A stretch of 64,000 bases of DNA from Shigella phage JK55. The DNA lies in sequence record MK962758. One strand, written 5' to 3'. Each line of letters begins with the position of its first letter. Positions within the stretch are counted from its first letter, which is position 1. This document shows positions 1 through 64,000 of the stretch, piece by piece. The notes beneath the pieces were generated by a model, which saw only the letters and a list, made by a program, of their open reading frames with translations, made no database searches and was not told the origin of the DNA. Both the position numbers and the translations under genes were made by a program.

Positions 1-1101
1 ATGCGCATGGTAAACGACCACGCAGAAGTGATTAAGAGTTCAACTTCTTTGGAGACATCTCAAGCACAGATTACAATGACACCTGAAATGTTCAGCCTTT
101 TGAGTTCAGGTGTATACACATTCAAAGAAAGGGCAGTGATTCGTGAACTGTCATGTAACGCAGTAGATGCTCAAAAAGAAGCTGGAAAAGAGAACATCCC
201 ATTCCATGTGCATTTACCTACTCGATTTGAGCCTTACTTTGAAGTCCGTGACTTTGGAACTGGTTTAACCCATGACAAAGTAATGAGTTTGTATCTGAAC
301 TATGGGGCTTCTACGAAGAATGACTCCAATGATTACATTGGTGCAATGGGTATCGGCTCAAAATCCCCATTTGCAATTGCTCAGTCATTCACAGTATCTA
401 GCTATGTTGATGGTGTTGTTAATAAGTACTCTGTTTACCTTGAGAATGGTATCCCTCAAGTAACTAAGCTTACTACCAACCCAACAAATGAACCCAATGG
501 TTTAGCTGTACGTGTGGCAGTTGCTGACCATCGTATTTCAAAGTTCTTTGAAGAGGCTGGTCACGTATACTCATACTTTGCTGTGAAACCAGAAAGTAAT
601 ATTGTATATGATGACGTGTTAGCAGATATGAACGTCATTGCCCGTGAAGAGGGTGTTTATGATGCCATGATTCATAAGCAAAGCTGGCGTTCTAGTGGTA
701 ACAGGACAGAGTTTAATGTGGTGATGGGTAACATTGCCTACCCTGTTAACATGGAAGCATTACTTGGTGATGATTTCTTCAAAATCTTGCCAGAATTTTT
801 CCGTAGGAGCGTAGACCTTGTAAACATCTACATGCCTATTGGTTCAGTTGCTATTGCAGCTTCTCGTGAAGCATTACAGATGAATGACACGACAAAAAAT
901 GTTATCATTGAGGCTACTAAAAAGATAACTGAAGCCATTACAAAGGATGTTATCAAGAAAGTTAATAGCCAACCTACACTCATGGATGCCGCACAGGCTT
1001 ATGCTGAGTTACGTTTGAACTCACGAGAGATGTTTAATGCTGTGTGTCCAAAGCTAGAGTGGGTGGCGTTAAGCTTGATTCTCTGGAAGAAGAATTGCTA
1101 A
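1..1101 (+). CDS. rIIA: rIIA-like protein, N-terminal part (GHKL-type ATPase fold)
   Basis: GHKL motifs visible in translation: N-box RELSCNAVDA, G1 box DFGTG, G2-like GAMGIGSKS; PxGSxxIAxSREAL segment typical of rIIA family; followed by rIIB-like gene. Ends at stop 1099-1101 while an overlapping frame continues (see 1044..2366). Confidence 0.6.
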   Translation: MRMVNDHAEVIKSSTSLETSQAQITMTPEMFSLLSSGVYTFKERAVIRELSCNAVDAQKEAGKENIPFHVHLPTRFEPYFEVRDFGTGLTHDKVMSLYLNYGASTKNDSNDYIGAMGIGSKSPFAIAQSFTVSSYVDGVVNKYSVYLENGIPQVTKLTTNPTNEPNGLAVRVAVADHRISKFFEEAGHVYSYFAVKPESNIVYDDVLADMNVIAREEGVYDAMIHKQSWRSSGNRTEFNVVMGNIAYPVNMEALLGDDFFKILPEFFRRSVDLVNIYMPIGSVAIAASREALQMNDTTKNVIIEATKKITEAITKDVIKKVNSQPTLMDAAQAYAELRLNSREMFNAVCPKLEWVALSLILWKKNC

Positions 1102-2366
1102 ACATTCGTCGTGGAATTATCTACGCAGAAGACGGCTCAGTTATTTATGAACGTGACGGCAAAGGTAATATTAAGGTTGATAGGAACGGGAACAATATCC
1201 CTAAAGTAGATTATCTTTATGACCCAGTTGCTTATGTCAAGTTCAACTCTTTAGAGAGTAAGATTCGTGCAACATCGCTTTCCTACACTCAAGAGGCAAG
1301 TATGTTCAATATCTTTGGTGCAATGCGTAAAAGCCAAATTGAACAGTTTTTGTTTGTTATAAATGACCGTCGCAATAAAAATGGTACTGAGAAGACTGTA
1401 GGACGCAATCAGATTCTGCGTGGTGCATGTCGAGACTATGCCAGCGAGTCAAGCCTGTTTCACAGATATAATGGTATTGTCTTTGTATTCTCTACAGAGA
1501 AAGAGCTAGATGACTTAATCAATCTGCACAAACTTGATAAGAGCTTGTTAAAGATTGTGAAGATGTCTGATAAGGAACACCATTATCAGCGTAAAGAAGC
1601 TGTGAGAGGTGTTGTAAAACTCTGGAAAGCTGTTCCAGCAGAAGGTGTAGCCTCATACACAGAGGTGTCAGAAGACTTAGACACGATTGAAGAGCCTCAG
1701 CTTTATATTAAGGCAGTAGGTGACACAGTTGATGGCGAATGTTTTTGCTCATCTCCAGATGATGTAGCTAAGTCAGTTGCCAATGTCATTGGAAAGACAG
1801 TCTATGTTTTCCGAAAAGCAAATTGGAAAAAGATACCAGAAGACTGGATTGAAGTAGATGAGAAGCTCTTGAACGACAGCTTAACTGATGTTCATTGGAT
1901 TAATCATAACAGGTATATGACACGCGTCTGTATGCGTGGTGTCCTAGACCTTACAAGCTGTTGGATTATTACCAGAAACTTTACGTTCAATAACAGGAAG
2001 ATTTCTGATGGTTATTGCTATTCACGGGATACAAACAAAACTATCTTCCTAGAAGGTAATGAAGATGCTGTTGAGGCAATGTTCGGTAAAATCCAATACA
2101 TTGCTGCACAATTTGCATACACTTACACTATTAGTGTGTTGCAAGATTTGAAAAGGTGTCTTGATAATGATACAAAACTTTACAAGAAAATTAAGAAAGC
2201 TGGTGACCGTATGTTTATTAAGGTAACAAACTACTTCTCAAAAAGAAAACAAGAAAACTTCTTGCTTTCTCATCTAGATTGGAATAAAGTGTCACCCGTC
2301 GAAGTAAGTAAGTTCTTAGGCTTTGATGTGAAGTGTGTTCCAGAAGGAACTACAATTTACGATTAA
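1044..2366 (+). CDS. rIIA: rIIA-like protein, C-terminal part (continues in -1 frame relative to 1..1101; frameshifted or split gene)
   Basis: ORF opens (GTG at 1044) inside the 3' end of the previous ORF; combined length about 790 aa fits rIIA-size proteins; frame change coincides with a (TG)3 tract at 1041-1047. Confidence 0.45.
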   Translation: MSKARVGGVKLDSLEEELLNIRRGIIYAEDGSVIYERDGKGNIKVDRNGNNIPKVDYLYDPVAYVKFNSLESKIRATSLSYTQEASMFNIFGAMRKSQIEQFLFVINDRRNKNGTEKTVGRNQILRGACRDYASESSLFHRYNGIVFVFSTEKELDDLINLHKLDKSLLKIVKMSDKEHHYQRKEAVRGVVKLWKAVPAEGVASYTEVSEDLDTIEEPQLYIKAVGDTVDGECFCSSPDDVAKSVANVIGKTVYVFRKANWKKIPEDWIEVDEKLLNDSLTDVHWINHNRYMTRVCMRGVLDLTSCWIITRNFTFNNRKISDGYCYSRDTNKTIFLEGNEDAVEAMFGKIQYIAAQFAYTYTISVLQDLKRCLDNDTKLYKKIKKAGDRMFIKVTNYFSKRKQENFLLSHLDWNKVSPVEVSKFLGFDVKCVPEGTTIYD

Positions 2367-2371
2367 AGTGT

Positions 2372-2401
2372 TTGACAAGGGGCTTCGAAGCCCCTTAGAA
2401 T
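2372..2401 (+). promoter_or_regulatory. sigma70-like promoter with perfect hairpin in spacer (TTGACA - AGGGGCTTCGAAGCCCCT - TAGAAT); could alternatively act as terminator-like hairpin after rIIA
   Basis: TTGACA at 2372-2377, 18-nt spacer forming 7-bp stem with TCGA loop, TAGAAT at 2396-2401. Confidence 0.4.
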
Positions 2402-2412
2402 AGCCTTACAAA

Positions 2413-3555
2413 ATGATTTATCAACTAACAAGAGAGAGTAATAAGATGACTACTAAAACTAAAGCACAGATTGACGCAGAAATTTACGAACTGGTTAAAG
2501 AAGGTAAGCTGACTAAAACAGCTATTGCACAGAAGTTCAATACTTCAACCCGTTCAGTTGGTCGTGCTGTAGAGCGTCATGAAGCAACCTTAAAAGGTAA
2601 GAAAAAGGTAGCTTCTAAACCAGCTACGAAGACTTTGAAGCAAGTTGCTAAATCAGTTAAAAAGAAAGCTGACAAACCAGTTGAAAAGGTTGTTAAAGAG
2701 CCTGTACAGAAAGCTCCGGTAAATAAACTGCATGAAGCTATGCAGAATGGCAACCAGATTGAGTACATGATTACTGGCGACTCTGTTATCATGACTTTCG
2801 GTGCAGATTCTGAAATCGTTGAATCTACCCATCCGAACTACAAAGAAATCGTGATGGCTGTTGTATCCGGTGAGTATAAGAAAGCTTTCGAACTGATGAA
2901 CATTCGTAAGTCTATCGAAAACTTCACTCAGGGTGCTATCACCATCAAAGGTGACAAGTTATTCTACGGTGCTGTTGAGATGCGTTCTACTCTGGTTGAC
3001 CGTATTCTTCACATGATGAAGACTGGAGATAAGGGTTTTGAACGCCTTGTGATGTTCTTCGAAAAACTGATGGAAAACCCATCTAAAGATTCTGTAGAAC
3101 AACTTTGGGGATTCGTATCTCACCTTGATGTTGAAATTGATGAAGAAGGCTACATCATTGGTTGGAAGAAAGTCTCTACTCGTGAAGGCAAGCTGGTTGA
3201 CTCCCACACCTACAGAGTACCTAATGATTTGGGTAACATTGTAGAAATGCCACGTTGGATGGTTGATAATAACCGTAACGTGACTTGCTCTCAAGGTCTT
3301 CACGTTGGTGCTTGGGATTACGTTCGTTACTTCTCAGGTGATACAATCCTGAAGGTTCGTGTCCATCCACGAGATGTTGTATCTGTTCCAACTGATTACA
3401 ACGATATGAAGATGCGTTCGTCTCGTTATGAAGTTGCAGCAATCGTTGATAATCAACGTAAAGTGCTGAAAGAATGGGATGGCAAGACTGAAGCTTTGCA
3501 TGTCATCGTTGGTACTGCTGGAGAACTTATCTCTCAACGTAAACGTGAAATCTAA
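2413..3555 (+). CDS. rIIB: rIIB-like protein
   Basis: Immediately downstream of rIIA-like gene; C-terminal HPRDVVSVPTDYNDMKMRSSRYEV and LVDRIL segments resemble rIIB family as I recall it; true start may be ATG at 2446. Confidence 0.45.
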   Translation: MIYQLTRESNKMTTKTKAQIDAEIYELVKEGKLTKTAIAQKFNTSTRSVGRAVERHEATLKGKKKVASKPATKTLKQVAKSVKKKADKPVEKVVKEPVQKAPVNKLHEAMQNGNQIEYMITGDSVIMTFGADSEIVESTHPNYKEIVMAVVSGEYKKAFELMNIRKSIENFTQGAITIKGDKLFYGAVEMRSTLVDRILHMMKTGDKGFERLVMFFEKLMENPSKDSVEQLWGFVSHLDVEIDEEGYIIGWKKVSTREGKLVDSHTYRVPNDLGNIVEMPRWMVDNNRNVTCSQGLHVGAWDYVRYFSGDTILKVRVHPRDVVSVPTDYNDMKMRSSRYEVAAIVDNQRKVLKEWDGKTEALHVIVGTAGELISQRKREI

Positions 3556-3572
3556 TAAATAACTTCTTAAAA

Positions 3573-3597
3573 GGCTGCTTCGGCGGCCTTTTTTATT
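3573..3597 (+). terminator. rho-independent terminator (GGCTGC-TTCG-GCGGCC + T-run)
   Basis: GC stem with UUCG tetraloop followed by TTTTTTATTT. Confidence 0.7.
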
Positions 3598-3655
3598 TGT
3601 ATTTTGTGCAGAGTGCTGTATAATTGTTGTCACGATAAACTAAACAGGAGAACCA

Positions 3656-4204
3656 ATGAAGAAATTGATTCTAGGTTTGTGCTTAATGTTTACAGCACAC
3701 TTATCTTATGCAGTTGACTGCCCAGAGCTATCAATTAGCCAAAAAGTAAACATGTTAAAAGCTTACCAGTATGGTGAGAATAACATGGGCAAAGGTTGGG
3801 GTATCACTCTAGCTGCTATAGCCTTACAAGAGTCAGAGTTAGGTCTGAAGGTAGAGAATAAAAAGACACATGATTATGGTATTTTCCAGAATCACTTGAA
3901 GACTGTTGTAAAGCGTAACAAAATTAGTCCTAATGTGGCTAAAAAGAAACTCTTAAAAGACTTTGACTATGCTGCGAAGGAAACGCACAAAGAGCTTGAG
4001 TTTTGGACAAAGGTGCATGGTCAGCCAAAGTCAAAGAAGACTTTACAAAAAGTTTTAGCATCATATAATGCTGGGTATTCGTACAGAATCCCTAAAGCTA
4101 AGAAATACTCTCAAGATGTCTATAACAATATGAAAGTTATCGCTCAATGTGAATTTGCAACAAACATTTCTAAGGTAAATCATGAAAAAATTAAGAAAGT
4201 CTGA
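3656..4204 (+). CDS. secreted lytic transglycosylase-like protein (SLT-domain motifs)
   Basis: N-terminal signal peptide (MKKLILGLCLMFTAHLSYA); motifs LQESELGL, YGIFQ and SYNAG match the E-S / G-x-x-Q / AYNxG pattern of family-1 lytic transglycosylases. Confidence 0.45.
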   Translation: MKKLILGLCLMFTAHLSYAVDCPELSISQKVNMLKAYQYGENNMGKGWGITLAAIALQESELGLKVENKKTHDYGIFQNHLKTVVKRNKISPNVAKKKLLKDFDYAAKETHKELEFWTKVHGQPKSKKTLQKVLASYNAGYSYRIPKAKKYSQDVYNNMKVIAQCEFATNISKVNHEKIKKV

Positions 4205-4877
4205 TGAAGTCCTGTGTCATGCTTATGACTTGCATCCTCATGAGTTTGGTCTTGATTCCTGTGTATGGACTCCAGAACAGTGCAGGGATTTTGAAGACAC
4301 TGCAAGAGAAGTTGTATGTTCACTTGAAGATTTCCACACATCAGAGCCAATTGTGAATGTTGTAGATAAAGAGACTGGACAAACTATAGGTGTAAGTCGT
4401 GATAGCTTAGTCATAGTCAATAAAGACCTTGTAGAAAAAGGTAACCTCATCTTAGCAGATATTGATGGTGTTCTTACAAATTTTAATCACGAAGATTGCT
4501 CAACGGAATTGACTGATGGGTCATTCTCACAGTACACTAATCTTCTTGACTCTGTAAGAGCAAAACCAACGTATGTCTTTAGTATTATTGATGCAATTGC
4601 TAATCATGCTGCCATTGGACTCTTGACAGCGAGAGGTGAATCTCAGAGAATACCTACTGAGATGTTTTTAAGGCATAACACAGAGCATGACTACATGCTT
4701 TTTATGCGTGGTTTTGGGACTAACTCTATAAGTGCAGAAAGTTTGAAAGTGAGGATGATTCAGTCTTGCATTCTGCCTTACTTTAATATAGTATGTTTTA
4801 TAGAAGATACAGAGAAGAATGTGCAGAAGGTGAACAGAATCCTTCCACACATCAAAACCATGTTAGTTAAACATTGA
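4182..4877 (+). CDS. HAD-superfamily phosphatase-like protein
   Basis: Motif ILADIDGVLTNF matches HAD motif I (DxDGx); otherwise unassigned. Confidence 0.35.
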   Translation: MKKLRKSDEVLCHAYDLHPHEFGLDSCVWTPEQCRDFEDTAREVVCSLEDFHTSEPIVNVVDKETGQTIGVSRDSLVIVNKDLVEKGNLILADIDGVLTNFNHEDCSTELTDGSFSQYTNLLDSVRAKPTYVFSIIDAIANHAAIGLLTARGESQRIPTEMFLRHNTEHDYMLFMRGFGTNSISAESLKVRMIQSCILPYFNIVCFIEDTEKNVQKVNRILPHIKTMLVKH

Positions 4878-4887
4878 GAGAAAACTT

Positions 4888-5352
4888 ATGAACAATATCA
4901 TTACGGTAGCACTGGACGTTACGGCAAACAAATCTGAAGTAGTTCGTAACATTATCAAGAGCAACTTTGAGGGTAAAATCTTCCGTGCTGTCAATGTAAA
5001 AGCAGACGGTAACATTCGGGAGTATCGTGCCCTTTTGAATGTTAAGAAACACGTCAAAGGTGCTGGTTCAACGACTGCACACAAAGAAAACCTGATGACC
5101 ATCTATGATATGGGGATGGCTTCAGAATTAGGTGCTGAAGGTATCGTTAAAGAAGGTGCTCCGTATCGCTCTTTCAATCTGGAAACTGCTCTCATGCTTT
5201 CCTTTACAAGTGGTTCTAAAACAACTACTTATCTCTTTACTGATGCTGCAACGGTATCTGCTATCAAGGATAGCACTGTCAAAGCTGGGGTAGCTGCTGC
5301 TGCAAAAGCTTCTTCGATGGCTGCAAATGTCCTTGCTAAAGTCCTCGGTTAA
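4888..5352 (+). CDS. hypothetical protein
   Basis: ORF with upstream purine-rich RBS; followed by terminator. Confidence 0.5.
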   Translation: MNNIITVALDVTANKSEVVRNIIKSNFEGKIFRAVNVKADGNIREYRALLNVKKHVKGAGSTTAHKENLMTIYDMGMASELGAEGIVKEGAPYRSFNLETALMLSFTSGSKTTTYLFTDAATVSAIKDSTVKAGVAAAAKASSMAANVLAKVLG

Positions 5353-5364
5353 GGTTAAGATACA

Positions 5365-5386
5365 GGCTCCTTCGGGAGCCTTTTTC
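5365..5386 (+). terminator. rho-independent terminator (GGCTCC-TTCG-GGAGCC + TTTTT)
   Basis: Perfect 6-bp GC stem, UUCG loop, T-run. Confidence 0.75.
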
Positions 5387-5404
5387 ATTTCAGGAGATTG
5401 TTAA

Positions 5405-5752
5405 ATGACATTTAAAGAGTTCTGTCAAGCTACTTTCATAATTGTTTTCTTAGTTGGGGCAGGTGTCTGGGGAGGATACTCTTACAGAGACTATCAAGTT
5501 GCTGAAGCTGAGCTAAATAATGAGAAACTAATAAGTGTTGCCAAAGATGCTTATCAGGAAGGTTTAGCCACACTGAGCACCAATTACAAAAATGATTTGA
5601 AAGATGTGCTTGCTAAGAATAAGCACACAAAAGAGGTACTAACATATGAAAAAACTAAGCCAGAGTTTTATAATGTTTGTGTTACTGATAATTATGTCAG
5701 GGTGTTCAACGAACAAAGTGAACAGTACATTCAAAAACTCCCAAGTAAGTGA
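5405..5752 (+). CDS. i-spanin candidate (Rz-like, N-terminal TM anchor)
   Basis: Single N-terminal TM helix (FIIVFLVGAGVWGG) then charged helical periplasmic domain; 3' end overlaps a lipoprotein ORF in another frame (classic Rz/Rz1 overlap). Confidence 0.45.
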   Translation: MTFKEFCQATFIIVFLVGAGVWGGYSYRDYQVAEAELNNEKLISVAKDAYQEGLATLSTNYKNDLKDVLAKNKHTKEVLTYEKTKPEFYNVCVTDNYVRVFNEQSEQYIQKLPSK

Positions 5753-5915
5753 GAGTGATAAGTACACTCAAGAAGATTCAAGATTCACTATCAAAGGTAA
5801 TACTGGTAGTGATGTGGCAGCAGCCCTTGAGTTCTATCGTGATGGATTTTACCAGTGCACAATCAAAGCTAATAACCTTATTGATATGATTTTATTAGGA
5901 AATAAACAGCAATGA
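5646..5915 (+). CDS. o-spanin candidate (Rz1-like outer-membrane lipoprotein)
   Basis: Signal peptide with lipobox IIMSGC; starts inside 3' end of the preceding TM-protein gene in a different frame. Confidence 0.45.
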   Translation: MKKLSQSFIMFVLLIIMSGCSTNKVNSTFKNSQVSESDKYTQEDSRFTIKGNTGSDVAAALEFYRDGFYQCTIKANNLIDMILLGNKQQ

Positions 5916-6181
5916 CAGAGAATGAAGATACTTTTTACGTAGAAGGGTACTTACTGTTACCGCGACCAAAAGAAACCTATATGCGAATTGACTTCATACC
6001 AACCATTATGGATAATGTGATGTGTCATATCTTTATGCAGGGTGTCACAGCACAGCTTAAGCATGTTGGTAAAGAGTGCAAAATAAAGGTTGACACTCAT
6101 CCAGAAATCAAAGAGAATCACTACACATGGTTCTTACCAGACTCTAAAGAAATCTTAGCAGTTCTTAAAACGAGGAAGTAA
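5912..6181 (+). CDS. hypothetical protein
   Basis: ORF, start overlaps previous stop (ATGA). Confidence 0.45.
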   Translation: MTENEDTFYVEGYLLLPRPKETYMRIDFIPTIMDNVMCHIFMQGVTAQLKHVGKECKIKVDTHPEIKENHYTWFLPDSKEILAVLKTRK

Positions 6182-6183
6182 CT

Positions 6184-6510
6184 ATGCAGATTAATGGAAG
6201 AGACTTTGTAGCCGTTTACTACGAGAAAGGTAAAGAAGTTGGCGTAGCACAAGTGTCTTATGGCAATGGTAAGTGGCTATATGGAACAATCGCAGTAGTT
6301 GGAACGAGAAGTGATACAAAAACTTTCAAAGATTGTGTTGAACTTCTTGAAGAATCCATCCATAATCATTGGTGTCTGATATGGATGACTGACAACGAAG
6401 TGAAGGAGCGTTTCAAAAAGATTGATATCAACATTGATAGTATTGAGCATGTTGATTTATATGAGCTAACCGAGAAGGTAAACTATGAAAGTAATACTAG
6501 CCAGAGATAA
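6184..6510 (+). CDS. hypothetical protein
   Basis: ORF tightly packed after previous gene. Confidence 0.45.
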   Translation: MQINGRDFVAVYYEKGKEVGVAQVSYGNGKWLYGTIAVVGTRSDTKTFKDCVELLEESIHNHWCLIWMTDNEVKERFKKIDINIDSIEHVDLYELTEKVNYESNTSQR

Positions 6511-6712
6511 AAAGACACGAAAACTTATCAGGTCAGCAGTGTTCATTGGACGAAATGAGGTCATCCCATTTACAGCAAATGATGTGATAGCTTACAGGAA
6601 GAACTTAGTATTCACTGACTGCTTACGTGGCTTCATCTCTGAACCATTGGAAAACTTTAAAAGTCGTTGTGGTAAAGGCATCATCATTCAAGAGGCAATT
6701 ATTCATGGCTGA
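6485..6712 (+). CDS. hypothetical protein
   Basis: ORF overlapping neighbours by a few codons. Confidence 0.4.
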   Translation: MKVILARDKKTRKLIRSAVFIGRNEVIPFTANDVIAYRKNLVFTDCLRGFISEPLENFKSRCGKGIIIQEAIIHG

Positions 6713-6905
6713 CTTCTGCAAAGACTGTTCTATCGAAATGTTCGGACGTGATACAGGTGACTTAAAAGGTCTTATCACTGAAGATGACTTTAAAGCTGGC
6801 TATGCAATGCCAGTAATCTGTGAAGGTTGTGGGTGCATCTGGGTAGACCACGAAGGACAGCGTGTAAAACCTTCAGAAGATAAAGAATCTTGGGAGAGAT
6901 GTTAA
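6705..6905 (+). CDS. hypothetical small Cys-rich protein (CxxC...CxGCGC)
   Basis: Internal ATG at 6705 with AAGAGG RBS about 10 nt upstream; contains CKDC and CEGCGC motifs (possible Zn binding). The ORF track start at 6627 overlaps the upstream gene extensively. Confidence 0.4.
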   Translation: MADFCKDCSIEMFGRDTGDLKGLITEDDFKAGYAMPVICEGCGCIWVDHEGQRVKPSEDKESWERC

Positions 6906-7691
6906 ATGGGTATTGTAAAAATCATCAATGGCGATATCTTTGCCGCATTTGATAAAGGTAAGTTTGACATCATTGGTCACGGTTGCAACTGTATGAATTT
7001 AATGGGTGCAGGTATCGCTGACAAGATTTCTAAACTTTACCCAAAAGCATATGAGACCGATACAGAAGTTTATCTATATGCAGGTGGTATAGGTCACAAA
7101 CCCTGTGAGAATTTACTAGGTAATTTCTCTGTAGCACGCTTAAAACAAGGTCGTATAGCTAACCTTTACACTCAGCTTAAGACTGGTAAAGATGCACGAT
7201 ACAGTGTTTTAGAGTCATCTTTGAAACAGCTTAACAGATACTGTGAAGTTAATCAGTTGAAGAAAGTTGGTTTACCTATGATTGGTGCAGGTATCGGTGG
7301 GCTGGACCCTCAAGCTGTCACAGTTATCATCAATCAGGTGATGAAGAGTGTAGATGTTTATCTGTATGTCTATGAAGGCGAGATGTACCACAAGTTACGC
7401 TCAGGTTGGAAGAACTACTGTGAACCAGAATACTTTGCAGGTGTAGCAGTGTTCACGGATAACGCAGTTACCCTCTTCAGACGAAGAAAAGGTAAGATAC
7501 ATCAAAGTAACCCTCCGGTTGAAAAGATGTCTCTAGGTAATGCTCTAGTTACCCACCTGTCGAAGAGCAATCACAGAATGGCTGTGACATTTGGTAGTGA
7601 TGCAGAAGCTTATATCTATGCAAGAACTGATGAGGATATCGAGGCAATCTTCTCTTCACCAGAAGTTACCTTCTTAGACGCAAAGAACTAA
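6906..7691 (+). CDS. macro-domain protein, TARG1/OARD1/DarG-like (ADP-ribose processing)
   Basis: N-terminal 160 aa show GDIF...HGCNCxNLMGAGIA...LPMIGAGIGGL...VYLYVY, matching the TARG1-type macro-domain pattern (GDLF, MGAGIA, MPRIGCGLDRL); about 100 aa of C-terminal extension unassigned. Confidence 0.55.
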   Translation: MGIVKIINGDIFAAFDKGKFDIIGHGCNCMNLMGAGIADKISKLYPKAYETDTEVYLYAGGIGHKPCENLLGNFSVARLKQGRIANLYTQLKTGKDARYSVLESSLKQLNRYCEVNQLKKVGLPMIGAGIGGLDPQAVTVIINQVMKSVDVYLYVYEGEMYHKLRSGWKNYCEPEYFAGVAVFTDNAVTLFRRRKGKIHQSNPPVEKMSLGNALVTHLSKSNHRMAVTFGSDAEAYIYARTDEDIEAIFSSPEVTFLDAKN

Positions 7692-7760
7692 GAAACTCTG
7701 TAGAATATTCACAATAGACTAAGCCTTTCTTATCTGGTAAATTTTTCAGGTAAGGAGGGC

Positions 7761-7943
7761 TTTTTCATTTCAGGATTGTGCAGGTATATTTCTATAGAGA
7801 AATCTGTAGAGAAAATTTTGAACTCCAAAGAGAAAATTCATTTTCAAACTGTGCAGGTAATCTCCAAAGGGCTTTTTCATTTTCAAAACGTGCAGACCCC
7901 GCTCAGGTCGGGCAAGAAAAATCATTTTAGAATTGTGCAGGTA
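7761..7943 (+). repeat. four direct copies of about 22-bp motif TTCATTT(T)CAnnA..GTGCAGGTA in intergenic region
   Basis: Copies near 7765-7786, 7838-7860, 7876-7896, 7922-7943; a fifth partial copy follows the terminator at 5380-5394. Confidence 0.6.
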
Positions 7944-7967
7944 GGTTTTTATAGAGAGCCAGACCAA

Positions 7968-7998
7968 CCCCTCTCCCCCTCTTACTCCCCCTCTCCCC
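7968..7998 (-). other. G-quadruplex-forming motif on minus strand (GGGG-AGA-GGGGG-AGTAAGA-GGGGG-AGA-GGGG); C-rich i-motif strand on plus
   Basis: Plus strand reads CCCCTCTCCCCCTCTTACTCCCCCTCTCCCC; four C/G tracts of 4-5 with loops of 3, 7, 3 nt in an otherwise AT-rich intergenic region. Confidence 0.6.
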
Positions 7999-8119
7999 AA
8001 AAGTCAAGAGAAAAATTTGTAGCGGATTGAAAAATAATTCTTGATTTGTGTTCTGTTTTGTGGTAGTCGTGTGCGCCCGTTTCATTACAGTTTTGCCAAA
8101 GATATTTTTAAAATTTTTC

Positions 8120-8179
8120 TTGACTCTTTGAACGGGGTTATCTAGTATTTGCATCAACGGGGAGGGAATGACCTTCCCC
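8120..8179 (+). promoter_or_regulatory. type-A early cassette: promoter (TTGACT-17-TAGTAT) plus 5'UTR hairpin GGGGAGGGAATGACCTTCCCC and GGAG RBS
   Basis: -35 at 8120-8125, -10 at 8143-8148, hairpin 8159-8179, conserved tail ACTAAATAAAGTCCTAAACTGGAGATTCAAAAATG to start 8212. Confidence 0.6.
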
Positions 8180-8211
8180 ACTAAATAAAGTCCTAAACTG
8201 GAGATTCAAAA

Positions 8212-8592
8212 ATGAAATATCGTGCGCCTAAATTCATCAACAAAGACAACTTTCGTAGCGTACTGGAGAAGTCACTTGATGAAAATTTCAAAGGTAATGT
8301 GATTGTTGTTCACTCGTTCAATTTTAAGTATGATATCAACGGGAATAAAATCAACCATTACACGGCAACCATGTTAGATGGCACTCTTTCAAGTGAAAAA
8401 ACAATTCTACATGCACTTGCTGGGCGTGGAAAAAACCTGATAAGATGCGATAAGAGACGTTATCAGGGTGGCGCATATGGTTACGATGACGCTATTTATC
8501 ATCTTGAAAATATGGGCTATCAAGTAGAAAAAGCTGGAGTATCACAAATCATCGGGAGCGATGGTTATGTAACAATCTTCAAAATTAACTGA
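8212..8592 (+). CDS. hypothetical small early protein
   Basis: ORF directly behind type-A cassette with GGAG RBS 8 nt upstream. Confidence 0.6.
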   Translation: MKYRAPKFINKDNFRSVLEKSLDENFKGNVIVVHSFNFKYDINGNKINHYTATMLDGTLSSEKTILHALAGRGKNLIRCDKRRYQGGAYGYDDAIYHLENMGYQVEKAGVSQIIGSDGYVTIFKIN

Positions 8593-8600
8593 TAAAGTAC

Positions 8601-8636
8601 TTTACAAGGGGCTTATAGTTCGATAAAGTAAGCCCC
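8601..8636 (+). promoter_or_regulatory. type-B early cassette: TTTACA-17-TAAAGT promoter-like element overlapping hairpin GGGGCTTA...TAAGCCCC
   Basis: -35-like TTTACA 8601-8606, -10-like TAAAGT 8624-8629, 8-bp stem hairpin 8608-8636, then AGATAAAGAGCTTTACCACT..GGAGA..ATG. Confidence 0.5.
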
Positions 8637-8681
8637 AGATAAAGAGCTTTACCACTCAATCCTAAATTGGAGAACTAAAAA

Positions 8682-8939
8682 ATGGCTATTATCAAAAACG
8701 TTGTAGTTACTGCAAAGACTCGCGATGACGCTCGCATTATGGCTAAAAAGTTATGCGGAAAAGTGGTTGACAACGGAAAACAATCTGCTGTAAGATGGGG
8801 CGTAAAGGCTGATAAACAACTAACCTTAAAACGCAGTTCAAACAACCTTTTTAAAGGTGTAAAATCACTCGGTAAAGTGAACGTCTTTACCAAAAAAGGC
8901 TATAAAATGCACTTATCATTAACTGGCAATTTAATCTGA
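8682..8939 (+). CDS. hypothetical small early protein (basic, 85 aa)
   Basis: ORF behind type-B cassette. Confidence 0.55.
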   Translation: MAIIKNVVVTAKTRDDARIMAKKLCGKVVDNGKQSAVRWGVKADKQLTLKRSSNNLFKGVKSLGKVNVFTKKGYKMHLSLTGNLI

Positions 8940-8947
8940 TAAAGTAC

Positions 8948-8983
8948 TTTACAGGGGGCTTAAAAGTTGATATCTTAAGCCCC
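8948..8983 (+). promoter_or_regulatory. type-B early cassette (TTTACA-17-TATCTT; hairpin GGGGCTTAA...TTAAGCCCC)
   Basis: Same architecture as 8601-8636 with 9-bp stem. Confidence 0.5.
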
Positions 8984-9027
8984 AGATAAAGAGCTTTACC
9001 ACTAAATCCTAAACTGGAGATTCAAAA

Positions 9028-9540
9028 ATGAAAACTGTAGACGCTACCTTTGAAGTTGTAAAAGAAAAATTCACCATTATTTATGAAGCTGTCAATTGCT
9101 TTGAAGCAAGCCATAATCTCGATAATTGGGAGTTTACAAACGACCATCAAGGCGGTGTGACTGTTAAAAATCCTAACTGTCAGCATAATGATTTTAAATA
9201 TGCAATCCCTTTGCATTACAGCCTTAAACAGCTTTCAAGTGACTATGCAAAACAAGGCCGCGATAATCCATCGAAAGAGGCTTACACGAGCTTACAGAAA
9301 GAACTAGAAAGAGATTTAGAGGCTTCAGAGTATAACCTTGCCGCGAAAGTTGTGGATGCAAACGGTAACACGGTTTTAGAAAGTTTTTATCTTGGTTATG
9401 CTTTCGATTGGTGCTATCGTGACGGCGATGATTTAGAGGATAGACTAAAAGAAGAGGTGAACAACGCAGACGCAGAATCTGAAGTATTAGAACGTTTGGA
9501 ATCATTGAAAGACTCAGTGATGAATATCTTTAAGAACTAA
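9028..9540 (+). CDS. hypothetical early protein (170 aa, acidic C-terminus)
   Basis: ORF behind type-B cassette. Confidence 0.55.
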   Translation: MKTVDATFEVVKEKFTIIYEAVNCFEASHNLDNWEFTNDHQGGVTVKNPNCQHNDFKYAIPLHYSLKQLSSDYAKQGRDNPSKEAYTSLQKELERDLEASEYNLAAKVVDANGNTVLESFYLGYAFDWCYRDGDDLEDRLKEEVNNADAESEVLERLESLKDSVMNIFKN

Positions 9541-9550
9541 ATAGATTTCT

Positions 9551-9590
9551 TTACACGGGGTTATCAAGCTGGTAGGATAGCCCCAGATAA
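9551..9590 (+). promoter_or_regulatory. type-B-variant early cassette (TTTACA-17-TAGGAT; hairpin GGGGTTATC...ATAGCCCC)
   Basis: Variant hairpin sequence but same positions relative to ATG at 9633. Confidence 0.4.
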
Positions 9591-9632
9591 ATAGATTTAT
9601 CAAATAAAGCCCTTAAACTAGGAGATTCTAAA

Positions 9633-9929
9633 ATGAAATTATCAAATCAAGTGCGTGAAAATTTGAGCAAATTACTCAACAAAATTGATTTCATTGAAAC
9701 ATCAAGGAATAGTCATGATGTTATGGAATGGTTACACGGCAAAATAAAAGGTCGTCGTGTAGTGATTTGCTTATGGAATAGTTGCAGGGAGTATAAAAAA
9801 CCTGTATTGCAAGTCAATATTTACGATGATACTTTTAAAAGCCCTGTAAAGTCTAAAAGCGATTTATTAGAATCTTATGAGATAACTGTAAGTGGCAAAG
9901 TATCACGTAAAGAGGAAACACCATGTTAA
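9633..9929 (+). CDS. hypothetical small early protein
   Basis: ORF behind cassette; 3' end overlaps next ORF. Confidence 0.5.
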   Translation: MKLSNQVRENLSKLLNKIDFIETSRNSHDVMEWLHGKIKGRRVVICLWNSCREYKKPVLQVNIYDDTFKSPVKSKSDLLESYEITVSGKVSRKEETPC

Positions 9930-10255
9930 TGACTGGTATCACTGCAATCATTGCCATTTTCGCGCTATATAAGGCATATAAAGCCTATAATCTAGCAAAT
10001 AAGGCAATCACACAGCAGGTTAGCAATAACCTTGTAGAAAGCTTTCTAGGACGTCTCAGTGATGAGCAAATAAAGCGGCTAGAGATGAGCTTCAGATATA
10101 AAGCGAAAACCTATCAGATAAGTGACATCTTCAAAGATGATTTTCAGCTTGTCGATGATTATAATGCTCTGATAAATGCTTTAAATATCAGTGACTTAAA
10201 AGACTACTACGCTGTAATTGTTCAAGAACTGAGCAAACGAAAAAATTCCTCTTGA
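9923..10255 (+). CDS. hypothetical small membrane protein (N-terminal TM helix)
   Basis: Hydrophobic segment LMTGITAIIAIFALY; start overlaps previous gene; no own cassette. Confidence 0.45.
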   Translation: MLMTGITAIIAIFALYKAYKAYNLANKAITQQVSNNLVESFLGRLSDEQIKRLEMSFRYKAKTYQISDIFKDDFQLVDDYNALINALNISDLKDYYAVIVQELSKRKNSS

Positions 10256-10310
10256 TTTTGGTTTTTAAAGCAAGTAAATTACTAATCAACGGGGAGGAAA
10301 TGACCTCCCC
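10252..10310 (+). promoter_or_regulatory. type-A early cassette (TTGATT-17-TAAATT; hairpin GGGGAGGAAATGACCTCCCC)
   Basis: -35 10252-10257, -10 10275-10280, hairpin 10291-10310 with compensatory stem change relative to other copies. Confidence 0.55.
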
Positions 10311-10343
10311 ACTACATAAAACCCTTAAACTAGGAGATTCAAA

Positions 10344-10616
10344 ATGTATACTACTAACAACGGTCGCACCTTAAACGTAACCCTGCGCCACTATGTGAAC
10401 GGTGTAATGCACTTCGAGGATTTACAAGCCGAACAACATATTCTGAATTGGCAACTTGCAGGGCTGCAAAAAACTGCTACAGGATACGGTAAAAAGATTC
10501 CAACTAGTTGGAAAGTATACTACGAAGGCCGTTTGCGTAGAATTTATCAAGATGTACACAGCAATAGCGCAACAAGTTACATCATGGTAAAAGGTAAAAA
10601 GCTGCATTTAGTATAA
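10344..10616 (+). CDS. hypothetical small early protein
   Basis: ORF behind type-A cassette. Confidence 0.55.
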   Translation: MYTTNNGRTLNVTLRHYVNGVMHFEDLQAEQHILNWQLAGLQKTATGYGKKIPTSWKVYYEGRLRRIYQDVHSNSATSYIMVKGKKLHLV

Positions 10617-10621
10617 AGTAC

Positions 10622-10657
10622 TTTACAAGGGGCTTATAGTTCGATAAAGTAAGCCCC
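10622..10657 (+). promoter_or_regulatory. type-B early cassette (identical hairpin to 8608-8636)
   Basis: AAGTACTTTACAAGGGGCTTATAGTTCGATAAAGTAAGCCCCAGATAAAGAGC repeated. Confidence 0.5.
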
Positions 10658-10702
10658 AGATAAAGAGCTTTACCACTAAATCCTAAATTGGAGAACTTAA
10701 AA

Positions 10703-11107
10703 ATGGCTATTAATAACCGTGAATTATCAATTTTAAAAGCACGTTTGACCGTTAACCGGATTAATGTCATCACGTCATCAGCACCAGATGAAACACTGCA
10801 AAACATTATTGGGAAGATTCAAAGTGTTATCTTAGACGTTGAAAGCGTAAAAAATTCATTGGCTGACGTTGCAGCAGGTATCACACTAGACGGTGCGCAA
10901 TATGAAATGTCCGACATGTTAGGCAAATCTAAGGTAATGAATAAAGAGTTAGATTTGAAAATGTTCCGATTTGCTGTTAAAGTGTGGCTATCTGTCGAGT
11001 ATGATGCTAACTTTGCAATCGCTGACTTTTTCGCCACTTGGTTGCAGCGTAATTTGACTAATCATGACTTCCGCGATATCTGTGATGCAATTTATGCAGA
11101 ACTCTAA
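10703..11107 (+). CDS. hypothetical early protein
   Basis: Start chosen at ATG 10703 (conserved GGAGAACTTAAAAATG context) rather than the track ATG at 10688, which lies within the RBS region. Confidence 0.5.
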   Translation: MAINNRELSILKARLTVNRINVITSSAPDETLQNIIGKIQSVILDVESVKNSLADVAAGITLDGAQYEMSDMLGKSKVMNKELDLKMFRFAVKVWLSVEYDANFAIADFFATWLQRNLTNHDFRDICDAIYAEL

Positions 11108-11116
11108 AAAATTTTG

Positions 11117-11176
11117 TTGACACTGGTTTTTAGATAGATTAAATTACACATCAACGGGGAGGGAATGACCTTCCCC
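11117..11176 (+). promoter_or_regulatory. type-A early cassette (TTGACA-17-TAAATT; hairpin GGGGAGGGAATGACCTTCCCC)
   Basis: -35 11117-11122, -10 11140-11145, hairpin 11156-11176. Confidence 0.6.
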
Positions 11177-11208
11177 ACTAAATAAAGTCCTAAACTGGAG
11201 ATTCAAAA

Positions 11209-11412
11209 ATGGCTATTATTAATGGTTTAACCATTGAAACTACACACATCAAAGATATCAAAGTTGGTGATATAGTCCTTTCCCACGGCGTAGAAAAAAC
11301 TGTCACTGCAAAGGATATCAAAGAGGATTCTTTCATGGGTAGGACTCTCTTCGGTGATTCTTATTGCTTAGGCTATCTTGCAGTTTTAAAAGTTGTCAAA
11401 AATAACAAATAA
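11209..11412 (+). CDS. hypothetical small early protein (67 aa)
   Basis: ORF behind type-A cassette. Confidence 0.5.
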   Translation: MAIINGLTIETTHIKDIKVGDIVLSHGVEKTVTAKDIKEDSFMGRTLFGDSYCLGYLAVLKVVKNNK

Positions 11413-11416
11413 AGTA

Positions 11417-11452
11417 CTTTACAAGGGGCTTAAAAGTTGATAACTTAAGCCT
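11417..11452 (+). promoter_or_regulatory. type-B early cassette (hairpin GGGGCTTAA...TTAAGCCTC)
   Basis: Same architecture; one stem mismatch. Confidence 0.45.
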
Positions 11453-11497
11453 CAGATAAAGAGCTTTACCACTAAATCCTAAACTGGAGATTCAAAA

Positions 11498-12040
11498 ATG
11501 AAATGTTTTCACGGAACTACTCAAGAAAATTTCCTCAACCTGATTAATAACGGTGATAAACCATCAGGCGCATGGAATTGTTCGGATATGGACGGCAATT
11601 TTTACGTGTATCCAGAAAATAAAATCTATGGCGACGATGAGGAAGAGATAACATCAGAAGGCATCCAGCAAGCTCTAGGCAATGCCACTATCACCGCAGC
11701 TTTTCAGATGAAGACTCAAAATATTGTTATCTTAGAACTCGATATTCCAGAGGATGAGCTGAATGACGATTATTATTGTGATAATATGTCGAGTGTAGCA
11801 AGTTTTACAGAGTACTTTGATGTAAATTGGATTAAAAAGGTCTATACAACAGAGTTTAACGCTATGTATTCACCTTTTTGTCTTCCTTCATTGGATAACC
11901 CAAATTTAAACTATCTTGATGAGTCTCTGGAGCTTCTTGCTAAAAGTGTTCAACAGTCGGACAGTATTCAGGTTTTTTGTGACATCATGGACACGCTGAC
12001 AGGAAACATCACAGAAGAGGATTTAAAGAGCTTTTTCTAA
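11498..12040 (+). CDS. hypothetical early protein (180 aa, acidic)
   Basis: ORF behind type-B cassette. Confidence 0.55.
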   Translation: MKCFHGTTQENFLNLINNGDKPSGAWNCSDMDGNFYVYPENKIYGDDEEEITSEGIQQALGNATITAAFQMKTQNIVILELDIPEDELNDDYYCDNMSSVASFTEYFDVNWIKKVYTTEFNAMYSPFCLPSLDNPNLNYLDESLELLAKSVQQSDSIQVFCDIMDTLTGNITEEDLKSFF

Positions 12041-12072
12041 AAACCTACACAATCACCTTATAAACACTGATT

Positions 12073-12093
12073 AGCCCCTTGTAGGGGCTTTTA
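12073..12093 (+). terminator. rho-independent terminator (AGCCCCT-TGT-AGGGGCT + TTTT)
   Basis: 7-bp GC-rich stem, short loop, T-run. Confidence 0.6.
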
Positions 12094-12106
12094 GAGGGCT
12101 TAAATC

Positions 12107-12340
12107 ATGCTAACAACCGTTTATCTCATCCTCTCAATTTGTAATGGCCATTCATGTGACTTTAAAGGGCTTGAAGAGTTTACAGGGAGTAAAGAAAATG
12201 CTATTCAAGTTTGCCAGATAGCAAGGCAAGACTATCCCGCCAGTGATGATATACAATGCTACTTTAAGACAGAAGATGAAGAAGGAATCTATTTCGACAG
12301 CGTTGATGGTCAATATGAAATTATCATTGAAAAAGACTAG
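12107..12340 (+). CDS. hypothetical small protein (77 aa)
   Basis: ORF with AGAGGG RBS; the only gene in the array without a cassette. Confidence 0.45.
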   Translation: MLTTVYLILSICNGHSCDFKGLEEFTGSKENAIQVCQIARQDYPASDDIQCYFKTEDEEGIYFDSVDGQYEIIIEKD

Positions 12341-12397
12341 ACAAGCCTGATAAAAGTCTGTAAATTGTCAATCAACGGGGAGGGAATGACCTTCCCC
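12338..12397 (+). promoter_or_regulatory. type-A early cassette (TAGACA-17-TAAATT; hairpin)
   Basis: -35 12338-12343, -10 12361-12366, hairpin 12377-12397. Confidence 0.55.
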
Positions 12398-12432
12398 ACT
12401 AAATAAAGTCCTTAAACTAGGAGATTCCAAAA

Positions 12433-12774
12433 ATGGCTTATGTAACCGTAATTACCGATAAAGCTGGCGCATCTTGGTCAACTCAGGTTAGTGATAAGAT
12501 GTCGCCTATGCAGTGCCTAAAATACTTTGAACAGTGGAACAAAGGCGAGGACACAAGCCCCTTTCAAGTGATGCAGATTATCCATGTAGACAACGAAGGG
12601 AAGAAAACAACTCTGAATAGTGAGTACTATGCAAGCCGTTTTGAAACGAGAAGTAAAACAATGAAGCTTCTACGTGAATCCGGTTATACCCATATCGCCG
12701 CGTTAATCTGGGATGACCTTCTAAAAAGTCAACGTATCAGCTATGTAAAGCCTGAAAAAATATTCATCAGTTAA
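12433..12774 (+). CDS. hypothetical early protein (113 aa)
   Basis: ORF behind type-A cassette. Confidence 0.55.
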   Translation: MAYVTVITDKAGASWSTQVSDKMSPMQCLKYFEQWNKGEDTSPFQVMQIIHVDNEGKKTTLNSEYYASRFETRSKTMKLLRESGYTHIAALIWDDLLKSQRISYVKPEKIFIS

Positions 12775-12903
12775 TCAATAACTTACAAAAAACTTTTAAA
12801 AAAGTGTTGACAATACCCCTTGACATTGGTAACTTTGTTCGAGGGGGTTTATCTAAAAGGGATTCACTTAAAAGATTCTTTATAGATAAGCTTAAAAAAT
12901 TGC

Positions 12904-12960
12904 TTGCAATCAGCTATCAAAACAAGTAAATTACTAATCAACGGGAGGGATAACCTCCCC
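12904..12960 (+). promoter_or_regulatory. type-A early cassette (TTGCAA-17-TAAATT; hairpin GGGAGGGATAACCTCCC)
   Basis: -35 12904-12909, -10 12927-12932, hairpin 12943-12960 with covarying stem. Confidence 0.5.
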
Positions 12961-12993
12961 ACTAAATAAAATCCTTAAACTAGGAGAGTCAAA

Positions 12994-13524
12994 ATGAACA
13001 AGTTTAAAGCTATCAACTTCATTCGTTCAAATGCTGTAATGTCAAAACCTGTAAAAGACACATACGAATTTCGCTGCAATGGGGTACACTTTGCAACCAT
13101 CACTAAGTCAGAAAACGGGGCTTATTACATTCATCGCCGTAATGTTTCTACTGTTGTAGTCTCTCACTTTATGCAAGCTGTAGCGGAATTATTACCGTTA
13201 TTCTTAGAGATTTACTTAGATGAGTGCAAAAACGTTCGTAACCACGTTAAAAACCTTTTAAACGGTTATAAAATGGCTTATGAACGTTCTATCAAGTCCT
13301 TAAACAAGTTTTATAAAGCCCCTGTAAATACTGTTTCAATGGCTTACAGTGTAAGCGGTGAGTTGGTTAGCCTCTTCGAAGTAGAAGAAATTGAACTATA
13401 TGACTCACGTCCTAGCGGTTACTCTAAGACACTGGGAGAAGGTTTATCTTTCAATATCAAGAACTTAGAAAAAACTTTAAAAGATATTGAAAAAGATATT
13501 GACGAAACAATCAAAAGTCTGTAA
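12994..13524 (+). CDS. hypothetical early protein (176 aa)
   Basis: ORF behind type-A cassette. Confidence 0.55.
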   Translation: MNKFKAINFIRSNAVMSKPVKDTYEFRCNGVHFATITKSENGAYYIHRRNVSTVVVSHFMQAVAELLPLFLEIYLDECKNVRNHVKNLLNGYKMAYERSIKSLNKFYKAPVNTVSMAYSVSGELVSLFEVEEIELYDSRPSGYSKTLGEGLSFNIKNLEKTLKDIEKDIDETIKSL

Positions 13525-13558
13525 ATTGTCAATCAACGGGGAGGGAATGACCTTCCCC
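13499..13558 (+). promoter_or_regulatory. type-A early cassette (TTGACG-17-TAAATT; hairpin); promoter lies inside 3' end of upstream gene
   Basis: -35 13499-13504, -10 13522-13527, hairpin 13538-13558. Confidence 0.55.
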
Positions 13559-13603
13559 GCTAAACAAAACCCTTAATCAACTTCCTAAACTGGAGATTCT
13601 AAA

Positions 13604-13852
13604 ATGGCTACTATCCGCGCAACTGTTAACGAATTTGGCTTCTACTCTCTGGACGTTAAATTTGACCTTGTAGGTACTGATAACGCCTTTGAAATGGTGA
13701 AAGGCCTTATCAGCCAGACCATCAGTGACTACAACCCCTCTGATGAATTCTGGAAAGAAACAAAACAAGAAGCCCTTAAAGATGGTTACACTTATCACTA
13801 TTGGGGCGAAAAAATTGTCTCCCTGTACTACGACAAAAAAGGCACTAACTAA
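13604..13852 (+). CDS. hypothetical small early protein (82 aa)
   Basis: ORF behind type-A cassette; last gene before the non-coding region. Confidence 0.55.
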   Translation: MATIRATVNEFGFYSLDVKFDLVGTDNAFEMVKGLISQTISDYNPSDEFWKETKQEALKDGYTYHYWGEKIVSLYYDKKGTN

Positions 13853-13890
13853 ACGCCGCAACGGGGCTAAATAGCCCCAGATACCTTTAC

Positions 13891-13941
13891 AGCCCCTTTC
13901 CCATATAGATTCGATAGAGTCTATCTCATAGGGGCTTTTTT
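13891..13941 (+). terminator. terminator-like hairpin (AGCCCCT...AGGGGCT + TTTTT) closing the plus-strand early array
   Basis: 7-bp stem with long structured loop then TTTTT; preceded by smaller hairpin GGGGCTAAATAGCCCC at 13864-13879. Confidence 0.5.
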
Positions 13942-14288
13942 ACGTCTTATCAAATCCCTTATACAACCCTTTCCCTTTCCTTTCCAGAATCTTATCAGAC
14001 CTTAAAAGCAATAACTCTATAGCTTACTCTATAGCCTTTTATTAAATCAACTTAAATATAAGCCCATAACCCGAAAGGGAAGGGCAACCATTTAAACGCT
14101 CTATAAAGCCCTATAACGGCCTTATTAACCTAACTTAAGGGATTGCATTACCTCACCCTTAAAAGCCCTTTATAAAGCTTCCCAGAGCCTTAAAAGAATC
14201 TTATAAGGGTATAAGCTTTATTATCTCGTTAGCTATCTTGTGAATAACTAAAAAGGGCTTGTTAGTGTCTTAAAAGTATGTTATAGGG

Positions 14289-14347
14289 GCTTAAAAGTTA
14301 CTTTGAAGTAGCTTAAAAGTTACTTTGAAGTAGCTTAAAAGTTACGT
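14289..14347. repeat. short tandem repeat, about 2.6 copies of 22-bp unit GCTTAAAAGTTACTTTGAAGTA
   Basis: Read directly: ...GGGGCTTAAAAGTTACTTTGAAGTAGCTTAAAAGTTACTTTGAAGTAGCTTAAAAGTTACG. Confidence 0.8.
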
Positions 14348-14389
14348 AAATGCTAGCCCCCTTAACAATTTCTTAACAATCCCTACATA

Positions 14390-15051
14390 GTTATGCTTTT
14401 AAGGCACTTGTTAGCAACTTGTTAGCCCCTTGTTAAATCTCTGTTAAGACCACGTAAAAGCCTTGTAAGAGTCTTTGACATAGCCTTTAAAGCTTCTGTA
14501 AAGCCTTATAAAAAGGTGTCTGTATAGTTGGGCTGTAGATACTAGGAAGAGACTTAAAAGAGCTTACAAGGAGCTATAGAGAGCTTTTAAGAGGGCTATT
14601 TAGAGATTCACTAGGGATTGGTAACAATACCAATTAAGAGGGAAAGGGAACGATAAGAAAAGAGTAGTGACCATGTTAACAACTTGTTAAAAAGATTAAA
14701 CACTTGTTAGGAACTTGTTAATTATCTTAACAAAATAACTCTTAACATTTAACTACTTAGCTCTTGTTAGTCATCTGTTAAGATTCTGTAAAGCCTATTC
14801 AGCAACTGTTAAGATTCTGTTACATCCTTGTTAGTTCTGTTAAGAATCTGTTAAGGCCTTTGAAGATTTGTTAAGAGCTTGAGAGAGTTGTTAAGAGATT
14901 GTTAAGGATATTTTAAAATTTTGCAAAGTACTTGTAAGGGAGTTGTTAAGGGCTACCAAGCAGATATACATCCTAATCAGATATTTTTCAGTTCCTTCAA
15001 AGACCCTAAAAAATGACTTGATAGCTCTATTTTATAAAAATTTTAAGATTC
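14390..15051. repeat. 662-bp tandem direct repeat, copy 1 (iteron-rich)
   Basis: Sequence from 14390 repeats at offset 662; all line-by-line spot checks identical. Confidence 0.85.
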
Positions 15052-15713
15052 GTTATGCTTTTAAGGCACTTGTTAGCAACTTGTTAGCCCCTTGTTAAAT
15101 CTCTGTTAAGACCACGTAAAAGCCTTGTAAGAGTCTTTGACATAGCCTTTAAAGCTTCTGTAAAGCCTTATAAAAAGGTGTCTGTATAGTTGGGCTGTAG
15201 ATACTAGGAAGAGACTTAAAAGAGCTTACAAGGAGCTATAGAGAGCTTTTAAGAGGGCTATTTAGAGATTCACTAGGGATTGGTAACAATACCAATTAAG
15301 AGGGAAAGGGAACGATAAGAAAAGAGTAGTGACCATGTTAACAACTTGTTAAAAAGATTAAACACTTGTTAGGAACTTGTTAATTATCTTAACAAAATAA
15401 CTCTTAACATTTAACTACTTAGCTCTTGTTAGTCATCTGTTAAGATTCTGTAAAGCCTATTCAGCAACTGTTAAGATTCTGTTACATCCTTGTTAGTTCT
15501 GTTAAGAATCTGTTAAGGCCTTTGAAGATTTGTTAAGAGCTTGAGAGAGTTGTTAAGAGATTGTTAAGGATATTTTAAAATTTTGCAAAGTACTTGTAAG
15601 GGAGTTGTTAAGGGCTACCAAGCAGATATACATCCTAATCAGATATTTTTCAGTTCCTTCAAAGACCCTAAAAAATGACTTGATAGCTCTATTTTATAAA
15701 AATTTTAAGATTC
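15052..15713. repeat. 662-bp tandem direct repeat, copy 2
   Basis: Identical to 14390-15051 in every segment compared. Confidence 0.85.
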
Positions 15714-16218
15714 TGAATAATTACCTATACAGTCTTTTAAAAATACAGGTAGAAACAGGCTTATAAGATACCTTGTTAGTACCGTGTTAGACCTTGTGAG
15801 ATAAGGTCTGTAAAGATATTCCTGTTAAGTTTGTTAAAACAGTCTATATAGAGGCTTAGTAATACCTAGTGAACACCTATAGAGAGTATCATAGCTAACC
15901 TAGAGATTAAGAGGTGTATAGGAGCTTCTAAGAGGGTGTAGAGAGATGGTTAAGGTGATTGTATAGGTTGTTAAGAAGGCTTGTTAGAAGAGTGTTTAGA
16001 AGGCTTGTTAGAGGGTTATTTAGAAGGGCTATACAGATGGGCTATTAAGACCACTAGATAGTTACTAAGATACTATATAGTACTATATAACTATATAGAG
16101 AGTAAGATTAAGAAGGTTGTTAAGAAGGATAGATATTTTGTTCACATATGATGGTGACCCAGAGGTTGGGACAACCGATAAAATTTTATAAAAAATATAA
16201 ATTTCGTAAATTTTACTC

Positions 16219-16249
16219 AATAAAAAGCCCCCAATTAAGGAGGCTCTTA
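16219..16249 (-). terminator. rho-independent terminator for minus-strand block
   Basis: On minus strand: GAGCCTCCTTAATTGGGGGCTTTTTATT (stem plus U-run) just after the stop of 16257..16850. Confidence 0.5.
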
Positions 16250-16256
16250 AGATATT

Positions 16257-16850
16257 TTAAATCAATGTTTCCAGAACTGTTTTTAGGGATGACTTAGTTG
16301 TCTGATAAAAATGAGTGAATCCGTTGTTGTTATCGAATATCTGCATCATGATATCATCTCCCTTGATTGGGTATACTCGGATATCATAGTGAAACCCGTT
16401 AAAGACAGCAGAACCATTACAGAACACACTAAAATCGTCCACTGAGATATACTCTTCATGTCCTGTGATTTTTATACAGACGCCTTTGCTCGGTCTCTTA
16501 GGGTTGATATCTTCCATCACAGACATACTCTGTCCACCAAGAGATACCATAGTGACCACTTTACGGTTCTTCTGTCTAAAGTACATTTTAACTTTCTGTA
16601 AAGTGTCTTCATAGAACGGATAAGACTTCTCTACAAAGATTCCTTCAAGTGGCTCTTTACCATTTTCAACTTCTCTGGTATGTCGTACTGCAAAGATAAT
16701 TTGTTGGAACCAGTCAAGATTTTCTTCGGAGAGTGCTTCACGAACATCACTCCAGTCAAGGACTAGGTAGTTACCTTCAACTTCTTTTAAGTTATCTTTT
16801 TCCATAGCTATCACACCATTATCGTAAAACTTGGTAGGCTGGTACTGCAA
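16257..16850 (-). CDS. hypothetical protein
   Basis: ORF in co-directional minus-strand block. Confidence 0.5.
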   Translation of the reverse strand: MQYQPTKFYDNGVIAMEKDNLKEVEGNYLVLDWSDVREALSEENLDWFQQIIFAVRHTREVENGKEPLEGIFVEKSYPFYEDTLQKVKMYFRQKNRKVVTMVSLGGQSMSVMEDINPKRPSKGVCIKITGHEEYISVDDFSVFCNGSAVFNGFHYDIRVYPIKGDDIMMQIFDNNNGFTHFYQTTKSSLKTVLETLI

Positions 16851-17283
16851 ACTTGTTGCTGTTGTGCTTAATAAGGTCTTCTTCTGTTACTAAGAATGTA
16901 ATCCCACATAAGTGCGTATAGTGGCTGTCATACTCAAATATTTTAAGTAAGTATTTACCATCATGATAGACAGATTCTACTACACCTTTTGCAACAATCT
17001 TTCCAGTCTTGAAATCTTTAAGAGGGTATGTATTACCGACTCTAGGGACTGTTTTCATCTCAGGCTCTTTTAGCTTATCACCAGCTTCTACATCACCTAG
17101 CAAGTGAGAACTTTCAAAAGCTACATATTGCATATAAGCCTCTGAGCATTCCCAGATAAAACAATGTACAAGAGCCTTAGCAGCATGTCTTGAACAATTC
17201 AACTTATCACAAATCTCTTTGTACATTTCATCTTTAGTTGAGTTGTCAAGCATTGCTTTTTGAACGACTTCTTTAATTTTCAT
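16819..17283 (-). CDS. hypothetical protein
   Basis: ORF; overlaps neighbour by about 30 nt so true start may be internal. Confidence 0.45.
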   Translation of the reverse strand: MKIKEVVQKAMLDNSTKDEMYKEICDKLNCSRHAAKALVHCFIWECSEAYMQYVAFESSHLLGDVEAGDKLKEPEMKTVPRVGNTYPLKDFKTGKIVAKGVVESVYHDGKYLLKIFEYDSHYTHLCGITFLVTEEDLIKHNSNKFAVPAYQVLR

Positions 17284-17335
17284 TTCGCTACCTTCTAAGC
17301 TTCTATAAAGGGGCTATCAAGTAACCCCTAAGTTA

Positions 17336-17560
17336 TTACTCAGACTTTTCAGTCTTCTTATCAGATTTCTTACTAGTCTTCTTCTCAGCTTTCTGCTCAG
17401 GTTCCTTCTCAGAAGTTGCCTTAATAACCATATCAAGAAGCTCTGATAAGTCACTCTTCAGCAAAGTAACAGGCTGCTCGTTGTAGAAGTTTTTGTCAAG
17501 ATAAACTTTAAACTCTTCTATAGAAGGAAATCCAAAAATTGGTACAGGTGTTTTAATCAT
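17336..17560 (-). CDS. hypothetical small protein with Lys/Glu-rich C-terminus
   Basis: ORF 74 aa. Confidence 0.4.
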   Translation of the reverse strand: MIKTPVPIFGFPSIEEFKVYLDKNFYNEQPVTLLKSDLSELLDMVIKATSEKEPEQKAEKKTSKKSDKKTEKSE

Positions 17561-17636
17561 TACTTAGTCTCTCCATAGGCATCTTTTAAGATTGCCTTGT
17601 TAATCATTTCAGCGATTGCAAAACGAACACATACAG

Positions 17637-18170
17637 CTATAATTGTAGGTTGCATTCTTTACTTACCTCTTCAAGTTTAACCTCAGAATCCTTAAGTCGT
17701 TTCTTATGAACTCTGAACCTTATTAGTGAGATGATAATACCAGCTAAAGGAACAGCATACAAGTACCAGATATCGTGTATCTTTGCAGTAATCTGTGTAA
17801 TGGTCAAGTCTTGAGCTATGCAGCTAATTGCTGATACTGCCAGTAACATTGCTAAGAAGAACGCCAGTACCATAACAATACTTAGGCAACCTCTGGCATG
17901 GTGTTCATGCTTAATACACTTATTCTTTTCGTCAACAACTCTGTTGTAGTCATTTGCAAAGTCTCTGTAGAAAGCTTTCAAGTATTCTTGAGTGTAGCCT
18001 TCAAAGCAACCTGTACCATACCAATAATCACCACCAAAATGTGCTATGATACCAACCTCTCCATTTGGTTTCGTCACTCTTAAAGAAGTATGATGGCAAG
18101 TATCCTGAAAATCTATCTTGTATCTTTCTTCGTAAATCATTTTCCAACCCCTCTCAATCGTTTGTTCCAC
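17637..18170 (-). CDS. hypothetical membrane protein (two predicted TM helices in C-terminal half)
   Basis: Hydrophobic stretches VMVLAFFLAMLLAVSAI and YLYAVPLAGIIISLI. Confidence 0.5.
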   Translation of the reverse strand: MEQTIERGWKMIYEERYKIDFQDTCHHTSLRVTKPNGEVGIIAHFGGDYWYGTGCFEGYTQEYLKAFYRDFANDYNRVVDEKNKCIKHEHHARGCLSIVMVLAFFLAMLLAVSAISCIAQDLTITQITAKIHDIWYLYAVPLAGIIISLIRFRVHKKRLKDSEVKLEEVSKECNLQL

Positions 18171-18355
18171 TCAAGGTCAACAAGTCTTTGCAGGACTTTC
18201 CCTCTAGGTGTTACGCCTTTTAAATCTGCATCGTAGCAACGGTAAAAGTCACCTTCAGCGTGTTTACCGTAGCATTTTCTGATATTCTGACTTCTGCGAT
18301 ACTGTTCTAACAGGGAAAGTTTGTAGTAATCTTCAACTGTAGTTAACTTTTTCAT
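18137..18355 (-). CDS. hypothetical small protein
   Basis: ORF 72 aa overlapping neighbour. Confidence 0.4.
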   Translation of the reverse strand: MKKLTTVEDYYKLSLLEQYRRSQNIRKCYGKHAEGDFYRCYDADLKGVTPRGKVLQRLVDLEWNKRLRGVGK

Positions 18356-18438
18356 TCTTTTACCATGTCTCTTCTCTAGAAACTAAAAAGGGAACTACCT
18401 CTCGATAGCTCCCATCATAATCAGTTTTGTATACTCGG

Positions 18439-19020
18439 TCAAGAGTATTTTTTAGGCAGTAACGCACTACGCTTGTTACTCTCTTCACTCAATAGTGCAA
18501 TGAAATCATCACTTTTACCTTTCCACGGGCTGAATGAAGGGATATGTTCACGGATAGCCTCGATAACCGTCTTAAGTGCTGTGTTCTTCATCCACCAATC
18601 AGAATCTGCTGATGCTACCACGTAGTATCCACCGTCATCAGTTAAAATTGGCTCTGAAATACATGGTGAAATTAAAGTGGTGATGATTGAACCATTGTTC
18701 ATGTAATATGTGCGCTTAATAACCTTTTCAAGAAGCTTGTGAAGGTCACCAAACAGTGTTACAAGTTCTTTGTGGTCGATGTCTTTTTCTAGGTTTGCTC
18801 GGTACTTCAATAGTGCAGCGTCAACCTCTCTATCATTAAACTTGAAGTACTGGACTTCATCAACAAGGCAAACACTGATGTTGTTAACATTCATAGTCAG
18901 CTTGCAAACTTTTGCAGGAGAGTTGATGCTTGGTTGAAAAAGTGCAACACACCCTTCAATATTCCCAAAGTGTTGTACAAGTGTTACTTGTGGAATGATA
19001 TCCTGTTGCTCTTCGGACAT
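18439..19020 (-). CDS. hypothetical protein
   Basis: ORF 193 aa. Confidence 0.5.
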   Translation of the reverse strand: MSEEQQDIIPQVTLVQHFGNIEGCVALFQPSINSPAKVCKLTMNVNNISVCLVDEVQYFKFNDREVDAALLKYRANLEKDIDHKELVTLFGDLHKLLEKVIKRTYYMNNGSIITTLISPCISEPILTDDGGYYVVASADSDWWMKNTALKTVIEAIREHIPSFSPWKGKSDDFIALLSEESNKRSALLPKKYS

Positions 19021-19364
19021 TACAGTTTCCTCATTAAATACTTTTTAAGTTGTGTGTTAGGTTTCTCAAAAACTTCTATAGAAGATATCTTAACAGATTC
19101 ACCACGCATACCAGTATGTTTGAATATGTAATACTCTAACATCCCTATGTACTTTGCTGGTAAGTCATATTTGACATACACCGTCACAGAATCTTCAAAT
19201 TCGACAACCTTTGTACCATCTTTGTAGTTAAACTCTTTAGGATGGTTGTAGTTGTCTATATCGTACATTAAAAAGAGTCTTTTACGTTGTAAGTCAAGCT
19301 TATTTGTTAAAGACTCTTTAATATCTGAGAAGTTTTTGTACACTGTGACATGGAGCTTACTCAT
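19020..19364 (-). CDS. hypothetical protein
   Basis: ORF 114 aa, start/stop overlap with neighbours. Confidence 0.5.
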   Translation of the reverse strand: MSKLHVTVYKNFSDIKESLTNKLDLQRKRLFLMYDIDNYNHPKEFNYKDGTKVVEFEDSVTVYVKYDLPAKYIGMLEYYIFKHTGMRGESVKISSIEVFEKPNTQLKKYLMRKL

Positions 19365-19650
19365 CGTTAAACTCTCTGACGAAGAAATAGTTGACTTTGT
19401 TATTACCTACCATAAGGTCAAAGCAGGTATTTTCAAAAGGTTTGTTGTAGGCATCGTATGAAATATATGGGTCAGCTACTTGCTTAGTGCTTAACTTCTT
19501 ACTTGATGGATTTAAGAGGCCACCATACAGTTTCTTGATAGCCTCTTCTACAACAGACCAGATAATTTCGTCAGTAATTTCTTCGTACAGGTCAAGTTCA
19601 CGCTCTAGTGAGAAGTCACAAATTGGGAAAATAACCTGTACTTTACTCAT
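19357..19650 (-). CDS. hypothetical protein
   Basis: ORF 97 aa. Confidence 0.45.
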   Translation of the reverse strand: MSKVQVIFPICDFSLERELDLYEEITDEIIWSVVEEAIKKLYGGLLNPSSKKLSTKQVADPYISYDAYNKPFENTCFDLMVGNNKVNYFFVREFNDE

Positions 19651-20039
19651 TAACGAATAACCTGTGTGACTTGAATTGCTTCAGTTACAGACAAGTCCCC
19701 TACTTTCTCTTCTTTGACAAAGGTGAAGGTAAGCTCAACAGGCTCTTGCTCTTCTTGCTCAACTGGAACACCATTAAGCTCATCAAAGATTGATTGAGTT
19801 GTCCAGTCTTCTCCACCATCTGGATAGTGGATTGCGTAAAGAGGGAACTCGATGCCAAACCAACCAAATACAGGGCAACCATCTTCATCATCACGCACTC
19901 TGCGAAGGGTGCTACCTGAGTCTGTAAAACGAAGACTAATATTGCCGTTACACTCAAAAATTATTGCATCAGCGAGACCAATATCTTCTCGACCATCATG
20001 AGCAAAAGTGTCAACTTTTACTTGAATCTCTTTATTCAT
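19650..20039 (-). CDS. hypothetical protein
   Basis: ORF 129 aa. Confidence 0.5.
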   Translation of the reverse strand: MNKEIQVKVDTFAHDGREDIGLADAIIFECNGNISLRFTDSGSTLRRVRDDEDGCPVFGWFGIEFPLYAIHYPDGGEDWTTQSIFDELNGVPVEQEEQEPVELTFTFVKEEKVGDLSVTEAIQVTQVIR

Positions 20040-20430
20040 AAAAACCTCTCTCTGCTAGTTTTATCTTTTCTCTTAGAGTTTCGCAACGCTCAATGTGGTA
20101 GTTTGCTTCACGCTCATGGGTTGCTAACTCTCTTTCAAGGATGGATTTATAATAACCTGCTAATTGCTCTTCTGTCAATGGGTGTTCAGAAATAATATCT
20201 AATCCACTTTCTCCAAGAGGGTTGAACCGACCATACTCGTCCACTTTGTATATCTCGAACCTGAAAAACCCATTTTTAGCATGAGTAATAGGTGATAGCT
20301 CAGCTAACTCTACAGTGAACTTTGTACAAACCTTATCACCACTTACTACAATCTGGCTGCCAATGATTCTCACCATTGAGCCATTGCGAGTGTACTTAAA
20401 AGTTCCAAAGTCACTAGCCCAAAGTTTCAT
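20032..20430 (-). CDS. hypothetical protein
   Basis: ORF 132 aa. Confidence 0.5.
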   Translation of the reverse strand: MKLWASDFGTFKYTRNGSMVRIIGSQIVVSGDKVCTKFTVELAELSPITHAKNGFFRFEIYKVDEYGRFNPLGESGLDIISEHPLTEEQLAGYYKSILERELATHEREANYHIERCETLREKIKLAERGFYE

Positions 20431-20481
20431 AGCTTTCTCCTTAGAAAATAAAAAAGGCTCCCGAAGGAGCCTATGAAGATA

Positions 20482-20946
20482 TTACTTTGGATATAGATTG
20501 TCAAGATAAATGTCAGCTTCCATTCTACGTCTGTTTTTCAGTCCGTTTGAAGTGACCTTCTGACCTTTGACTGTAACCTTGTTCCACCACTGCATAGCTT
20601 CTGCACAACCTACCTTATTACCAGCATTGTGTCGCTTGATAAATGTAGAATCCTGCATAGCTGTGATACCGATGTTGTATGTTTCACTTACAAGTGCATC
20701 GAACTCGTTCTGAGAAGTTGGAACCTTGATAGCTTTATTCACTGCTGCAACGAACTTCTCAACATCTGCAAGAAGATACCGTTCAGCTTGTTCAGCAGTA
20801 ATTTTCATACCCATCTTAACAGGTTTTCCGTCAATACGGATTGTACCATACCCGATTGTTGGGATTCCGGCAGAGTCTTCGTAAGCCTCTAACTTCAGAC
20901 CTTCAAAGAACTTAATAGCTTCTAAACCTTTTCTTGAGAGTTGCAT
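20482..20946 (-). CDS. endolysin, T4-lysozyme-like (glycoside hydrolase family 24)
   Basis: N-terminal GLEAIKFFEGLKLEAYEDSAGIPTIGYGT matches the catalytic E...D...T region of GH24 phage lysozymes. Confidence 0.75.
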   Translation of the reverse strand: MQLSRKGLEAIKFFEGLKLEAYEDSAGIPTIGYGTIRIDGKPVKMGMKITAEQAERYLLADVEKFVAAVNKAIKVPTSQNEFDALVSETYNIGITAMQDSTFIKRHNAGNKVGCAEAMQWWNKVTVKGQKVTSNGLKNRRRMEADIYLDNLYPK

Positions 20947-21830
20947 TATGCCTCCCCTGCTGGGTTAACTGTAACTGTTGCCGCATTAGATGTTACAGAG
21001 CCACCTGCGCCAGTCACTACACAGGTGTAGCTTCCTGCATCAGCAGCGGTTGCACCTTCTTTGGTGTAAGTTGCAGCAGTTGCGTCTGGGATGACTTCCT
21101 CATCTTTCTTCCACTGATAACCTGTTGCACCTGTTGCCACAACATTCAACGTTAAGGTCTCACCTTCATTGATTTCTTGATTGGTTGGCTGTTGAGTGAT
21201 GACAGGAAGTGCATTCACAGTCACTGTTGCTGCATCTGAGGTAACACTTGTTCCACCCTCTCCAGATACAACACAAGTGTATGAACCAGCATCAGAAGGT
21301 GCTACTGACTGTTTTGTGTAAGTTGCAGAATTGGCACTAGGGATGTCCTCACCATCCTTCTTCCACTGATATCCAGTGGCGTTAGTTGCTAGAATGCTTA
21401 GAGTAAGTGTGCCACCCTCATTGACTGTTTGACCTGTCGGTTGCTGAGTAATTGCTGGTGGCTTAATAGCATCCTTCAACTTAGCATTCAACATTGAGAA
21501 CGGCTTAACTCTTGCCAACCATTCACAGTAAATTGTGTCAACATCTTTACCATTGATGATTGCATACTGCAAATCCATGAAGAAATCAGCAGTTCTCATC
21601 TGTGCACCAACACTGTAAAGCAATTCATCACTAAATGGAACTTTGTAGTCTGGTTTGTAGTCAAACTTCTCAACTTCTGCAATATCAGCTTCAGGCCAAT
21701 ATGAACTATAGGTAAGTGGTAAAATAGCCTCTTGATATGTTCTAAAATCATACCTCTTACCAGCCTTTACATTTGCAATGAAACCCTTCACAAACTCTTT
21801 GAAGTCTGGGTAAGTCTTTGCTTTAATCAT
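20946..21830 (-). CDS. protein with N-terminal domain paralogous to 21827..22198 and two C-terminal Ig-like repeats
   Basis: Two about 85-aa repeats each ending AGSYTCVV(S/T)G and ATVTVN (Ig-like signature); N-terminal 125 aa alignable by eye with the adjacent upstream gene product. Confidence 0.55.
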   Translation of the reverse strand: MIKAKTYPDFKEFVKGFIANVKAGKRYDFRTYQEAILPLTYSSYWPEADIAEVEKFDYKPDYKVPFSDELLYSVGAQMRTADFFMDLQYAIINGKDVDTIYCEWLARVKPFSMLNAKLKDAIKPPAITQQPTGQTVNEGGTLTLSILATNATGYQWKKDGEDIPSANSATYTKQSVAPSDAGSYTCVVSGEGGTSVTSDAATVTVNALPVITQQPTNQEINEGETLTLNVVATGATGYQWKKDEEVIPDATAATYTKEGATAADAGSYTCVVTGAGGSVTSNAATVTVNPAGEA

Positions 21831-22198
21831 TTCTTTTTAGCCTCTAAATGTGCGTTTAGTTTAAAATAACCTTTGTGATGCGGAGATACATCACCAACAA
21901 CAATACCTTTAACCTTATAGCCTTTACCAATTACATACTGGATATCCATAAGGAATCTTCCAAGTCCAACAATATGGAACATTGGATATAATAGGTTCTC
22001 AGAATCTGGAATATTGATTTCAGGTTTGTAGGTACGCTGTTCGATTGTTGGTGTAATATCTTCTTCAGGCCATTTGCTGAGTCTCCATGTCAAAGGTGTT
22101 GGGATAACATCATTAAGGTTGTACCTTTCACCATTTTGCACGGAATTGATATAGGATTGTAGGAAGCAATAAAAGTCTTTTGCACTCTTAGCTTTCAT
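21827..22198 (-). CDS. hypothetical protein, paralog of N-terminal domain of 20946..21830
   Basis: Shared pattern K..DF..F...I..V..G.RY........P......W.E.DI......YKP... Confidence 0.5.
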   Translation of the reverse strand: MKAKSAKDFYCFLQSYINSVQNGERYNLNDVIPTPLTWRLSKWPEEDITPTIEQRTYKPEINIPDSENLLYPMFHIVGLGRFLMDIQYVIGKGYKVKGIVVGDVSPHHKGYFKLNAHLEAKKK

Positions 22199-22245
22199 TA
22201 AATATCCTTATAAATAGTTAAAGGGGCATCAGCCCCTATTCACAC

Positions 22246-22836
22246 TTAAGCTTTGGTCTTAAGTAGGTTCTTAAGTTTTTTAAGATTCATACTCTCATCA
22301 AACTTAAAACCAAATCCATTGACATAATCAATGAACTCGGATTTCTTACTAAGTGACAATGCGTAACTCATATCAAAGTTCTTACTTGTTTCTGCGTCTG
22401 GACTAGAGTTCACATCAAATGAAATTTCTGTAGGCTCTTGCTTACTTTTTCTCATATTATCAACCAACAAACATGTATAGTTTGCTGGATAGAAGTTTAC
22501 ACTACCATCAACGTAGCTGTATTTATTATTATGGATAAGGTTGGAAAATACCTTAAGGAATGTTTCTGAGTCGTGGCAAACAAGTTTGAATTGGCTGCTC
22601 TCTCCAAGCGCAACTAATGAGTACGGACTTTCACTATCAAAGTCATAATTTGGATTCGATGCCGTCACTGTTACACGCATCAAGTTATTAGCAATAGTCT
22701 TCTGTTTAAAAGAATTTTGAACATAGTGAAGACCCCTCTCACACTGATTGACTAGCTCTTTAAGTAGGTCATTTGCATATGGTGAGTTAATTGATACAGA
22801 GCCATCACTATTGTAATTAAAACTTACTGTTAACAT
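22246..22836 (-). CDS. hypothetical protein
   Basis: ORF 196 aa. Confidence 0.5.
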   Translation of the reverse strand: MLTVSFNYNSDGSVSINSPYANDLLKELVNQCERGLHYVQNSFKQKTIANNLMRVTVTASNPNYDFDSESPYSLVALGESSQFKLVCHDSETFLKVFSNLIHNNKYSYVDGSVNFYPANYTCLLVDNMRKSKQEPTEISFDVNSSPDAETSKNFDMSYALSLSKKSEFIDYVNGFGFKFDESMNLKKLKNLLKTKA

Positions 22837-23063
22837 TTTTCAGTTCTCCTGCGATTTATAATTTTGCTGCAATAGAAAAACGAAGTAAACTCACTGGAAG
22901 AAACCACTAAGTGTTGTTCACTAGATTGAGCCATTGCCCTGAAATACATTCCAGTCAAAGCATCATAGTGACTATTCTTTCCAATTGAGGTTATATAGCC
23001 ATGACTCTTTGCAGTTTGATATAAATCTATAATATCTGCGATTTCTAATTGGGAACTACACAT
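22830..23063 (-). CDS. hypothetical small protein
   Basis: ORF 77 aa. Confidence 0.4.
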   Translation of the reverse strand: MCSSQLEIADIIDLYQTAKSHGYITSIGKNSHYDALTGMYFRAMAQSSEQHLVVSSSEFTSFFYCSKIINRRRTEKC

Positions 23064-23227
23064 AGATAATCCTCTTGTCTTCTGTAATTTTGAAAGAACA
23101 GGTACAGACCAATTTCAGAGGATGAATAGTAGATTAACTCTACCCTTTTTGATTCCTTACAGTGATTGGTATTCTTACCTTTCTTCGGTTTATTTGATTT
23201 TCTCATTAAGTCTCCTTTGTAGAACAA
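23045..23227 (-). CDS. hypothetical small basic protein
   Basis: ORF 60 aa, first gene of minus-strand block. Confidence 0.35.
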   Translation of the reverse strand: MFYKGDLMRKSNKPKKGKNTNHCKESKRVELIYYSSSEIGLYLFFQNYRRQEDYLCVVPN

Positions 23228-23455
23228 GGCAGACCTACAGCTTTAAGTAAGATGGTACAGTAATCCATACAACAAGTCAAGAACTATTGCAAGTTAAAAA
23301 AGTTGTTGACAAAGTACTTGACAAGGTGTAGGCTTATAAATACTTAGAAGATAACTTAAAAGGTTCCTCTAAAAAGGCTATTTAAACAGATATCTTTCTG
23401 GATATCTATCTTTTATCTTAAAAGCCTTTTAAGAGGTCTTATAAGAGGCATACCA

Positions 23456-23827
23456 ATGAAAAACAGAACAAACAAAGGCCAGTTTAAAAAAGGCCAGTCT
23501 GGAAACCCATCTGGAAGACCGAAAGGCTCACGTAACAAAAGCTCTCTCGTAAAAGCTCAACTGACCATTGATAATTCTGCTGAGTTTGCTGCAAAGTTGT
23601 TTGAGGCGATTGTTACAAGGGATGCTGCTAAGCTTGCAGAGTTCGGTTTGACGACTGACGATGTAAACCTGAAGTCGATGATGGAAGCTGGTAAAACTAT
23701 CATGACCCACTCAGCAGGTGAGATGAAAGCGATTGCAGCAGACACTAAGAAAACCCCTGATAATGGTGGTCAAACCCAGACAGATAACAAACCAACGTTT
23801 TCTGCTGTAGCGACTCTCAAAAAATAA
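23456..23827 (+). CDS. hypothetical protein with N-terminal basic GNPSGRPKGSRN motif (DNA/RNA-binding-like)
   Basis: Motif KGQSGNPSGRPKGSRNK near N-terminus; TTGACA boxes upstream at 23305-23322. Confidence 0.45.
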   Translation: MKNRTNKGQFKKGQSGNPSGRPKGSRNKSSLVKAQLTIDNSAEFAAKLFEAIVTRDAAKLAEFGLTTDDVNLKSMMEAGKTIMTHSAGEMKAIAADTKKTPDNGGQTQTDNKPTFSAVATLKK

Positions 23828-23839
23828 TTTTAAAAGGTG

Positions 23840-23875
23840 TTGACAGACTCTATAAAGTTGCTCTAAAGTCTGTCA
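23840..23875 (+). promoter_or_regulatory. promoter-like TTGACA overlapping 9-bp inverted repeat TGACAGACT-N17-AGTCTGTCA (operator-like)
   Basis: Perfect inverted repeat 23841-23849 / 23867-23875 upstream of the vWA gene. Confidence 0.4.
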
Positions 23876-23908
23876 CATCAAACAACAAATGAGAGAAGAG
23901 AGTAAAAT

Positions 23909-25324
23909 ATGAGCGAATTATTTAAACATGCGCACCTTCATGCAGGTCGAACTGAAAATGGTGCTGTAAACCATACTTCATCAATGTCTGCTCTAGTAAA
24001 CTTTTACAAAGCTGCTGGTTCAAGCCGTAGCAATGTAGAAATCTTACCAGACCTGTTCTACAAAGCTTTGCGTGAGGATGTTGATGTTGCAGTTCGTATT
24101 TTACTGCATATGCGAGATGTACGAGAAGGTATGGGTGAGCGTAAAGCCTTCAGAACTGTTTTGCTTCAAGCAATTGAAGACAAAGTTTTAGAGCCTACAC
24201 AGGTTCTTCGCATTATGGATAAGGTTGCAGAACTTGGTCGTTTTGATGACTTCAAAATCTTCGTAGGTACTCGTTTCGAGACGGATGCCTTCAAACATTT
24301 AGAGGCAGCATTACTAGACCCTGCAACAGCAGGTTTGGCAGCTAAGTGGTTACCACGAGTCAAACCACGTCATAAGCAGTTTGTAAAACGTTTCTGCAAG
24401 TTTGCCAACTTGAGTGAGAAAGAGTACCGCACACTGTTATCTGCACTGTCTGATACGGTTGAGCAAAAAATCTCTGCTAATGAGTTTGGTAAGATTGACT
24501 ACAGCAAGATTCCTTCACTCGCTGCTGCACGTTACCAAAAGCTCTTTAACCGTAAAGATGGAGAACGTTACAAAGCTTACATCGAATCACTCTCAAAGGG
24601 TGAGGCTAAGATTAACGCTGGTGCTGTTTATCCATACGATGTGATTAAGTCTATCAAGCATGGTAATGCAGATGTTGCCAATGAGCAGTGGAAAGCACTA
24701 CCAAACTGGATGGCAGAAGGTGAGAACATCTTGTGTATGACTGATGTTTCAAGCTCAATGTCTTGGGTGAATCTTGGTTCAATCACTGCTCTGGATATTG
24801 GTGTATCACTTGCCTTGTATGTAGCAGAACGCAATACAGGTTGCTTTAAGAATGAGTTAATGGTTTATTCAACAAACCCTCACTTCATCGAACTGAGTGG
24901 TGATTTACGAAACCGTCATCGTCAGGTGATGCGACACGTTGAATATGGCTCAACTAACTTACAAGCAGCTTTTGACCGCATTCTTGAAACAGGTAAAAGA
25001 AACAACTTGACTCAGAAAGATATGCCAAGTAAGCTTATCATCTTCTCCGATATGGAGTTCAATCAGGTTGATGGAGCTAACGGTCGTACAAACTTTGAAG
25101 CAATTCAGAGTAAGTACAAAAAAGCTGGATATGAGATGCCACAACTGGTATTCTGGTACTTAGCAAACCGTAATGGTACTTGCGAAGTGTCTGTTAAGGA
25201 TAACGGTGTAGCAATGGTATCTGGTTTCTCTCCAGCCACTTTAAAAGCTTTGCTTGGTGGTGAGAAGTTTGACCCAATCAGTGTAATGCTCAAAGCAGTA
25301 ATGATTGACCGTTACATCTGGTAA
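23909..25324 (+). CDS. vWA-domain protein with MIDAS motif (DUF2828-like or Ro60/TROVE-like; unresolved)
   Basis: MIDAS-type DxSxS motif (CMTDVSSSMS) at about residue 280; N-terminal TENGA motif; lies directly upstream of the tRNA array. Confidence 0.5.
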   Translation: MSELFKHAHLHAGRTENGAVNHTSSMSALVNFYKAAGSSRSNVEILPDLFYKALREDVDVAVRILLHMRDVREGMGERKAFRTVLLQAIEDKVLEPTQVLRIMDKVAELGRFDDFKIFVGTRFETDAFKHLEAALLDPATAGLAAKWLPRVKPRHKQFVKRFCKFANLSEKEYRTLLSALSDTVEQKISANEFGKIDYSKIPSLAAARYQKLFNRKDGERYKAYIESLSKGEAKINAGAVYPYDVIKSIKHGNADVANEQWKALPNWMAEGENILCMTDVSSSMSWVNLGSITALDIGVSLALYVAERNTGCFKNELMVYSTNPHFIELSGDLRNRHRQVMRHVEYGSTNLQAAFDRILETGKRNNLTQKDMPSKLIIFSDMEFNQVDGANGRTNFEAIQSKYKKAGYEMPQLVFWYLANRNGTCEVSVKDNGVAMVSGFSPATLKALLGGEKFDPISVMLKAVMIDRYIW

Positions 25325-25342
25325 AAAGTTTCAAAAAGGGTA

Positions 25343-25371
25343 TTGACAATGTGTTTGATACCCTTTAATAT
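25343..25371 (+). promoter_or_regulatory. sigma70-like promoter ahead of tRNA cluster (TTGACA-17-TAATAT)
   Basis: -35 25343-25348, -10 25366-25371. Confidence 0.55.
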
Positions 25372-25489
25372 GTTCTACATAGAAACGAAACGAGAGCTTT
25401 TCTAAGATACTGAAAAATATTTTAAAAAAGTTCTTGACAATCACTAAAAAATAATGTTAAAGTGGTTACATAGAGTTTGAAAAGTTTAT

Positions 25490-25566
25490 CTCTGTTTAGC
25501 TCAGCTTGGTAGAGCGTTCCGTTTGGGGCGGTAAGGCCGGAGGTTCAAGTCCTCCAACAGAGACCA
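25490..25566 (+). tRNA. tRNA-Pro (anticodon TGG)
   Basis: Hand-folded cloverleaf: 7-bp acceptor CTCTGTT/AACAGAG, D-arm GCTC..GAGC, anticodon loop TTTGGGG, T-arm GGAGGTTCAAGTCCTCC, CCA encoded. Confidence 0.7.
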
Positions 25567-25573
25567 AATTAAT

Positions 25574-25651
25574 GTTCCAGTAGACAAAATGGTATAGTCA
25601 CCACTCTTTCAAAGTGGATATCTGAGGGTTCAAATCCCTTCTGGAACGCCA
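25574..25651 (+). tRNA. tRNA-Glu (anticodon TTC)
   Basis: Acceptor GTTCCAG/CTGGAAC, anticodon stem CCACT/AGTGG with loop CTTTCAA, T-arm GAGGGTTCAAATCCCTT, CCA encoded. Confidence 0.6.
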
Positions 25652-25738
25652 GTTTTGACAGAAGACCAATTACAGCAAACTGAATCTACTCATCTGACAC
25701 GAAATCGGACAAAGAAGATATTTGGTCTGGTCATTAAG
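25652..25738 (+). ncRNA. repeated structured element, copy a (ACAGAAGACCAATTACAGCAA ... TTGGTCTGG)
   Basis: Shares 5' motif and covarying closing stem with copies b, c, d. Confidence 0.4.
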
Positions 25739-25741
25739 AAT

Positions 25742-25818
25742 TGCGGGTATAGAGAAAGGGCGTCTCACATGTCTCATTAGCATGGTATCGGCAGGTTCGA
25801 CTCCTGCACCCGCCTCCA
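25742..25818 (+). tRNA. tRNA-Met or Ile2 (anticodon CAT)
   Basis: Anticodon loop CTCATTA, T-arm GCAGGTTCGACTCCTGC, acceptor about 6/7 bp, CCA encoded. Confidence 0.55.
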
Positions 25819-25819
25819 A

Positions 25820-25892
25820 ATTTACAGAAGACCGTTTACAGCAATACTTATTAAATTTTTAGCGGAAAAATTGAAAGATGCGGTCTGGTAAT
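25820..25892 (+). ncRNA. repeated structured element, copy b (ACAGAAGACCGTTTACAGCAA ... CGGTCTGG)
   Basis: As above; closing stem AGACCG/CGGTCT. Confidence 0.4.
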
Positions 25893-25901
25893 ACTAAACA
25901 T

Positions 25902-25975
25902 GGTTAGGAAGCACATAAGGTATGTGCGGTCGCCTGTTAAGCGAATGGCACAGGGTTCGAATCCCTGACTAACCG
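25902..25975 (+). tRNA. tRNA-Asn (anticodon GTT)
   Basis: D-arm GCAC..GTGC, anticodon loop CTGTTAA, T-arm CAGGGTTCGAATCCCTG; no CCA encoded. Confidence 0.55.
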
Positions 25976-25986
25976 CAAAATTTAAA

Positions 25987-26075
25987 TGTGTCGTTATCCC
26001 GTAGATGGTAGCGGTGGGGACTGTAAATCCCTTGTCATTGAGACTCGGTAGGTTCGACTCCTACACGGCACACCA
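25987..26075 (+). tRNA. tRNA-Tyr (anticodon GTA), long variable arm
   Basis: Anticodon loop CTGTAAA, about 15-nt variable arm, T-arm GTAGGTTCGACTCCTAC, CCA encoded. Confidence 0.6.
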
Positions 26076-26080
26076 ATAAA

Positions 26081-26158
26081 GGTTATGTAGTTTAATTTGG
26101 TTAAAATACTCCCCTGTCACGGGAGATGATGAGGGTTCAAATCCCTTCGTAACCGCCA
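26081..26158 (+). tRNA. tRNA-Asp (anticodon GTC)
   Basis: Anticodon stem CTCCC/GGGAG with loop CTGTCAC, T-arm GAGGGTTCAAATCCCTT, CCA encoded. Confidence 0.6.
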
Positions 26159-26216
26159 ATTTTGAGAGGGCTATTTAGCCCCTCCCTTAAAGAGTTCTTA
26201 CGAGTATTCTTTAAAG

Positions 26217-26296
26217 GAGTAGAAGACCAAATACAGCAAGAATGTATGATATTTTCAAGCCAATTCAATTTTGAAAAAATTTAAAACTTGGTCTGG
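26217..26296 (+). ncRNA. repeated structured element, copy c (AGAAGACCAAATACAGCAA ... TTGGTCTGG)
   Basis: As above; closing stem AGACCAA/TTGGTCT. Confidence 0.4.
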
Positions 26297-26306
26297 CTCA
26301 ACAAAT

Positions 26307-26450
26307 TTACAGAAGACCGTTTACAGCAAAACTTAAACAATCTATTTCTCGGTAAAGAAAAGGCGAAGGTTCGATTCCTTCACTCGGCAGAGGTCGAGTT
26401 GGTGTAATGGTAGCACTTAAGATGATAAACAACGGTCTGGTAATTATCTT
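26307..26450 (+). ncRNA. repeated structured element, copy d, expanded; contains tRNA-like T-arm (GAAGGTTCGATTCCTTC) and D-arm-like segment
   Basis: Closing stem AGACCGTT/AACGGTCT; internal T-loop motif and TGGTGTAATGGTAGCAC D-arm-like segment, but no complete cloverleaf found. Confidence 0.35.
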
Positions 26451-26585
26451 TGTAGATAAGTTATTAAGCTTACCTGTGAGTATGCGACCACAAAGGGTGA
26501 AAGGGTAAATTCTAGATTTAAACCCAAAAAGTCACATCGCTACAGACCTTAAGCAAGTCTGGGTAGCTTATCTACAAAGATAATT
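26441..26585 (+). repeat. 19-bp perfect inverted repeat (TAATTATCTTTGTAGATAAG / CTTATCTACAAAGATAATT) enclosing 105 bp
   Basis: Arms at 26441-26460 and 26566-26584; candidate RNase III-type processing stem or miniature inverted-repeat element. Confidence 0.6.
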
Positions 26586-26589
26586 TAAT

Positions 26590-26665
26590 GGAAGTGTAGC
26601 AGAATGGTGATGCGGCAGACTTTTAATCTGACAGGCGATGGGTTCGAATCCCTCCACTTCTACCA
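26590..26665 (+). tRNA. tRNA-Lys (anticodon TTT)
   Basis: Acceptor GGAAGTG/CACTTCT, anticodon loop CTTTTAA, T-loop TTCGAAT with weak T-stem, CCA encoded. Confidence 0.5.
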
Positions 26666-26669
26666 AAAT

Positions 26670-26746
26670 GGTTCAGTCGCAGATAAGGTAATGCAAGGGT
26701 CTCATAAGCCCTATGAATGTGGGTTCGAATCCCATCTGAACCTCCA
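26670..26746 (+). tRNA. tRNA-Met or Ile2 (anticodon CAT), second copy
   Basis: Acceptor GGTTCAG/CTGAACC, anticodon stem AGGGT/GCCCT loop CTCATAA, T-arm GTGGGTTCGAATCCCAT, CCA encoded. Confidence 0.6.
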
Positions 26747-26748
26747 AT

Positions 26749-26823
26749 TGTGGGTTAGCATAAATGGTAATGCAAACGGCTGATAACCGTTAGAAGAGGG
26801 TTCGATACCCTCACCTACAACCA
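26749..26823 (+). tRNA. tRNA-Ile (anticodon GAT)
   Basis: Anticodon stem AACGG/CCGTT loop CTGATAA, T-arm GAGGGTTCGATACCCTC, CCA encoded. Confidence 0.6.
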
Positions 26824-26838
26824 AATTCAATAAAGTTG

Positions 26839-26867
26839 TTGACATTGAGATGTGACTACTTTATAGT
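26839..26867 (+). promoter_or_regulatory. sigma70-like promoter inside tRNA cluster (TTGACA-17-TATAGT)
   Basis: -35 26839-26844, -10 26862-26867; about 200 nt of non-tRNA sequence follows before the next tRNA. Confidence 0.55.
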
Positions 26868-27070
26868 ACCCTTAGTTTTCGTTGCGTAGCGTCTATTTTG
26901 CAAATTTAAAATAAATGCAAACGACAATGTTTTTCTGGCAGTAGCTTGATAGGCTAAACACCAGTGAGGTCTTCCAATCCCTCATCAAAGAATTTGGCGT
27001 ACTCGCCCACGGTATGATTAATAAGGTGGGCATCTTTAAGGGCTTTCTAAGAGAGTCTTTAAAGATTAAT

Positions 27071-27147
27071 GCACCCTTAGTTCAACTGGACAGAGCAAAT
27101 GACTTCTAATCATTGAGTTACAGGTTCGAATCCTGTAGGGTGCGCCA
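27071..27147 (+). tRNA. tRNA-Arg (anticodon TCT)
   Basis: Acceptor GCACCCT/AGGGTGC, anticodon stem AATGA/TCATT loop CTTCTAA, T-arm ACAGGTTCGAATCCTGT, CCA encoded. Confidence 0.65.
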
Positions 27148-27289
27148 ATTAGTTAGCAGATTACTTAGACGACCTAAGCGGGTCTTCCTGTAGGGAGGTG
27201 GTCTGTATCTCATGTTTTCCAGAACATGTAAATAATCTGAGAAGGGGCTTTACAGTGTTGAGATAATACGGTAAGTTTCGAATTATAGT

Positions 27290-27372
27290 ATGGGACGATG
27301 TTAAGACTCTAAGGCATGAGCAACGGCCTCCAAAACCGTTTCAAAGGGGTTCAACTCCTCCGTCCCATGCCA
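27290..27372 (+). tRNA. atypical tRNA-like gene (possible anticodon CCA in an enlarged 9-nt loop; isotype unresolved)
   Basis: Perfect acceptor ATGGGAC/GTCCCAT, T-arm AGGGGTTCAACTCCTCC, CCA encoded, but 83 nt long with about 7 extra nt between acceptor and anticodon arm; stem AACGG/CCGTT encloses CCTCCAAAA. Confidence 0.35.
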
Positions 27373-27385
27373 AAGTCTTATTAGT

Positions 27386-27473
27386 GGTAGGTAGCGGCTA
27401 ATGGTAGCCAAACTGTCTTGAAAACAGTTGCCACTGTAGAGATACGGTGAGGGTTCGACTCCTTTACTTACCG
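27386..27473 (+). tRNA. tRNA-Ser (anticodon TGA), long variable arm
   Basis: Anticodon stem ACTGT/ACAGT loop CTTGAAA, long variable arm, T-arm GAGGGTTCGACTCCTTT; no CCA encoded. Confidence 0.55.
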
Positions 27474-27730
27474 CCTAATAAGATTTAAAGCCAAGCTTCA
27501 TTCGGATGTTGCTTTGGTATCCCTCGTGTATTGTCGTACACACTAATAAAGCACCTAGTAGGTGTCACGGAGAAGAGATAATATCAAGCTCTCCAAAGGT
27601 TCTAGTCACCGGATTAAACAAGACTATGCAAAGACCTTTTTAGGTCTTTTTAGAGGGCTTCTAAGGTTATTACAGCTTGTTGTGGAACCTTGTTGCTTAG
27701 GTTCTTAGAAGTTCTCTAAAAAGGTTTAAT

Positions 27731-27808
27731 GGGAGATTGACGGTAATTGGTAAACCTATCTCGCTTAGAACGAGATGTTTGAGGGTTCGAATCCCTTGTC
27801 TCCTACCA
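27731..27808 (+). tRNA. tRNA with anticodon TAG (Leu by code) but short variable arm
   Basis: Anticodon stem TCTCG/CGAGA loop CTTAGAA, T-arm GAGGGTTCGAATCCCTT, CCA encoded; class-I length. Confidence 0.45.
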
Positions 27809-27815
27809 AATTAAT

Positions 27816-27891
27816 GCAGGTGTAGCAAAATGGTTATGCGGCTGACTCTTAATCAGTAAGACGATGGGTTCAATTCCCTCCACCTGTACCA
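27816..27891 (+). tRNA. tRNA-Lys (anticodon CTT)
   Basis: Acceptor GCAGGTG/CACCTGT, anticodon stem GCTGA/TCAGT loop CTCTTAA, T-loop TTCAATT, CCA encoded; paralog of tRNA-Lys(TTT). Confidence 0.5.
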
Positions 27892-27897
27892 AACAAT

Positions 27898-27973
27898 GGG
27901 GTCATAGTTTATATGGTTAAAATTCGAGTTTTGCAAACTTGGGAACTGAGTTCAATTCTCAGTGACTCCACCA
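27898..27973 (+). tRNA. tRNA-Ala (anticodon TGC)
   Basis: Anticodon stem CGAGT/ACTTG loop TTTGCAA, T-arm CTGAGTTCAATTCTCAG, CCA encoded. Confidence 0.5.
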
Positions 27974-27979
27974 ATTAGT

Positions 27980-28054
27980 GCATCCATAGTTTAAACGGGA
28001 AAATTACAGTCTTCCAAACTGAGGTTGAGGGTTCGATTCCCTCTGGATGCTCCA
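27980..28054 (+). tRNA. tRNA-Gly (anticodon TCC)
   Basis: Perfect acceptor GCATCCA/TGGATGC, anticodon loop CTTCCAA, T-arm GAGGGTTCGATTCCCTC, CCA encoded. Confidence 0.6.
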
Positions 28055-28060
28055 AACAAT

Positions 28061-28137
28061 GCTGCTTTCGTATAATTGGCTATTACACATCCCTTGTAAG
28101 GATGGAAATGCAGGTTCGAGTCCTGTGAGCAGCACCA
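28061..28137 (+). tRNA. tRNA-Thr (anticodon TGT)
   Basis: Anticodon stem CATCC/GGATG loop CTTGTAA, T-arm GCAGGTTCGAGTCCTGT, CCA encoded. Confidence 0.65.
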
Positions 28138-28140
28138 ATT

Positions 28141-28232
28141 CAGAGGTCAAGTGAAAGACCGCTGGTGTCAACTGAAGACCGTAACAAATTCCACGGAGTT
28201 GAGTTAGCGGCACAACTTCAGACCTCTTTCAC
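28141..28232 (+). ncRNA. structured non-tRNA element between tRNA-Thr and tRNA-Val (nested inverted repeats)
   Basis: AGAGGTC...GACCTCT outer inverted repeat, CTGAAG...CTTCAG inner repeat, contains the GAAGACCGT motif shared with copies a-d; no T-loop motif. Confidence 0.35.
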
Positions 28233-28307
28233 ACTCGCTTAGTTTATATGGTAAAACATCACCCTTACAAGATGAAGAAAAAGGTTCAAGTCCTTTAGTG
28301 AGTACCA
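28233..28307 (+). tRNA. tRNA-Val (anticodon TAC)
   Basis: Acceptor ACTCGCT/AGTGAGT, anticodon loop CTTACAA, T-arm AAGGTTCAAGTCCTT, CCA encoded. Confidence 0.5.
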
Positions 28308-28308
28308 T

Positions 28309-28386
28309 GTTCCAGTATCCCAATTGGCAGAGGATGCAAGCTCAAACCTTGTATTAGTGACGGTTCGAATCCGTCTTGGAACACCA
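28309..28386 (+). tRNA. tRNA with anticodon CAA (Leu by code) but short variable arm
   Basis: Acceptor GTTCCAG/TTGGAAC, anticodon stem GCAAG/CTTGT loop CTCAAAC, T-arm GACGGTTCGAATCCGTC, CCA encoded. Confidence 0.45.
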
Positions 28387-28405
28387 ATTTTAAGAGGCTA
28401 TTTAG

Positions 28406-28963
28406 ATGAGATATTTGAAGTATGCTTCATGGATTTTCTTAGCTTTACTAGAACCATTTGCAGCAACCCTAGCAGTCATCTTAGCACCTTTCGTAGTTCC
28501 ATTCTACAGTGAGAAGAAAGGGCATCTACCTTTTGGATTCAGATGGATGGAGACCTATGACAACCCGATTGATGGTGATAAAGGCCACGTTGAGAGATGG
28601 GCTAAGATTAGAAAGATTGGCAAGCTCGGTGTTTATATGCAGAGAGTTGGATGGCTCTGGAGAAACAAAGCTTATAACTTCTCTTACCATGTATTAGGAA
28701 GAGATGTAAAAGATGTTACTAAGTGGAAAGGTAATATCAACGTAAGTTCTGACCCTGAAGATAATCAGACAGGTTATCTCCTAATGTGGAACAACAATGC
28801 TTGGGGATTATTCGCTTTTATTCCGTCAATTAAAATCTTTGGTAAACAGTTTTACTGGAGAATTTATGTTGGATGGAAACTAAAAAGTGTTGTCCCAGAA
28901 GAAAGAGCATTCTCAAGGGAAAGAGTTATGTTGGCATTCTTTATTCATCCACTGAGAAAGTAA
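28406..28963 (+). CDS. hypothetical membrane protein embedded in tRNA cluster
   Basis: N-terminal hydrophobic segments (IFLALLEPFAATLAVILAPFVVPF); AAGAGG RBS 9 nt upstream. Confidence 0.55.
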   Translation: MRYLKYASWIFLALLEPFAATLAVILAPFVVPFYSEKKGHLPFGFRWMETYDNPIDGDKGHVERWAKIRKIGKLGVYMQRVGWLWRNKAYNFSYHVLGRDVKDVTKWKGNINVSSDPEDNQTGYLLMWNNNAWGLFAFIPSIKIFGKQFYWRIYVGWKLKSVVPEERAFSRERVMLAFFIHPLRK

Positions 28964-28971
28964 AGATTTAA

Positions 28972-29047
28972 AGGGGATTAGTTTACAAGGTTAAAACCTC
29001 GGTCTTTGAAATCGAAGAAGTTGGTTCAATTCCAACATCCCCCGCCA
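28972..29047 (+). tRNA. tRNA-Gln (anticodon TTG)
   Basis: Anticodon stem TCGGT/ATCGA loop CTTTGAA, T-arm GTTGGTTCAATTCCAAC, CCA encoded. Confidence 0.55.
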
Positions 29048-29049
29048 AT

Positions 29050-29128
29050 GCTCCATTACTCCAATTGGCAGAGAGGCCAGACTTAAAATCTGTGTTATGT
29101 ATCGGTTCGAATCCGATATGGAGTACCA
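29050..29128 (+). tRNA. tRNA with anticodon TAA (Leu by code) but short variable arm
   Basis: Acceptor GCTCCAT/ATGGAGT, anticodon loop CTTAAAA, T-arm ATCGGTTCGAATCCGAT, CCA encoded; D-arm paralogous to the CAA tRNA. Confidence 0.45.
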
Positions 29129-29133
29129 AATTT

Positions 29134-29209
29134 AGCGGTATAGCATAACTGGCAATGCAGCAGTCTCTGAAGCTGTCTTATTAAGGTTCAAATCCTTATG
29201 CCGCTGCCA
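29134..29209 (+). tRNA. tRNA-Gln (anticodon CTG)
   Basis: Acceptor AGCGGTA/TGCCGCT, anticodon loop CTCTGAA, T-arm TAAGGTTCAAATCCTTA, CCA encoded. Confidence 0.5.
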
Positions 29210-29240
29210 CTTCTAAGGGTTCTTACGAGAGTCCTTAAAT

Positions 29241-29316
29241 GTGGCCTTATCATAAATGGTAATGACCCATGCTGTGAACATGGTCTATACGGGTTCAAAT
29301 CCCGTAGGTCACCCCA
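29241..29316 (+). tRNA. tRNA-His (anticodon GTG)
   Basis: Anticodon stem CCATG/CATGG loop CTGTGAA, T-arm ACGGGTTCAAATCCCGT, CCA encoded. Confidence 0.65.
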
Positions 29317-29322
29317 ATTTAT

Positions 29323-29398
29323 AGTCCAAGTAGCTTATATGGTTAAAGCGCGTGTCTGAAAAACATGAGAAGAGGGTTCGAATCCCACTGGACTACCA
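29323..29398 (+). tRNA. tRNA-Phe (anticodon GAA)
   Basis: Anticodon stem CGTGT/ACATG loop CTGAAAA, T-loop TTCGAAT, CCA encoded. Confidence 0.55.
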
Positions 29399-29416
29399 AT
29401 TTCAAAGGTGCTTAAT

Positions 29417-30149
29417 GAAAGAGATGACAGAACAAGGTAAGGAGATTTTTAATCTCTTAAAAACCGGTAAAGGGTTTTCTAACCCACTTATTACTGGTGC
29501 AGCAGTTCTCGGTGGAACCGTAGCTGCTTCTACATCACTTGTAAGCTCTATTAGTTCTGTAACAGACCCTACAATGCAGGAGAAACTTGTTGCTGCTGGA
29601 CTTACAACAGTCCTTCTAAACAGCTTTACAACAAGCCTTACAAGCACTACAGCAACTACTAAAACTCTGACAGACTACGGTCAAAAGTCTATTGATGAGT
29701 TTTCATCACGTATGCAGGTAGCAAAGGGGTATTCCAATGTTATGGGTGCAGCAGGAGAGCAAGTTGGTTGTACACCATTCAGTGGTATCATGGGTGTTGC
29801 TACAGAGTATGGTCAAAAAGCTATTAACATGATGAACAGTACACTAGATAGTGTTAATGGTGTGTTAAGTGACTTACAAGATGCTATTGATAAGGGTCTT
29901 GATACTGTTTCTGATTTAGCTAATCAGGCTGTTAGTAAGATTAATGAAGGTATTTCAAAGATTACAGCTTATGCAGATGAAGTTGTGCAGATGATTGAAG
30001 AAGAAGCTTCCCTTATTGCAGAGTACCTTAAAACGAATATCAATGGGTTCTTAGCAGGTATCTTACCAGACTGGTTTGATGATGCCTGTAAAACTGGTGT
30101 GATTGACACTATTGCAACACCAGAAATGAAGAGCGCATTACAGAAATAA
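29417..30149 (+). CDS. hypothetical protein (Ser/Thr/Ala-rich N-terminal region) embedded in tRNA cluster
   Basis: Start moved to ATG 29417 (AAAGGTG upstream) because the track start 29352 lies inside tRNA-Phe. Confidence 0.5.
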
Positions 30150-30150
30150 T

Positions 30151-30243
30151 GGAAGATTAACCCTAAAAGGTAAGGGAGCAGTTTGCTAAACTGCCAGTAG
30201 CTGAGAAATCGGTGTACCAGTTCAAGTCTGGTATCTTCCTCCA
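30151..30243 (+). tRNA. tRNA-Ser (anticodon GCT), long variable arm
   Basis: Perfect acceptor GGAAGAT/ATCTTCC, anticodon stem GCAGT/ACTGC loop TTGCTAA, about 20-nt variable arm, T-arm ACCAGTTCAAGTCTGGT, CCA encoded. Confidence 0.7.
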
Positions 30244-30247
30244 ATTT

Positions 30248-30323
30248 GAATCCGTGACAGAAATGGATATGTGCCTGTCTGCAAAACAGGTTTATAAGGG
30301 TTCGAGTCCCTTCGGATTCTCCA
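30248..30323 (+). tRNA. tRNA-Cys (anticodon GCA)
   Basis: Perfect acceptor GAATCCG/CGGATTC, anticodon stem CCTGT/ACAGG loop CTGCAAA, T-arm AAGGGTTCGAGTCCCTT, CCA encoded. Confidence 0.7.
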
Positions 30324-30360
30324 AGTTATTTTACTCTCTCTCAATTAAAATAATAATAAT

Positions 30361-30420
30361 GCCCTGCTATAAGTATTCTTCCTTTCGCTACCGAAGAGTA
30401 TTTTTAGACAGGGCTTTTTT
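30361..30420 (+). terminator. rho-independent terminator closing the tRNA cluster
   Basis: GCCCTG...CAGGGC stem enclosing an inner hairpin, followed by TTTTTT. Confidence 0.6.
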
Positions 30421-30485
30421 ACAGAGTTATACTTTATAAGAAGGCTTATACAGTATGTCTCTGACGTACATTGTGGTTTCTCCTT

Positions 30486-30509
30486 GACGGTCTCTGTGCC
30501 GTCTTTTTT
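30486..30509 (+). terminator. rho-independent terminator (GACGG-loop-CCGTC + TTTTTT)
   Basis: 5-bp GC stem plus T-run ahead of the morphogenesis module. Confidence 0.5.
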
Positions 30510-30545
30510 AAGGAGAAACATGGTTAATTATTTGGAGAAAACATA

Positions 30546-30746
30546 ATGAGTGAGGCCGTTTATAAAGAACTTTATGAAGCTAACAAAAAGCTAGAATTTA
30601 TGCAGAACACTATCATGGCAATTGCAGATAGATTATCTGTAGCAACAGGTATTGATATCAAAGAAGCCTCTATGGATGCACTTCTTGATGCTGTTGATGC
30701 AAAGTTCGAAGTTAAGAAAGAAGAGACTGCTACAGACTCTGAATAA
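30546..30746 (+). CDS. hypothetical small protein upstream of terminase (small-terminase candidate by position only)
   Basis: 66-aa ORF immediately 5' of the large terminase gene. Confidence 0.35.
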   Translation: MSEAVYKELYEANKKLEFMQNTIMAIADRLSVATGIDIKEASMDALLDAVDAKFEVKKEETATDSE

Positions 30747-30767
30747 TTCTATTTGCGGAGGTGCTTA

Positions 30768-32369
30768 ATGGACTTAAATGCTGTTAAGCAGAAGCGAGTG
30801 GAAGATGTTAGGAAAGTCCTAGCTGGAGAGTTGGGGCTTTCTGATGAAGTAAAAGAAATTATCAAATCATTCGGTAAAGACCCCTCTAAATTCCTTCCAA
30901 CTCAAATTCTGACTTTATTAAGATACACACCAGACCAAGTTCGCCTTATCTTTAAGTTGATGACTGATAAGAACTATGTAGCCCCTCAGCCGGGTTCTCA
31001 AGAGGTCTTTTTAAACACTAATGCTGACTTGGTACTCTATGGTGGTGCTGCTGGTGCTGGTAAGACTGCTGCATTGTTAATGGACTCTTTAAGATTTATT
31101 GAAGACCCTAACTATAATGCTGTGTATTTCCGTCGAAACACAACACAGCTACAAGGTGGTTTATGGCCTGCTGCAAAGAAACTATTTGGTAAGTTTGGTG
31201 GGATTCCTCACGAGCAGAAAATGACTATTACATTCCCTTCTGGGGCAACTATCAAGTTTACCTACCTAGAACTTGAAAAGCACGCTGAAGGTCATCAGGG
31301 TATTGAATACTCAGCTATTTACTTTGACGAAGGTACACACTTTTCTGCTTCACAGATTTCATATCTACAAACCCGTTTACGTTCTGGTGCTGAAGGTGAT
31401 TCATACATGAAGATTTCCATGAACCCAGACAGAGACCACTTTATTTATGATTGGGTAGAACCATTCTTAGATGAAGAAGGTTATCCAGACCCTGAAAAGT
31501 GTGGTCGTATTCGTTGGTATGTAATGAATGATGGTGTGATGGTTTCTGATTGGGAGAGAGACAAGATTCTTGAAATGTTCCCTCTGGAGATTCCTCAAAC
31601 ATACACCTTCATCTCTGGTACGATTGATGATAACCCAATTCTTGACTTCTTAGAACCTAAGTACCGTGGTAAGCTGGAAAACAACACCCCTGTAAACGTT
31701 GCAAGACTTCGTTTCGGTAACTGGAAGGCTCGTGCAGAAGGTTCAAACTATTGGCAAAGGCAATGGTGTGAAATTGTTGATTCACTCCCAGAGGATGTAT
31801 TTGATGTTAGAGCATGGGACTTAGCAGCAACTTTACCATCTGAAATTAACCCTAATCCAGACTGGACAGCAGGTGTTAAGATGGGTAAATCTAAAAAAGA
31901 CGGTTGCTATTATATCATTGATGTAGTAAGATTTAGAGATAGACCCTCTGGAGTCGAAACACAAATTAATTTGACTGCTGAAAGTGACGGTAAGCGAACT
32001 GGTATTTTTATCCCTCAAGACCCAGGCGCTGCTGGTAAATCCTACGCAACATCCCTCATCAGGAAACTTGCCGAGAAAGGTTATCGAGCAAGAGCCAAAC
32101 CAACAAATAAAGATAAAGTTACCCGCTTTGCGGGGTTTTCTGCTGCTTCTGAAGCTGGACTTGTAAAAGTTTTGAGAGGTAGTTGGAACGAAGCTTATTT
32201 CCAAGAGCTTGAAGGCTTTTGTGGTGATGGCAAAACTAAAGATGACCAAGTGGATGCTACCAGTGATGCTTTCAACAGTCTTAACGAAGTTAAATTATTC
32301 AAGCCACCATCAATGGGTGCTCACACAGACTTAGTGAGAGGAAACCCATATGAGGGGCTTAGACGTTGA
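30768..32369 (+). CDS. terminase large subunit
   Basis: Walker A P-loop LYGGAAGAGKT near N-terminus; first gene of head module; start set at ATG 30768 behind GGAGG RBS (track start 30753). Confidence 0.75.
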   Translation: MDLNAVKQKRVEDVRKVLAGELGLSDEVKEIIKSFGKDPSKFLPTQILTLLRYTPDQVRLIFKLMTDKNYVAPQPGSQEVFLNTNADLVLYGGAAGAGKTAALLMDSLRFIEDPNYNAVYFRRNTTQLQGGLWPAAKKLFGKFGGIPHEQKMTITFPSGATIKFTYLELEKHAEGHQGIEYSAIYFDEGTHFSASQISYLQTRLRSGAEGDSYMKISMNPDRDHFIYDWVEPFLDEEGYPDPEKCGRIRWYVMNDGVMVSDWERDKILEMFPLEIPQTYTFISGTIDDNPILDFLEPKYRGKLENNTPVNVARLRFGNWKARAEGSNYWQRQWCEIVDSLPEDVFDVRAWDLAATLPSEINPNPDWTAGVKMGKSKKDGCYYIIDVVRFRDRPSGVETQINLTAESDGKRTGIFIPQDPGAAGKSYATSLIRKLAEKGYRARAKPTNKDKVTRFAGFSAASEAGLVKVLRGSWNEAYFQELEGFCGDGKTKDDQVDATSDAFNSLNEVKLFKPPSMGAHTDLVRGNPYEGLRR

Positions 32370-32385
32370 TAGCTAGGTGAGAAGA

Positions 32386-33852
32386 ATGGCAGATATTACA
32401 GAAACACAAGAAAGCTTACCACCATTTAGAATGGGTGAAGTAGGTTCTTTGGGTCTGAAGGTTAAGAATGGAAGAATCTATGAAGAACCTCGTCAGGCAC
32501 TAAGGTTCCCTGAAAGTATTAAAACTTTTCAATTAATGATGCGTGACCCTGCTGTAGCAGCATCTGTAAATATTATTAAGATGTTTGTCAGAAAAGTCAA
32601 CTGGAGATTCGTACCTCCAAAGGGAAAAGAGCAAGACCCTAAAATGCTTGAAAGAGCAGACTTCTTTAATTCTTTAATGGATGACATGGAGCATGATTGG
32701 GCAGATTTTATTAACTCTGTAATGTCATTCTGCACTTATGGGTTCTGTGTTAACGAGAAAGTTTATAAGAAACGTCAGGGCAAGAAAGGGAAGTACCAGT
32801 CTAAGTTTGATGATGGTCTAATTGGATGGGCTAAATTACCAATCAGAAACCAATCAACACTTGATAAGTGGTATTTTGATGAAGACTTTAGAAAAGTTAC
32901 TGGTGTCAGACAAAATCTGAGAAATGTTTCACATATTGCTGGAGCAATTAATCTTGGAGAAAGACCACTAACAAGAAAACTTCCACGAGCTAAATTCATG
33001 CTGTTTAAGTATGATGATGAATATGGAAACCCAGAAGGTCGTTCACCATTACTTAATGCCTATGTACCGTGGAAGTATAAAGTTCAGATTGAAGAGTACG
33101 AAGCTGTTGGTGTTTCAAGAGACTTGGTAGGTATGCCAAAAATTGGTTTACCACCAGATTATCTGGATGAAAATGCAGAACCTGAAAAGAAAGCTTTCGT
33201 ACAATACTGCAAAACTGTTGTTAACGATATGATTGCTAATGATAGAGCAGGTTTAATCTGGCCTAGATATATCGACCCAGATACTAAAGAGGATATTTTC
33301 GAGTTCTCATTAGTATCTAGACAGGGTGCTAAAGCATACGATACAGGTTCTATTATTGACAGATATTCCAAGCAGATTATGATGGCATTTATGTCAGATG
33401 TTCTTGCTATGGGTCAGTCAAAATATGGTTCATTCTCTCTTGCAGATTCTAAGACAAGCTTACTAGCAATGTCAGTGGATATTCTGCTGAAGCAAATTAA
33501 GAACGTAATTAACCGTGATTTAGTTGCACAGACTTATGCTCTTAATATGTGGGATGATGAAGAACATGTACAAATCACATATGATGATATCGAAACTCCA
33601 GACCTTGAAGCAATTGGTTCTTATATTCAGAAGACTGTTGCAGTAGGTGCTTTGGAAGTTGACAAAGAGCTATCTAACAAACTTAGAGAGCATATTGGTC
33701 TTCCTCCTGCTGATGAGTCTCAACCAGTATCTGAAAAGCTTTCTCCAAATAGCCAAAGCCGCTCAGGAGATGGTTATAAGACCGCTGGAGAAGGTACTGC
33801 AAAGACACCTTCAGCGAAAGACCCAAGCACAGCAAATAAGGCAAATAAATAA
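32386..33852 (+). CDS. portal protein
   Basis: About 490-aa protein immediately after terminase, with acidic Gly/Ser-rich C-terminus; start ATG 32386 behind AGGTGAG. Confidence 0.6.
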   Translation: MADITETQESLPPFRMGEVGSLGLKVKNGRIYEEPRQALRFPESIKTFQLMMRDPAVAASVNIIKMFVRKVNWRFVPPKGKEQDPKMLERADFFNSLMDDMEHDWADFINSVMSFCTYGFCVNEKVYKKRQGKKGKYQSKFDDGLIGWAKLPIRNQSTLDKWYFDEDFRKVTGVRQNLRNVSHIAGAINLGERPLTRKLPRAKFMLFKYDDEYGNPEGRSPLLNAYVPWKYKVQIEEYEAVGVSRDLVGMPKIGLPPDYLDENAEPEKKAFVQYCKTVVNDMIANDRAGLIWPRYIDPDTKEDIFEFSLVSRQGAKAYDTGSIIDRYSKQIMMAFMSDVLAMGQSKYGSFSLADSKTSLLAMSVDILLKQIKNVINRDLVAQTYALNMWDDEEHVQITYDDIETPDLEAIGSYIQKTVAVGALEVDKELSNKLREHIGLPPADESQPVSEKLSPNSQSRSGDGYKTAGEGTAKTPSAKDPSTANKANK

Positions 33853-34352
33853 TGGCTGAAGTTATCTCTATTTCAAATGCTACACGAGTGCATTCGTATA
33901 GGGGTGTACTTATCATTACTGATAAATTATCTGTAGAGGCTGGCTCAAGGGTCAGCCTTTCAGGTTATGTAAGTGATGGTGGAGCCTCTGACGTTTTCAC
34001 TATTTGCAGGTTACTTGATGCACCAATGAGTGGAAAACCGTTTATTTCAGGAAATTGTAGTGAAATTGTTAAAATTCCATTTGACAGTTCATGCCTTTTG
34101 GGTGTAAAGTTATATAACTGCGAGAATAAACGTATCAATGTTAATAGCATTGAAGCCGCTTTCATTACCCTCGACACTGCATTTCAATCTCCAATGACAG
34201 TTAATAAAGAAACAAACAGACTTGAGTACATTTTTTCACAAAATGATTACAAAGTACTTGTCAAAGGTAAAGTTTATGATATGATTGTAAATGTGGTAGA
34301 TGAATCTGGTAACCATTCAACAGTCCTTAAACAAAAAGTAAGGTTTAATTAA
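33852..34352 (+). CDS. hypothetical head-module protein
   Basis: ORF between portal and protease genes; overlapping stop/start. Confidence 0.45.
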   Translation: MAEVISISNATRVHSYRGVLIITDKLSVEAGSRVSLSGYVSDGGASDVFTICRLLDAPMSGKPFISGNCSEIVKIPFDSSCLLGVKLYNCENKRINVNSIEAAFITLDTAFQSPMTVNKETNRLEYIFSQNDYKVLVKGKVYDMIVNVVDESGNHSTVLKQKVRFN

Positions 34353-34684
34353 TGGGAACATTAACTATTGATGGTAAGAATAAAATCCTCGCCACGCTAA
34401 CCCCAACGACTATTATTTTACACAATGTAGACCCAACGGCAGACCCTACAGCAAATAAGGTTACTCAGCCAGTGGCTATTTATTTTTCTGAACCGGATAA
34501 TGGCTTAATTGCCTCAGAAGACACAGTTAACATTACTGTCCCAGCTTCTGCAACGGTCTCACACTATAGCTTGTGGGATGCTAACGATAAATGCGTGGCA
34601 ACTGGTGCTCTTAGCAAACCTCAATTCTTTGCTGAAGAAGGTATTTATGTTATCTCTTCAGTCTCTGTAGATTTAAACAAATAG
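34352..34684 (+). CDS. hypothetical head-module protein
   Basis: ORF 110 aa. Confidence 0.45.
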   Translation: MGTLTIDGKNKILATLTPTTIILHNVDPTADPTANKVTQPVAIYFSEPDNGLIASEDTVNITVPASATVSHYSLWDANDKCVATGALSKPQFFAEEGIYVISSVSVDLNK

Positions 34685-34695
34685 GGTGAGTAAAA

Positions 34696-36042
34696 ATGAG
34701 TTCGAATATCTTCAGACTTGCTGATAGATTATTCAACCAACCTTTACTAGCCACTGAATCATTAGCTCACTCAGCAGCAACTTATGTGAATAACAGATTG
34801 CTGGGTGATGTCCAAGCAGCAGTAAACTTTGATAAACCCAAAGGTGAAGCAAGAAGTCTTTTAAAAGTGAAAGATGACATTGCTATTATCCCTATTATGG
34901 GTGGTTTAACCCATCGTATGACATTCATTGATGCAATGTGTACAGGTGGATTAAGCTCTTATGAAGGTTTGCGTAGAGGCTTTGACGAAGCTTTAGCAGA
35001 TGAGTCAATCAAGACTATTGTTCTGCACATCGATTCTGGTGGTGGTGAAGCTTCAGGTTGCTTTGAATTAGCACGTCACATTATGGCTTCAAGAGGCCAA
35101 AAGAAAATTATTGCTTATGTAGATGAGTTCGCTTGTTCCGCTGCATACGCTCTTGCATCTTCTGCTGAAGAAATTATCGCATCACCAGATGCAGATGTTG
35201 GTTCGATTGGTGTAATTATGGTTCATCAGGAATTAACTAAGGCATTTGAAAAGAATGGCGTAACAATTAACGTCATCAAAGCTGGTGAGTTTAAAGGTAT
35301 GGGTTCACCATTCCAAGCACTTTCAGAAGAAAGCAAAGAAAGACTTCAAAAGAGAATTAATGATACCTACGCAACCTTTACAGGTTTTGTAGCCGAATCT
35401 CGTAATCTCTCTGAAGAAGCTGTAAAGAATACTGAGGCGAATGTTTATTCTGCTCAGGAAGCTCTTGAACTTGGTTTAATTAACTCAATCATGTCTCAAG
35501 ATGATTTCTTAAATTACTTACAAGGTTCTGAAGAGGCTCCTGTAAGTTTAAACGTTAACAATTCAGGTGAAGAAATGACTGAACAAGAAAAGCAAGAACT
35601 AGAAGCTTTGCGTCTTCAGGTTGCTCAAATGAAAGCTAAAGAACAGGAAGCTGCTTTGTCAGATTTGACTAATAAGATTTCTGCTTCTGCTGAAGCTTTT
35701 GGATTTGATGCAAAAGAAGCTGCAACGACTATTTTAGGTGCTGGTCTTGATAACCCTCTGAGTGTTCTGTTTATGAATGCTATGGAAGGTGCTAACCAGA
35801 AACTTAATGAAACTATCGCGTCCCATGCTTCTGCAATGGAAGAAAAAGAATCAGAAATTACCAAGCTGAAAGAAACTGCTGGTGCTGTTCTTGAACATTC
35901 TAATGCTATGGAAGAAATGGGTAATGACGGCGAAGCTGATTTGGTTGAAGAAGAAAAAGAACCAGCTAAGAATGCTTCCGAAGACACCGCTGAACAACGC
36001 AAACTGGCTCTCCAGAATGCTCTAAAATCTCTTATCAAATAA
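34696..36042 (+). CDS. prohead protease (S49/SppA-like) fused to coiled-coil scaffold domain
   Basis: Motifs IVLHIDSGGGEASG and FACSAAYALASSA resemble the SppA/lambda C peptidase core; C-terminal about 170 aa are Ala/Glu/Lys-rich helical. Confidence 0.65.
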   Translation: MSSNIFRLADRLFNQPLLATESLAHSAATYVNNRLLGDVQAAVNFDKPKGEARSLLKVKDDIAIIPIMGGLTHRMTFIDAMCTGGLSSYEGLRRGFDEALADESIKTIVLHIDSGGGEASGCFELARHIMASRGQKKIIAYVDEFACSAAYALASSAEEIIASPDADVGSIGVIMVHQELTKAFEKNGVTINVIKAGEFKGMGSPFQALSEESKERLQKRINDTYATFTGFVAESRNLSEEAVKNTEANVYSAQEALELGLINSIMSQDDFLNYLQGSEEAPVSLNVNNSGEEMTEQEKQELEALRLQVAQMKAKEQEAALSDLTNKISASAEAFGFDAKEAATTILGAGLDNPLSVLFMNAMEGANQKLNETIASHASAMEEKESEITKLKETAGAVLEHSNAMEEMGNDGEADLVEEEKEPAKNASEDTAEQRKLALQNALKSLIK

Positions 36043-36053
36043 GGAACACAATA

Positions 36054-36431
36054 ATGGCATATCAAGGTTTTACTAAGTTAGGTAACAGAGAACCTCTGAA
36101 TGATATCATTCTTTGGGAACAGATTACACCAACAGGCCACTCTCGTAAAGAGTACACTCCAGTTGCTTCAACAGAATACCGCGTAGGTGAAGTTCTGAAA
36201 GCAGATGGTACTAAGGTACAAGCTGGAGAAGAAGCCCAAGCAGACTCTGTATGTATCGTTAATTTCTACGCAGACCTGCAACTGTCTTATCATGGTCAGT
36301 TGAAAGTGGTAGGTATCCACCGTGATGCAGAACTGAAAGACCTGCTAACTCTTGAATCAAGCGTTGATGCTACTGAAGTCAAGAAAGCTCTGGCTGCTAA
36401 AGGTATTGATTTCGTACCAACTGGCCTGTAA
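36054..36431 (+). CDS. head decoration protein candidate
   Basis: 125-aa ORF between protease-scaffold and major capsid genes (lambda D position). Confidence 0.45.
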   Translation: MAYQGFTKLGNREPLNDIILWEQITPTGHSRKEYTPVASTEYRVGEVLKADGTKVQAGEEAQADSVCIVNFYADLQLSYHGQLKVVGIHRDAELKDLLTLESSVDATEVKKALAAKGIDFVPTGL

Positions 36432-36464
36432 TAACAATAATAAGACATTCTGGAGAATTTTACA

Positions 36465-37574
36465 ATGTTGACTAATTCTGAAAAAAGCAGATTTTTCCTT
36501 GCTGACCTGACTGGTGAAGTCCAGTCTATCCCTAATACTTATGGGTATATTTCCAACTTAGGTCTGTTCCGTTCAGCACCAATCACCCAAACTACTTTCC
36601 TTATGGACTTGACTGATTGGGATGTTAGCTTGCTTGATGCGGTAGACCGTGATAGCCGTAAAGCAGAGACTAGCGCACCTGAGCGTGTTCGTCAAATCAG
36701 CTTCCCAATGATGTACTTCAAAGAAGTTGAAAGCATTACTCCTGATGAGATTCAGGGTGTACGTCAGCCAGGCACTGCAAACGAACTGACTACTGAAGCT
36801 GTAGTACGTGCTAAGAAGCTGATGAAGATTCGTACCAAGTTCGATATTACTCGTGAGTTCTTGTTTATGCAAGCTCTGAAGGGTAAAGTTGTTGATGCTC
36901 GTGGTACTCTGTATGCTGACCTGTACAAGCAGTTCGACGTTGAGAAGAAGACTATTTACTTCGACCTTGACAACCCTAATGCTGACATCGATGCTGCTAT
37001 TGAAGAACTGCGTATGCACATGGAAGACGAAGCTAAGACTGGCACTGTAATCAACGGTGAAGAAATTCACGTAGTTGTTGACCGTGTATTCTTCAGCAAA
37101 CTGGTTAAGCACCCTAAGATTCGTGACGCTTATCTTGCACAGCAGACTCCACTGGCTTGGCAACAGATTACTGGTTCTCTGAGAACTGGTGGTGCTGACG
37201 GCGTTCAGGCTCATATGAACACTTTCTACTACGGTGGTGTTAAGTTTGTCCAGTACAACGGTAAGTTCAAAGACAAGCGTGGTAAGGTTCATACTCTGGT
37301 TAGTATTGATGGTGTTACTCAGGATGGAACTGTAGGTGTAGGTCATGCTTTCCCTAACGTTTCTATGCTGGGTGAAGCAAACAACATCTTCGAAGTGGCA
37401 TATGGCCCATGTCCTAAGATGGGTTATGCAAATACTCTGGGTCAGGAACTGTACGTATTCGAATACGAAAAAGACCGTGACGAAGGTATTGACTTTGAAG
37501 CTCACTCTTACATGCTGCCATACTGCACACGTCCTCAGTTGCTGGTAGATGTTCGTTCTGACGCTCAAGAATAA
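36465..37574 (+). CDS. major capsid protein
   Basis: 369-aa ORF after protease/decoration genes; strongly biased codon usage; lambda E-like order. Confidence 0.65.
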   Translation: MLTNSEKSRFFLADLTGEVQSIPNTYGYISNLGLFRSAPITQTTFLMDLTDWDVSLLDAVDRDSRKAETSAPERVRQISFPMMYFKEVESITPDEIQGVRQPGTANELTTEAVVRAKKLMKIRTKFDITREFLFMQALKGKVVDARGTLYADLYKQFDVEKKTIYFDLDNPNADIDAAIEELRMHMEDEAKTGTVINGEEIHVVVDRVFFSKLVKHPKIRDAYLAQQTPLAWQQITGSLRTGGADGVQAHMNTFYYGGVKFVQYNGKFKDKRGKVHTLVSIDGVTQDGTVGVGHAFPNVSMLGEANNIFEVAYGPCPKMGYANTLGQELYVFEYEKDRDEGIDFEAHSYMLPYCTRPQLLVDVRSDAQE

Positions 37575-37595
37575 TATTCTTAAGGAGGGTTATGA

Positions 37596-38045
37596 ATGTG
37601 TTATACAGGCGACCCAGCCAATAACCCTCTTGATAGAGTAAGAATCCTCTGCACAGACACCAATAATGATGAAATTCTTATTGAGCAGTCTGTGCTAGAG
37701 TGGTTCTATCTAGAATCTGGAAAGGATGAAAAGAAAGCAGCCATCAAAGCTCTTAAATATTTACTCTTTCAAGTAGCCAAGATGGGAGATGAGAAGGTTG
37801 GTGGTGTTTATTTACGTAACTCTTCCAGATTCAAGTCTCTGAAAGCTGTTTATGACGACCTTGTTAAAAGCTCTGTTTCAGGACTACCCTATGCAGGTGG
37901 TATTAATCAGTGTGATATTGACATGCGTCGTCAGAATCCTTGCTCTGTCAAGAAATACACAGAATATGGTGATGCTGCCAGATACGAAGGCAGAGATTAC
38001 TGCAACCGTGTTAATGGCGTATTTATTATCGAGCGAGATGAATAA
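37596..38045 (+). CDS. head-tail connector/completion protein candidate
   Basis: Position between capsid and tail genes. Confidence 0.4.
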   Translation: MCYTGDPANNPLDRVRILCTDTNNDEILIEQSVLEWFYLESGKDEKKAAIKALKYLLFQVAKMGDEKVGGVYLRNSSRFKSLKAVYDDLVKSSVSGLPYAGGINQCDIDMRRQNPCSVKKYTEYGDAARYEGRDYCNRVNGVFIIERDE

Positions 38046-38527
38046 TGGTTAAAAGGGTTATTCACCCCGCTAGAGCAAAATTAGTCGGGGCTATGAAGAA
38101 CTTGCAAACGGCTAATGCTCAAGTTGGGTATTTTCAAGAACAAGGTCAACATAGCTCTGGTTTTTCTTATCCTGCTTTAATGTATTTACAAGAAGTTATT
38201 GGGGTTCCTTCAGCTTCTGGTAAAGTATATCGTAGGTTGTTTGAAATTACTATGATGCTAAACAAACAGACCTTGTTAGAGCAGACTAAGAAGAATCTAT
38301 ATAAGCAACTTAGCAGTCTCAACACAGACCCTTCGAATACCTTAGAAGCATTTGCAAAAAATGCTCAAAAGGCAATTAAAAGAGGCTTTGGTAATTCTGC
38401 TATCCTCCCTCCTAACGCACCTTCCACAGTCAAGAAAAAAGGCTTTAATGCACCTCTTGTTGAGACAGGTGACTTAAGAGATAACCTTGCTTATAAAATT
38501 TCTACTAAGAAGGGTATTAAGAAATGA
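38045..38527 (+). CDS. head-tail connector/completion protein candidate
   Basis: Position; overlapping start/stop. Confidence 0.4.
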   Translation: MVKRVIHPARAKLVGAMKNLQTANAQVGYFQEQGQHSSGFSYPALMYLQEVIGVPSASGKVYRRLFEITMMLNKQTLLEQTKKNLYKQLSSLNTDPSNTLEAFAKNAQKAIKRGFGNSAILPPNAPSTVKKKGFNAPLVETGDLRDNLAYKISTKKGIKK

Positions 38528-38925
38528 GACTCTTAAACAGACACAGCTTTGTAGTAAAGCGTAAAGTCTCTGAAGACGGTTATTATAACGATGATGGTGA
38601 TTGGGTAGCTTCACAAGATATTGTAGAGGTTAACTGTAAAGGTAATATCCAGCCATATATCAAAGGTTCTGTAAAGAACGGTACACAGATTGCTTTACCG
38701 GAAGGTATTAGACTTACCGATACAAGAATCCTGTATACCACATATAAGCTTAGAACTTCAGATGATGTAGAGTGGAATGAGTCTGATATTGTTATGATTG
38801 ATGGTCATGAGTATGAAGTATTTATGACTATGGATTGGTCACAGCAATTAGCCCATACGTCCCATTATGAATATATCATTATTAGAAGGGATAAAATGAA
38901 TGCAGTTAGAAACAGCAGAACTTGA
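38524..38925 (+). CDS. head-tail connector/completion protein candidate
   Basis: Position. Confidence 0.4.
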   Translation: MRLLNRHSFVVKRKVSEDGYYNDDGDWVASQDIVEVNCKGNIQPYIKGSVKNGTQIALPEGIRLTDTRILYTTYKLRTSDDVEWNESDIVMIDGHEYEVFMTMDWSQQLAHTSHYEYIIIRRDKMNAVRNSRT

Positions 38926-39499
38926 AAAAGGTCTAGTTAGAACCTTAGTGGATGTTATTGGTCACAGACTAGCTCGTGATAAAAATAATAGGCCAAACGT
39001 AATTAGAGCTTACCCTTCTGATAACTCAAATGACAAAGGTTTAAAACCTGACCAGCCATTTATCACCGTATATTGTCAAGATGCTGCAACACCTTATGGT
39101 TGGGTTCTTGATAAGTTTGTTGAGGATGATGTAGTTTGCTACAGAATTGCTTTTCAGATTCCTGTATTGATTACGGTAAATGGTAAAGGTGCTCACAGTA
39201 TTATGCTTGAGCTTAAACAACGATTAGAGATGAGTTCAGTCAGAGATTTAATCCTTGAAGAAACAGGAGCTACAGTACTAGACACTGGAGCTATCCCGAA
39301 TGACTACACTTATCTCAATACAGATTTCGAAAATTCTGCGCCTCTTGTTGTAACTCTTGTAAAAAACTCAGTCCTGAAGGATGAACGTGGAAGTATTATT
39401 GAGCGTGTCATTGTTGATGGTGAGTTGGTTTATGAAGAAGGACAAGAGCCACCAGAATATACTATCCATCTAGATGTAGACTCCAAAGGGGTAAAATAA
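38900..39499 (+). CDS. tail completion protein candidate
   Basis: Position before sheath gene. Confidence 0.4.
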   Translation: MQLETAELEKGLVRTLVDVIGHRLARDKNNRPNVIRAYPSDNSNDKGLKPDQPFITVYCQDAATPYGWVLDKFVEDDVVCYRIAFQIPVLITVNGKGAHSIMLELKQRLEMSSVRDLILEETGATVLDTGAIPNDYTYLNTDFENSAPLVVTLVKNSVLKDERGSIIERVIVDGELVYEEGQEPPEYTIHLDVDSKGVK

Positions 39500-40852
39500 A
39501 TGTGGAATCCAATTGTTAATGTAGATATTACATTGAACACCGCAGGAACTACAAGAGAAGGTTTTGGTTTGCCACTATTCTTAGCTTCAACAGATAACTT
39601 TGAAGAAAGAGTGCGTGGTTACACTTCCTTAACTGAAGTTGCTGAAGATTTCGATGAGAGGTCTGCTGCATATAAGGCTGCTAAACAACTTTGGAGTCAG
39701 ACTCCTAAAGTAACTCAGCTTTATATTGGTAGACGTGCTATGCAGTACACTGTATCAATTCCTGATGCCGTTACCGAAAGTACAGACTACTCAATTACTG
39801 TAGCTGTTGGCGGTGGAATTTCTCAACCATACCAGTACACAGCACAAGATTCAGACACTGCTGAGGTAGTGTTGCAACAGTTTAAAACACAGATTGAAGC
39901 TGACCCAACAATCAAAGATAAGGTTTCTGTGAATGTAACTGGTAGCAATGGCTCTGCCACAATGATTATTACCAAAGCTGGTGATAATGACTTTGTGAAA
40001 GTAACAACCACAGCACAGACTGTATATATTGCAAGTACAACTGCTGATACAGCAGCAACTGCTCTGGCAGCTATCGAAGCTTACTCTACTGACTGGTATT
40101 TCATTGCAGCAGAAGACAGAACTCAACAGTTTGTCTTAGCAATGGCTTCTGAGATTCAGGCTCGTAAGAAAATCTTCTTTACGGCTAACTCTGATGTAAC
40201 AGCCCTACAAGGTACAGAATTAGCCAGTGCAAATGATGTTCCAGCACAGCTTGCTAAGAATATGTACACTCGTACAGTTTGCTTGTGGCATCACGCAGCA
40301 GCAGAAGATTACCCAGAGATGGCATACATTGCTTATGGTGCTCCATATGATGCAGGCTCAATTGCTTGGGGTAATGCTCAGCTAACTGGCGTAGCAGCTT
40401 CTCTACAACCATCTAATCAGAGACCTCTGACAAGTATTCAGAAGTCTGCTTTAGATGTACGTCACTGTAACTTTATTGACCTTGATGGTGGTGTTCCAGT
40501 GGTTCGTAGAGGGATTACTTCTGGTGGGGAATGGATTGATATCGTCCGTGGTGTTGACTGGTTAGAATCAGACCTGAAAACTTCTCTGAGAGACTTGCTA
40601 ATTAACCAGAAGGGTGGTAAGATTACTTATGATGATACTGGTATTACCCGTATTCGTCAAGTCATTGAAACCTCTCTGCAAAGAGCAGTCAACAGAAACT
40701 TCCTGTCATCTTACACAGTTAATGTTCCTAAAGCCTCTCAAGTTGCTTTAGCAGACAAGAAAGCACGTATCCTGAAAGATGTTACCTTCGCAGGTATCTT
40801 AGCAGGGGCTATCTTGGATGTTGACTTGAAAGGTACAGTGGCTTACGAATAA
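39500..40852 (+). CDS. tail sheath protein candidate
   Basis: 450-aa protein followed by a 148-aa tube-size protein, chaperone pair and tape measure (P2/Mu-type order). Confidence 0.5.
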   Translation: MWNPIVNVDITLNTAGTTREGFGLPLFLASTDNFEERVRGYTSLTEVAEDFDERSAAYKAAKQLWSQTPKVTQLYIGRRAMQYTVSIPDAVTESTDYSITVAVGGGISQPYQYTAQDSDTAEVVLQQFKTQIEADPTIKDKVSVNVTGSNGSATMIITKAGDNDFVKVTTTAQTVYIASTTADTAATALAAIEAYSTDWYFIAAEDRTQQFVLAMASEIQARKKIFFTANSDVTALQGTELASANDVPAQLAKNMYTRTVCLWHHAAAEDYPEMAYIAYGAPYDAGSIAWGNAQLTGVAASLQPSNQRPLTSIQKSALDVRHCNFIDLDGGVPVVRRGITSGGEWIDIVRGVDWLESDLKTSLRDLLINQKGGKITYDDTGITRIRQVIETSLQRAVNRNFLSSYTVNVPKASQVALADKKARILKDVTFAGILAGAILDVDLKGTVAYE

Positions 40853-40867
40853 TAGAGGTAAATTGGA

Positions 40868-41314
40868 ATGGCTATGTATCAGCAATATTCCCCTAAAGAC
40901 GTTGTATGTAGCTGGAACGGCATTGCTATTGAAGGCTTTGCTCCAGACTCATTCTTGCGTCTACAGAGAACATCACCACTTGTGACACCAGTTGTTGGTG
41001 CAGGTGGTCAGGTTGCTCTGACAAGAAATGCAGACAAGACAGGTACTATTGAGATTGAGTTAATGCAGACTTCTCTCTCTAACCAGATGCTTTCTGCAAT
41101 TCAAGCTAAACAAGACAATATGGAACTTGAAGAAGATATCTCTTCTAACTTCGTAATCTACGACCCATCAGGCTCTGTTCTGGCAACTGGTATTAACGCT
41201 TGGTTGCAGGAGTTACCGCAGATTGAACTTGGTCGTGACCAGAACTCTAAAACTTGGATTTTTGGTTGTGAGAAGTTAGACTACACTTCTACAATTCCAG
41301 CGTCAAGTGTTTAA
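40868..41314 (+). CDS. tail tube protein candidate
   Basis: 148 aa, immediately before chaperone genes; followed by terminator. Confidence 0.5.
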   Translation: MAMYQQYSPKDVVCSWNGIAIEGFAPDSFLRLQRTSPLVTPVVGAGGQVALTRNADKTGTIEIELMQTSLSNQMLSAIQAKQDNMELEEDISSNFVIYDPSGSVLATGINAWLQELPQIELGRDQNSKTWIFGCEKLDYTSTIPASSV

Positions 41315-41326
41315 TAAATCCTATAA

Positions 41327-41358
41327 GGGGGAGACTTTAAAAGGTCTTCCCCTTTTTT
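41327..41358 (+). terminator. rho-independent terminator after tube gene
   Basis: GGGGAGAC...GTCTTCCCC stem plus TTTTTT. Confidence 0.55.
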
Positions 41359-41387
41359 GTTTCTTTTAAAAGTATTAAGGAATCACA

Positions 41388-41786
41388 ATGAAAACAGAAT
41401 CTAGAGTAATTAATGGTAAGAAAGTAAATATCATCCTGCTTGGGGCAAGAGATGGTATTAAGATGTCTATGAAGTTGGGTAAAATTGTTGTTCCAACATT
41501 TGCACAGATGCTGTCAAGTCTTACGGATAAAGATAAGAAAGAAGCTCCAATGGTTCCATTTAAAGAGCTTGTTGAAGCTTGTTTTGACAGAATTGAAGAA
41601 ATTAACCTTGAAGAGATGGCAACCCTGTTATTTCAAGGGGCAACTGTTGATGACTTCCCACTTAATATTGATACGTACTTCCAAGCAAACTATGGTGAGT
41701 TCATTGATTACTTAGCATTTGCGCTGGAGGCAAACTTCGGAAGTTTTTTCGAAGCAAGCATTTTCAAAAGCCTAACTTCTCAGTAA
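41388..41786 (+). CDS. tail assembly chaperone (G/E-like)
   Basis: Position upstream of tape measure; slippery heptamer T_TTT_TTC at 41744-41750 with -1 frame open into the next gene. Confidence 0.6.
   Translation: MKTESRVINGKKVNIILLGARDGIKMSMKLGKIVVPTFAQMLSSLTDKDKKEAPMVPFKELVEACFDRIEEINLEEMATLLFQGATVDDFPLNIDTYFQANYGEFIDYLAFALEANFGSFFEASIFKSLTSQ
41744..41750 (+). promoter_or_regulatory. candidate -1 programmed ribosomal frameshift slippery site (T TTT TTC)
   Basis: Heptamer in the zero frame of the chaperone gene; -1 frame is stop-free from 41708 through the ATG at 41789. Confidence 0.5.
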
Positions 41787-41788
41787 AC

Positions 41789-42027
41789 ATGGGTAACACT
41801 CTACAGACACCACTAACTGATGCTGCTGTAGAGGCAACCTATGAAGAAGCAGACGAGATGAAATTTGTGCTTGCTATTTATGGTATGGAAGGGTGTAAAG
41901 AAACACTTGACCAACTCTTTGCTATGACATTCTCTGATTTATTATCATTGAGACAATTTCTTGAAATTCAGAGGTCGTATAAAGAGGAAATTGCTTACAA
42001 CGAACTTAGAAGAGCAGGAAAAATGTA

Positions 42028-42028
<1 letters not shown>
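41789..42028 (+). CDS. tail assembly chaperone extension (GT/E'-like)
   Basis: 79-aa ORF in -1 frame relative to upstream chaperone, just before tape measure. Confidence 0.5.
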
Positions 42029-50029
<8,001 letters not shown>

Positions 50030-50031
50030 TA

Positions 50032-51180
50032 ATGGCAGTAGGTGAAATTCAAATTAGTGCCTTGCCTCAAGCAGCCTTACCAATTGACCTTAGTGATATC
50101 TTCCATCTTAAACAGGGTATCGAGGATAAGAGATGCACTCTTGAGCAATTACTTGCTCCACACTCAAGCCTAAGAAATAACCCTCATGGTGTTACTAAGA
50201 CACAAATTGGTTTAGATAACGTTATTAATGCTCTCCAGTTAGTTGCTGAAAATAACTTATCAGACATTGTTAATGTAGCTGAGGCAAGAGCAAATCTACA
50301 GATTATGTCTTCAGAAGAGGTTAATAATCTTATTCAACAACATATTGATGATAAGAGCAACCCACACAATACCACTAAGGCACAGGTTGGGTTAAGTAAT
50401 GTTCAGAACTGGGTGACATCTAACCTTTATAACGAGGATGCAGATAAGTATGCTACAGCAAGAGCAGTAAATAACTTGTACAAGGCTGTTCAGGCTTCTT
50501 ATCCAGTAGGTACTATCCATCTCTCTATGAATCCTGCAAACCCTTCTACATATTTAATTTGTGGAGGTACTTGGGAGTTAGTTTCAAAAGGAAGAGCACT
50601 TGTAGGTTATGATAGTGCTTCTAGGCCAGTTGGCTCAACGTTTGGTTCGCAGACTACTGCACTGACAGTTAACAACATTCCTGCACATACTCACTCAGTA
50701 TACGTCACTGGTGGTGGTCACACACACGGTGCAACGGCCTCTATCAGTGCTTTTGACTACGGTACTAAAGGGACTACAACGTTTGACTATGGAACAAAGA
50801 CTGTATCTACTTATGACTATGGTAACAGAACAACCAGTGCTGCTGGTTTAACACAAACAACATTCATTAATCGTGGTTATGCTGATGGTGGTTGGAGAGG
50901 TTTATCAGTTGAGGGGGCAAGCTATGACCCAAGAGCTACGCTGACAACAGCTAACAACCACACTCACTCTGTAGCAATTGGTGCACATAATCACACAGTT
51001 GGTATTGGTGCTCACAGTCATTCTGTTGCAATTGGCTCCCACAACCACTCAGCAACAGTAACAGTAACCGGAGCAGGTGAGCATTCGCACTCTGGCACAA
51101 CTGGCACAACTGGTTCTGGTCAAGCATTTAGCGTTGAACAGCCATCCTTCGTATTGTATGTATGGCAGAGAACAGCTTAA
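50032..51180 (+). CDS. tail fiber protein with C-terminal tail-collar-like domain and HxH repeats
   Basis: Motifs NIPAHTHSV, GGGHTHGA, NNHTHSVAIGAHNHTVGIGAHSHSVAIGSHNHS; C-terminus FSVEQPSFVLYVWQRTA shared with the next fiber. Confidence 0.65.
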   Translation: MAVGEIQISALPQAALPIDLSDIFHLKQGIEDKRCTLEQLLAPHSSLRNNPHGVTKTQIGLDNVINALQLVAENNLSDIVNVAEARANLQIMSSEEVNNLIQQHIDDKSNPHNTTKAQVGLSNVQNWVTSNLYNEDADKYATARAVNNLYKAVQASYPVGTIHLSMNPANPSTYLICGGTWELVSKGRALVGYDSASRPVGSTFGSQTTALTVNNIPAHTHSVYVTGGGHTHGATASISAFDYGTKGTTTFDYGTKTVSTYDYGNRTTSAAGLTQTTFINRGYADGGWRGLSVEGASYDPRATLTTANNHTHSVAIGAHNHTVGIGAHSHSVAIGSHNHSATVTVTGAGEHSHSGTTGTTGSGQAFSVEQPSFVLYVWQRTA

Positions 51181-51189
51181 TTTCTTTAC

Positions 51190-51210
51190 AGGGGCTGTAT
51201 AGCCCCTTTT
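51190..51210 (+). terminator. rho-independent terminator between fiber genes (GGGGCTGTATAGCCCC + TTTT)
   Basis: Perfect hairpin plus T-run. Confidence 0.55.
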
Positions 51211-51226
51211 AAGAGGAAAATTTATA

Positions 51227-53614
51227 ATGGCAGATTACAAGTTGAGTGAATTAAACTCAATTGATACAATTCGTTCAGACGACCTCCTTCATGTCAGGGT
51301 TAAAAAGAGACCTGAAATGCTGGGTGATGAAGACCGTCGAATGACCTATCAAGACTTCTTAGCATCTTTTAAACTAGAAAGGTTTGTCCAGATTGCTGGT
51401 AGCACTATGACGGGTGACTTAGGAATTGTCAAGTTACTTTATGGTGGTAAGGCAGTATTTGACCCTACAGGTTCTTCTGAGATTACTATGGGGGATGTTT
51501 TAAAGGCTTTTAAAATCAATGCAAATGGTCTTAAACTAACTATTGCAGATGCTTCAAGGTCTGCAACTGTTTATCATACTCTTAATAAGCCAAGTCCTAA
51601 TGAGCTTGGAATGAGAACCAATGAAGAGAATGATGCAAGATATGCAAGACTCGCTGTAAATAACGCCTTTAGGGCCACTCAAAATATTCTATCTGATAAT
51701 GAAACTATTATTGTTAAGAATGTTACACAAGGGATGCCGCTGTATATTCGCGGTCAAGATGCAGATGGCTCTAACAGGTGGTATCTAGGCAATGATAACA
51801 AAGGTACAGACAATCTTGTTTTAAAAAATGTTAAATCTGGTGCATATGTAGCTATTTTGGATAGCTTAATCACTGTGAACAAATCTATCCAGATTACTGG
51901 TCAAGTTCAGCCTTCTGACTTCTCTAACTTAGATGCTAGATACTTTACTCAGACAGCAGCTAATCAGAGATTTGCACAGTTAGTTGGTAATAACACATTC
52001 AGTGGTTTAAACACATTCAACCAACTAAGTGTTTTCAAAAAAGATGGTGAAGCAATTAGGCTACAGAATGCCAATGCTGCACAACCATTGTACATTAAGG
52101 CGATTGATAGCACAGGTGTCAACAGATGGTACATTGGTAATAGTAACGAAGGTGATAACGTAGCTCTAGAAAACTACAAAACTAGTGGCAAGATTACTGT
52201 AGGGACAAGTGTTAATATCAATAAAACACTAACTGTAACTGGTCAAGTTCAACCTTCAGATTGGACTAACATTGACTCTCGTTATGTTCTTATCGGTTCA
52301 TACGCAAATCTTGCTAAGAAGAATGAAGCTAACACATTCACTTTACAGCAGAATATTCAATCTGATGGTGAAGCATTAAGAATCTACAGCAAGGCTCAGA
52401 ATAATTCTTCTTACATTGTTGGTAAGAATACTGATAACACAAATAAGTGGTTTATCGGTTGTGGTACTAATGGTTCTGGTACGGCATCATTCCATAACTA
52501 CTTGACTGGTGCAAGACTCGATTTAGCTGACGAAGTTCTTCTGTCTAAATCTCTACAGATTACTGGACAGGTAAAACCTTCTGATTGGTCTAACTTAGAT
52601 GCTAGATTCTTGAAGGTTTCTGGAAGCACAGCAGCGAACCTTATTATTGACTCTACTAACCACGGTGTGATGACTGGTAAGCTTATCTCCATCCCAACTA
52701 GGGCTGACTGGAACAGACCACAAGGTTTTACAGCTATGGCTATAGCGCCTGATTCAAGTGTCATCCCAGACTTCCCAGCAGGTCCAATCGCATACCTACA
52801 CGTCTTTGCTAAAAGAGATACTAAAGGTGGTCAATTAGCATTCTTGGCAAACTACTCTACTAAGGGCATTTGGCTAGCGAGAAGTTTAACTTCAACTGAT
52901 GCGATTACCTTTGAGAAAATCTATACAGATGGTACTAAGCCAACCCCTTCTGAGCTTGGTGCATACACTAAAGCTGAAACTGACCAGAAGATTGCACAGG
53001 CAGTAAGTGACTCTACAGACCTTAACAAAATCTACCCAGTAGGCATTGTAACGTGGTTTAACAGTAATGTTGACCCTAATACAGCACTGCCTGGCCTAAC
53101 TTGGACGTATCTGAAGAATGGCGTTGGTAGGACTATTAGAATTGCAGCAGCAAATGGTTCAGATGTTGCTACAACTGGTGGTTCAGATTCTGTAACGTTA
53201 GCTGTTGGTAACTTACCTTCACACACTCACAGTTTTTCTGCTACCACTTCATCTTTTGACTACGGAACAAAAAACACTAACACGACTGGTGCTCACGCTC
53301 ACTCTGTAAGTGGCTCTACTTCATCTGATGGTTACCACAACCACGCTATCTCGTGGATTGGTCAGAACTCTACACACTACTCTGGTGGTGGTGGTGGTAG
53401 AATCGGTACAGGTCCGGGTTACACTGATGCGGGTGGTGCGCACACCCATACAATCTCTGGTACTGCCGCTTCTGCTGGTAACCATGCTCACAGTGTAGGT
53501 ATCGGTGCTCACACTCATACAGTTAGTGGTAACACTGGTGGTACAGGTTTTGGTTCAGCATTTAGTGTTACTAACCAGTTCTACAAGTTAATGGCTTGGG
53601 TAAGAACTGCTTAA
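51227..53614 (+). CDS. long tail fiber protein with internal about 100-aa repeats and C-terminal tail-collar-like domain
   Basis: Three repeats containing ITGQVQPSD(F/W)(S/T)N(L/I)D(A/S)R(Y/F); C-terminal [37 protein letters not shown] and [17 protein letters not shown]. Confidence 0.65.
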
Positions 53615-53693
53615 TCCCTTGTTGACTGATTGTTAAGATGGTGTTAATATTCTTTATGGGTATTCTCACCATCTTGGCTGATGAGGTGATTAA

Positions 53694-53891
53694 ATGCCTA
53701 CAATCCTAGCAATTCTTCTAAAAAATCTAGGTAGCTTCTTCTGGAAACTCATTTTATCCCTTCTAAGTGAATACATGATTGAGAAAGTGTTCTTTAGGCT
53801 TGCAAGATATCTTGCGAGTAAAACAGACACACCTATTGATGATGAGTTCGTAGATAACTTAGAAAAAGCTTTTAAGGGGGAGAATAAATGA
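53694..53891 (+). CDS. hypothetical small membrane protein
   Basis: 65 aa with N-terminal hydrophobic helix. Confidence 0.4.
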   Translation: MPTILAILLKNLGSFFWKLILSLLSEYMIEKVFFRLARYLASKTDTPIDDEFVDNLEKAFKGENK

Positions 53892-54259
53892 AGTGGCTAG
53901 AGGAAGCTTTTAAAAACAATATTGGTGCAATTGTTGTTGGTATTTTTAGTGTTATTGGGATGTATACCACTATGCAAGTTTCAAGTGGTAAGCAAGAAGT
54001 GTCTGTCACAACAAAGTTACAGCAGCTAGATAATTATTCCAAAAGTAACTATTCAGCTATTCGTGATTTACAGTCTGACATGAGACTGATTCAGCTAGGG
54101 ATGGAGAACCAGAAAGTTCAGTTAGAGAATGTTAAGGGTGAAAACGCAAAACTTACCAAAACTCTTGATAAATTCTCTGACAGTGTAAATAATCTGGCTC
54201 AATCAGTATCAGCCCTCCAAGCTATTACTGAGAAGAACACAAAGAATACTGAAAAATAA
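53888..54259 (+). CDS. hypothetical membrane-anchored coiled-coil protein
   Basis: TM helix IGAIVVGIFSVIGMYT then heptad-like region. Confidence 0.45.
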   Translation: MKWLEEAFKNNIGAIVVGIFSVIGMYTTMQVSSGKQEVSVTTKLQQLDNYSKSNYSAIRDLQSDMRLIQLGMENQKVQLENVKGENAKLTKTLDKFSDSVNNLAQSVSALQAITEKNTKNTEK

Positions 54260-54267
54260 AATTTTAA

Positions 54268-54293
54268 GGCTCCTTTTTACGGGAGCCTTTTTT
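54268..54293 (+). terminator. terminator between convergent blocks (GGCTCC-loop-GGAGCC + TTTTTT)
   Basis: GC hairpin flanked by A-run upstream and T-run downstream. Confidence 0.65.
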
Positions 54294-54297
54294 GTTT

Positions 54298-55197
54298 CTA
54301 CTTACCTACTGACAAAGGTGCTTCAATCTTTCCTGCATGTTGGTAGTTACTAATTCCACCGATAAAGTCACTTGCAGTAAGATGTTTCAGGTCACTTAAA
54401 GTATTAAGTTGTAGACCAATCTCAAAAGTTGGTGCATGGAACTCTTCATTGTTCATCAGTTCATAAACCTGCTTCATATGGTTCTGATAAATCTGAGTAT
54501 CCCCAAAGACACCTATCAAGTACCGTGGAGTATATCCAGTCATCTTGCAAAGTACTTCCAGAATAAAACCATAAGATGCAATGTTAAATGGAAGACCTAA
54601 AAAGGTGTCTACAGAACGTTGATACCATTGTAAGTCAACCTCACCTTCGTTAGTGATATAAATCTGAAACAGAACATGACAAGGTGCTAAAGCCATTGAG
54701 TTAGCTGCAATATCTGCTGCATTCCAAGCATTAACAAGCATGTAACGGTCTGTGATATCACCTTTCATCTTCGTTACTAAGGTCTCTAACTGGTCTACAA
54801 CACAACCGTTATGACCTTCAAAGTTTCTCCACTGAACCCCGTAGATTCTCCCACCTGCATCTTCTAACCAGTCTTGCTCAGAAGAATAGTTAGAGCTTAA
54901 CCAGCGTTTAAAATCATCTGACCAGATAGTCCAACGTTCCCCATCATTTTCACCCCAAGTACGATAACGGAGTTCACCAAGTTTATTCTCACCATTCAGG
55001 AACCATAAAGCTTCCCCAATAACTTGCCGTGTAAACACCTGTTTAGATGTTAAGAGTGGGAAACCAGTACGCATATCAAAACGAAATTGTGGTGGAGCAA
55101 ATGCAGAGATAACATCTCCAGTTCGTGTAGTACGCAGTTCACCAACGGATAAAACATGGTTCAGGATATTTTTGTAACTCAAATCAGCTTGTGACAT
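54298..55197 (-). CDS. thyA: thymidylate synthase (ThyA type)
   Basis: Active-site region NSMALAPCHVLFQIY matches the ThyA ALAPCH signature; length 299 aa. Confidence 0.8.
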   Translation of the reverse strand: MSQADLSYKNILNHVLSVGELRTTRTGDVISAFAPPQFRFDMRTGFPLLTSKQVFTRQVIGEALWFLNGENKLGELRYRTWGENDGERWTIWSDDFKRWLSSNYSSEQDWLEDAGGRIYGVQWRNFEGHNGCVVDQLETLVTKMKGDITDRYMLVNAWNAADIAANSMALAPCHVLFQIYITNEGEVDLQWYQRSVDTFLGLPFNIASYGFILEVLCKMTGYTPRYLIGVFGDTQIYQNHMKQVYELMNNEEFHAPTFEIGLQLNTLSDLKHLTASDFIGGISNYQHAGKIEAPLSVGK

Positions 55198-55198
55198 A

Positions 55199-55744
55199 TC
55201 AAAAGTGCCCTTTTACTTGTGGAACATAAATCTCAAAGGTTGCTTTACCATCCTCTGAGGGTCTTGATTGTACCTTTGCAAATACACGGCTATCATACAG
55301 TTTATCAAAGAAGTTTTCAAAAGGTAAATACACAGTGGCCTCTTCAGTGACTTTATGGAAAACTGTATGGAAAACTACACCAGCATACGGCAAAGCATCG
55401 ACAAGAACACCTGCACCACCAATTACAAAGACATCTTCATCAATAGAGCTATCAAGATACTTCAAAAATGCTCCAAATGACTCTTTACTGGCTTTAGCAT
55501 ACATTACATCATCTTTGCCAAAGTCTATGCCTAAGTATGGTACAGAATTTGTTAAGATGAGGTTTGCACGTTCTGGTAAAGGTTTACTACCCAGAGTCTT
55601 AAAAGTCTCATTACCCATGACTACTAAGTTATTTTTAGTGAGTCTCTTAAACTCTTGCATGTCCTGTTTATGTCGAGGCCACGGCATACCAGTCGGTGTA
55701 CCAAATTCACCGTTTTCACCACTTGCAAATATTAGTTTAATCAT
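55199..55744 (-). CDS. frd: dihydrofolate reductase
   Basis: N-terminal MIKLIFA...GMPW pattern typical of DHFR; directly upstream of thyA. Confidence 0.7.
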   Translation of the reverse strand: MIKLIFASGENGEFGTPTGMPWPRHKQDMQEFKRLTKNNLVVMGNETFKTLGSKPLPERANLILTNSVPYLGIDFGKDDVMYAKASKESFGAFLKYLDSSIDEDVFVIGGAGVLVDALPYAGVVFHTVFHKVTEEATVYLPFENFFDKLYDSRVFAKVQSRPSEDGKATFEIYVPQVKGHF

Positions 55745-55784
55745 TTTGTAAACCCTTTCTTAATGAACCAGTTGATGACACTCT

Positions 55785-56000
55785 TCACAAATTTACTACG
55801 ATGGTAGATAAAATGTGAGAGGGTTGGTATGAACCATAAGCCCAGAAAGCGATAATTTCATTACACCCTGTGCATCGGGTACTTTCTTCAGCAATATGAC
55901 CATTGACTATTTCACTTACCTCACCTTGTAAGTCTGTACACCCACAATGTGGACAACGGATAGGTGTTCCATCAGACTCATAGCAGTGTTCAATTTTCAT
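55785..56000 (-). CDS. small zinc-ribbon protein
   Basis: CPHCGC ... CTGCN Cys pairs. Confidence 0.45.
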   Translation of the reverse strand: MKIEHCYESDGTPIRCPHCGCTDLQGEVSEIVNGHIAEESTRCTGCNEIIAFWAYGSYQPSHILSTIVVNL

Positions 56001-56516
56001 CTATTTAACCTCAAAAACTGGCTCAAGAACCAATATAAAGCCTACACAGTCATCTTCTTCATCCAGAATACCATCAAAGTTCTTAGGAACGAAGTCGAAG
56101 AGGCTCATAACAAAGCAGTCAGAAGTGACCTTGATAGTTCCTCCCATGTTCTCTACAGTCAACACTGTACGACTTTCTTTTACCTCCCTCAGAAGATTAC
56201 CCACAAAGTCGTCTAAGAAGTACTTCATCAATGACTTAAAACCTTTAGGATAATCTGTACCAGAGTATGTTTCAATCTGAGGTACAAGCTTAACATTTAT
56301 ACTAGTCTTTGTTAAGAACGTTTTAGAGAACATACTATCAGGTAACTTACAAACAGTCTTTCCAGTACCTTCATGCTCAATCTCAACAAAACCAGCTTCG
56401 TCGCCACATGTAACTATTTTAAAAGATGCTTCATTCTCATACTGTGAAGCCATAAACTTTTTAAGCATCTCTTTAAGGAAGTCTGCATGAGCATCTTGTA
56501 AGAAGATATCAATCAT
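56001..56516 (-). CDS. hypothetical protein
   Basis: ORF 171 aa. Confidence 0.5.
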   Translation of the reverse strand: MIDIFLQDAHADFLKEMLKKFMASQYENEASFKIVTCGDEAGFVEIEHEGTGKTVCKLPDSMFSKTFLTKTSINVKLVPQIETYSGTDYPKGFKSLMKYFLDDFVGNLLREVKESRTVLTVENMGGTIKVTSDCFVMSLFDFVPKNFDGILDEEDDCVGFILVLEPVFEVK

Positions 56517-56529
56517 AGTTAATCACCTA

Positions 56530-56889
56530 TTATGGGAACAAACACTTAATGTCATCGTTTTTGAAAACAAAACTTGTGTAATTATGACCATCAACATCCA
56601 GCCAAACAGCCTGAACATCTACACCATCAAGATTTTGGTAAAGCTCTTTGATGAAGTGGTCTTTTACAATCTGACTGCTAGTTGTTTCCAACTTAATGTT
56701 CGAGATTGCTGAACCTACAGCCATATAGCCCATGACACGTTTCTTCTCAGTATGCTTAATCTTACCATCTTTGTAAGCCATAATGAGATTGGAAAGAATC
56801 TTTACACCATAATACTTTTCAAGGTGAGTAGGTACACCATAAAAGCCTAATGCGAAGTTTTCAGAGTGGATAATGTTTTCACGTTTCAT
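56530..56889 (-). CDS. hypothetical protein
   Basis: ORF 119 aa. Confidence 0.5.
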   Translation of the reverse strand: MKRENIIHSENFALGFYGVPTHLEKYYGVKILSNLIMAYKDGKIKHTEKKRVMGYMAVGSAISNIKLETTSSQIVKDHFIKELYQNLDGVDVQAVWLDVDGHNYTSFVFKNDDIKCLFP

Positions 56890-56890
56890 A

Positions 56891-57220
56891 CTAGTCTGCC
56901 AACCTTAAATTGAAATTAACACCAAATTTTTCACATACTTCCAACATATACTCAAGGGAAACATTACCAGTGAGGTGGATTATGTTGGATACACGAGCCT
57001 GAGAGATACCACAAATTTTAGCAACTTGCTCTTGAGAAAGACCTCTGGATTTAATCTCTCTCTTAAAACGATGTGCAACGAAGTCTCTCATTTCGTCTAC
57101 ATCCATTGGACAAATATAACTCTCCATTTCAGCCTCTCTATCAGCCTCCCAATCATCTTGTGGAGCATAAGGGTCAAAAACTTCATTCATCTTTCTTCTT
57201 CCGTTTGCGTGAAGTGTCAA
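56891..57220 (-). CDS. helix-turn-helix DNA-binding protein (XRE/Cro-like)
   Basis: RGLSQEQVAKICGISQARVSNIIH matches HTH pattern. Confidence 0.55.
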   Translation of the reverse strand: MTLHANGRRKMNEVFDPYAPQDDWEADREAEMESYICPMDVDEMRDFVAHRFKREIKSRGLSQEQVAKICGISQARVSNIIHLTGNVSLEYMLEVCEKFGVNFNLRLAD

Positions 57221-57395
57221 TCAATGAATCTATGTTTGTAGCCCTAACCTTTTCACGTTCATCGTTAAGATAATCATCAAGAGCCTTTTCAATCTGTGAA
57301 TCATCTTGACAGATAACTGTAAAGACTGTAAAGCCGTCTGTATCGTCAATTATCTTACCATAACCGCTTCTGGGATGTAACTTTTTAAGAGCCAT
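57183..57395 (-). CDS. hypothetical small protein
   Basis: ORF 70 aa. Confidence 0.4.
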   Translation of the reverse strand: MALKKLHPRSGYGKIIDDTDGFTVFTVICQDDSQIEKALDDYLNDEREKVRATNIDSLIDTSRKRKKKDE

Positions 57396-57396
57396 A

Positions 57397-57780
57397 TCAA
57401 ATACCTGTGCAGCTTCTGTTTTCTAAGAAATACTCAACACCATACATAGCTTTTTGCATCAAATCTTCTTTAAACTGGATACGATGATTAAGCATAGCCT
57501 GTACATCAATATCATCATGGTGCTTCTCTTTGATATTTGCAGATTGCAGGAAATACTCTGCAAGAACACGATACTGATAGTCAGTTACCTTATCAGTCAT
57601 CTCTGTTAAAGACTCTTCAGAGATTGGTTTAAGTAGCTCACCATTAGCCAGAGCAACACCTTTTACAATCTGACAAGTGTCTTCTGAAACACCTGATAAG
57701 TCAACATTTGGAAGTTCTGTTGCATTGACTGGTAAATTTATTGCCATAACCATTGCAGCAGCTAATAAAATCTTTTTCAT
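57397..57780 (-). CDS. secreted/periplasmic hypothetical protein
   Basis: Signal peptide MKKILLAAAMVMAINLPVNA. Confidence 0.5.
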   Translation of the reverse strand: MKKILLAAAMVMAINLPVNATELPNVDLSGVSEDTCQIVKGVALANGELLKPISEESLTEMTDKVTDYQYRVLAEYFLQSANIKEKHHDDIDVQAMLNHRIQFKEDLMQKAMYGVEYFLENRSCTGI

Positions 57781-57963
57781 AATGACCTCAAAGTTATATT
57801 AAATTTTGTATTACATTGAGTATAAAAATAAGCTATAACACCTGACTTGTCAACAGATTTTATAGCTTATTTGGCAGATTTTTTATAAGGCTACTGCCAT
57901 CCTTCCATACCAAACCCTACCGAACAGAACCATGCTTTGCCATACTGGACAACACCTGACCAG

Positions 57964-58003
57964 ACATCACTTAAAAACCCTTTCAAAGACTCTTAAGTGA
58001 TGT
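57964..58003. repeat. inverted repeat hairpin ACATCACTTAA-N18-TTAAGTGATGT, copy 1
   Basis: 11-bp perfect arms. Confidence 0.7.
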
Positions 58004-58247
58004 AATCGAATTTTAATGTAGCTCCGATTAACTACCCATACCTTGCATTACTTCACCAAACCGTACATTACTTCACCAAACCATACATTACCAGACCATG
58101 CCACACCTGTCCAAACTCAACCTCATTAAAAGACCCTGTTTAAAGACCTTTTAAAAAGGTAAGTCTCATTTTAATGTAGCTGAGACTAACTACCCATACC
58201 AAACAGCACCGCACTATGCCTTACCCCACCTCACCGAGCCTCGCCCC

Positions 58248-58289
58248 ACATCACTTAAAAAACCCTTTTCAAAGACTCTTAAGTGATGT
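58248..58289. repeat. inverted repeat hairpin ACATCACTTAA-N20-TTAAGTGATGT, copy 2
   Basis: Same arms and near-identical loop as copy 1. Confidence 0.7.
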
Positions 58290-58502
58290 TGGTGAGTACC
58301 CGTTGGTTTATGCTGCTCAGTATACTCACCAAATTTTCTATGTCAACAACTTTTTATAAAAAGTTCTGATAGCTATATGTGTCACGAAACAAAAGATTGT
58401 AAACAAGACACCCATTGCAAAAGATGTGTCCAAAAGCTTACTTGCAACATATGACAATACAAAGACAACCAGTATAAACATAATGACTGTACTGAACATA
58501 GT

Positions 58503-59639
58503 TTACTCATAATCCCTAATAACTAGCCCAACAGGAAACTGTAAAGAACCCTTACGAGTCATCTTCTGGAACTGAACCGTTAAAGGTTTCCCGATAAACT
58601 CTTCAGGATGCTCAGCAAGATACTGTTTCTTCTCATGAGTAGTCTTCCATGAGACATCTACAAAGACGTTAGGAAGAGTCTCTACAACGAACTTACCGTG
58701 ACCACGTTTATCGGTCTTGACACCAGTCACTTTAAACTCTTCAGTGTGCATCTTCTTGTGCTTAATCAAGAAGTATGAACGGTGACAACACTCATAGAAG
58801 GAGTCTTCAGAGATTGAACGGTACATTGCACCTTCAAACTTAGCTTCAACCCACTTATCATGAGCTTCATCAAACTCTTCCCAAGAATTTACACGACGAG
58901 ATTTAACAGGGACAACTTTACAGCCGTCTCTAAAGTCATTCAATGGTGAAGTCTCAATAATATCTCTACGCTCAGGCCACGTTTTAGTACTGTCACAGAT
59001 ATCATACCAGTAGAACTTAAGTAAGTGTCTGTCAGGATTGTCTTCATTTTTAATCATGGAGACAATATCTTCTAAGTCCCACCCATGAGCATAAATCTCT
59101 CCATCAAATTCATCAACATCTTTGTGGAGCCTTAACATTGCCATAATGTCAGGTATTAGTTCAGTAGGGATTTTGTAAACAGTATTCTCACGAGAATATG
59201 CTGTAAATACACTGCCAATACTTAAGTGTCTTGAAATTCTACAACGTACACCATCAAGTTTTGGTTGAGCATCAGCAGGGAACTTCAGATACTTTGCATG
59301 ACTAACCTTTGCAGCATCATGAGCAAGTTGTACACCTACTTTCTCAGTATTCTTTGCAGACTCTTTTGTGTAAGCGTAGCCTTTACGGTCAACTTGCTTT
59401 TTATACTTAGCAGCAACTTCAAAGAGAGCTTGCTGTTCAGCGTTACGCTCATTCTTTTTACCGATGTTTTTCGGTTCTGCTGTGTACTCTTCAAACATCA
59501 TCTTGCCATTTTCTTTACCATAGGTTGTAATAACTTTGTCACCTACAGCAACGCATGACCAGACGTTGAAAGAGCCATCTTTATTTTGTTTGTATAGGAT
59601 TGTCATTTTTATTCCTCTGAGTGATACCAAGTATTGCAA
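58503..59639 (-). CDS. ATP-dependent DNA ligase
   Basis: Adenylation motif I KLDGVR (AQPKLDGVRCRIS); 378 aa. Confidence 0.75.
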   Translation of the reverse strand: MQYLVSLRGIKMTILYKQNKDGSFNVWSCVAVGDKVITTYGKENGKMMFEEYTAEPKNIGKKNERNAEQQALFEVAAKYKKQVDRKGYAYTKESAKNTEKVGVQLAHDAAKVSHAKYLKFPADAQPKLDGVRCRISRHLSIGSVFTAYSRENTVYKIPTELIPDIMAMLRLHKDVDEFDGEIYAHGWDLEDIVSMIKNEDNPDRHLLKFYWYDICDSTKTWPERRDIIETSPLNDFRDGCKVVPVKSRRVNSWEEFDEAHDKWVEAKFEGAMYRSISEDSFYECCHRSYFLIKHKKMHTEEFKVTGVKTDKRGHGKFVVETLPNVFVDVSWKTTHEKKQYLAEHPEEFIGKPLTVQFQKMTRKGSLQFPVGLVIRDYE

Positions 59640-59800
59640 GCATTACATGCGTAAAGCTCTAAGTCATTTTTATCTGGTTTATGAAAACAGTTTGCTCCGC
59701 AGTGGCAACGAAATGGCTTTCCACCAACTGTCAGGACGAAGGACTGAATCTTTCCATCAGGAGTCCGTACAGCATTTTTATGCTTATCTTCTTTGTTCAT
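59609..59800 (-). CDS. small zinc-finger protein
   Basis: CHCGANC ... CNAC Cys/His pattern. Confidence 0.45.
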   Translation of the reverse strand: MNKEDKHKNAVRTPDGKIQSFVLTVGGKPFRCHCGANCFHKPDKNDLELYACNACNTWYHSEE

Positions 59801-60102
59801 TTCCTCTTGCCACCAATTTCTACGTCAATAACTTGAACATCACCAGCAACATCAAACTTATGAATGATGCTTTCCACAGTGTAAGTCCAACCATCAATGC
59901 GAACCAACTCACCTTCTCGTGGGACGATTGGGTTACGTTGAGCTACCGTTGTAGTAGAGTGAACAACATCATAACAATAGATATAGTTTACTAGGACTTC
60001 CATCGTGAAACCCTCACTCAATAACCGTAGTGTGTGATTGACCATTTTTGCCATAGCTATAAGATGTTGTTGTTTGGGAGTTTGGACATCTGACAACAAC
60101 AA
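59797..60102 (-). CDS. hypothetical protein
   Basis: ORF 101 aa. Confidence 0.45.
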   Translation of the reverse strand: MLLSDVQTPKQQHLIAMAKMVNHTLRLLSEGFTMEVLVNYIYCYDVVHSTTTVAQRNPIVPREGELVRIDGWTYTVESIIHKFDVAGDVQVIDVEIGGKRK

Positions 60103-60250
60103 TATCTCTGCTTATAGCATCACCATGTAACTTGTATACTCTGCAATCTTGCATCTCTGGTGGGAGGCTGTAAGAAGCATTTTTATCTTCATAAGAAGGG
60201 TTGCAGCCAGATAGAAAAATAACACCAAGCGCAATTACTGATTTCCACAT
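60014..60250 (-). CDS. small lipoprotein (lipobox LSGC)
   Basis: MWKSVIALGVIFLSGC signal peptide; start taken at internal Met giving a canonical signal peptide. Confidence 0.5.
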   Translation of the reverse strand: MWKSVIALGVIFLSGCNPSYEDKNASYSLPPEMQDCRVYKLHGDAISRDIVVVRCPNSQTTTSYSYGKNGQSHTTVIE

Positions 60251-60437
60251 AATACACCCCTGTTTACTGTTCACGATGCTCTACTTCTCTGTATGTACGT
60301 CGATAATGAATGATAAGTGGTGCTAATTCATTGCTTTTAACATTTGAGCGTAACAGTTGCCAGTCAAAACCTTTACCAACTCTTCCATATAAATTAAAAA
60401 ACTTAACTTTGCGTTTCATTTTCGGTATCTCCAATAT

Positions 60438-60665
60438 TCAGAGGTTAATATTAATACGTTCGCCCTTAAGGACTCCAGTACGGTCCCTTGCAATCTTACC
60501 ATCAACAATAAGGATATGCGCAGACCTTAAAGAGTCATTATTAAAACCTTTTACGAACTTACTAGGCATCACTACAATAAGCATCTCCTGAATCAACTCT
60601 GGAGTATAGCAGTTATCATGAAGTTGTTGGATAACGTCTGCAAGTGTCATTTTTGATGTCTCCAA
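60438..60665 (-). CDS. hypothetical small protein
   Basis: ORF 75 aa in minus-strand block. Confidence 0.4.
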   Translation of the reverse strand: METSKMTLADVIQQLHDNCYTPELIQEMLIVVMPSKFVKGFNNDSLRSAHILIVDGKIARDRTGVLKGERININL

Positions 60666-60856
60666 TACTCAATGTCAATAAGTTCTTGTGCAATGCTTTT
60701 CAGATTACCTTTCAAGAAAACCTTCTCAGAACCTGAAAGAGATGAATTGTCAATTAACCTGTTCATTCTCTCAAACAACTTCTGCTTACGGTTCTTGATA
60801 GTTTCCTTTGAAGCGCCTTTCATCATCGCTGCATGGGTTCTTCCACGATGGCTCAT
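60647..60856 (-). CDS. hypothetical small basic protein
   Basis: ORF 69 aa. Confidence 0.4.
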   Translation of the reverse strand: MSHRGRTHAAMMKGASKETIKNRKQKLFERMNRLIDNSSLSGSEKVFLKGNLKSIAQELIDIEYWRHQK

Positions 60857-60907
60857 AAGTCCTCCTATACAAGATATTGTATAAGGTACTCTTCCCTGAG
60901 CACCTTG

Positions 60908-61459
60908 TCAAGATAGTTTTGCAAACTCTCCGTGGAGTTTAATAGCAGCTTCACAGTAAGCTTTATGGGCTTCTTCTGGTGTGTCAAACATACCAAGATG
61001 ATAGTTTTTACCTTGTAAACGTATCATTGCTCGAAACCTTTTACTTATCTTCTGTACACCTTTTGGCAACCCAGATGGGGACTCTCTTGACCGATTGCAA
61101 GAGTTTTGTGAAGCTGTACAAACCCTTAAATTCAAGTACCTATTGTCCCAACCGTCCCCATTCTTATGGTCAACCTGTAAGGTTTTATCAGGTAGATATC
61201 CATCCATATACAAGATAACTAAACGATTTGCTTGGTAACCCCTTCCATCAATCAGCAACTGAACTGACTTGTGTCCATCAGTATTTGTTCTGTAGTTTCC
61301 AGCCCTCTTACCTCCAAATCTAGAGTTAAAGTTTGCATTACCTTCTCTAAACTTCCAAGTAAAGACCCCTGTTTCGGGGTCGTAGTCCAATAGCTCCTTA
61401 AGACGAATTTCTGTAATCATTTCAACACCATCAATGCACTTCCAACCAGCTCTTACCAA
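60908..61459 (-). CDS. HNH homing endonuclease with AP2-type DNA-binding domain
   Basis: HNH core QVDHKNGDGWDNRYLNLRVCT and C-terminal KGV...FRAMI..QGKNYHLGMF.TPEEA..AY..A...LHGEFA (AP2-like); sits at the 3' end of the DNA polymerase gene, overlapping its stop. Confidence 0.7.
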   Translation of the reverse strand: MVRAGWKCIDGVEMITEIRLKELLDYDPETGVFTWKFREGNANFNSRFGGKRAGNYRTNTDGHKSVQLLIDGRGYQANRLVILYMDGYLPDKTLQVDHKNGDGWDNRYLNLRVCTASQNSCNRSRESPSGLPKGVQKISKRFRAMIRLQGKNYHLGMFDTPEEAHKAYCEAAIKLHGEFAKLS

Positions 61460-64000
61460 CCTTACCTGTGCCAGTTACAAGCGTCTCACTCTTCAAACCT
61501 AAATTCTTAGATGCCTGACCATACATCCAGTCAGTTATGGCTTTAACTTCTTGAGTCATACTTTCTGGGCACTCCCAACTGTTTTCATCGTGGTATGCCA
61601 GCAAAAGCCTAGCACCAATTGCTGGTTTTCGTCCATTTAATTTTGTCAACCCTTCTTCACATGCTCTTCTACAAGCAAGGTTAATTGCCTCATTTTGAAT
61701 CTGAGCCTCTGAACCCATCAAAAGATAGTTCAATAATTTGTGTGGAGATTTACACCACAACCAAGCTCCTGCAACCTTTACAAAACCTCCTTTAGAGATT
61801 GCAGCAGTCTTACCAAACACCTCTTCAAGTGCCTTTTTAGTTGCTTTGTAGTCAGCTTCCAAGTCATCTAGCAGCTTCTTAATTTTAGGCAAACGAATAA
61901 AGTAAGTCTGTTTAGTTAGTGCGCCTTCCTGAGTAGTTGCAGCTTTAATCGTCTTAGCAAACTTCTCATCACCTGCACCGAACAGCAGTGCATAGATACC
62001 ATTCTTAGCTTTCTTACGACCCTTACTAATCTCATGGAGAAGGTTCTCATCCTGAGTAGCACGACAAGTCAAGATGTCCTGCTCATCATTCAAGCTAAAG
62101 TAAATACTATTCAGTGTATGCGCATCAGTCCCTGAATAGACAACATACAGGTCATTCTCAGAGTCATAACGAAGGTACTTATCAATCTCTGGGTTGAGGT
62201 ACTCATCAAAGTGTTTGCAGTAATAGCGTCCATCTTCTTGACGAATAAACTCAATCTCTTCTTTACCTTGCGTTACCGCTTTGGTGAAGTCTTTGTCACC
62301 CATAAAGTTACAAAGGAGAACTAGCTGGGCTGAGTTCATGTCTACAGAGACAACGTTAGTACCTTCTTCACAAATCCACACTGCCCTCATTGGTTCCCCA
62401 TAGACAGCAGCACCAGACGGTACGTTTACAATACCATATTGTGTCATACGTCCAGTTGAAGTGCCAAATACCATTGCACCAGCACTAAGGCGACCATCAG
62501 GACGAATCTGGTTCAACCAACCTTTTTCATCATCTTTTGAGTTCTCAATAGTTCTGCGTCGGTGCATTAAAGTATAGTACTTAGCAATCTTCTGTCCAAG
62601 CTCACCTTCAATCGTATCATAAGATGATTCAGTAAGTTTTGGTGAAGTACGGATTAAGCAAGGCTCAAGCAAATCTGTGTACTTCTTCACAGACCAGTTA
62701 TGCTCAATGTACTGTACACCTTCGTGCTCAACATAGCTCAAACCACACCGCTCAACCATTTCCTGCCACTTAGGATGTTTTGTAATCATCTTTTTATTGT
62801 CTTTGAAACGACAAACTTTGACAGGGCGACCGTCTGAGTCTTTCTTGTAGTTCCAGTCATCTGGAATCCAACCAACTGATTTCAAGTAGTCTTTAACAAC
62901 TGCTACCTGAGTCATACGAGAAACTTCAAACTCAATTGGTGTATATGGTGCATCAATCAAACCTGTGTAGCGACTTGACTCAAGTTCAAAGTGGTTAACA
63001 ACGTGGCTGTTATAGTACTTCACAGTTTTGACTGTTTTTACTGGCTTCCAGTCTTTGCATTTCTTACCAATCTTTGCATTCAACTCATTGCAAATTGCAC
63101 GAGCATCCTTCATTGCTACAAAACCTTCCTTGTACTCTTCACCAGTTACAGAGTTGGTTGGTGTATAGCAATTCCTTTTTTCAATGTTAAAAATCTTTGT
63201 AGTTGGCTTACCAAATGGTTTGATTTCATAAGTCTGCATCTCACCATTACGTACCTGCTGACGATACTTTGTCTTAGGGTACTTGGTAATTCTTTTCAGT
63301 CCATCTGCATGACCAAATGTTTCAACATACTCATTCCAAGCTTTTGCAAACTCTTCTCCAGTGACTTTACCTTTGGTCTTAATAGTTGGAGGTAGATGTG
63401 GTTCAACCTCTGAAGCAAGCTCATTAGTCAACTTGTCAAGCTCCTTTACATGGAACTCCATAAGCTCTTTATCAGCTTTCCAACCATTGATAGCTTGTTG
63501 ACTCATCCAGAAAGATGTTTCTTTAGCTCGCATGTAAGTTTCATAAGTGTCTATACCACACTTCTTAAGCTTGAGATACTCGTTATCAAGTGCCCGTTTA
63601 GTTTTGGCATTAATACGGATATCTTCTACAACACGAGTGAAGATTTCTGCATTCCACACACCCCAATGTTCAATCTCTGGTTTACGGACACCAACACGAG
63701 CACCCCATGCAGCCAAACCATGAGCACCTTTATAGCCCTTTGGAGTTGGTCTATCCATCCACTGAACACGGGACTGGATAAGAGAATCCTGAAAGAAATT
63801 ACTCCACGGTTTACACTTTGGATTATCAAAGTTCCATAAATCAGGTGCAATGTGATTAAAAACCCACCAGTCATAACCGAGACCATTATGGATGCAAAGA
63901 CGTTTTGCCTTTAACGCAAATTCAACACCTTCACGTAAACCACCTTTGATGTACTTAGTGTACTTGTGACCGAGGATAGGCTCATCTGTAAAGACCCATA
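61431..64000 (-). CDS. DNA polymerase, family A (T7-like), 5' end beyond window
   Basis: Motif A VDMNSAQLVLLCNFM, motif B RKKAKNGIYALLFGAG, motif C LAYHDE; reading frame stays open upstream of the track ATG (63758) to the window edge and includes an exonuclease-like HNGLGYD segment. Confidence 0.75.
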   Translation of the reverse strand, partial: WVFTDEPILGHKYTKYIKGGLREGVEFALKAKRLCIHNGLGYDWWVFNHIAPDLWNFDNPKCKPWSNFFQDSLIQSRVQWMDRPTPKGYKGAHGLAAWGARVGVRKPEIEHWGVWNAEIFTRVVEDIRINAKTKRALDNEYLKLKKCGIDTYETYMRAKETSFWMSQQAINGWKADKELMEFHVKELDKLTNELASEVEPHLPPTIKTKGKVTGEEFAKAWNEYVETFGHADGLKRITKYPKTKYRQQVRNGEMQTYEIKPFGKPTTKIFNIEKRNCYTPTNSVTGEEYKEGFVAMKDARAICNELNAKIGKKCKDWKPVKTVKTVKYYNSHVVNHFELESSRYTGLIDAPYTPIEFEVSRMTQVAVVKDYLKSVGWIPDDWNYKKDSDGRPVKVCRFKDNKKMITKHPKWQEMVERCGLSYVEHEGVQYIEHNWSVKKYTDLLEPCLIRTSPKLTESSYDTIEGELGQKIAKYYTLMHRRRTIENSKDDEKGWLNQIRPDGRLSAGAMVFGTSTGRMTQYGIVNVPSGAAVYGEPMRAVWICEEGTNVVSVDMNSAQLVLLCNFMGDKDFTKAVTQGKEEIEFIRQEDGRYYCKHFDEYLNPEIDKYLRYDSENDLYVVYSGTDAHTLNSIYFSLNDEQDILTCRATQDENLLHEISKGRKKAKNGIYALLFGAGDEKFAKTIKAATTQEGALTKQTYFIRLPKIKKLLDDLEADYKATKKALEEVFGKTAAISKGGFVKVAGAWLWCKSPHKLLNYLLMGSEAQIQNEAINLACRRACEEGLTKLNGRKPAIGARLLLAYHDENSWECPESMTQEVKAITDWMYGQASKNLGLKSETLVTGTGKVGKSWLEVH

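Follow-up and report, generated by a model that had tools for sequence, protein, structure and literature searches.

A private one-base frame break in the rIIA gene of the Felixounavirus genome recorded for Shigella phage JK55

The gene rIIA is divided between two reading frames in the sequence recorded for Shigella phage JK55 (MK962758), and the frame break is a very recent, private and unprogrammed lesion of the -1 type: a run of three G at 1061-1063 (+ strand) stands where Escherichia phage dune and every relative examined have four. Positions are those of the window, by which we mean the whole stretch of 64,000 nucleotides that was analysed, a Felixounavirus (Felix-O1-like myovirus) genome whose base 1 is the A of the rIIA ATG. 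The kind of lesion is already known, being either the textbook change of +/-1 nucleotide in a short rII homopolymer or its sequencing look-alike, and the site is probably neither a recoding signal nor a switch, whether the deletion is real or an artefact. In our judgement the chances stand level that the deletion is genuine in the phage DNA, where it would constitute a private loss-of-function allele of rIIA, neither programmed nor regulated.

A megablast search with positions 1-2400 matched 237 phage records, the top one being dune (MN850636), which annotates the same DNA as a single rIIA CDS of 2367 nt and 788 aa, followed by rIIB. In the window this DNA carries two open reading frames, which exist as an earlier note on the sequence had described them. 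The first (ORF1, the 5' part of rIIA, 1..1101, + strand, frame 1) encodes 366 aa and stops with the TAA at 1099-1101; the second lies in frame 3, where a TAA at 1035-1037 is followed by an open stretch from 1038 to 2366. ORF2 as listed comprises 1044..2366 (440 aa) and starts with GTG 1044 only since frame 3 opens at 1038, while the native 3' part of rIIA extends over 1062..2366 (+ strand, frame 3) and includes residues 355-788 and the stop codon, with a protein 100% identical to that of dune.

The relationship between the two frames is indicated by the RIIA profile PHROG 612 (725 positions), in which ORF1 residues 1-352 match positions 1-335 (E 3e-145) and ORF2 residues 6-423 match positions 337-717 (E 2.9e-39). 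The two ORFs are the halves of one rIIA gene, and the proposal of the earlier note that a single rIIA of about 790 aa had been split agrees both with the continuity of the profile at 335/337 and with the 788 aa of the intact homologue. It is hardly conceivable that a GHKL ATPase gene is instead overlapped by an unrelated, independent gene. Gene callers would give two CDSs in such a region, and the phage MET-P1-301 has been annotated in this way; against this, ORF2 is related to the C-terminal region of RIIA, it resumes the profile where ORF1 leaves it, it reproduces residues 355-788 of the dune protein and it lacks its own ribosome-binding site. Separate translation of ORF2 was in fact rejected as a candidate, no Shine-Dalgarno-like sequence being found before GTG 1044, GTG 1059 or TTG 1095; the first ORF2 start with such a sequence is ATG 1302.

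The GHKL-domain label that had been given to ORF1 is a reasonable one, although the similarity behind it is local and lies under the family cut-offs. Residues 30-134 match the NCBIfam HSP90-family N-terminus (E 3.6e-12, under the family cut-off), the sacsin ATP-binding domain is matched with an E of 1.6e-7, under its curated cut-off, the match to Pfam HATPase_c is marginal (E 0.09), and a PDB sequence search with ORF1 gave no match. The putative GHKL/HSP90-like ATP-binding region is accordingly placed, on local sub-cut-off similarity, at residues ~30-140 of RIIA (+ strand). RIIA is highly conserved up to about residue 300 and less so beyond, and the alignment of distant RIIA and RIIB profiles ends at about residue 310-330; a conservation-based domain-boundary test showed neither a clear linker nor an indel hotspot at residue 354.

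The lesion itself emerges from a base-by-base comparison, in which dune reads GAGTGGGGTGG and the window GAGTGGGTGG, with one G fewer (in the wider context, ...CTAGAGTGGGGTGGCG... in dune and ...CTAGAGTGGGTGGCG... in the window). As the earlier note had it, a single -1 frame change divides the gene. The four G belong in the wild type to the codons TGG GGN (TGG GGT in dune), which encode Trp354 and Gly355. The native frame-1 reading thus comprises codons 1-354 (nt 1-1062) and has as its last codon that of Trp354 (TGG, 1060-1062); codons 355-366 of ORF1 (VALSLILWKKNC) are 12 out-of-frame residues followed by TAA, and frame 3 takes up native RIIA at Gly355, from 1062. The missing G is the sole difference between dune and the window within 1-2421, the first substitution being found at 2422, past the gene. 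Re-insertion of one G after 1063 restores the exact dune rIIA of 2367 nt and 788 aa, and since no further difference follows up to 2421, the lesion is extremely young.

The window is nevertheless a different genome from dune, for outside the rIIA block the identity between the two falls to about 88-98%. A segment 1-2421 that is base-for-base identical to dune apart from the missing G, in a genome whose remainder is 88-98% identical, suggests on this distribution of identity that the rIIA block is a mosaic segment exchanged recently.

The crossing of the two frames had been assigned by the earlier note to the (TG)3 tract (1041..1046, + strand) within GCTGTGTGTCC, which is indeed present at 1039-1049. 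Slippage at this tract was dropped as the frame junction, because the tract has a constant length in 27/27 close relatives, in which the frame is unbroken at this point, and the indel is located 15-20 nt downstream; alignment to rIIA homologues maps the junction to the G run at 1061-1063 (G4->G3) and not to the TG repeat. Its prominence comes solely from the opening of frame 3 at this place, which also provides a GTG. The hexamer TGTGTG is present in the window in 18 copies, versus 44 +/- 7 expected from shuffles.

The survey of relatives indicates how isolated the allele is. Twenty-seven close relatives, 4 from GenBank and 23 from IMG/VR, were read at the lesion site; all of them carry GGGG and all have a TG tract of the same length. 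When a 71-nt probe across the site was compared with 50,697 phage records, none of its 189 GenBank phage matches was exact, and all 12 among the matches listed span 72 nt, that is, they contain the extra G. The G3 allele was also absent from IMG/VR, metagenome and GTDB genome contigs when these were scanned with exact and degenerate patterns. Proteins identical to those of ORF1, ORF2 (for two choices of start) and RIIB were looked up in the large assembly collection, and none is on record there. Each of the best 60 GenBank relatives gave one uninterrupted match of 788 aa by tblastn, rIIA is uninterrupted in 33 of the 35 relatives fetched and split in the window, and a single ORF of 785-797 aa is kept in relatives down to 35% identity. 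As a consequence of the absence of the G3 allele elsewhere and of the single-ORF organization of the relatives, the two-frame layout has effectively zero evolutionary age. Summed over 19 relatives, the N half of rIIA shows 964 nucleotide versus 105 amino acid differences and the C half 1652 versus 370; by these counts both halves are under purifying selection.

Three records assigned to other hosts, MG065664 and MG065668 (Campylobacter phages A132/A126) and GU169904 (Staphylococcus phage SA1), contain an rIIA that shares 97% identity with that of the E. coli/Salmonella Felixounavirus phages; these are probably contaminated or chimeric records.

A split gene with overlapping frames might also be a programmed or regulated device that yields full-length RIIA part of the time. 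A switch could sit at the G or the (TG)3 tract, ribosomes could shift by -1, transcription could slip, or tRNA-Val could re-pair, but we consider all of these together very improbable. Frame 3 is open over 1038-1098, and a -1 shift anywhere in those 61 nt would restore RIIA; yet this zone contains no X XXY YYZ heptamer, and its simple repeats are just (TG)3, AAA and GGG. The earlier note had likewise reported the absence of an XXXYYYZ slippery heptamer, and none is found in 1035-1101, so that canonical programmed frameshifting is not supported. Folded without pseudoknots, the RNA of 1064-1160 reaches -19.3 kcal/mol and is no more stable than its shuffles (-19.9 +/- 2.8; z = +0.22). The deletion creates a tandem GTGGGTGG at 1059-1066 (GTGG-GTGG), on which tRNA-Val could in principle re-pair at -4, although no evidence points to this. 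A deletion of one TG unit would bring the frame back in the manner of a classical second-site suppressor, which is a prediction on revertants and not evidence for a switch.

Programmed -1 frameshifting is known from dnaX and from the phage tail-assembly chaperone G/GT, and the rIIA site resembles these systems in its overlapping ORFs, the second of which is in the -1 frame; it differs from them in being devoid of a slippery site, of a stimulatory structure and of a conserved arrangement. This candidate was rejected on the lack of a heptamer, of a downstream structure and of any conservation of the layout, which is common to no relative, almost all those sampled being single-ORF. Transcriptional slippage was discarded as well, the longest runs in the overlap being AAA and GGG.

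Contingency loci typically consist of a homopolymer of at least 7 nt, or of many di- or tetranucleotide units. The tracts considered here, G3 (G4 in the wild type) and (TG)3, have 3-4 nt or 3 units, far below known contingency loci and slippage sites, and the length of neither varies among the 27 relatives. The slippage-controlled on/off switch that the earlier note had included among its possibilities therefore finds no footing, the tracts being far too short and monomorphic and the G3 allele having been found neither in the 27 relatives nor in the contig collections scanned, and what remains is the pair that the note had correctly named, a genuine frameshift or a sequencing error.

Under the second of these, the phage would have G4 and an intact rIIA of 788 aa, and base calling or assembly would have dropped one G from the consensus, a possibility to which we assign somewhat less than an even chance. 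Contraction of a G run by one base is a typical base-calling error, and here it is private to this sequence, in a gene that is otherwise identical to that of dune and bears no sign of decay. As a genome-wide check on the assembly, a screen for private indels was carried out by combining tblastn of the dune ORFs, an inventory of all indels versus dune and a comparison with six near-complete relatives (dune, LNA6, LNA1, LF110P1, KEP2 and S.Kent 1-2-1). Versus these six, only two private isolated indels are present in the window, at 1061 and at ~55817.

The second lesion, at ~55817/55818, is again a single-G deletion (GG->G; on the + strand, TGTGGAGAG -> TGTGAGAG), and the extra base is present in 5/6 of the near-complete relatives and in all 15 best GenBank matches. 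It breaks another conserved ORF, the homologue of dune_74, a small CxxC...CxxC ORF (55785-56000, - strand) which is reduced from 86 to 71 aa by the deletion. This ORF lies just upstream of the DHFR gene (55199-55744), and the deletion removes their ATGA stop/start overlap. Two fresh frameshifts in 64 kb exceed what neutral mutation during isolation normally gives, and since both G deletions follow GTG (GTGG context), they hint at a systematic error. Moreover, assemblies of this genus based on nanopore (long-read-only) data are being deposited (e.g. PMC13348056), and among the records with a split rIIA described below, those of EC6, MET-P1-301, GE_vB_NS7 and GE_vB_B3, some are probably assembly errors.

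Other features speak against an error. There are just two events in 64 kb, both in probably non-essential genes and hence tolerable for a viable phage, and the comparison with the six near-complete relatives shows no private indels elsewhere. The longer runs of rIIA (A6, A5, T5) are all correct and neither of the two sites is a long homopolymer; in fact, 26/26 runs of at least 4 bases in the rIIA of the window agree with dune, among them an A6 and nine runs of 5, which is not the signature of an assembly prone to homopolymer errors. The rIIA break shares with homopolymer indel errors of phage assemblies the contraction of a G run in one record, in a gene that nearly all sampled relatives have intact; it is distinguished from them by the scarcity of events and by their positions, for such errors tend to gather at the longest runs and neither site is one of these. 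Both private indels fall in likely dispensable genes and none in the structural module of ~30 kb, and this placement, together with the intact longer runs, favours a real lesion over an error. An artefactual deletion would call for a one-base fix of the record at 1061-1063, giving a single rIIA of 788 aa, and a further correction would probably be due at ~55817.

A split rIIA is found in a few other records of the group. In EC6 (JX560968 = IMGVR_UViG_2706796256) an extra C follows an A6 run at nt ~900 of the gene (locus ~1400), in MET-P1-301 (PV700625) an A5 is shortened to A4 at nt ~920 (locus 1420-1424), and GE_vB_NS7 and GE_vB_B3 give split rIIA matches. The records with independent frame breaks in rIIA include PV700625, JX560968, MG969414 and MG969406. 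The records of EC6, MET-P1-301, GE_vB_NS7 and GE_vB_B3 resemble the window in having independent frame breaks in the same gene, and those of EC6 and MET-P1-301 are within 165 nt of the lesion of the window, just past the conserved N-terminal module; on the other hand, positions and bases differ and the G3 allele occurs in none of them.

The three frameshifts of EC6, MET-P1-301 and the window fall at nt 900-1064 of the gene, a clustering with a chance of ~1.4% for three random hits in 2367 nt when calculated post hoc. We think it improbable that Felixounavirus isolates have repeatedly been selected for truncation of RIIA just past its ATPase-like N-terminal module. If they have been, selection could, on our analysis, operate through the picking of larger plaques or through escape from a defence that senses RIIA/RIIB. 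The latter idea is modelled on T6, in which rIIB frameshifts allow escape from a bacterial gasdermin system and rII frameshift mutants emerge readily under selection (PMC10312443).

The closest parallel for a genuine deletion is offered by T4, in which rIIA is likewise adjacent to rIIB, a change of +/-1 nt in a short homopolymer truncates the product, and the gene is dispensable on permissive hosts and needed against specific host defences. The classical spontaneous rII frameshift mutants of T4 arose by slippage in mononucleotide runs, as described by the Streisinger model, and include the +/- mutants of Crick and Brenner. The loss of 1 nt within a mononucleotide run relative to the wild type (G4->G3) is a change of the Streisinger type. 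The window differs from T4 in being a Felixounavirus and not a T-even phage, and the r (rapid-lysis) phenotype and the sensitivity to Rex are known from T4, whereas the present case is read from sequence alone.

Immediately downstream of rIIA, the rIIB gene (2446..3555, + strand, 369 aa) is intact; RIIB PHROGs match the window at 2446-3552 (E 2e-88) and the gene order is as in dune. A candidate sigma-70-like promoter is located in the intergenic region at 2372..2401 (+ strand, TTGACA-18-TAGAAT, a consensus match of 11/12), and its spacer corresponds to a perfect hairpin at 2377-2396 with a stem of 8 bp (AAGGGGCTTCGAAGCCCCTT). From their sequences, hairpin and promoter-like site may form a combined arrangement of terminator and promoter, and they suggest that rIIB is transcribed independently. 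Given a near-consensus promoter-like site before rIIB, the break in rIIA need not be polar, and polarity on rIIB appears unlikely.

Promoter-like elements were also noticed in another part of the genome. Between small early genes at ~8150-13600 the window contains a family of repeats of ~60-110 nt (for example 8579-8691, 8939-9033, 10613-10712 and 11396-11503), which finish with ...TAAACT(A)GGAGATTC ahead of start codons and, from this composition, look like repeated cassettes of an early promoter and a ribosome-binding site.

If the deletion is genuine, one G would have been lost by homopolymer slippage from the G4 of the Trp354-Gly355 codons, in an otherwise intact rIIA identical to that of dune. 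The predicted product is a protein of 366 aa, composed of 354 native residues with the GHKL-like module and 12 junk residues, and it would keep the whole of the highly conserved N-terminal region, while the C-terminal 434 residues would be unmade, or made only in traces via reinitiation. Expression of rIIB would continue from its own promoter. Since ordinary laboratory hosts do not require rIIA, the phage would stay viable on them, and what it should have lost is the counter-defence that depends on RIIA/RIIB, directed against qatABCD in the Felixounavirus Bas63 and against RexAB in T4.

This prediction draws on a true orthologue. The RIIA of Bas63 (JohannRWettstein) is 96.8% identical, and Bas63 without g85 (RIIA) or g84 (RIIB) is viable, with its plating on qatABCD reduced by 10^4-10^5-fold (bioRxiv 10.1101/2024.10.10.617714). 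In T4, rIIA/B are required only against RexAB. If the lesion is real, this isolate is a Felix-O1-like phage with a naturally truncated rIIA, which could be used directly as a control in work on the role of RIIA in the genus, such as its part in defeating qatABCD- or Rex-like systems. Therapy and biocontrol would then have to allow for a host range that may be narrower.

What the first reader, a model, noticed from the sequence alone, without database searches (positions are those of the whole stretch)
5405..5915. Overlapped spanin-like gene pair located far from the endolysin
An N-terminally anchored helical protein gene and a lipoprotein gene (lipobox IIMSGC) overlap out of frame, the signature of i-spanin/o-spanin pairs, yet the only recognisable endolysin is 15 kb away on the other strand and no holin is evident next to either. 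Lysis functions appear dispersed, as in T4-type phages; a second small lipoprotein at 60014..60250 may instead serve superinfection exclusion.
Basis: partly seen in the sequence, partly recalled or inferred. Interest (0 to 1): 0.35.

Follow-up and report, generated by a model that had tools for sequence, protein, structure and literature searches.

The report
Felix O1-type overlapped spanin gene pair
These are the two overlapping genes a Felix O1-like phage most likely uses to break the host's outer membrane at the end of infection; the pair and its distance from the other lysis genes are real, but both are already described for this phage group.

Summary

- **Identity of the window:** it is a Felixounavirus genome, about 96-97% identical to Felix O1 and vB_Si_35FD.
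- **The two genes:** ORF 5405..5752 (115 aa) has an N-terminal transmembrane helix and a helical periplasmic part. ORF 5646..5915 (89 aa) has the lipoprotein signal MKKLSQSFIMFVLLIIMSG|C with Ser at +2. They overlap by 107 nt, with the second gene in the +1 frame.
- **Both frames are real genes:** they are intact and the same length in 35 relatives. The overlap loses the wobble-position signature, which indicates dual-coding constraint.
- **Link to lysis:** homologous pairs sit directly behind holin and endolysin genes in P2/HP1-like phages and prophages.
- **Other lysis genes here:** the lysozyme-type endolysin is at 20482..20946 (-), 14.6 kb away. The only annotated holin candidate is at 53888..54259 (+).
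- **Prior description:** Felix O1 is listed among overlapped two-component spanins in Kongari et al. 2018. The Moogle genome paper states that Felix O1-like lysis genes are scattered. Many GenBank records already label these genes i-spanin and o-spanin.
- **Caveats:** no experiment has tested this family. A secreted T4 Vs.1-like protein with transglycosylase motifs lies 1.2 kb upstream. The second lipoprotein is on the minus strand.

The parts
5364..5386 (+). Intrinsic-terminator-like hairpin AGGCTCC-TTCG-GGAGCCT followed by a T-run, about 20 nt before the i-spanin start codon
   Evidence: Terminator scan and RNA fold centroid. An equivalent hairpin precedes the homologous gene in phiEa21-4 and phiEco32, and is annotated as a terminator in Mordin.
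5392..5397 (+). Shine-Dalgarno sequence AGGAGA, 7 nt before the i-spanin ATG
   Evidence: Read directly from the sequence.
5405..5752 (+). i-spanin gene (115 aa). Transmembrane helix about residues 8-26 (nt 5426..5482); periplasmic helix to about residue 71; linker carrying the invariant Cys92 (nt 5678..5680) within the conserved motif KPxFxNxCxxDxYxxxFNE; a second helix at residues 94-110.
   Evidence: ORF list; PHROG 1152 'Rz-like spanin', E 8.9e-42; hydropathy; alignment of 33 homologs; AlphaFold2 secondary structure at pLDDT 61; annotated i-spanin or Rz-like spanin in many GenBank records.
5631..5636 (+). Shine-Dalgarno sequence AAGAGG, 9 nt before the o-spanin ATG, lying inside the i-spanin gene
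   Evidence: Read directly from the sequence. It supports the 89-aa start over the internal Met17 start used in many records.
5646..5915 (+). o-spanin gene (89 aa). Lipoprotein signal residues 1-19; lipidated Cys20 (nt 5703..5705); Ser21 at +2; a linker of about 33 residues; C-terminal helices at residues 54-87 carrying the invariant Cys71 (nt 5856..5858).
   Evidence: ORF list; lipobox and hydropathy; PHROG 4180 E 1.7e-50 and PHROG 456 'Rz-like spanin' E 8e-5; alignment of 25 homologs with C20, T22, G54, C71 and L78 invariant; distant family members carry Pfam LysC PF23793; AlphaFold2 secondary structure at pLDDT 65.
5646..5752 (+). 107-nt dual-coding overlap. It encodes the i-spanin C-terminal conserved motif in frame 0 and the o-spanin signal peptide with lipobox in frame +1.
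   Evidence: Variability is flat across codon positions (27/20/29%) against 74-82% at third positions outside the overlap. An overlap of similar size is kept in distant pairs: 137 nt in phiEa21-4, 116 nt in phiEco32 and 107 nt in a Proteus prophage.
20482..20946 (-). Soluble lysozyme-family endolysin (154 aa). It is the presumed upstream step that frees the spanin complex.
   Evidence: Pfam PF00959, E 2e-40; PHROG 7 'endolysin', E 8e-58; no hydrophobic segment; corresponds to the putative lysin gp35 described in PMC3185647.
53888..54259 (+). Holin candidate (123 aa): one N-terminal transmembrane helix and a long helical C-terminal part, located between the tail fibre gene and thyA.
   Evidence: Hydropathy; PHROG 4038, function unknown; annotated 'holin' or 'putative holin' in Moogle, phiSUSP1, Sf14 and others by inference only. 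Its function is unproven.

Best explanation
The locus encodes a two-component spanin of the overlapped architecture in a Felix O1-like myophage.

Proposed mechanism:
1. The 115-aa product inserts in the inner membrane through its N-terminal helix, N-terminus in and C-terminus out, and extends a mostly helical domain into the periplasm.
2. The 89-aa product is exported and lipidated on Cys20. Its signal peptide is cleaved by signal peptidase II. Because it has Ser rather than Asp at +2, the Lol system sorts it to the inner leaflet of the outer membrane.
3. The two periplasmic domains bind each other and form a bridge threaded through the peptidoglycan. Each has one invariant periplasmic cysteine, which probably forms disulfide-linked dimers.
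4. A holin releases the soluble lysozyme (20482..20946) and the wall is degraded. The bridges can then move and collapse, fusing inner and outer membrane. This is the last step of lysis.

What is shown here: gene anatomy, targeting signals, dual-frame purifying selection, and homology to pairs located in canonical lysis cassettes.

What is inferred from work on lambda Rz/Rz1 and T4 PseT.3/PseT.2: complex formation, disulfide bonding and membrane fusion.
For: - ORFs and overlap are present as described.
- The transmembrane segment, lipobox, Ser at +2 and cysteine positions are as stated.
- PHROG 1152 'Rz-like spanin' matches over the full length at E 9e-42, and PHROG 456 'Rz-like spanin' at E 8e-5.
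- Both ORFs are intact in 35 relatives, and the overlap shows a dual-coding substitution pattern.
- A ribosome-binding site precedes each start.
- Homologous overlapped pairs occur in Kolesnikvirus, in Kuravirus, in Yersinia phage vB_YenM_324 in the order holin, endolysin, i, o, and in Proteus prophages. There the order is PF04550 holin, PF13539 endolysin, i-spanin homolog, then a PF23793 LysC lipoprotein.
- i-spanin Cys92 and o-spanin Cys20 and Cys71 are invariant across 33 and 25 homologs.
- The predicted helix, linker, helix layout fits an i-spanin.
- GenBank annotations agree.
- Felix01, FO1a and UAB_phi87 are listed as overlapped spanins in PMC6139136.
- PMC6139136 also reports that periplasmic cysteines are a general feature of two-component spanins.
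Against: - No experiment on this family was found. All assignments, including those in the literature, are bioinformatic.
- The structure models have low confidence (pLDDT 61 and 65).
- The window o-spanin does not itself reach Pfam LysC or NCBIfam P2_Rz1. The profile comparison with P2 LysC gives only 35% probability.
- Position -3 of the lipobox is Met, outside the strict [LVI][ASTVI][GAS]C consensus quoted in PMC6139136. From my own knowledge, the broader PROSITE lipoprotein rule allows Met there.
- The pair is not next to a holin or endolysin.
- A terminator-like hairpin lies directly upstream, so its time and level of expression are unknown.
Confidence: 0.9

Rival explanations
1. The pair consists of envelope proteins with a non-lytic role. 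One example would be superinfection exclusion or blocking of receptor or DNA entry, as with phage lipoproteins such as T5 Llp or membrane proteins such as T4 Imm and Sp. On this reading, outer-membrane disruption in this phage is achieved some other way.
For: - The pair lies among early-region-type genes (rIIA, rIIB, a Vs.1 homolog, polynucleotide kinase, a macro-domain protein) and far from the endolysin.
- A terminator lies directly upstream.
- There is no experimental proof of a lysis function.
Against: - Homologs of both proteins, in the same overlapped arrangement, sit directly after holin and endolysin in P2/HP1-like phages and prophages.
- The i-spanin matches an Rz-like spanin PHROG over its full length.
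- T4's proven spanins are likewise far from its holin and endolysin (PMC6139136).
- No other spanin candidate is evident in the 64 kb window. The only other lipoprotein has no partner and no C-terminal transmembrane segment.
Confidence: 0.05
2. Only the 115-aa gene is real. The 89-aa reading frame would then be a chance open frame inside and after it, so the 'lipobox' is fortuitous.
For: - Several GenBank records do not call the ORF, or call it from an internal Met, which removes the signal peptide.
- One paper reports a relative as lacking an o-spanin (PMC8300805).
- Alternative-frame ORFs of about 90 codons do occur elsewhere in the window.
Against: - The frame is open at the same length in all 35 relatives.
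- It shows its own codon-position signature downstream of the overlap: 82% of third positions vary against 15-27% of first and second positions.
- It has its own ribosome-binding site.
- Homologs at 27-35% identity keep the lipobox Cys and Cys71.
- The supposedly missing ORF in vB_Si_DR094 is intact.
Confidence: 0.01
3. The spanin pair works mainly with the nearby secreted Vs.1-like transglycosylase-motif protein (3656..4204) rather than with the distant lysozyme. The two would form a partly clustered lysis module.
For: - The 182-aa protein has a cleavable-looking signal peptide and the ES, GIFQ and YNAG motifs typical of SLT lytic transglycosylases. Its Pfam SLT hit has E 9e-4.
- It lies 1.2 kb upstream on the same strand.
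- Some records call it 'putative lysin' or 'transglycosylase SLT domain-containing protein'.
Against: - The Pfam score is below the curated cut-off (19.2 against 21.3 bits), and no solved-structure relative was found by sequence.
- It is a homolog of T4 Vs.1, which is conserved in more than 2000 phage records. Most of those listed label it hypothetical, and none is known to me as an endolysin.
- The terminator at 5364 separates it from the spanins.
- A canonical lysozyme is present elsewhere.
Confidence: 0.04

Closest known systems
Felix O1 / FO1a / UAB_phi87 overlapped two-component spanins (SpaninDB group in Kongari et al. 2018, PMC6139136); GenBank i-spanin and o-spanin of Moogle, Mordin, Mushroom, warpig and others
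   Same: These are the same genes. The proteins are 77-100% identical, with the same lengths (115 and 89 aa), the same 107-nt overlap and the same genomic neighbours.
   Different: Nothing of substance differs. This window has a few amino-acid substitutions, for example o-spanin D44 and I50.
P2 LysB/LysC-type overlapped spanins, and the HP1/P2-like prophage pairs carrying Pfam LysC PF23793
   Same: - The architecture is overlapped, and the i-spanin carries the KPVFxNVCxxDxYVxxFNE motif.
- The o-spanin keeps the lipobox and the conserved C-terminal Cys.
- Members of the same HMM-defined families sit in holin, endolysin, i, o cassettes.
   Different: - The window proteins do not reach the Pfam or NCBIfam LysC thresholds.
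- Profile comparison with P2 LysC and LysB themselves is not significant (35% and 11% probability).
- Here the pair is detached from the holin and endolysin.
T4 PseT.3 / PseT.2 spanins
   Same: - Both systems have the two-component design, similar sizes (117 and 99 aa in the T4 record) and an o-spanin with a helical C-terminal part rather than a proline-rich coil.
- Both lie away from the holin and endolysin and close to a pseT-type polynucleotide kinase gene.
   Different: - The T4 genes are in the separated, not overlapped, architecture.
- There is no detectable sequence similarity beyond the signal peptide.
- T4 has no periplasmic Cys in the i-spanin and two in the o-spanin (PMC6139136). 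Here there is one in each.
Lambda Rz / Rz1
   Same: The functional model is the same: a type II inner-membrane protein with two helices and a linker, an outer-membrane lipoprotein, periplasmic cysteines, and the o-spanin gene in the +1 frame of the i-spanin gene.
   Different: - Rz1 is wholly embedded in Rz and is unstructured according to PMC6139136; that it is proline-rich is from my own knowledge.
- Here the o-spanin extends 163 nt beyond the i-spanin, has no proline at all and is predicted to be helical at its C-terminus.
- No Pfam family reached its curated cut-off for either protein, and none of the weak sub-threshold hits was a lysis family.

Membership tests
Two-component spanin (i-spanin + o-spanin), as defined by Summer et al. 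2007 and Kongari et al. 2018 | The i-spanin is a small protein with a single N-terminal transmembrane helix (type II, N-in/C-out) and a periplasmic domain of more than 50 aa that is largely alpha-helical. | tested here: met
   There is one hydrophobic window, at residues 6-24. About 89 residues follow it. AlphaFold2 predicts helices at 3-71 and 94-110, at low confidence. Orientation is inferred only from flanking charges.
Two-component spanin | The o-spanin has an outer-membrane lipoprotein signal: positive n-region, hydrophobic core, lipobox ending in Cys, and no Asp at +2. | tested here: met
   The signal reads MKK-LSQSFIMFVLLII-MSG-C20-S21. Cys20 is invariant and Ser21 nearly so across 25 homologs. 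Met at -3 lies outside the strict [LVI] consensus quoted in PMC6139136. SignalP and LipoP were not available.
Two-component spanin | The o-spanin gene is embedded in, overlapping with, or immediately downstream of the i-spanin gene on the same strand. | tested here: met
   The genes are overlapped by 107 nt with the o-spanin in the +1 frame. The arrangement is conserved in all relatives examined.
Two-component spanin | Periplasmic cysteine or cysteines are available for intermolecular disulfide bonds. | tested here: met
   There is one periplasmic Cys in each protein, i-spanin C92 and o-spanin C71, and both are invariant. Whether the bonds actually form cannot be tested with these tools.
Two-component spanin | The i- and o-spanin form a physical complex and are required for outer-membrane disruption, shown for example by complementation of lambda Rz-am/Rz1-am. 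| not testable with these tools
   I found no experimental data for this family. The supporting evidence is by association: homologs lie in holin-endolysin cassettes.
PHROG 1152 'Rz-like spanin' | A significant full-length match to the family profile. | tested here: met
   E 8.9e-42, protein residues 1-115 against profile positions 2-124 of 127.
Pfam PF23793 LysC / NCBIfam NF038368 P2_Rz1 (Rz1-like lysis system protein LysC) | A score above the curated cut-off. | tested here: not met
   The window o-spanin gives no hit at E up to 1. One distant member of the seven-sequence o-spanin alignment hits LysC at E 8e-4. Precomputed PF23793 hits exist for eight family members and for the Proteus partner gene. 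P0026 and P0040 score 16.7 and 13.7 bits against a cut-off of 27. The link runs through intermediate sequences only.
T4 PseT.3 / PseT.2 spanin families | Detectable sequence homology of the periplasmic domains. | tested here: not met
   BLASTP gives E 17 for PseT.3 and aligns only the signal peptide of PseT.2. hhalign probabilities are 0.9% and 21%, the latter for the signal peptide only. The fold search of the low-confidence model returned only same-family o-spanins.
Unimolecular spanin (T1 gp11 type), considered for the second lipoprotein at 60014..60250 (-) | An N-terminal lipoprotein signal together with a C-terminal transmembrane helix. | tested here: not met
   The lipobox FLSGC is present, but there is no C-terminal hydrophobic segment; the only hydrophobic window is at residues 6-24.

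The most novel reading that the evidence does not exclude
The spanin pair may travel as a self-contained module of terminator hairpin, ribosome-binding site, i-spanin and overlapped o-spanin. This unit is kept in three unrelated virion types: Felix O1-like and phiEa21-4-like myophages, and phiEco32-like podophages. In the Felix O1-like and phiEa21-4-like phages, as in T4, it lies 0.5 to 2 kb from a pseT-type polynucleotide kinase. In T4 that position is held by a non-homologous spanin pair. On this reading, spanin expression in these phages depends on regulated read-through of the upstream terminator. The kinase-linked position would be an old 'spanin slot' in which one spanin family has replaced another.
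Probability: 0.12. Interest if true: 0.35.

Novelty: already known. Interest (0 to 1): 0.1.

Why it matters
The finding has mostly housekeeping value.

- It confirms that this genome carries a complete set of candidate lysis functions: spanins, lysozyme and a holin candidate.
- It shows that the o-spanin should be annotated from ATG 5646. Many public records start it at an internal Met, which deletes the signal peptide, or leave it unnamed. One paper concluded from this that a relative lacks an o-spanin.
- Felix O1-like phages are widely proposed for biocontrol of Salmonella and E. coli, so correct annotation of lysis genes has some practical use.
- It does not open a new biological question. 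The spanin assignment and the scattered layout have been in the literature since 2015-2018; the absence of a holin-lysin cassette was already noted in 2010.

Tried and rejected
- **Homology to T4 PseT.3 / PseT.2.** I suspected this because a pseT-like kinase lies 0.5 kb upstream. BLASTP and profile comparison found only signal-peptide similarity, so I rejected it.
- **Direct homology to P2 LysB / LysC.** hhalign probabilities were 11% and 35%. This is not significant, so I kept it only as a link through intermediate sequences carrying PF23793.
- **Structure route.** AlphaFold2 on alignments of 25 and 33 sequences gave pLDDT 65 and 61. These models are usable for secondary structure only. Foldseek against BFVD returned only same-family o-spanins. 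I did not run further fold searches because the models are too weak.
- **Pfam and NCBIfam on the window proteins.** No family reached its curated cut-off.
- **Solved structures for the Vs.1-like protein.** No sequence match was found.
- **Translation of 60014..60250 on the plus strand.** The first attempt failed with four stop codons. The gene is on the minus strand.
- **T4 region.** My first guess at the pseT coordinates was wrong; the right region was found.
- **Holin search by transmembrane scan.** This produced several candidates and no decision: 53888..54259; 17637..18170 (-); 58338..58499 (-); 9923..10255; 28406..28963.
- **Not used.** I did not run the search of 1.84 billion representative proteins, because family breadth does not change the verdict.

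Full report
**What the window is.** A megablast of 4800..6600 against GenBank phages gives 257 records. Of these, 210 cover at least 80% of the query in one place, and the best are 96-97% identical (Salmonella phage vB_Si_35FD, Felix O1, Escherichia phages finno and warpig). The window is therefore most of a Felixounavirus (Ounavirinae) genome. It starts at rIIA and runs through rIIB, a T4 Vs.1 homolog, a polynucleotide kinase and the region in question. It then continues through a minus-strand block that contains the lysozyme, the structural genes, thyA/DHFR and further genes.

**Check of the observation.** The ORF list gives 5405..5752 (+, 115 aa, ATG) and 5646..5915 (+, 89 aa, ATG). They share 107 nt, and the second frame is +1 relative to the first.
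- The first protein has a single hydrophobic window near its N-terminus (Kyte-Doolittle maximum 1.75, starting at residue 6) and nothing hydrophobic after that.
- The second protein begins MKKLSQSFIMFVLLIIMSGC. Cys20 is encoded at 5703..5705 and is followed by Ser. This is a lipoprotein signal with a positive n-region, a core of about 13 hydrophobic residues and a lipobox.
- The lipobox has Met at -3. That is outside the strict [LVI][ASTVI][GAS]C consensus quoted by Kongari et al.. From my own knowledge, the broader PROSITE lipoprotein rule allows Met there.
- Ser at +2 predicts Lol-dependent sorting to the outer membrane. This rests on the established '+2 rule', not on a test done here.
- Each start has a Shine-Dalgarno sequence: AGGAGA 7 nt before 5405 and AAGAGG 9 nt before 5646.

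**Is it more than chance?** I collected the same 511-nt segment from 29 IMG/VR viral contigs and five GenBank relatives.
- All 35 relatives keep both frames open at exactly 115 and 89 codons without indels.
- Across the 31 distinct DNA sequences (window included), the part coding only for the i-spanin varies at 27%, 20% and 74% of codon positions 1, 2 and 3. The part coding only for the o-spanin varies at 27%, 15% and 82%.
- In the 104 overlap columns scored, the three phases vary at 27%, 20% and 29%. Overall variability drops from about 41% to 25%.
- Loss of the wobble signature is what two overlapping frames under purifying selection should produce. The o-spanin's own third-position signature downstream of the overlap shows that it is translated.

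**What it is.**
- The 115-aa protein matches PHROG 1152 'Rz-like spanin' over its full length (E 8.9e-42).
- The 89-aa protein matches PHROG 4180 (function unknown, E 1.7e-50) and, weakly, PHROG 456 'Rz-like spanin' (E 8e-5).
- No Pfam or NCBIfam family reaches its cut-off for either protein.
- tblastn finds the o-spanin in 310 phage records and the i-spanin in 402. These include more distant lineages.

In each distant lineage I examined, the two genes occur together and overlapped:

| Lineage | i-spanin length | o-spanin length | Overlap | Source |
|---|---|---|---|---|
| Erwinia phage phiEa21-4 and other Kolesnikvirus | 118 aa | 91 aa | 137 nt | |
| phiEco32-like podophages (Kuravirus) | 116 aa as annotated | about 86 aa | 116 nt | |
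| Yersinia P2-like phage vB_YenM_324 | 113 aa | not fixed | not fixed | |

In phiEco32 the annotated gp38 is too short; the frame actually starts at MRKLNQFF....

**The link to lysis.** The decisive context comes from two places.
- In Yersinia phage vB_YenM_324, the annotated gene order is holin, endolysin, Rz-like spanin, O-spanin.
- In Proteus mirabilis HP1/P2-like prophages, the i-spanin homolog P0138 (profile E 2e-20) lies after a PF04550 holin and a PF13539 endolysin. It overlaps by 107 nt a 72-aa gene that carries Pfam PF23793 LysC.

Profile searches of the 5.8-billion-protein collection returned 58 o-spanin clusters and 229 i-spanin clusters. Eight of the o-spanin clusters carry PF23793, and some are named 'Rz1-like lysis system protein LysC'.

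**Conserved anatomy.**
- In 33 i-spanin homologs, G24, E82, F88, C92 and N102 are invariant. The C-terminal motif KPVFxNVCxxDxYVxxFNE is the most conserved part. That motif is encoded by the very DNA that also encodes the o-spanin signal peptide.
- In 25 o-spanin homologs, C20, T22, G54, C71 and L78 are invariant, and S21, Q33 and N76 nearly so.
- Each subunit therefore has exactly one invariant periplasmic cysteine in the Felix O1 clade. Kongari et al. argue that intermolecular disulfides are a general feature of two-component spanins (PMC6139136).
- AlphaFold2 gave low-confidence models (pLDDT 61 and 65), usable only for secondary structure. The i-spanin has a continuous helix over residues 3-71, a linker at 72-93 and a helix at 94-110. 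The o-spanin has its signal helix, an unstructured stretch at residues 18-53 and helices at 54-75 and 77-87.
- The mature o-spanin contains no proline. This differs from lambda Rz1, which is proline-rich (my own knowledge). It resembles T4 PseT.2 in having a helical C-terminus (PMC6139136).

**Relation to the paradigm systems.** There is no detectable homology to the T4 spanins. BLASTP gives E 17 for PseT.3 and aligns only the signal peptide of PseT.2. hhalign probabilities are 0.9% and 21%. Against P2 LysB and LysC, hhalign gives 11% and 35%. The LysC alignment runs from the lipobox to the conserved Cys. It is suggestive but not significant. The family is therefore best described as the 'Felix O1 group' of overlapped spanins, linked to the Pfam LysC family through intermediates and sharing only its layout with T4.

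**Where the other lysis genes are.**
- The endolysin is 20482..20946 (-): 154 aa, Pfam Phage_lysozyme E 2e-40, with no hydrophobic segment, so it is a soluble, holin-dependent enzyme. It is 14.6 kb from the spanins.
- Its neighbours are a 294-aa protein with two near-identical internal repeats and a 132-aa protein. Neither has a transmembrane segment.
- The spanins' neighbours, 4888..5352 and 5912..6181, also lack transmembrane segments. The statement 'no holin next to either' is therefore correct.
- The only gene annotated as a holin in relatives is the homolog of 53888..54259 (+): 123 aa, one N-terminal transmembrane helix and a long helical tail, placed between the tail fibre gene and thyA. 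That annotation is inferential.
- Other membrane-protein candidates are 17637..18170 (-, two transmembrane segments) and 58338..58499 (-, 53 aa, two transmembrane segments).
- Whichard et al. 2010 already noted that Felix O1 has no holin-lysin cassette, 'as with coliphage T4', and listed several possible holins (PMC3185647).
- Nguyen et al. [quoted passage not shown]
- Kongari et al. 2018 list (Felix01, FO1a, UAB_phi87) among the overlapped two-component spanins (PMC6139136).

**Mechanism, and what is shown versus inferred.** Shown here are the targeting signals, the gene architecture, dual-frame selection, conserved cysteines and homology to pairs in canonical lysis cassettes. Inferred from experimental work on lambda Rz/Rz1 and T4 PseT.3/PseT.2 is the following. 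The two proteins bind through their periplasmic domains and bridge the envelope through the murein meshwork. They are held inactive until the endolysin removes the wall. They then fuse inner and outer membrane. I put 0.9 on this. The remaining doubt is that nobody appears to have tested this family experimentally.

**Rivals.**
- A non-lytic envelope role, such as exclusion, gets 0.05. The early-region neighbourhood and the upstream terminator fit it. The cassette context of the homologs argues against it.
- A chance ORF gets 0.01 and is refuted.
- Cooperation with the nearby Vs.1-like secreted protein rather than the lysozyme gets 0.04. It has SLT-type motifs, but the Pfam score is below threshold (19.2 against 21.3 bits). 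It is a T4 Vs.1 homolog spread over more than 2000 phage records, labelled hypothetical in most of those listed.

**Verdict.** The finding is real and correctly interpreted, but it describes a published feature of Felix O1-like phages. Novelty is 'already known' and interest is about 0.1. The most novel reading still open is the 'spanin slot' idea, at probability about 0.12. It rests on two conserved features. One is the unit of terminator hairpin, ribosome-binding site and overlapped spanin pair. The other is its proximity to a pseT-type kinase in both Felix O1-like phages and T4. Together they could mark a mobile or replaceable slot with read-through-controlled expression.

Noticed in passing
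window 5364..5386; L006 2246..2269; L004 about 2909..2931: A GC-rich hairpin with a TTCG or TCCG tetraloop and a T-run lies about 20 nt before the i-spanin start codon. This holds in Felix O1-like phages, phiEa21-4 and phiEco32, even though the upstream genes differ. There is no room for a promoter between the T-run and the ribosome-binding site. How the spanins are transcribed (read-through, or a start site inside the stem) is unexplained.
   Followed up: partly
window 1..2366 (frameshift near 1060): rIIA is split into two ORFs, 1..1101 and 1044..2366. Compared with Felix O1 there is a 1-nt deletion in a G-run (GAGTGGGGAGG against GAGTGGGTGG). This is either a sequencing error at a homopolymer or a genuine rIIA frameshift.
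   Followed up: partly
window 3656..4204 (+): This 182-aa homolog of T4 Vs.1 has a signal peptide (MKKLILGLCLMFTAHLSYA) and SLT lytic-transglycosylase motifs (QES, GIFQ, YNAG). Its Pfam SLT hit (E 9e-4) is just below the cut-off. It is found in 2127 phage records and labelled hypothetical in most of those listed. It is a second muralytic-looking gene, only 1.2 kb from the spanins.
   Followed up: partly
window 4182..4877 (+) relative to 5405..5915; T4 locus L043 6003..7782: A pseT-type polynucleotide kinase lies 0.5 kb upstream of the spanin pair. In T4 the non-homologous spanins pseT.3 and pseT.2 are also adjacent to pseT, and in phiEa21-4 the kinase is about 2 kb upstream. This may be a conserved linkage or a coincidence.
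   Followed up: no
window 60014..60250 (-) (longest ORF runs to 60274): This is a stand-alone lipoprotein, MWKSVIALGVIFLSGC..., with three cysteines in the mature part. It belongs to PHROG 902 (function unknown). Homologs occur in 584 phage records, including Vibrio, Serratia and Klebsiella phages. It has no C-terminal transmembrane segment and no i-spanin-like partner, so it is not a spanin. Its function is unknown.
   Followed up: partly
L047 1047..1316 (Salmonella phage vB_Si_DR094); L002 3895..4116 (warpig): There are annotation artefacts in public records. The paper on vB_Si_DR094 says only an i-spanin was found, but the full 89-aa o-spanin ORF is intact there and is merely called short and 'hypothetical'. 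Many records and protein clusters start the o-spanin at internal Met17 (73 aa, 'MSGC...'), which removes the signal peptide. phiEco32 gp38 and the vB_YenM_324 O-spanin are also annotated too short.
   Followed up: yes
window 58338..58499 (-) and 17637..18170 (-): Two further membrane-protein genes could be the true holin or antiholin. One is a 53-aa protein with two transmembrane segments and a basic C-terminus. The other is a 167-177-aa protein with two C-terminal transmembrane segments (PHROG 4343, function unknown), 2.3 kb downstream of the endolysin on the same strand.
   Followed up: no
window 20946..21830 (-): The 294-aa gene immediately upstream of the endolysin contains two near-identical repeats, which I judge by eye to be Ig-like (…TQQPTxQxxNEGxTLTLxxxATxATGYQWKKD…SYTCVV…). 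I did not analyse it.
   Followed up: no

Follow-up and report, generated by a model that had tools for sequence, protein, structure and literature searches.

A two-domain protein with a Tk.4-type macrodomain in Shigella phage JK55: a putative counter-defence ADP-ribosyl-DNA glycohydrolase with an orphan C-terminal domain

The macrodomain of the antitoxin DarG (PDB 5M31/5M3E/5M3I) removes the ADP-ribose that DarT2 attaches to DNA. DarG carries a C-terminal DarT-binding domain in addition, and its gene lies next to darT. DarG and human TARG1/OARD1 (PDB 4J5S) both use a catalytic lysine, K80 and K84, respectively. The bacterial, chromosomally encoded, single-domain protein SCO6735 of Streptomyces coelicolor (PDB 5E3B) has a glutamine, Gln85, at this position. 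Mutants Q85A and Q85E of SCO6735 have lost all activity and mutant N27S nearly all, while the wild type enzyme cleaves thymidine-linked ADP-ribose (dT-ADPr) from DNA faster and better than DarG or TARG1. SCO6735 also rescues E. coli from DarT toxicity and inhibits DarT by interaction (PMC9411070). Macrodomains are widespread in phages as well and were found in 41% of myoviruses in a survey of viral NAD/ADPr systems (PMC9503650). In a T4 transposon library grown under DarTG2 selection tk.4 was the single significant gene, and a clean tk.4 knockout sensitised T4 to DarTG2. Because of this phenotype Tk.4 was renamed AdfM, for anti-DarT factor Macrodomain (preprint; Humolli et al., bioRxiv, November 2025, 10.1101/2025.11.20.689424). 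A separate 2026 paper used the name AdfM for the chimallivirus macro proteins PhiKZ gp104 and PhiPA3 gp108, and reported that chimallivirus AdfM removes T-linked ADP-ribose in vitro (PMC13309987).

The window analysed here is a stretch of 64,000 nucleotides of Shigella phage JK55 (MK962758), which megablast and tblastn placed in Felixounavirus (Ounavirinae). Its plus strand encodes a two-domain macro protein of 261 amino acids (6906..7691; ATG at 6906, stop codon at 7689-7691), identical to the JK55 protein QEG06675.1. This is the single macro gene of the window, as tblastn with T4 Tk.4 matched no other. A Shine-Dalgarno-like GGGAGAG could be read from the sequence 7 nt 5' of the ATG (6892..6898, +). 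The TAA of a preceding ORF of 66 amino acids (6903-6905) directly adjoins the ATG, and these abutting stop and start codons suggest that translation of the macro gene may be coupled to that of the preceding ORF. The macro gene is the final gene of a plus strand block, and 30 nt past its stop codon a terminator-like hairpin of the intrinsic type is found, with a stem of 17 pairs followed by a T run (7721..7762, +). The block further contains rIIA, rIIB, a gene for an SLT-like protein, a gene annotated as polynucleotide kinase in phage Bas63, two spanin genes and four small ORFs. The location of the macro gene in this rIIA/rIIB block of small accessory genes was counted in favour of a role in counter-defence.

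Pfam searches of the small ORFs flanking the macro gene gave no match. A darT partner was found neither among these flanking ORFs nor, as an annotated ADP-ribosyltransferase, in the stretches of HY02 and Bas63 that were examined. In Bas63 the gene annotated as polynucleotide kinase lies 2 kb upstream of the macro gene. The same order of rIIA/rIIB, a HAD_PNKP-like gene, small ORFs and macro gene was found in a relative from a metagenome, with a macro protein of only 35% identity and a weak HAD_PNKP match. The corresponding Pnk-like ORF of the window had no Pfam match at E 0.1, and as the ORF has no Pfam support in the window the polynucleotide kinase neighbour was rejected as evidence of RNA repair.

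Residues 1-157 (6906..7376, +) form the N-terminal macrodomain, which Pfam, BLASTP, Foldseek and profile searches identify as a Tk.4/AdfM type domain of the ALC1-like class. A sequence-only reading of this ORF had pointed to a TARG1/OARD1-type macro signature, and all four motifs that it quoted are indeed present: GDIF at residues 9-12, HGCNC at 25-29, MGAGIA at 33-38 and LPMIGAGIGGL at 123-133. Its further assignment to a TARG1/DarG-like macro class was confirmed by sequence profile, by the PADLOC DarG model and by fold, structure prediction being one of the checks that it had proposed. With Pfam family Macro (PF01661), for which the cut-off is 22 bits, the protein reaches 32.2 bits (E 1.1e-7), and residues 25-141 align with profile positions 2-117 of 118. 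An AlphaFold model built with 30 relatives as input (pLDDT 91.4, pTM 0.90) shows the three-layer alpha/beta/alpha macro fold. Foldseek found 245 matches to this model in the PDB at E<=1e-3, and 49 of the 50 listed are macrodomains or conserved hypothetical proteins grouped with macrodomains, the exception being a designed serine hydrolase. The top matches are TARG1, DarG and Poa1p, with target TM-scores of 0.84-0.87, 0.79-0.84 and 0.75-0.77, respectively. A profile of the family searched against the PDB gave the same picture, matching TARG1 (1.9e-16), M. tuberculosis DarG (4.5e-16), SCO6735 (1e-14), Poa1p (1.8e-14), and also BT1257 and T. aquaticus DarG (1e-13). Matches of this strength lie far outside the range of chance, and the JK55 macrodomain thus belongs to the TARG1/DarG/Poa1p (ALC1-like) class. 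TARG1, the best match by profile and by Foldseek, has both the MGAGIA loop and the histidine of HGC in common with it.

DarG was the sole family matched in PADLOC (E 2.7e-13), by the macro part of the protein only, and this match is stronger than that of T4 Tk.4. The macrodomain resembles DarG in belonging to the same class and in its second glycine-rich loop, GAGIGGLD in JK55 and GVGNGGLD in DarG. The NCBIfam DarG equivalog model, however, gave 48.1 bits for the JK55 protein against a cut-off of 250. Membership of the DarG family itself was rejected, because the protein has neither the catalytic lysine nor the DarG C-terminal domain nor an operon partner.

The active site was analysed in a MAFFT alignment of the M. 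tuberculosis and T. aquaticus DarG macrodomains, TARG1, T4 Tk.4, PhiPA3 gp108 and the JK55 protein, and conservation was scored over 76 unique phage relatives. Asn28 (codon 6987..6989, +) aligns with DarG N22 and is invariant in all 76 relatives. TARG1 has no such asparagine, but Ser/Glu where the JK55 protein has CNC. Gln90 (codon 7173..7175, +), the last residue of the motif NLYTQ, sits where the catalytic lysine K84 of TARG1 and K80 of DarG aligns, and it is invariant in 76 of 76 relatives as well. TARG1 D125 aligns with Gly131 of the JK55 protein, a position at which DarG likewise has a glycine. The HMM and MAFFT alignments concur on both replacements, and in both the TARG1-type K84/D125 catalytic dyad is absent from the JK55 protein. 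Besides Asn28 and Gln90, residues G26, C29, G36, A38, N86, P124 and G129 are invariant, and G127 is kept in 74 of the 76 relatives. The motifs HGCNC, MGAGIA, NLYTQ and PxIGAGIGG are invariant throughout the family. Since Asn28 and the two glycine-rich loops show little or no variation, the elements that bind ADP-ribose are intact. The likeness to TARG1 and DarG that had been read from the sequence thus extends to the ADP-ribose-binding elements and stops at the catalytic residues, the lysine being Q90 and the TARG1 aspartate G131.

Loss of the lysine does not refute a function in ADP-ribose removal, because SCO6735, with a glutamine at the same position, hydrolyses thymidine-linked ADP-ribose on DNA. 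By transitivity, through the TARG1/DarG alignment and the published comparison (PMC9411070), Q90 is the putative equivalent of SCO6735 Q85. The equivalence of N28 and SCO6735 N27 is read from motif spacing: in both proteins the asparagine comes three residues after a histidine (H25..N28 and H24..N27). The two proteins differ in the mobile loop, which in SCO6735 and BT1257 is five residues longer and carries extra lysines (Lys89 and Lys93/94 in SCO6735, which employs the loop for DNA), whereas the loop of the JK55 protein is short and aligns without gaps with that of DarG and TARG1, being of the same length. Also relative to Tk.4 the BT1257 loop needs extra residues in the alignment. They differ further in origin and architecture, the JK55 protein being a two-domain phage protein. 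By its invariant glutamine the Tk.4-type family would be tied in mechanism to SCO6735 and not to DarG.

The closest relative with a known phenotype is T4 Tk.4. BLASTP aligned residues 3-157 of the JK55 protein with residues 2-152 of the 155-aa Tk.4 at 34% identity (E 1e-23). The proteins share HGCNC, G.G[IV]A, NLYTQ, P.IGAGIG and the glutamine at the position of the catalytic lysine, and both are encoded by orphan phage genes with no toxin adjoining. Tk.4 is a single domain, however, whereas the JK55 protein carries 104 additional amino acids at its C-terminus. The genomic neighbourhoods differ as well, with T4 tk.4 located near vs/tk and the JK55 gene in the rII block. Genetic evidence of anti-DarTG2 activity exists for T4 Tk.4 only. 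The chimallivirus AdfM proteins are more distant. They are of a lysine type, with FPTKERW where the JK55 protein has NLYTQ, and share 21% identity with it. DarG belongs to the same lysine type (FPTKKHW), and together DarG and chimallivirus AdfM are 21-24% identical to the JK55 protein. With the PADLOC DarG model PhiPA3 gp108 scores 130 bits and the JK55 protein 48 bits. A tblastn search with T. aquaticus DarG yielded 290 phage records, and no Felixounavirus was present among the 40 listed, while the JK55 macro protein as query yielded 2,782 phage records. In view of the low identity, the lysine versus glutamine difference and the separate search catchments, two distinct macro lineages have been named AdfM. 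From the alignments, the JK55 protein is placed in the glutamine-type Tk.4 lineage and not in the lysine-type chimallivirus lineage. Judged by sequence, the Tk.4-type phage lineage, T4 AdfM included, systematically has a glutamine in place of the DarG/TARG1 catalytic lysine.

The C-terminal extension of about 100 residues that the sequence-only reading had described was recovered as a separate domain. Residues 158-261 (7377..7688, +), approximately 104 amino acids, lie outside the macro fold in the AlphaFold model and are predicted to fold into one helix, six beta-strands and a short helix. The pLDDT of this domain is 82-94 in the full-length model and 76.8 when it is modelled alone, and in the predicted model it packs against the macrodomain. 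The macro gene as a whole is under purifying selection; a comparison of 19 unique Felixounavirus alleles gave a dN/dS of 0.07 in the macrodomain and of 0.19 in the C-terminal domain. The latter value means that the C-terminal domain, too, is genuinely coding. It diverges much faster than the macrodomain, with identities of 52% versus 81% in one relative and 23% versus 53% in another. The Erwinia-phage relatives still have proteins of 260 amino acids, but their extension has no detectable similarity to that of JK55, and hhalign found no relation between the two.

Searches for relatives of the C-terminal domain returned the family itself at most. It matched no family in Pfam, no PDB entry by sequence profile or by fold, and only its own family in BFVD by Foldseek. 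A phmmer search against 1.84 billion representatives gave two matches, both of the same family, and a profile search of a database of 5.8 billion proteins gave one fragment only. The PADLOC and NCBIfam models of the DarG C-terminal half were not matched. A stand-alone version adjoining single-domain macro genes was not found by profile search of the six-frame ORFs of 85 loci, among them T4 vs + tk.1-3. The domain is confined to Ounavirinae-like phages, always as a fusion with this macrodomain, whereas the relatives outside Ounavirinae are mostly single-domain proteins of 146-195 amino acids. Conservation is limited to one Pro, one Gly and one Tyr, with no conserved polar residues, and the net charge is not kept among relatives. 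Because of these few conserved residues and the variable charge, the domain looks like a binding or scaffold module and not like an enzyme.

We give somewhat better than even credence to the reading of the JK55 protein as an orphan glycohydrolase of the Tk.4/AdfM type that, like an antitoxin, frees DNA of ADP-ribose. It would reverse the action of DarT2 by means of Gln90 and Asn28, with an accessory C-terminal module. The job proposed is that of the DarG macrodomain. The macrodomain would bind the ADP-ribose moiety via Asn28 and the glycine-rich loops MGAGIA and GAGIGG, and most likely strips off the ADP-ribose that a DarT2-type toxin of the host has put on thymidines of single-stranded phage DNA, by which replication would be restored. 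The hydrolysis probably follows a chemistry other than the lysine mechanism that TARG1 and DarG use. More likely it depends on glutamine and is mediated by water, as was proposed for SCO6735; Asn28 would hold Gln90 and Gln90 would position the distal ribose. The C-terminal domain is presumed to be an accessory, non-catalytic module, with targeting, partner binding and toxin binding as candidate roles. We infer the counter-defence role, and with it dT-ADPr DNA as the probable substrate, from the homologue in T4; at 34% identity the substrate specificity may differ from that of Tk.4. A literature search returned nothing on Felixounavirus in connection with DarTG or macrodomains. In a DELTA-BLAST survey of the BASEL phages no NADAR (anti-DarT1) protein was listed in the Felixounavirus Bas63 (PMC11825919). 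Counted against the DarT2 reading were the nature of the T4 result, which is genetic and comes from a preprint, and the missing DarG/TARG1 lysine and long SCO6735 loop.

Removal of ADP-ribose from a different target would also fit a macrodomain of this class. Such a target could be a protein or RNA that another ADP-ribosyltransferase of the host has modified, or an ADPr-derived immune signal (e.g. Thoeris), in which case the protein would counter a different defence system. The class is promiscuous, as SCO6735 and TARG1 also de-modify proteins (PMC9411070), and a survey argued for soluble ADPr derivatives as possible substrates of many phage macrodomains (PMC9503650). Moreover, about 2,780 phage records contain a member of the Tk.4-like family, a far wider spread than one target might lead one to expect. 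Nevertheless, the sole functional datum for the Tk.4 subfamily concerns DarTG2 (10.1101/2025.11.20.689424). The mRNA ADP-ribosyltransferase CmdTAC still strongly restricts wild type T4, a phage that has Tk.4 (PMC11618068); the RNA modification made by CmdTAC is therefore not countered by the T4 homologue, and a link to CmdTAC was rejected. We regard a different target as unlikely, though it is an alternative to be reckoned with. A housekeeping enzyme that clears by-products of RNA repair or NAD metabolism, either as a Poa1p-like ADP-ribose-1''-phosphate phosphatase or as an O-acetyl-ADP-ribose deacetylase, appears distinctly improbable. One of the best matches, by fold as well as by profile, is Poa1p, which shares the HxCNC...G.GIA motif with the JK55 protein, including the histidine (Poa1p H23). 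Relatives carry names of this kind ('Poa1p_like', 'phosphatase', 'O-acetyl-ADP-ribose deacetylase'), and an RNA-repair context could be seen in the Bas63 polynucleotide kinase annotation and in the weak HAD_PNKP match of the distant syntenic relative. Yet Poa1p has a serine where the JK55 protein has its invariant glutamine (LFTSS versus NLYTQ) and a different second loop (INSGIFG), the Pnk-like ORF of the window found no support in Pfam, and the label 'phosphatase' is an inherited annotation and not a test. T4-type Pnk/ligase RNA repair is not known to yield Appr>p, which also counts against a phosphatase. The phenotype of the T4 homologue, furthermore, is specific to defence (10.1101/2025.11.20.689424).

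The two-domain architecture invites a comparison with DarG of another kind, in which binding and not catalysis would be the main action of the JK55 protein. It would capture ADP-ribose or ADP-ribosylated DNA, or inhibit the toxin directly, with the C-terminal domain as a toxin-binding module. DarG has a second, DarT-interacting domain too, the canonical catalytic lysine is missing in the JK55 protein, and its C-terminal domain is fast-evolving and gives way to another sequence in the Erwinia relatives. Catalytic mutants of SCO6735, DarG and TARG1 still inhibit DarT by interaction (PMC9411070). However, N28 and Q90 are strictly invariant and the same residues are catalytic in SCO6735, single-domain T4 Tk.4 suffices genetically, and the C-terminal domain resembles neither the DarG C-terminal half as modelled in PADLOC and NCBIfam nor any PDB fold. 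A mainly non-catalytic protein is therefore considered very unlikely. More speculatively, and in our estimate improbable, the protein might be the phage's own counterpart of a two-pronged antitoxin. A glutamine-type hydrolase would then be joined to a domain of novel fold, particular to the lineage, which binds the host toxin (DarT2 or another ADP-ribosyltransferase) or tethers the protein to the phage replisome or to single-stranded DNA, and which is exchanged or rewritten from one phage genus to another when hosts change. Such exchange or rewriting would explain the rate at which the C-terminal domain evolves, 3-5 times faster than that of the macrodomain, and its unrecognisable Erwinia counterpart.

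The idea that the protein serves counter-defence against ADP-ribosylation, put forward in the sequence-only reading, agrees with what has been published for T4 Tk.4 and is right in kind, though not new. Annotation of the macrodomain, the common occurrence of macrodomains in phages and the anti-DarT2 role of a homologue were already known. What is added here is the placing of the Felixounavirus protein, by alignment, in a glutamine-type Tk.4 lineage that as a whole is without the DarG/TARG1 lysine, and the description of an orphan, fast-evolving C-terminal domain specific to Ounavirinae. Both are incremental advances over the published AdfM work and leave the picture of the field unchanged. If the DarT2 reading is true, Felix-O1-like phages come equipped with an antidote to DarTG2, which is a defence known from enteric pathogens. 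This would have a bearing on host-range prediction, because Felix-O1-like phages are widely used in typing of Salmonella/E. coli, in biocontrol and in therapy. The macrodomain-only protein of T4 provides a natural comparison for the contribution of the C-terminal domain.

The macro gene is well kept among related phages. The phage HY02 protein is 99.6% identical to that of JK55, a 3-kb probe taken around the gene is covered by megablast to 80% or more in 148 phage records, and the gene itself is kept in more than 250 phage records. Relatives are recorded under the names 'phosphatase', 'macro domain-containing protein', 'O-acetyl-ADP-ribose deacetylase' and 'Poa1p_like ... ADP-ribose binding module', and from these varied names it follows that public records already carry an annotation of the macrodomain. 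The HxCNC motif and several of these annotations point equally to Poa1p-like small-molecule phosphatases, which was counted against the DarT2 reading. In the PHROG collection the protein matches family 335, likewise named 'phosphatase', with an E value of 2e-111.

The macrodomain gene is directly abutted on its upstream side by a small ORF of 66 amino acids (window 6705-6905, + strand), the stop codon of which adjoins the macro start codon. The encoded protein is zinc-ribbon-like, with four cysteines arranged as CxxC ... CxxCxC. In a distant syntenic relative (locus L004) the macro gene is likewise abutted by an ORF encoding a CxxC ... CxxC protein of 63 amino acids (7810-8001). The two small proteins share little sequence similarity, although each ORF abuts a macro gene. 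The cysteine ORF adjoining the macro gene may be a coupled partner, or else its position may be a coincidence.

The C-terminal domain of the macro protein varies among relatives. An orthologue of 260 amino acids is encoded in an Erwinia-type member of the Ounavirinae (IMG/VR contig 651703043, locus L033, 3998-4780). No similarity to the Felixounavirus domain was detected in its C-terminal ~105 residues (hhalign probability 0.1), and in its macrodomain Gln replaces the His of the HGCNC motif. The accessory C-terminal domain is either replaced between genera or diverged past recognition. Proteins in the query's clusters are otherwise 259-261 amino acids long, but three shorter ones from public assemblies, P0071 (156 amino acids), P0043 (166 amino acids) and P0008 (179 amino acids), would lack most of this domain, whether as natural truncations or as assembly fragments.

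Directly 3' of the terminator of the macro gene, at window 7762-7957, a ~22-nt motif, TCATTTTnnAAnnGTGCAGGTA, occurs as four direct repeats with a spacing of ~35-75 nt. A similar copy is located between rIIB and the next gene (3590-3611). Small minus-strand ORFs are annotated across the 7762-7957 stretch in some related records. These repeats may serve as phage promoters or as regulatory sites.

In window 1-2366 rIIA is divided over two ORFs (1-1101 and 1044-2366). Compared with phage HY02, in which the gene is intact, a G run near position 1061 has lost 1 nt, and this deletion causes the split. Either the homopolymer was misread in sequencing or rIIA carries a real frameshift. Overlapping + strand ORFs in different frames, at 5405-5752 and 5646-5915, correspond to i-spanin and o-spanin following the annotation of Bas63. 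These spanin ORFs, rII and the macro gene all lie in one + strand block, far from the endolysin gene (at ~20 kb in HY02) in the case of the spanins.

Follow-up and report, generated by a model that had tools for sequence, protein, structure and literature searches.

Four direct repeats in a gene-free gap of a Felixounavirus genome probably form an array of protein-binding sites that acts at the level of DNA. The window, the whole 64,000-nucleotide stretch of Shigella phage JK55 (MK962758) that was analysed, has Escherichia phage HY02 as its nearest phage, with a genome of about 86 kb. The repeats share the core TCATTTY-N6-GTGCAG(GT), start at 7765, 7838, 7877 and 7922, and lie in a 520-bp gap (7692-8211) with a macro-domain gene on one side and the first early gene on the other. 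The pattern TCATTTYNRRAWYGTGCAG, with up to two mismatches allowed, matched exactly four sites in the 64 kb, all on the + strand (7765-7783, 7838-7856, 7877-7895 and 7922-7940); dinucleotide shuffles gave a mean of 0.22 sites, and four sites were reached in 0 of 100 shuffles. Repeat finding independently yielded the same repeat families, so that the four direct repeats reported at these places in the preliminary description are real.

A weight matrix derived from the relatives' copies was scanned across the window and the remaining 22 kb of the HY02 genome. The four copies scored 32-37 bits, compared with 12.5 bits for the next best site, and the scan found no further copy of the motif in either sequence. 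When the frequency of the motif inside coding regions was checked, there were likewise no copies beyond the array, and the preliminary description withstood this test. A general promoter or terminator motif is unlikely, since such a motif would recur, whereas the copies of the array are unique in the genome. Origins are usually single-copy, and pac sites likewise. A related copy had also been placed at 5380-5394, but the GTGCAG half is missing there and the weight matrix gives the site <8 bits. It has in common with the array only the terminator tail CTTTTTCATTTCAGGA, whose AGGAG serves as ribosome-binding site for a gene with its start at 5405; relatives do not keep the CAGGA of copy 1.

Each site has a bipartite layout of TCATTT(Y), seven poorly conserved A/T-rich bases and GTGCA(G), its conserved halves lying about one helical turn apart, and all sites point in the same direction. 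Directly 5' of each site is an A5 or T5 tract, a T-run at copies 1 and 3 and an A-run at copies 2 and 4. Iterons are several direct repeats of about 17-22 bp in one orientation at one locus, and the four + strand cores of 19-21 bp conform to this arrangement. Outside the long first gap, the unit spacing is 37-45 nt, which is not in helical phase.

The upstream side of the array is formed by the intrinsic terminator t13 (7721..7769, + strand), which ends the upstream operon with the macro-domain gene (6906-7691). Its hairpin (7721-7762) has 17 pairs, a folding energy of -23.6 kcal/mol and a z score of -7.0, and its T-tail, CTTTTTCATTT, leads directly into copy 1. The same element is annotated as a terminator in wV8, KhF3 and ASO1B and is named t13 in Felix O1. 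In the Suspvirus and Mooglevirus-like equivalents, the 5' arm differs (AGCCCTCC...GGAGGGCT) and the 3' arm is identical, indicating that the hairpin is maintained.

For repeat 1 (7761..7787, core 7765-7785, + strand), a T5 tract precedes the core TCATTTCAGGATTGTGCAGGT, which scores 36.0 bits and has 14 of 21 columns invariant across 17 aligned sequences. The spacer that follows contains two copies of the tandem repeat TCTATAGAGAAA (7791..7814, + strand; TRF period 12, 91% match), which are possibly the 3' remnants of decayed array copies; the gap between repeats 1 and 2, 73 nt, is about twice the 37-nt unit spacing of Kolesnikvirus. For repeat 2 (7823..7860, core 7838-7858, + strand), CTCCAAAGAG and AAAAT precede the core TCATTTTCAAACTGTGCAGGT, which scores 36.4 bits; 12 of 15 columns are invariant in the CTCCAAAG box and 12 of 21 in the core. 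Repeat 3 (7862..7897, core 7877-7897, + strand) consists of CTCCAAAGGG, CTTTT and the core TCATTTTCAAAACGTGCAGAC, scores 31.8 bits and shows the same numbers of invariant columns (box 12/15, core 12/21). Repeat 4 (7907..7944, core 7922-7942, + strand) consists of GTCGGGCAAG, AAAAA and the core TCATTTTAGAATTGTGCAGGT, scores 37.3 bits and has 15 of 21 core columns invariant. Copies 1, 2 and 4 continue as GGTA; copy 3 reads GTGCAGACC. The flank of repeat 4, GGTCGGGCAAGAAAAATCATTTT, is seen again as GGTCTGGCAAGAAAAATCATTTT at copy 3 of Kolesnikvirus ST-3.

The array was present in all 27 Ounavirinae loci that were drawn from IMG/VR via the neighbouring gene. Twenty of these carry four copies of the exact pattern and seven carry three, the fourth copy being mutated or missing at a contig end. 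Mooglevirus-like and Suspvirus relatives have similar copy number, order and spacing, and spacings of 73-77, 39-41 and 45 nt were found where the macro-domain protein is only 63-69% identical, including in phiSUSP1. By calculation, the four SUSP1 copies fall at about 65766-65950 of NC_028808.2. In Kolesnikvirus ST-3, whose macro-domain protein is 44% identical over 58%, four copies of TTTTTCATTTTCAATTTGTGCATAG, spaced by 37, 37 and 39 nt, follow the terminator and are themselves followed by a C-rich tract. A further divergent contig of 88 kb has about five copies after the macro-domain gene, and A/T-rich TTAACA repeats, one about every 11 bp, follow its array. Three to five copies were found in every lineage examined. 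In 17 sequences from at least three genera, the majority fractions of the alignment columns were 0.91-0.98 for the cores and the CTCCAAAG boxes, 0.65-0.84 for the spacers and 0.84 for the end of the neighbouring gene. The array is under strong purifying selection across the subfamily Ounavirinae. Some relatives differ in length by 483 bp owing to an extra early-gene cassette after the promoter, with the array unaffected.

The array is contained in 226 deposited phage records, and in those inspected it is either unannotated or mis-annotated as a small ORF. In a paired-motif scan of IMG/VR, true arrays were seen only in Ounavirinae contigs of 84-94 kb, and the remaining matches were coding or simple tandem repeats. 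For host or satellite copies, 5,426 complete E. coli genomes were searched by blastn with no match. Among 185,579 species genomes scanned with the paired motif, none of the matches was titled Enterobacterales; the 43 matches lay in unrelated taxa. In the literature searched, neither the repeats nor an origin nor transcript maps are described for this genus, so that the array appears to be an undescribed element.

These results indicate that the copies are very probably docking sites and not terminators, because they are near-identical, lie in a gene-free gap, are unique in the genome and are placed alike across the subfamily. The multiple binding sites for a regulator that were suggested in the preliminary description fit such a non-coding, direct and locus-unique array, conserved in both sequence and spacing. 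The candidate binder of these iterons is most probably a sequence-specific protein encoded by the phage. The array does lie upstream of the early gene array, as had been described, but the term leader does not apply to it in the sense of a transcribed 5' region, because at least 98-177 bp separate it from the nearest promoter-like sites. The gap between the upstream terminator and the early promoters, which the sites fill, is probably little transcribed.

As to function, we tentatively suggest that the array marks a site of the replication-origin type through the nucleoprotein complex bound to it. The protein would occupy the sites and thereby nucleate the complex, and initiation would be aided by a C-rich/G-quadruplex tract, a conserved A/T-rich block and the adjacent strong host-type promoters. 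Iteron origins and transcription-activated phage origins work in the same mode. Regions of non-coding direct repeats unique in a phage genome have often proved to be origins, as for ori-lambda, P1 oriR, T4 oriE, SPP1 ori and the lactococcal phage ori/per. We infer an action in replication rather than in transcription control, to which an operator function is a close rival.

The setting of the array is origin-like, in that an intergenic gap bounded by a terminator contains the only tract of its kind in the genome, A/T-rich DNA and strong promoters. The C-rich tract CCCCTCTCCCCCTC-TTA-CTCCCCCTCTCCCC (7968..7998, no strand assigned) is a perfect homopyrimidine mirror repeat, and its - strand carries the sole G-quadruplex motif in the window and the remaining 26 kb of HY02. 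It follows the array in most lineages, including Suspvirus and Mooglevirus-like loci and Kolesnikvirus. In one Felixounavirus clade, unrelated sequence stands in its place, which counts against an origin and indicates that the tract is dispensable in some relatives. The A/T-rich block AAAAGTCAAGAGAAAAATTTGTAGCGGATTGAAAAATAATTCTTGATT (7999..8046, no strand assigned) is conserved at a mean majority fraction of 0.94, with 24 of 48 columns invariant. It contains weak promoter-like hexamers on the - strand (TTGACT at 8007-8002, 17 nt, TAAGAG) and on the + strand (TTGATT at 8041-8046, 17 nt, TAGTCG), and both pairs fail a consensus promoter scan in the window. Outside the array, the first strong early promoter of the sigma-70 type, TTGACT-17-TAGTAT (8120..8148, + strand), has an A/T-rich tract in front, drives expression of the gene that opens the early array (ATG at 8212) and is annotated in phage ASO1B.

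The best 40-120-bp segments within 7692-8211 lie at the 97.1-99.5th percentile of low duplex stability, among the least stable 0.5-3%, as would suit an origin. The least stable DNA of the window is found at 14.7-16.2 kb, in and just beyond the terminal repeat and not beside the array, which counts against one. The absence of a GC-skew inflection at the locus also counts against it, in a genome where transcription direction dominates the skew. Pfam searches detected no DNA-binding or Rep domain in the genes flanking the array. The primase-helicase of the phage combines Toprim and DnaB_C domains and is of the T7 gp4 type; T7 gp4 is not known to recognise iterons itself.

An operator or insulator for the early region is a less probable but serious alternative to the origin. 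From the four strong sites, bound cooperatively, a phage protein would spread or loop to weaker look-alikes at 8029-8050 and 8080-8095, close to the first early promoters, and turn these promoters off or on; the bound array may also stop read-through from the upstream operon. Consistent with this, the array heads the early gene cluster, 98 bp from the -35 hexamer at 8041 and 177 bp from the strong promoter at 8120, and weakly repeat-like sequence overlaps the DNA next to the promoters. Four sites between two blocks of expression also recall the phi29 p4/p6 switch region, and RT-PCR in Felix O1 had shown that the genes on either side of the array are expressed at distinct times. Conversely, the look-alike sites are non-significant at <8 bits, a distance of 180-360 bp separates the strong sites from the strong promoter, and the DNA between array and promoter varies between genera although the array is kept. 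In addition, the downstream early genes largely have their own copies of the promoter/5'-UTR module (DR repeats in wV8; internal blast matches here), none of them with the repeat, so that a single upstream array could govern only the first promoter or promoters.

The position of the array relative to the genome ends raises the possibility, which we consider improbable, of an injection stop like that of T5. An exact 662-bp tandem duplication (14390-15713) marks the joined terminal repeats, which places the array 7.1 kb from the right physical end, a distance of about 8% of the genome. The PhageTerm-defined DTR of Pr103Blw maps to 14361-14957 and 15069-15619, and DTRs of 581-608 bp have been reported for Pr103Blw and UAB_Phi87. 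Within the gap that contains the array, or shortly after it, two GenBank records and several IMG/VR contigs come to an end; these ends are spread over 7980-8106 and further, where the DNA is of low complexity or holds repeated promoters, and hence look like assembly breaks. The array itself is not a terminal repeat or pac site, the DTR being 6.4 kb away.

Under an injection stop, the early-gene end would enter first, and transfer would pause at the array until early proteins had been made. Delivery in the Ounavirinae would then proceed in two steps, with the 7-kb right-terminal segment going first and the polar array, perhaps together with the G-quadruplex/mirror-repeat tract, acting as the stop signal. 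The strictly direct orientation of the repeats suits a polar signal. From the array to the end, small ORFs make up most of the segment; many of them have a sigma-70-type promoter of their own, all are transcribed toward the end, and they vary while the array is conserved. In T5, 7.9% of the genome is transferred in the first step (bioRxiv 10.1101/866236), and the essential pre-early genes dmp, A1 and A2 are transcribed toward the near end (bioRxiv 10.1101/866236). The transfer boundary there is an untranslated repeat region that exceeds the ORFs in conservation (Davison, bioRxiv 10.1101/866236), and the present array is likewise a conserved untranslated repeat region bounding a terminal early-gene segment of about 8%. 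Against this, which end enters first is an assumption of this explanation, the 8% figure may be a coincidence, the literature searched held no report of two-step transfer for Felix O1-like phages, and the T5 region is far more complex, with a DnaA-box feature that is not found in the window.

An element that works in RNA is equally improbable. The array would be transcribed and its words would act as, for example, sites for an RNA-binding protein or a sponge; transcription would run either rightward, after reading through t13 or starting at a weak promoter within copy 1, or leftward from TTGACT-17-TAAGAG (8007-7979). This leftward site is similarly placed in all Felixounavirus, Mooglevirus-like and Suspvirus loci, with an invariant -35, and Kolesnikvirus has, as judged by eye, a better one (TTGACC-18-TATACT). 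The failure of the leftward hexamers in the consensus scan speaks against such transcription, as do the strong + strand terminator directly upstream and the lack of a canonical terminator on the - strand. Across copy 1, this phage has a promoter match at 9 of 12 positions (TTTTCA-17-TATATT), but it is not conserved, TATATT being replaced in relatives by TAGAGT, TAAAAG and other forms. Copies 2-4 show no such match, and an array of sigma-70 promoters was rejected accordingly.

No conserved or covarying structure was found on either strand with RNAalifold in an alignment of 13 sequences. For the + strand, the consensus energy was -23.0 kcal/mol over 337 columns, with a covariation term of -0.89 kcal/mol and a both-sided change in one of 50 pairs; for the - strand, it was -8.1 kcal/mol, with a covariation term of +0.24 kcal/mol and no pair with both-sided change. 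The best Rfam E-values were 0.65-0.85, far below gathering scores, leaving no credible family. An antiterminator or other structured regulatory RNA was rejected on these grounds.

Tandem terminator/antiterminator units, each made up of a hairpin and the motif, had been proposed in the preliminary description, which reported a hairpin and T-run before every copy. Copy 1 does abut a strong terminator and its T5 tract is the tail of that terminator. A hairpin arm may have left the unit box CTCCAAAGRG as its remnant, given that distant relatives have GCCCTCCAAAG as their terminator arm. However, a hairpin with a U/T run precedes copy 1 only. The folds before copies 2, 3 and 4 have energies of -2.2, -2.3 and -7.6 kcal/mol and z scores of +1.0, +0.9 and -0.6 against shuffles, copies 2 and 4 are preceded by A-runs, and a terminator scan around the proposed units listed only the terminators at 7721 and 5364. 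The array is also absent from the other terminator-like sites at 5-12 kb and from the 19 tabulated Felix O1 terminators, as follows from the motif occurring nowhere else in the genome. With no covarying pairs and no credible Rfam match in addition, repeated terminator units are very unlikely. Functionless relics of local terminator-tail duplications are no likelier and are close to refuted by conservation: signs of turnover exist (three copies in some lineages, point mutations in single copies, possible decayed copies in the spacer), but genera with only 44-69% identity in the flanking protein share the sequence, order, orientation and spacing of individual copies, and the cores exceed the adjacent coding sequence in conservation.

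Several other candidates were rejected. A + strand gene (annotated as wV8 gene 13) has stops and non-triplet length changes in six of seven distant relatives, and wV8 itself carries a frameshift in this ORF. A - strand gene (annotated as Pr103Blw_00144) has lost its ATG in three of seven distant relatives and switches frame or allele in its C-terminal half. A CRISPR-like array is not supported, as the units abut, the DNA between repeats is conserved, unlike the unique spacers of equal length in CRISPR, and Rfam gave no credible CRISPR match. The vrRNAs of VIPR are runs of YNNGG pentamers with a conserved tail, as described in the paper on SUSP1, and no run of at least five YNNGG units occurs in 7692-8211. 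Comparisons by eye with consensus sequences, which serve as leads only, gave no fit to sigma-54, sigma-32, sigma-E, CRP, LexA, ArgR, Fur, Fis, IHF, Tus/Ter, KOPS or Chi.

Classic phages of Salmonella typing, Felix O1 and its relatives are also widely used in biocontrol and therapy. The Felix O1 genome paper stated that their temporal regulation is not understood. The array is the most conspicuous conserved non-coding element in the examined part of the genome and is short and defined enough to be targeted by pull-down, footprinting and mutagenesis, which could reveal an origin or a master early regulator. In phage engineering, the stretch is best left intact. If a checkpoint of DNA entry did operate here, a mechanism so far regarded as particular to T5-like phages would be known from a second group as well.

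Among known systems, intrinsic terminators and the nut/put antiterminator RNAs resemble the array in the true terminator at copy 1 and in the T-runs before copies 1 and 3; they differ in that copies 2-4 lack a hairpin, RNA structure is not conserved, and the motif is absent from other terminators. DnaA-box clusters, as in oriC and the T5 injection-stop region, find a likeness in Kolesnikvirus only, where the 3' half of the motif, TGTGCATAG, differs from TGTGNATAA by a single mismatch in each of the four ST-3 copies. All Felixounavirus, Mooglevirus-like and Suspvirus loci, like the window, have TGTGCAGGT as the corresponding 9-mer, with three mismatches, and the best-conserved half, TCATTTT, lies outside any DnaA box. 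A cluster of DnaA boxes (TTWTNCACA, up to one mismatch) was rejected for the window, all four of its copies having three mismatches; boxes with up to one mismatch arise by chance at 2.5 per kb.

The phi29 p4/p6 switch has four p4 sites between early and late promoters in DNA rich in A/T tracts. By analogy, the present array may be compared to it as four sites in a short intergenic region that divides transcription units of different timing. The p4 sites, however, are inverted repeats that overlap or adjoin promoters, whereas the sites here are asymmetric, direct and 100-360 bp off.

The injection-stop region of T5, the untranslated Repeat Region 3, resembles the array as a set of conserved untranslated repeats about 8% from a physical end, with small, promoter-rich early genes toward that end that are less conserved than the repeats. 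The T5 region comprises several direct-repeat families, inverted repeats, palindromes and paired DnaA boxes (bioRxiv 10.1101/866236), whereas this phage has a single 180-bp family, no DnaA boxes and a 662-bp terminal repeat 6.4 kb away.

Iteron origins differ from the array in several respects: no initiator gene was identified beside it, the nearby DNA is not the least stable of the genome, the 37-45-nt spacing is out of helical phase, and the motif has no sequence similarity to ori-lambda, P1 oriR, T4 oriE, SPP1 or the lactococcal origins. They resemble it in having three to five non-coding direct repeats, each about 20 bp long and all oriented alike, at one locus per genome, with A/T tracts beside each site and with A/T-rich DNA and promoters nearby. 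Ori-lambda, like the array described here, has four such sites, which are bound by the O protein.

The array, four direct repeats with the core TCATTTY-N6-GTGCAG(GT), lies in a 520-bp intergenic gap (7692–8211) downstream of the gene for a 261-aa macro-domain protein (6906–7691; Pfam Macro, PHROG 335), which is labeled 'phosphatase' in many records. By megablast, 232 phage records, Felixounavirus nearly throughout, matched 6900–8600, the best being Escherichia phages radambza (97.7%) and HY02 (97.5%); for the intergenic part alone, the identity to HY02 was 99.4%. Copies of TCATTTYNRRAWYGTGCAG were found at 7765, 7838, 7877, and 7922, against an expected number of 0.22, and nowhere else in the 64 kb, indicating that the four repeats are real and non-random. 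Repeat-family detection also grouped them (families D1–D3).

The preliminary description placed a hairpin and a T-run before each copy. This holds for copy 1, which is preceded by a strong terminator (7721–7762, −23.6 kcal/mol, z = −7.0) corresponding to t13 of Felix O1, but not for copies 2, 3, and 4, before which the DNA folds no better than shuffled sequence (z = +1.0, +0.9, and −0.6, respectively). The tract before the copy is a T-run for copies 1 and 3 and an A-run for copies 2 and 4. The related copy proposed at 5380 proved to combine the tail of a different terminator with the Shine-Dalgarno sequence belonging to the gene that follows; the GTGCAG half is absent, and the site failed the weight-matrix scan.

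Comparison with relatives revealed a longer repeat unit than had been seen from the single sequence, running from (G)ACTCCAAAGRG (the box) through a 5-nt A or T tract, TCATTTY, and approximately six weakly conserved A/T-rich bases to GTGCAGGT, a description that holds for copies 2 and 3 and for copy 4 of Suspvirus/Mooglevirus-like relatives. The information content peaks in two blocks, TCATTT and GTGCAG, separated by about one turn of the helix, and the orientation is identical in all four copies.

On the 3′ side of copy 4 lies a C-rich tract, a perfect 31-nt homopyrimidine mirror repeat of the H-DNA type (CCCCTCTCCCCCTC-TTA-CTCCCCCTCTCCCC, 7968–7998). Its minus strand reads as a G-quadruplex motif, with no second one in the window or in the other 26 kb of HY02 (L036). 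The tract is replaced by unrelated sequence in one Felixounavirus clade. It is followed by a very conserved A/T-rich block (7999–8046) and a promoter, TTGACT-17-TAGTAT (8120–8148). The GenBank records Andreotti and EC106 and the IMG/VR contig L009 terminate in or at the mirror repeat, and three further contigs up to ~120 bp past it; these ends are most likely assembly breaks.

Downstream of the gap is a run of small plus-strand genes, many with their own sigma-70-type promoter; by RT-PCR in Felix O1, ORFs 16 and 20–22 of this run were among those with an expression maximum at 5 min. Many of the early genes are preceded by a module composed of an A/T tract, TTGACT-17-TAGTAT, a GGGGAGGG...CCTTCCCC hairpin, and a Shine-Dalgarno sequence (8100–8211, 8580–8690, 8930–9035, 10610–10712, 11115–11213, 11396–11503, and 12361–12438), corresponding to the repeats DR_1 to DR_9 of the wV8 annotation. 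These modules look like joints for the exchange of early-gene cassettes; in KhF3 and others, the first one is directly followed by an additional 483-bp cassette.

A weight matrix built from 57 distinct copies in relatives was scanned across the window and the 26 kb of HY02 beyond it. The four copies scored 31.8–37.3 bits and the next best site 12.5, a margin which shows that the motif is not a recurrent signal of any kind, whether general promoter, terminator, or other. The motif marks a single place in the genome.

Related loci were retrieved via the adjacent macro-domain protein, 27 of them from Ounavirinae, and the array was present in all those recovered. Four exact-pattern copies occurred in 20/27 and three in 7/27, where the fourth had a point mutation or a short deletion or was cut by the contig end. 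In relatives with a 63–69% identical macro-domain protein, including phiSUSP1, the order, orientation, and spacing (73–77, 39–41, and 45 nt) of the copies are kept, and the spacers have diverged, with indels. Column majority fractions were 0.91–0.98 for the core and box, 0.65–0.84 for the spacers, and 0.84 for the end of the macro-domain gene. In Salmonella phage ST-3 (Kolesnikvirus), where the macro-domain protein is 44% identical, the homologous gene is followed by a terminator, then by four copies of TTTTTCATTTTCAATTTGTGCATAG at spacings of 37, 37, and 39 nt, and then by a C-rich tract; the flank GGTCTGGCAAGAAAAATCATTTT recognizably matches the copy-4 flank in the window. A more divergent 88-kb contig carries about five copies of AAATTCATTTTAAAAACGTGCATAG 3′ of the macro-domain gene, followed by A/T-rich TTAACA repeats; in the divergent Ounavirinae-like IMG/VR contig L194 (3300045988_063805; minus strand, offsets 5610–5760), the A/T-rich DNA after the array extends for ~150 bp, with TTAACA every ~11 bp, and resembles either an unwinding element or another array of protein-binding sites. 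In L231 (93.8 kb) and L133 (84.4 kb), both from IMG/VR, the DNA just upstream of the array is unlike the 3′ end of the window's macro-domain gene; the array has just three copies, at spacings of 75 and 45 nt, and copy 1 again adjoins a terminator-like hairpin. A paired-motif scan of IMG/VR yielded true arrays in 84–94-kb Ounavirinae contigs only; nothing similar was found in 5,426 E. coli genomes, and none of the matches from 185,579 scanned species genomes was titled as Enterobacterales.

Several identities were rejected. The array and the conserved block are overlapped by small ORFs listed as 'hypothetical protein' in public records, wV8 gene 13 (7778–7930, plus strand; for which similarity to Felix O1 AAQ14612 is claimed) and Pr103Blw_00144 (7927–8085, minus strand); the former, also in the Felix O1 annotation, and the latter both break down in relatives, and sequence comparison indicates that neither is a gene. 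A structured RNA and a set of sigma-70 promoters were likewise rejected, as was a DnaA-box cluster in this phage (three mismatches per copy); the Kolesnikvirus version is one mismatch from a DnaA box. For a direct terminal repeat (DTR), lengths of 608 bp (UAB_Phi87) and 581 bp (Pr103Blw) have been described. The Pr103Blw DTR maps to 14361–14957 and 15069–15619, and an exact 662-bp tandem duplication (14390–15051/15052–15713), matching this PhageTerm-defined DTR at ~86%, appears to be both terminal repeats joined head to tail. The physical ends would therefore lie at ~15051/15052, which places the array 7.1 kb from the right end; the array is not the terminal repeat.

Elsewhere, a ~550-bp non-coding stretch (57790–58340, minus strand) downstream of the DNA ligase gene (58503–59639) and a 53-aa ORF opens with a TTGACA-17-TATACT promoter and contains three YNNGG pentamer runs (~58189–58263, 58056–58125, and 57900–57949), the first two sharing the end tail GTAGTTARTC..AGCTACATTAAAAT. 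By sequence, this candidate matches the published description of the VIPR guide RNAs (vrRNAs) of phage SUSP1 (bioRxiv 10.64898/2026.04.26.720920). Phage records with similar DNA number 230, at very uneven identity, and the stretch is unannotated in nearly all of 25 records among the matches listed. No vipr gene was identified here.

Quite probably, the array consists of DNA-level binding sites for a sequence-specific protein. The predicted protein is probably encoded by the phage; at its 3′ end the motif reads GGT or TAG, depending on phage lineage, not host. We tentatively propose that the array may serve as a replication-origin-type assembly site, a possible though far from assured role, because each genome carries a single such locus, its sites are directly repeated and flanked by A/T tracts, the gap has a terminator on one side and the next promoter on the other, the array has unusual DNA, A/T-rich DNA, and strong promoters as neighbors, and comparable regions in other phages have repeatedly been found to be origins. 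Against this role, we know of no initiator for the array, the primase-helicase is of the T7 gp4 type, the array has no skew signal, the C-rich tract is dispensable in one clade, and the window is least stable and most A/T-rich at 14.7–16.2 kb, in and just past the terminal repeat.

An operator or insulator ahead of the early genes is unlikely, since the motif is absent from the early promoters farther downstream and the first promoters lie 100–360 bp from the strong sites. An element acting as RNA is improbable, with no convincing promoter, terminator, or structure to support it, and terminator/antiterminator units, as the preliminary description had suggested alongside regulator sites, and functionless relics are both close to excluded.

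No account of the repeats was found in the genome papers on Felix O1 and UAB_Phi87 or in the other literature searched; the wV8 record does not annotate the array, and in the public records inspected the region is blank or spanned by a called ORF. The layout resembles the first-step-transfer boundary of T5, where ~8% of the genome separates an untranslated region of conserved repeats from a physical end; the small promoter-rich early genes in this interval are transcribed toward the end and show lower conservation than the repeats (Davison, bioRxiv 10.1101/866236). By this analogy, Felix O1-like phages would have a T5-like entry checkpoint, a real surprise if true; we consider it very unlikely, because the papers searched report no two-step transfer for any phage of this type, the complexity of the T5 region is far greater, and the agreement at 8% may be a coincidence. 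The array is solid, deeply conserved, and experimentally tractable, and we regard it as a new, well-defined case, with a function that we infer, among the cis-acting direct-repeat arrays that bind proteins.
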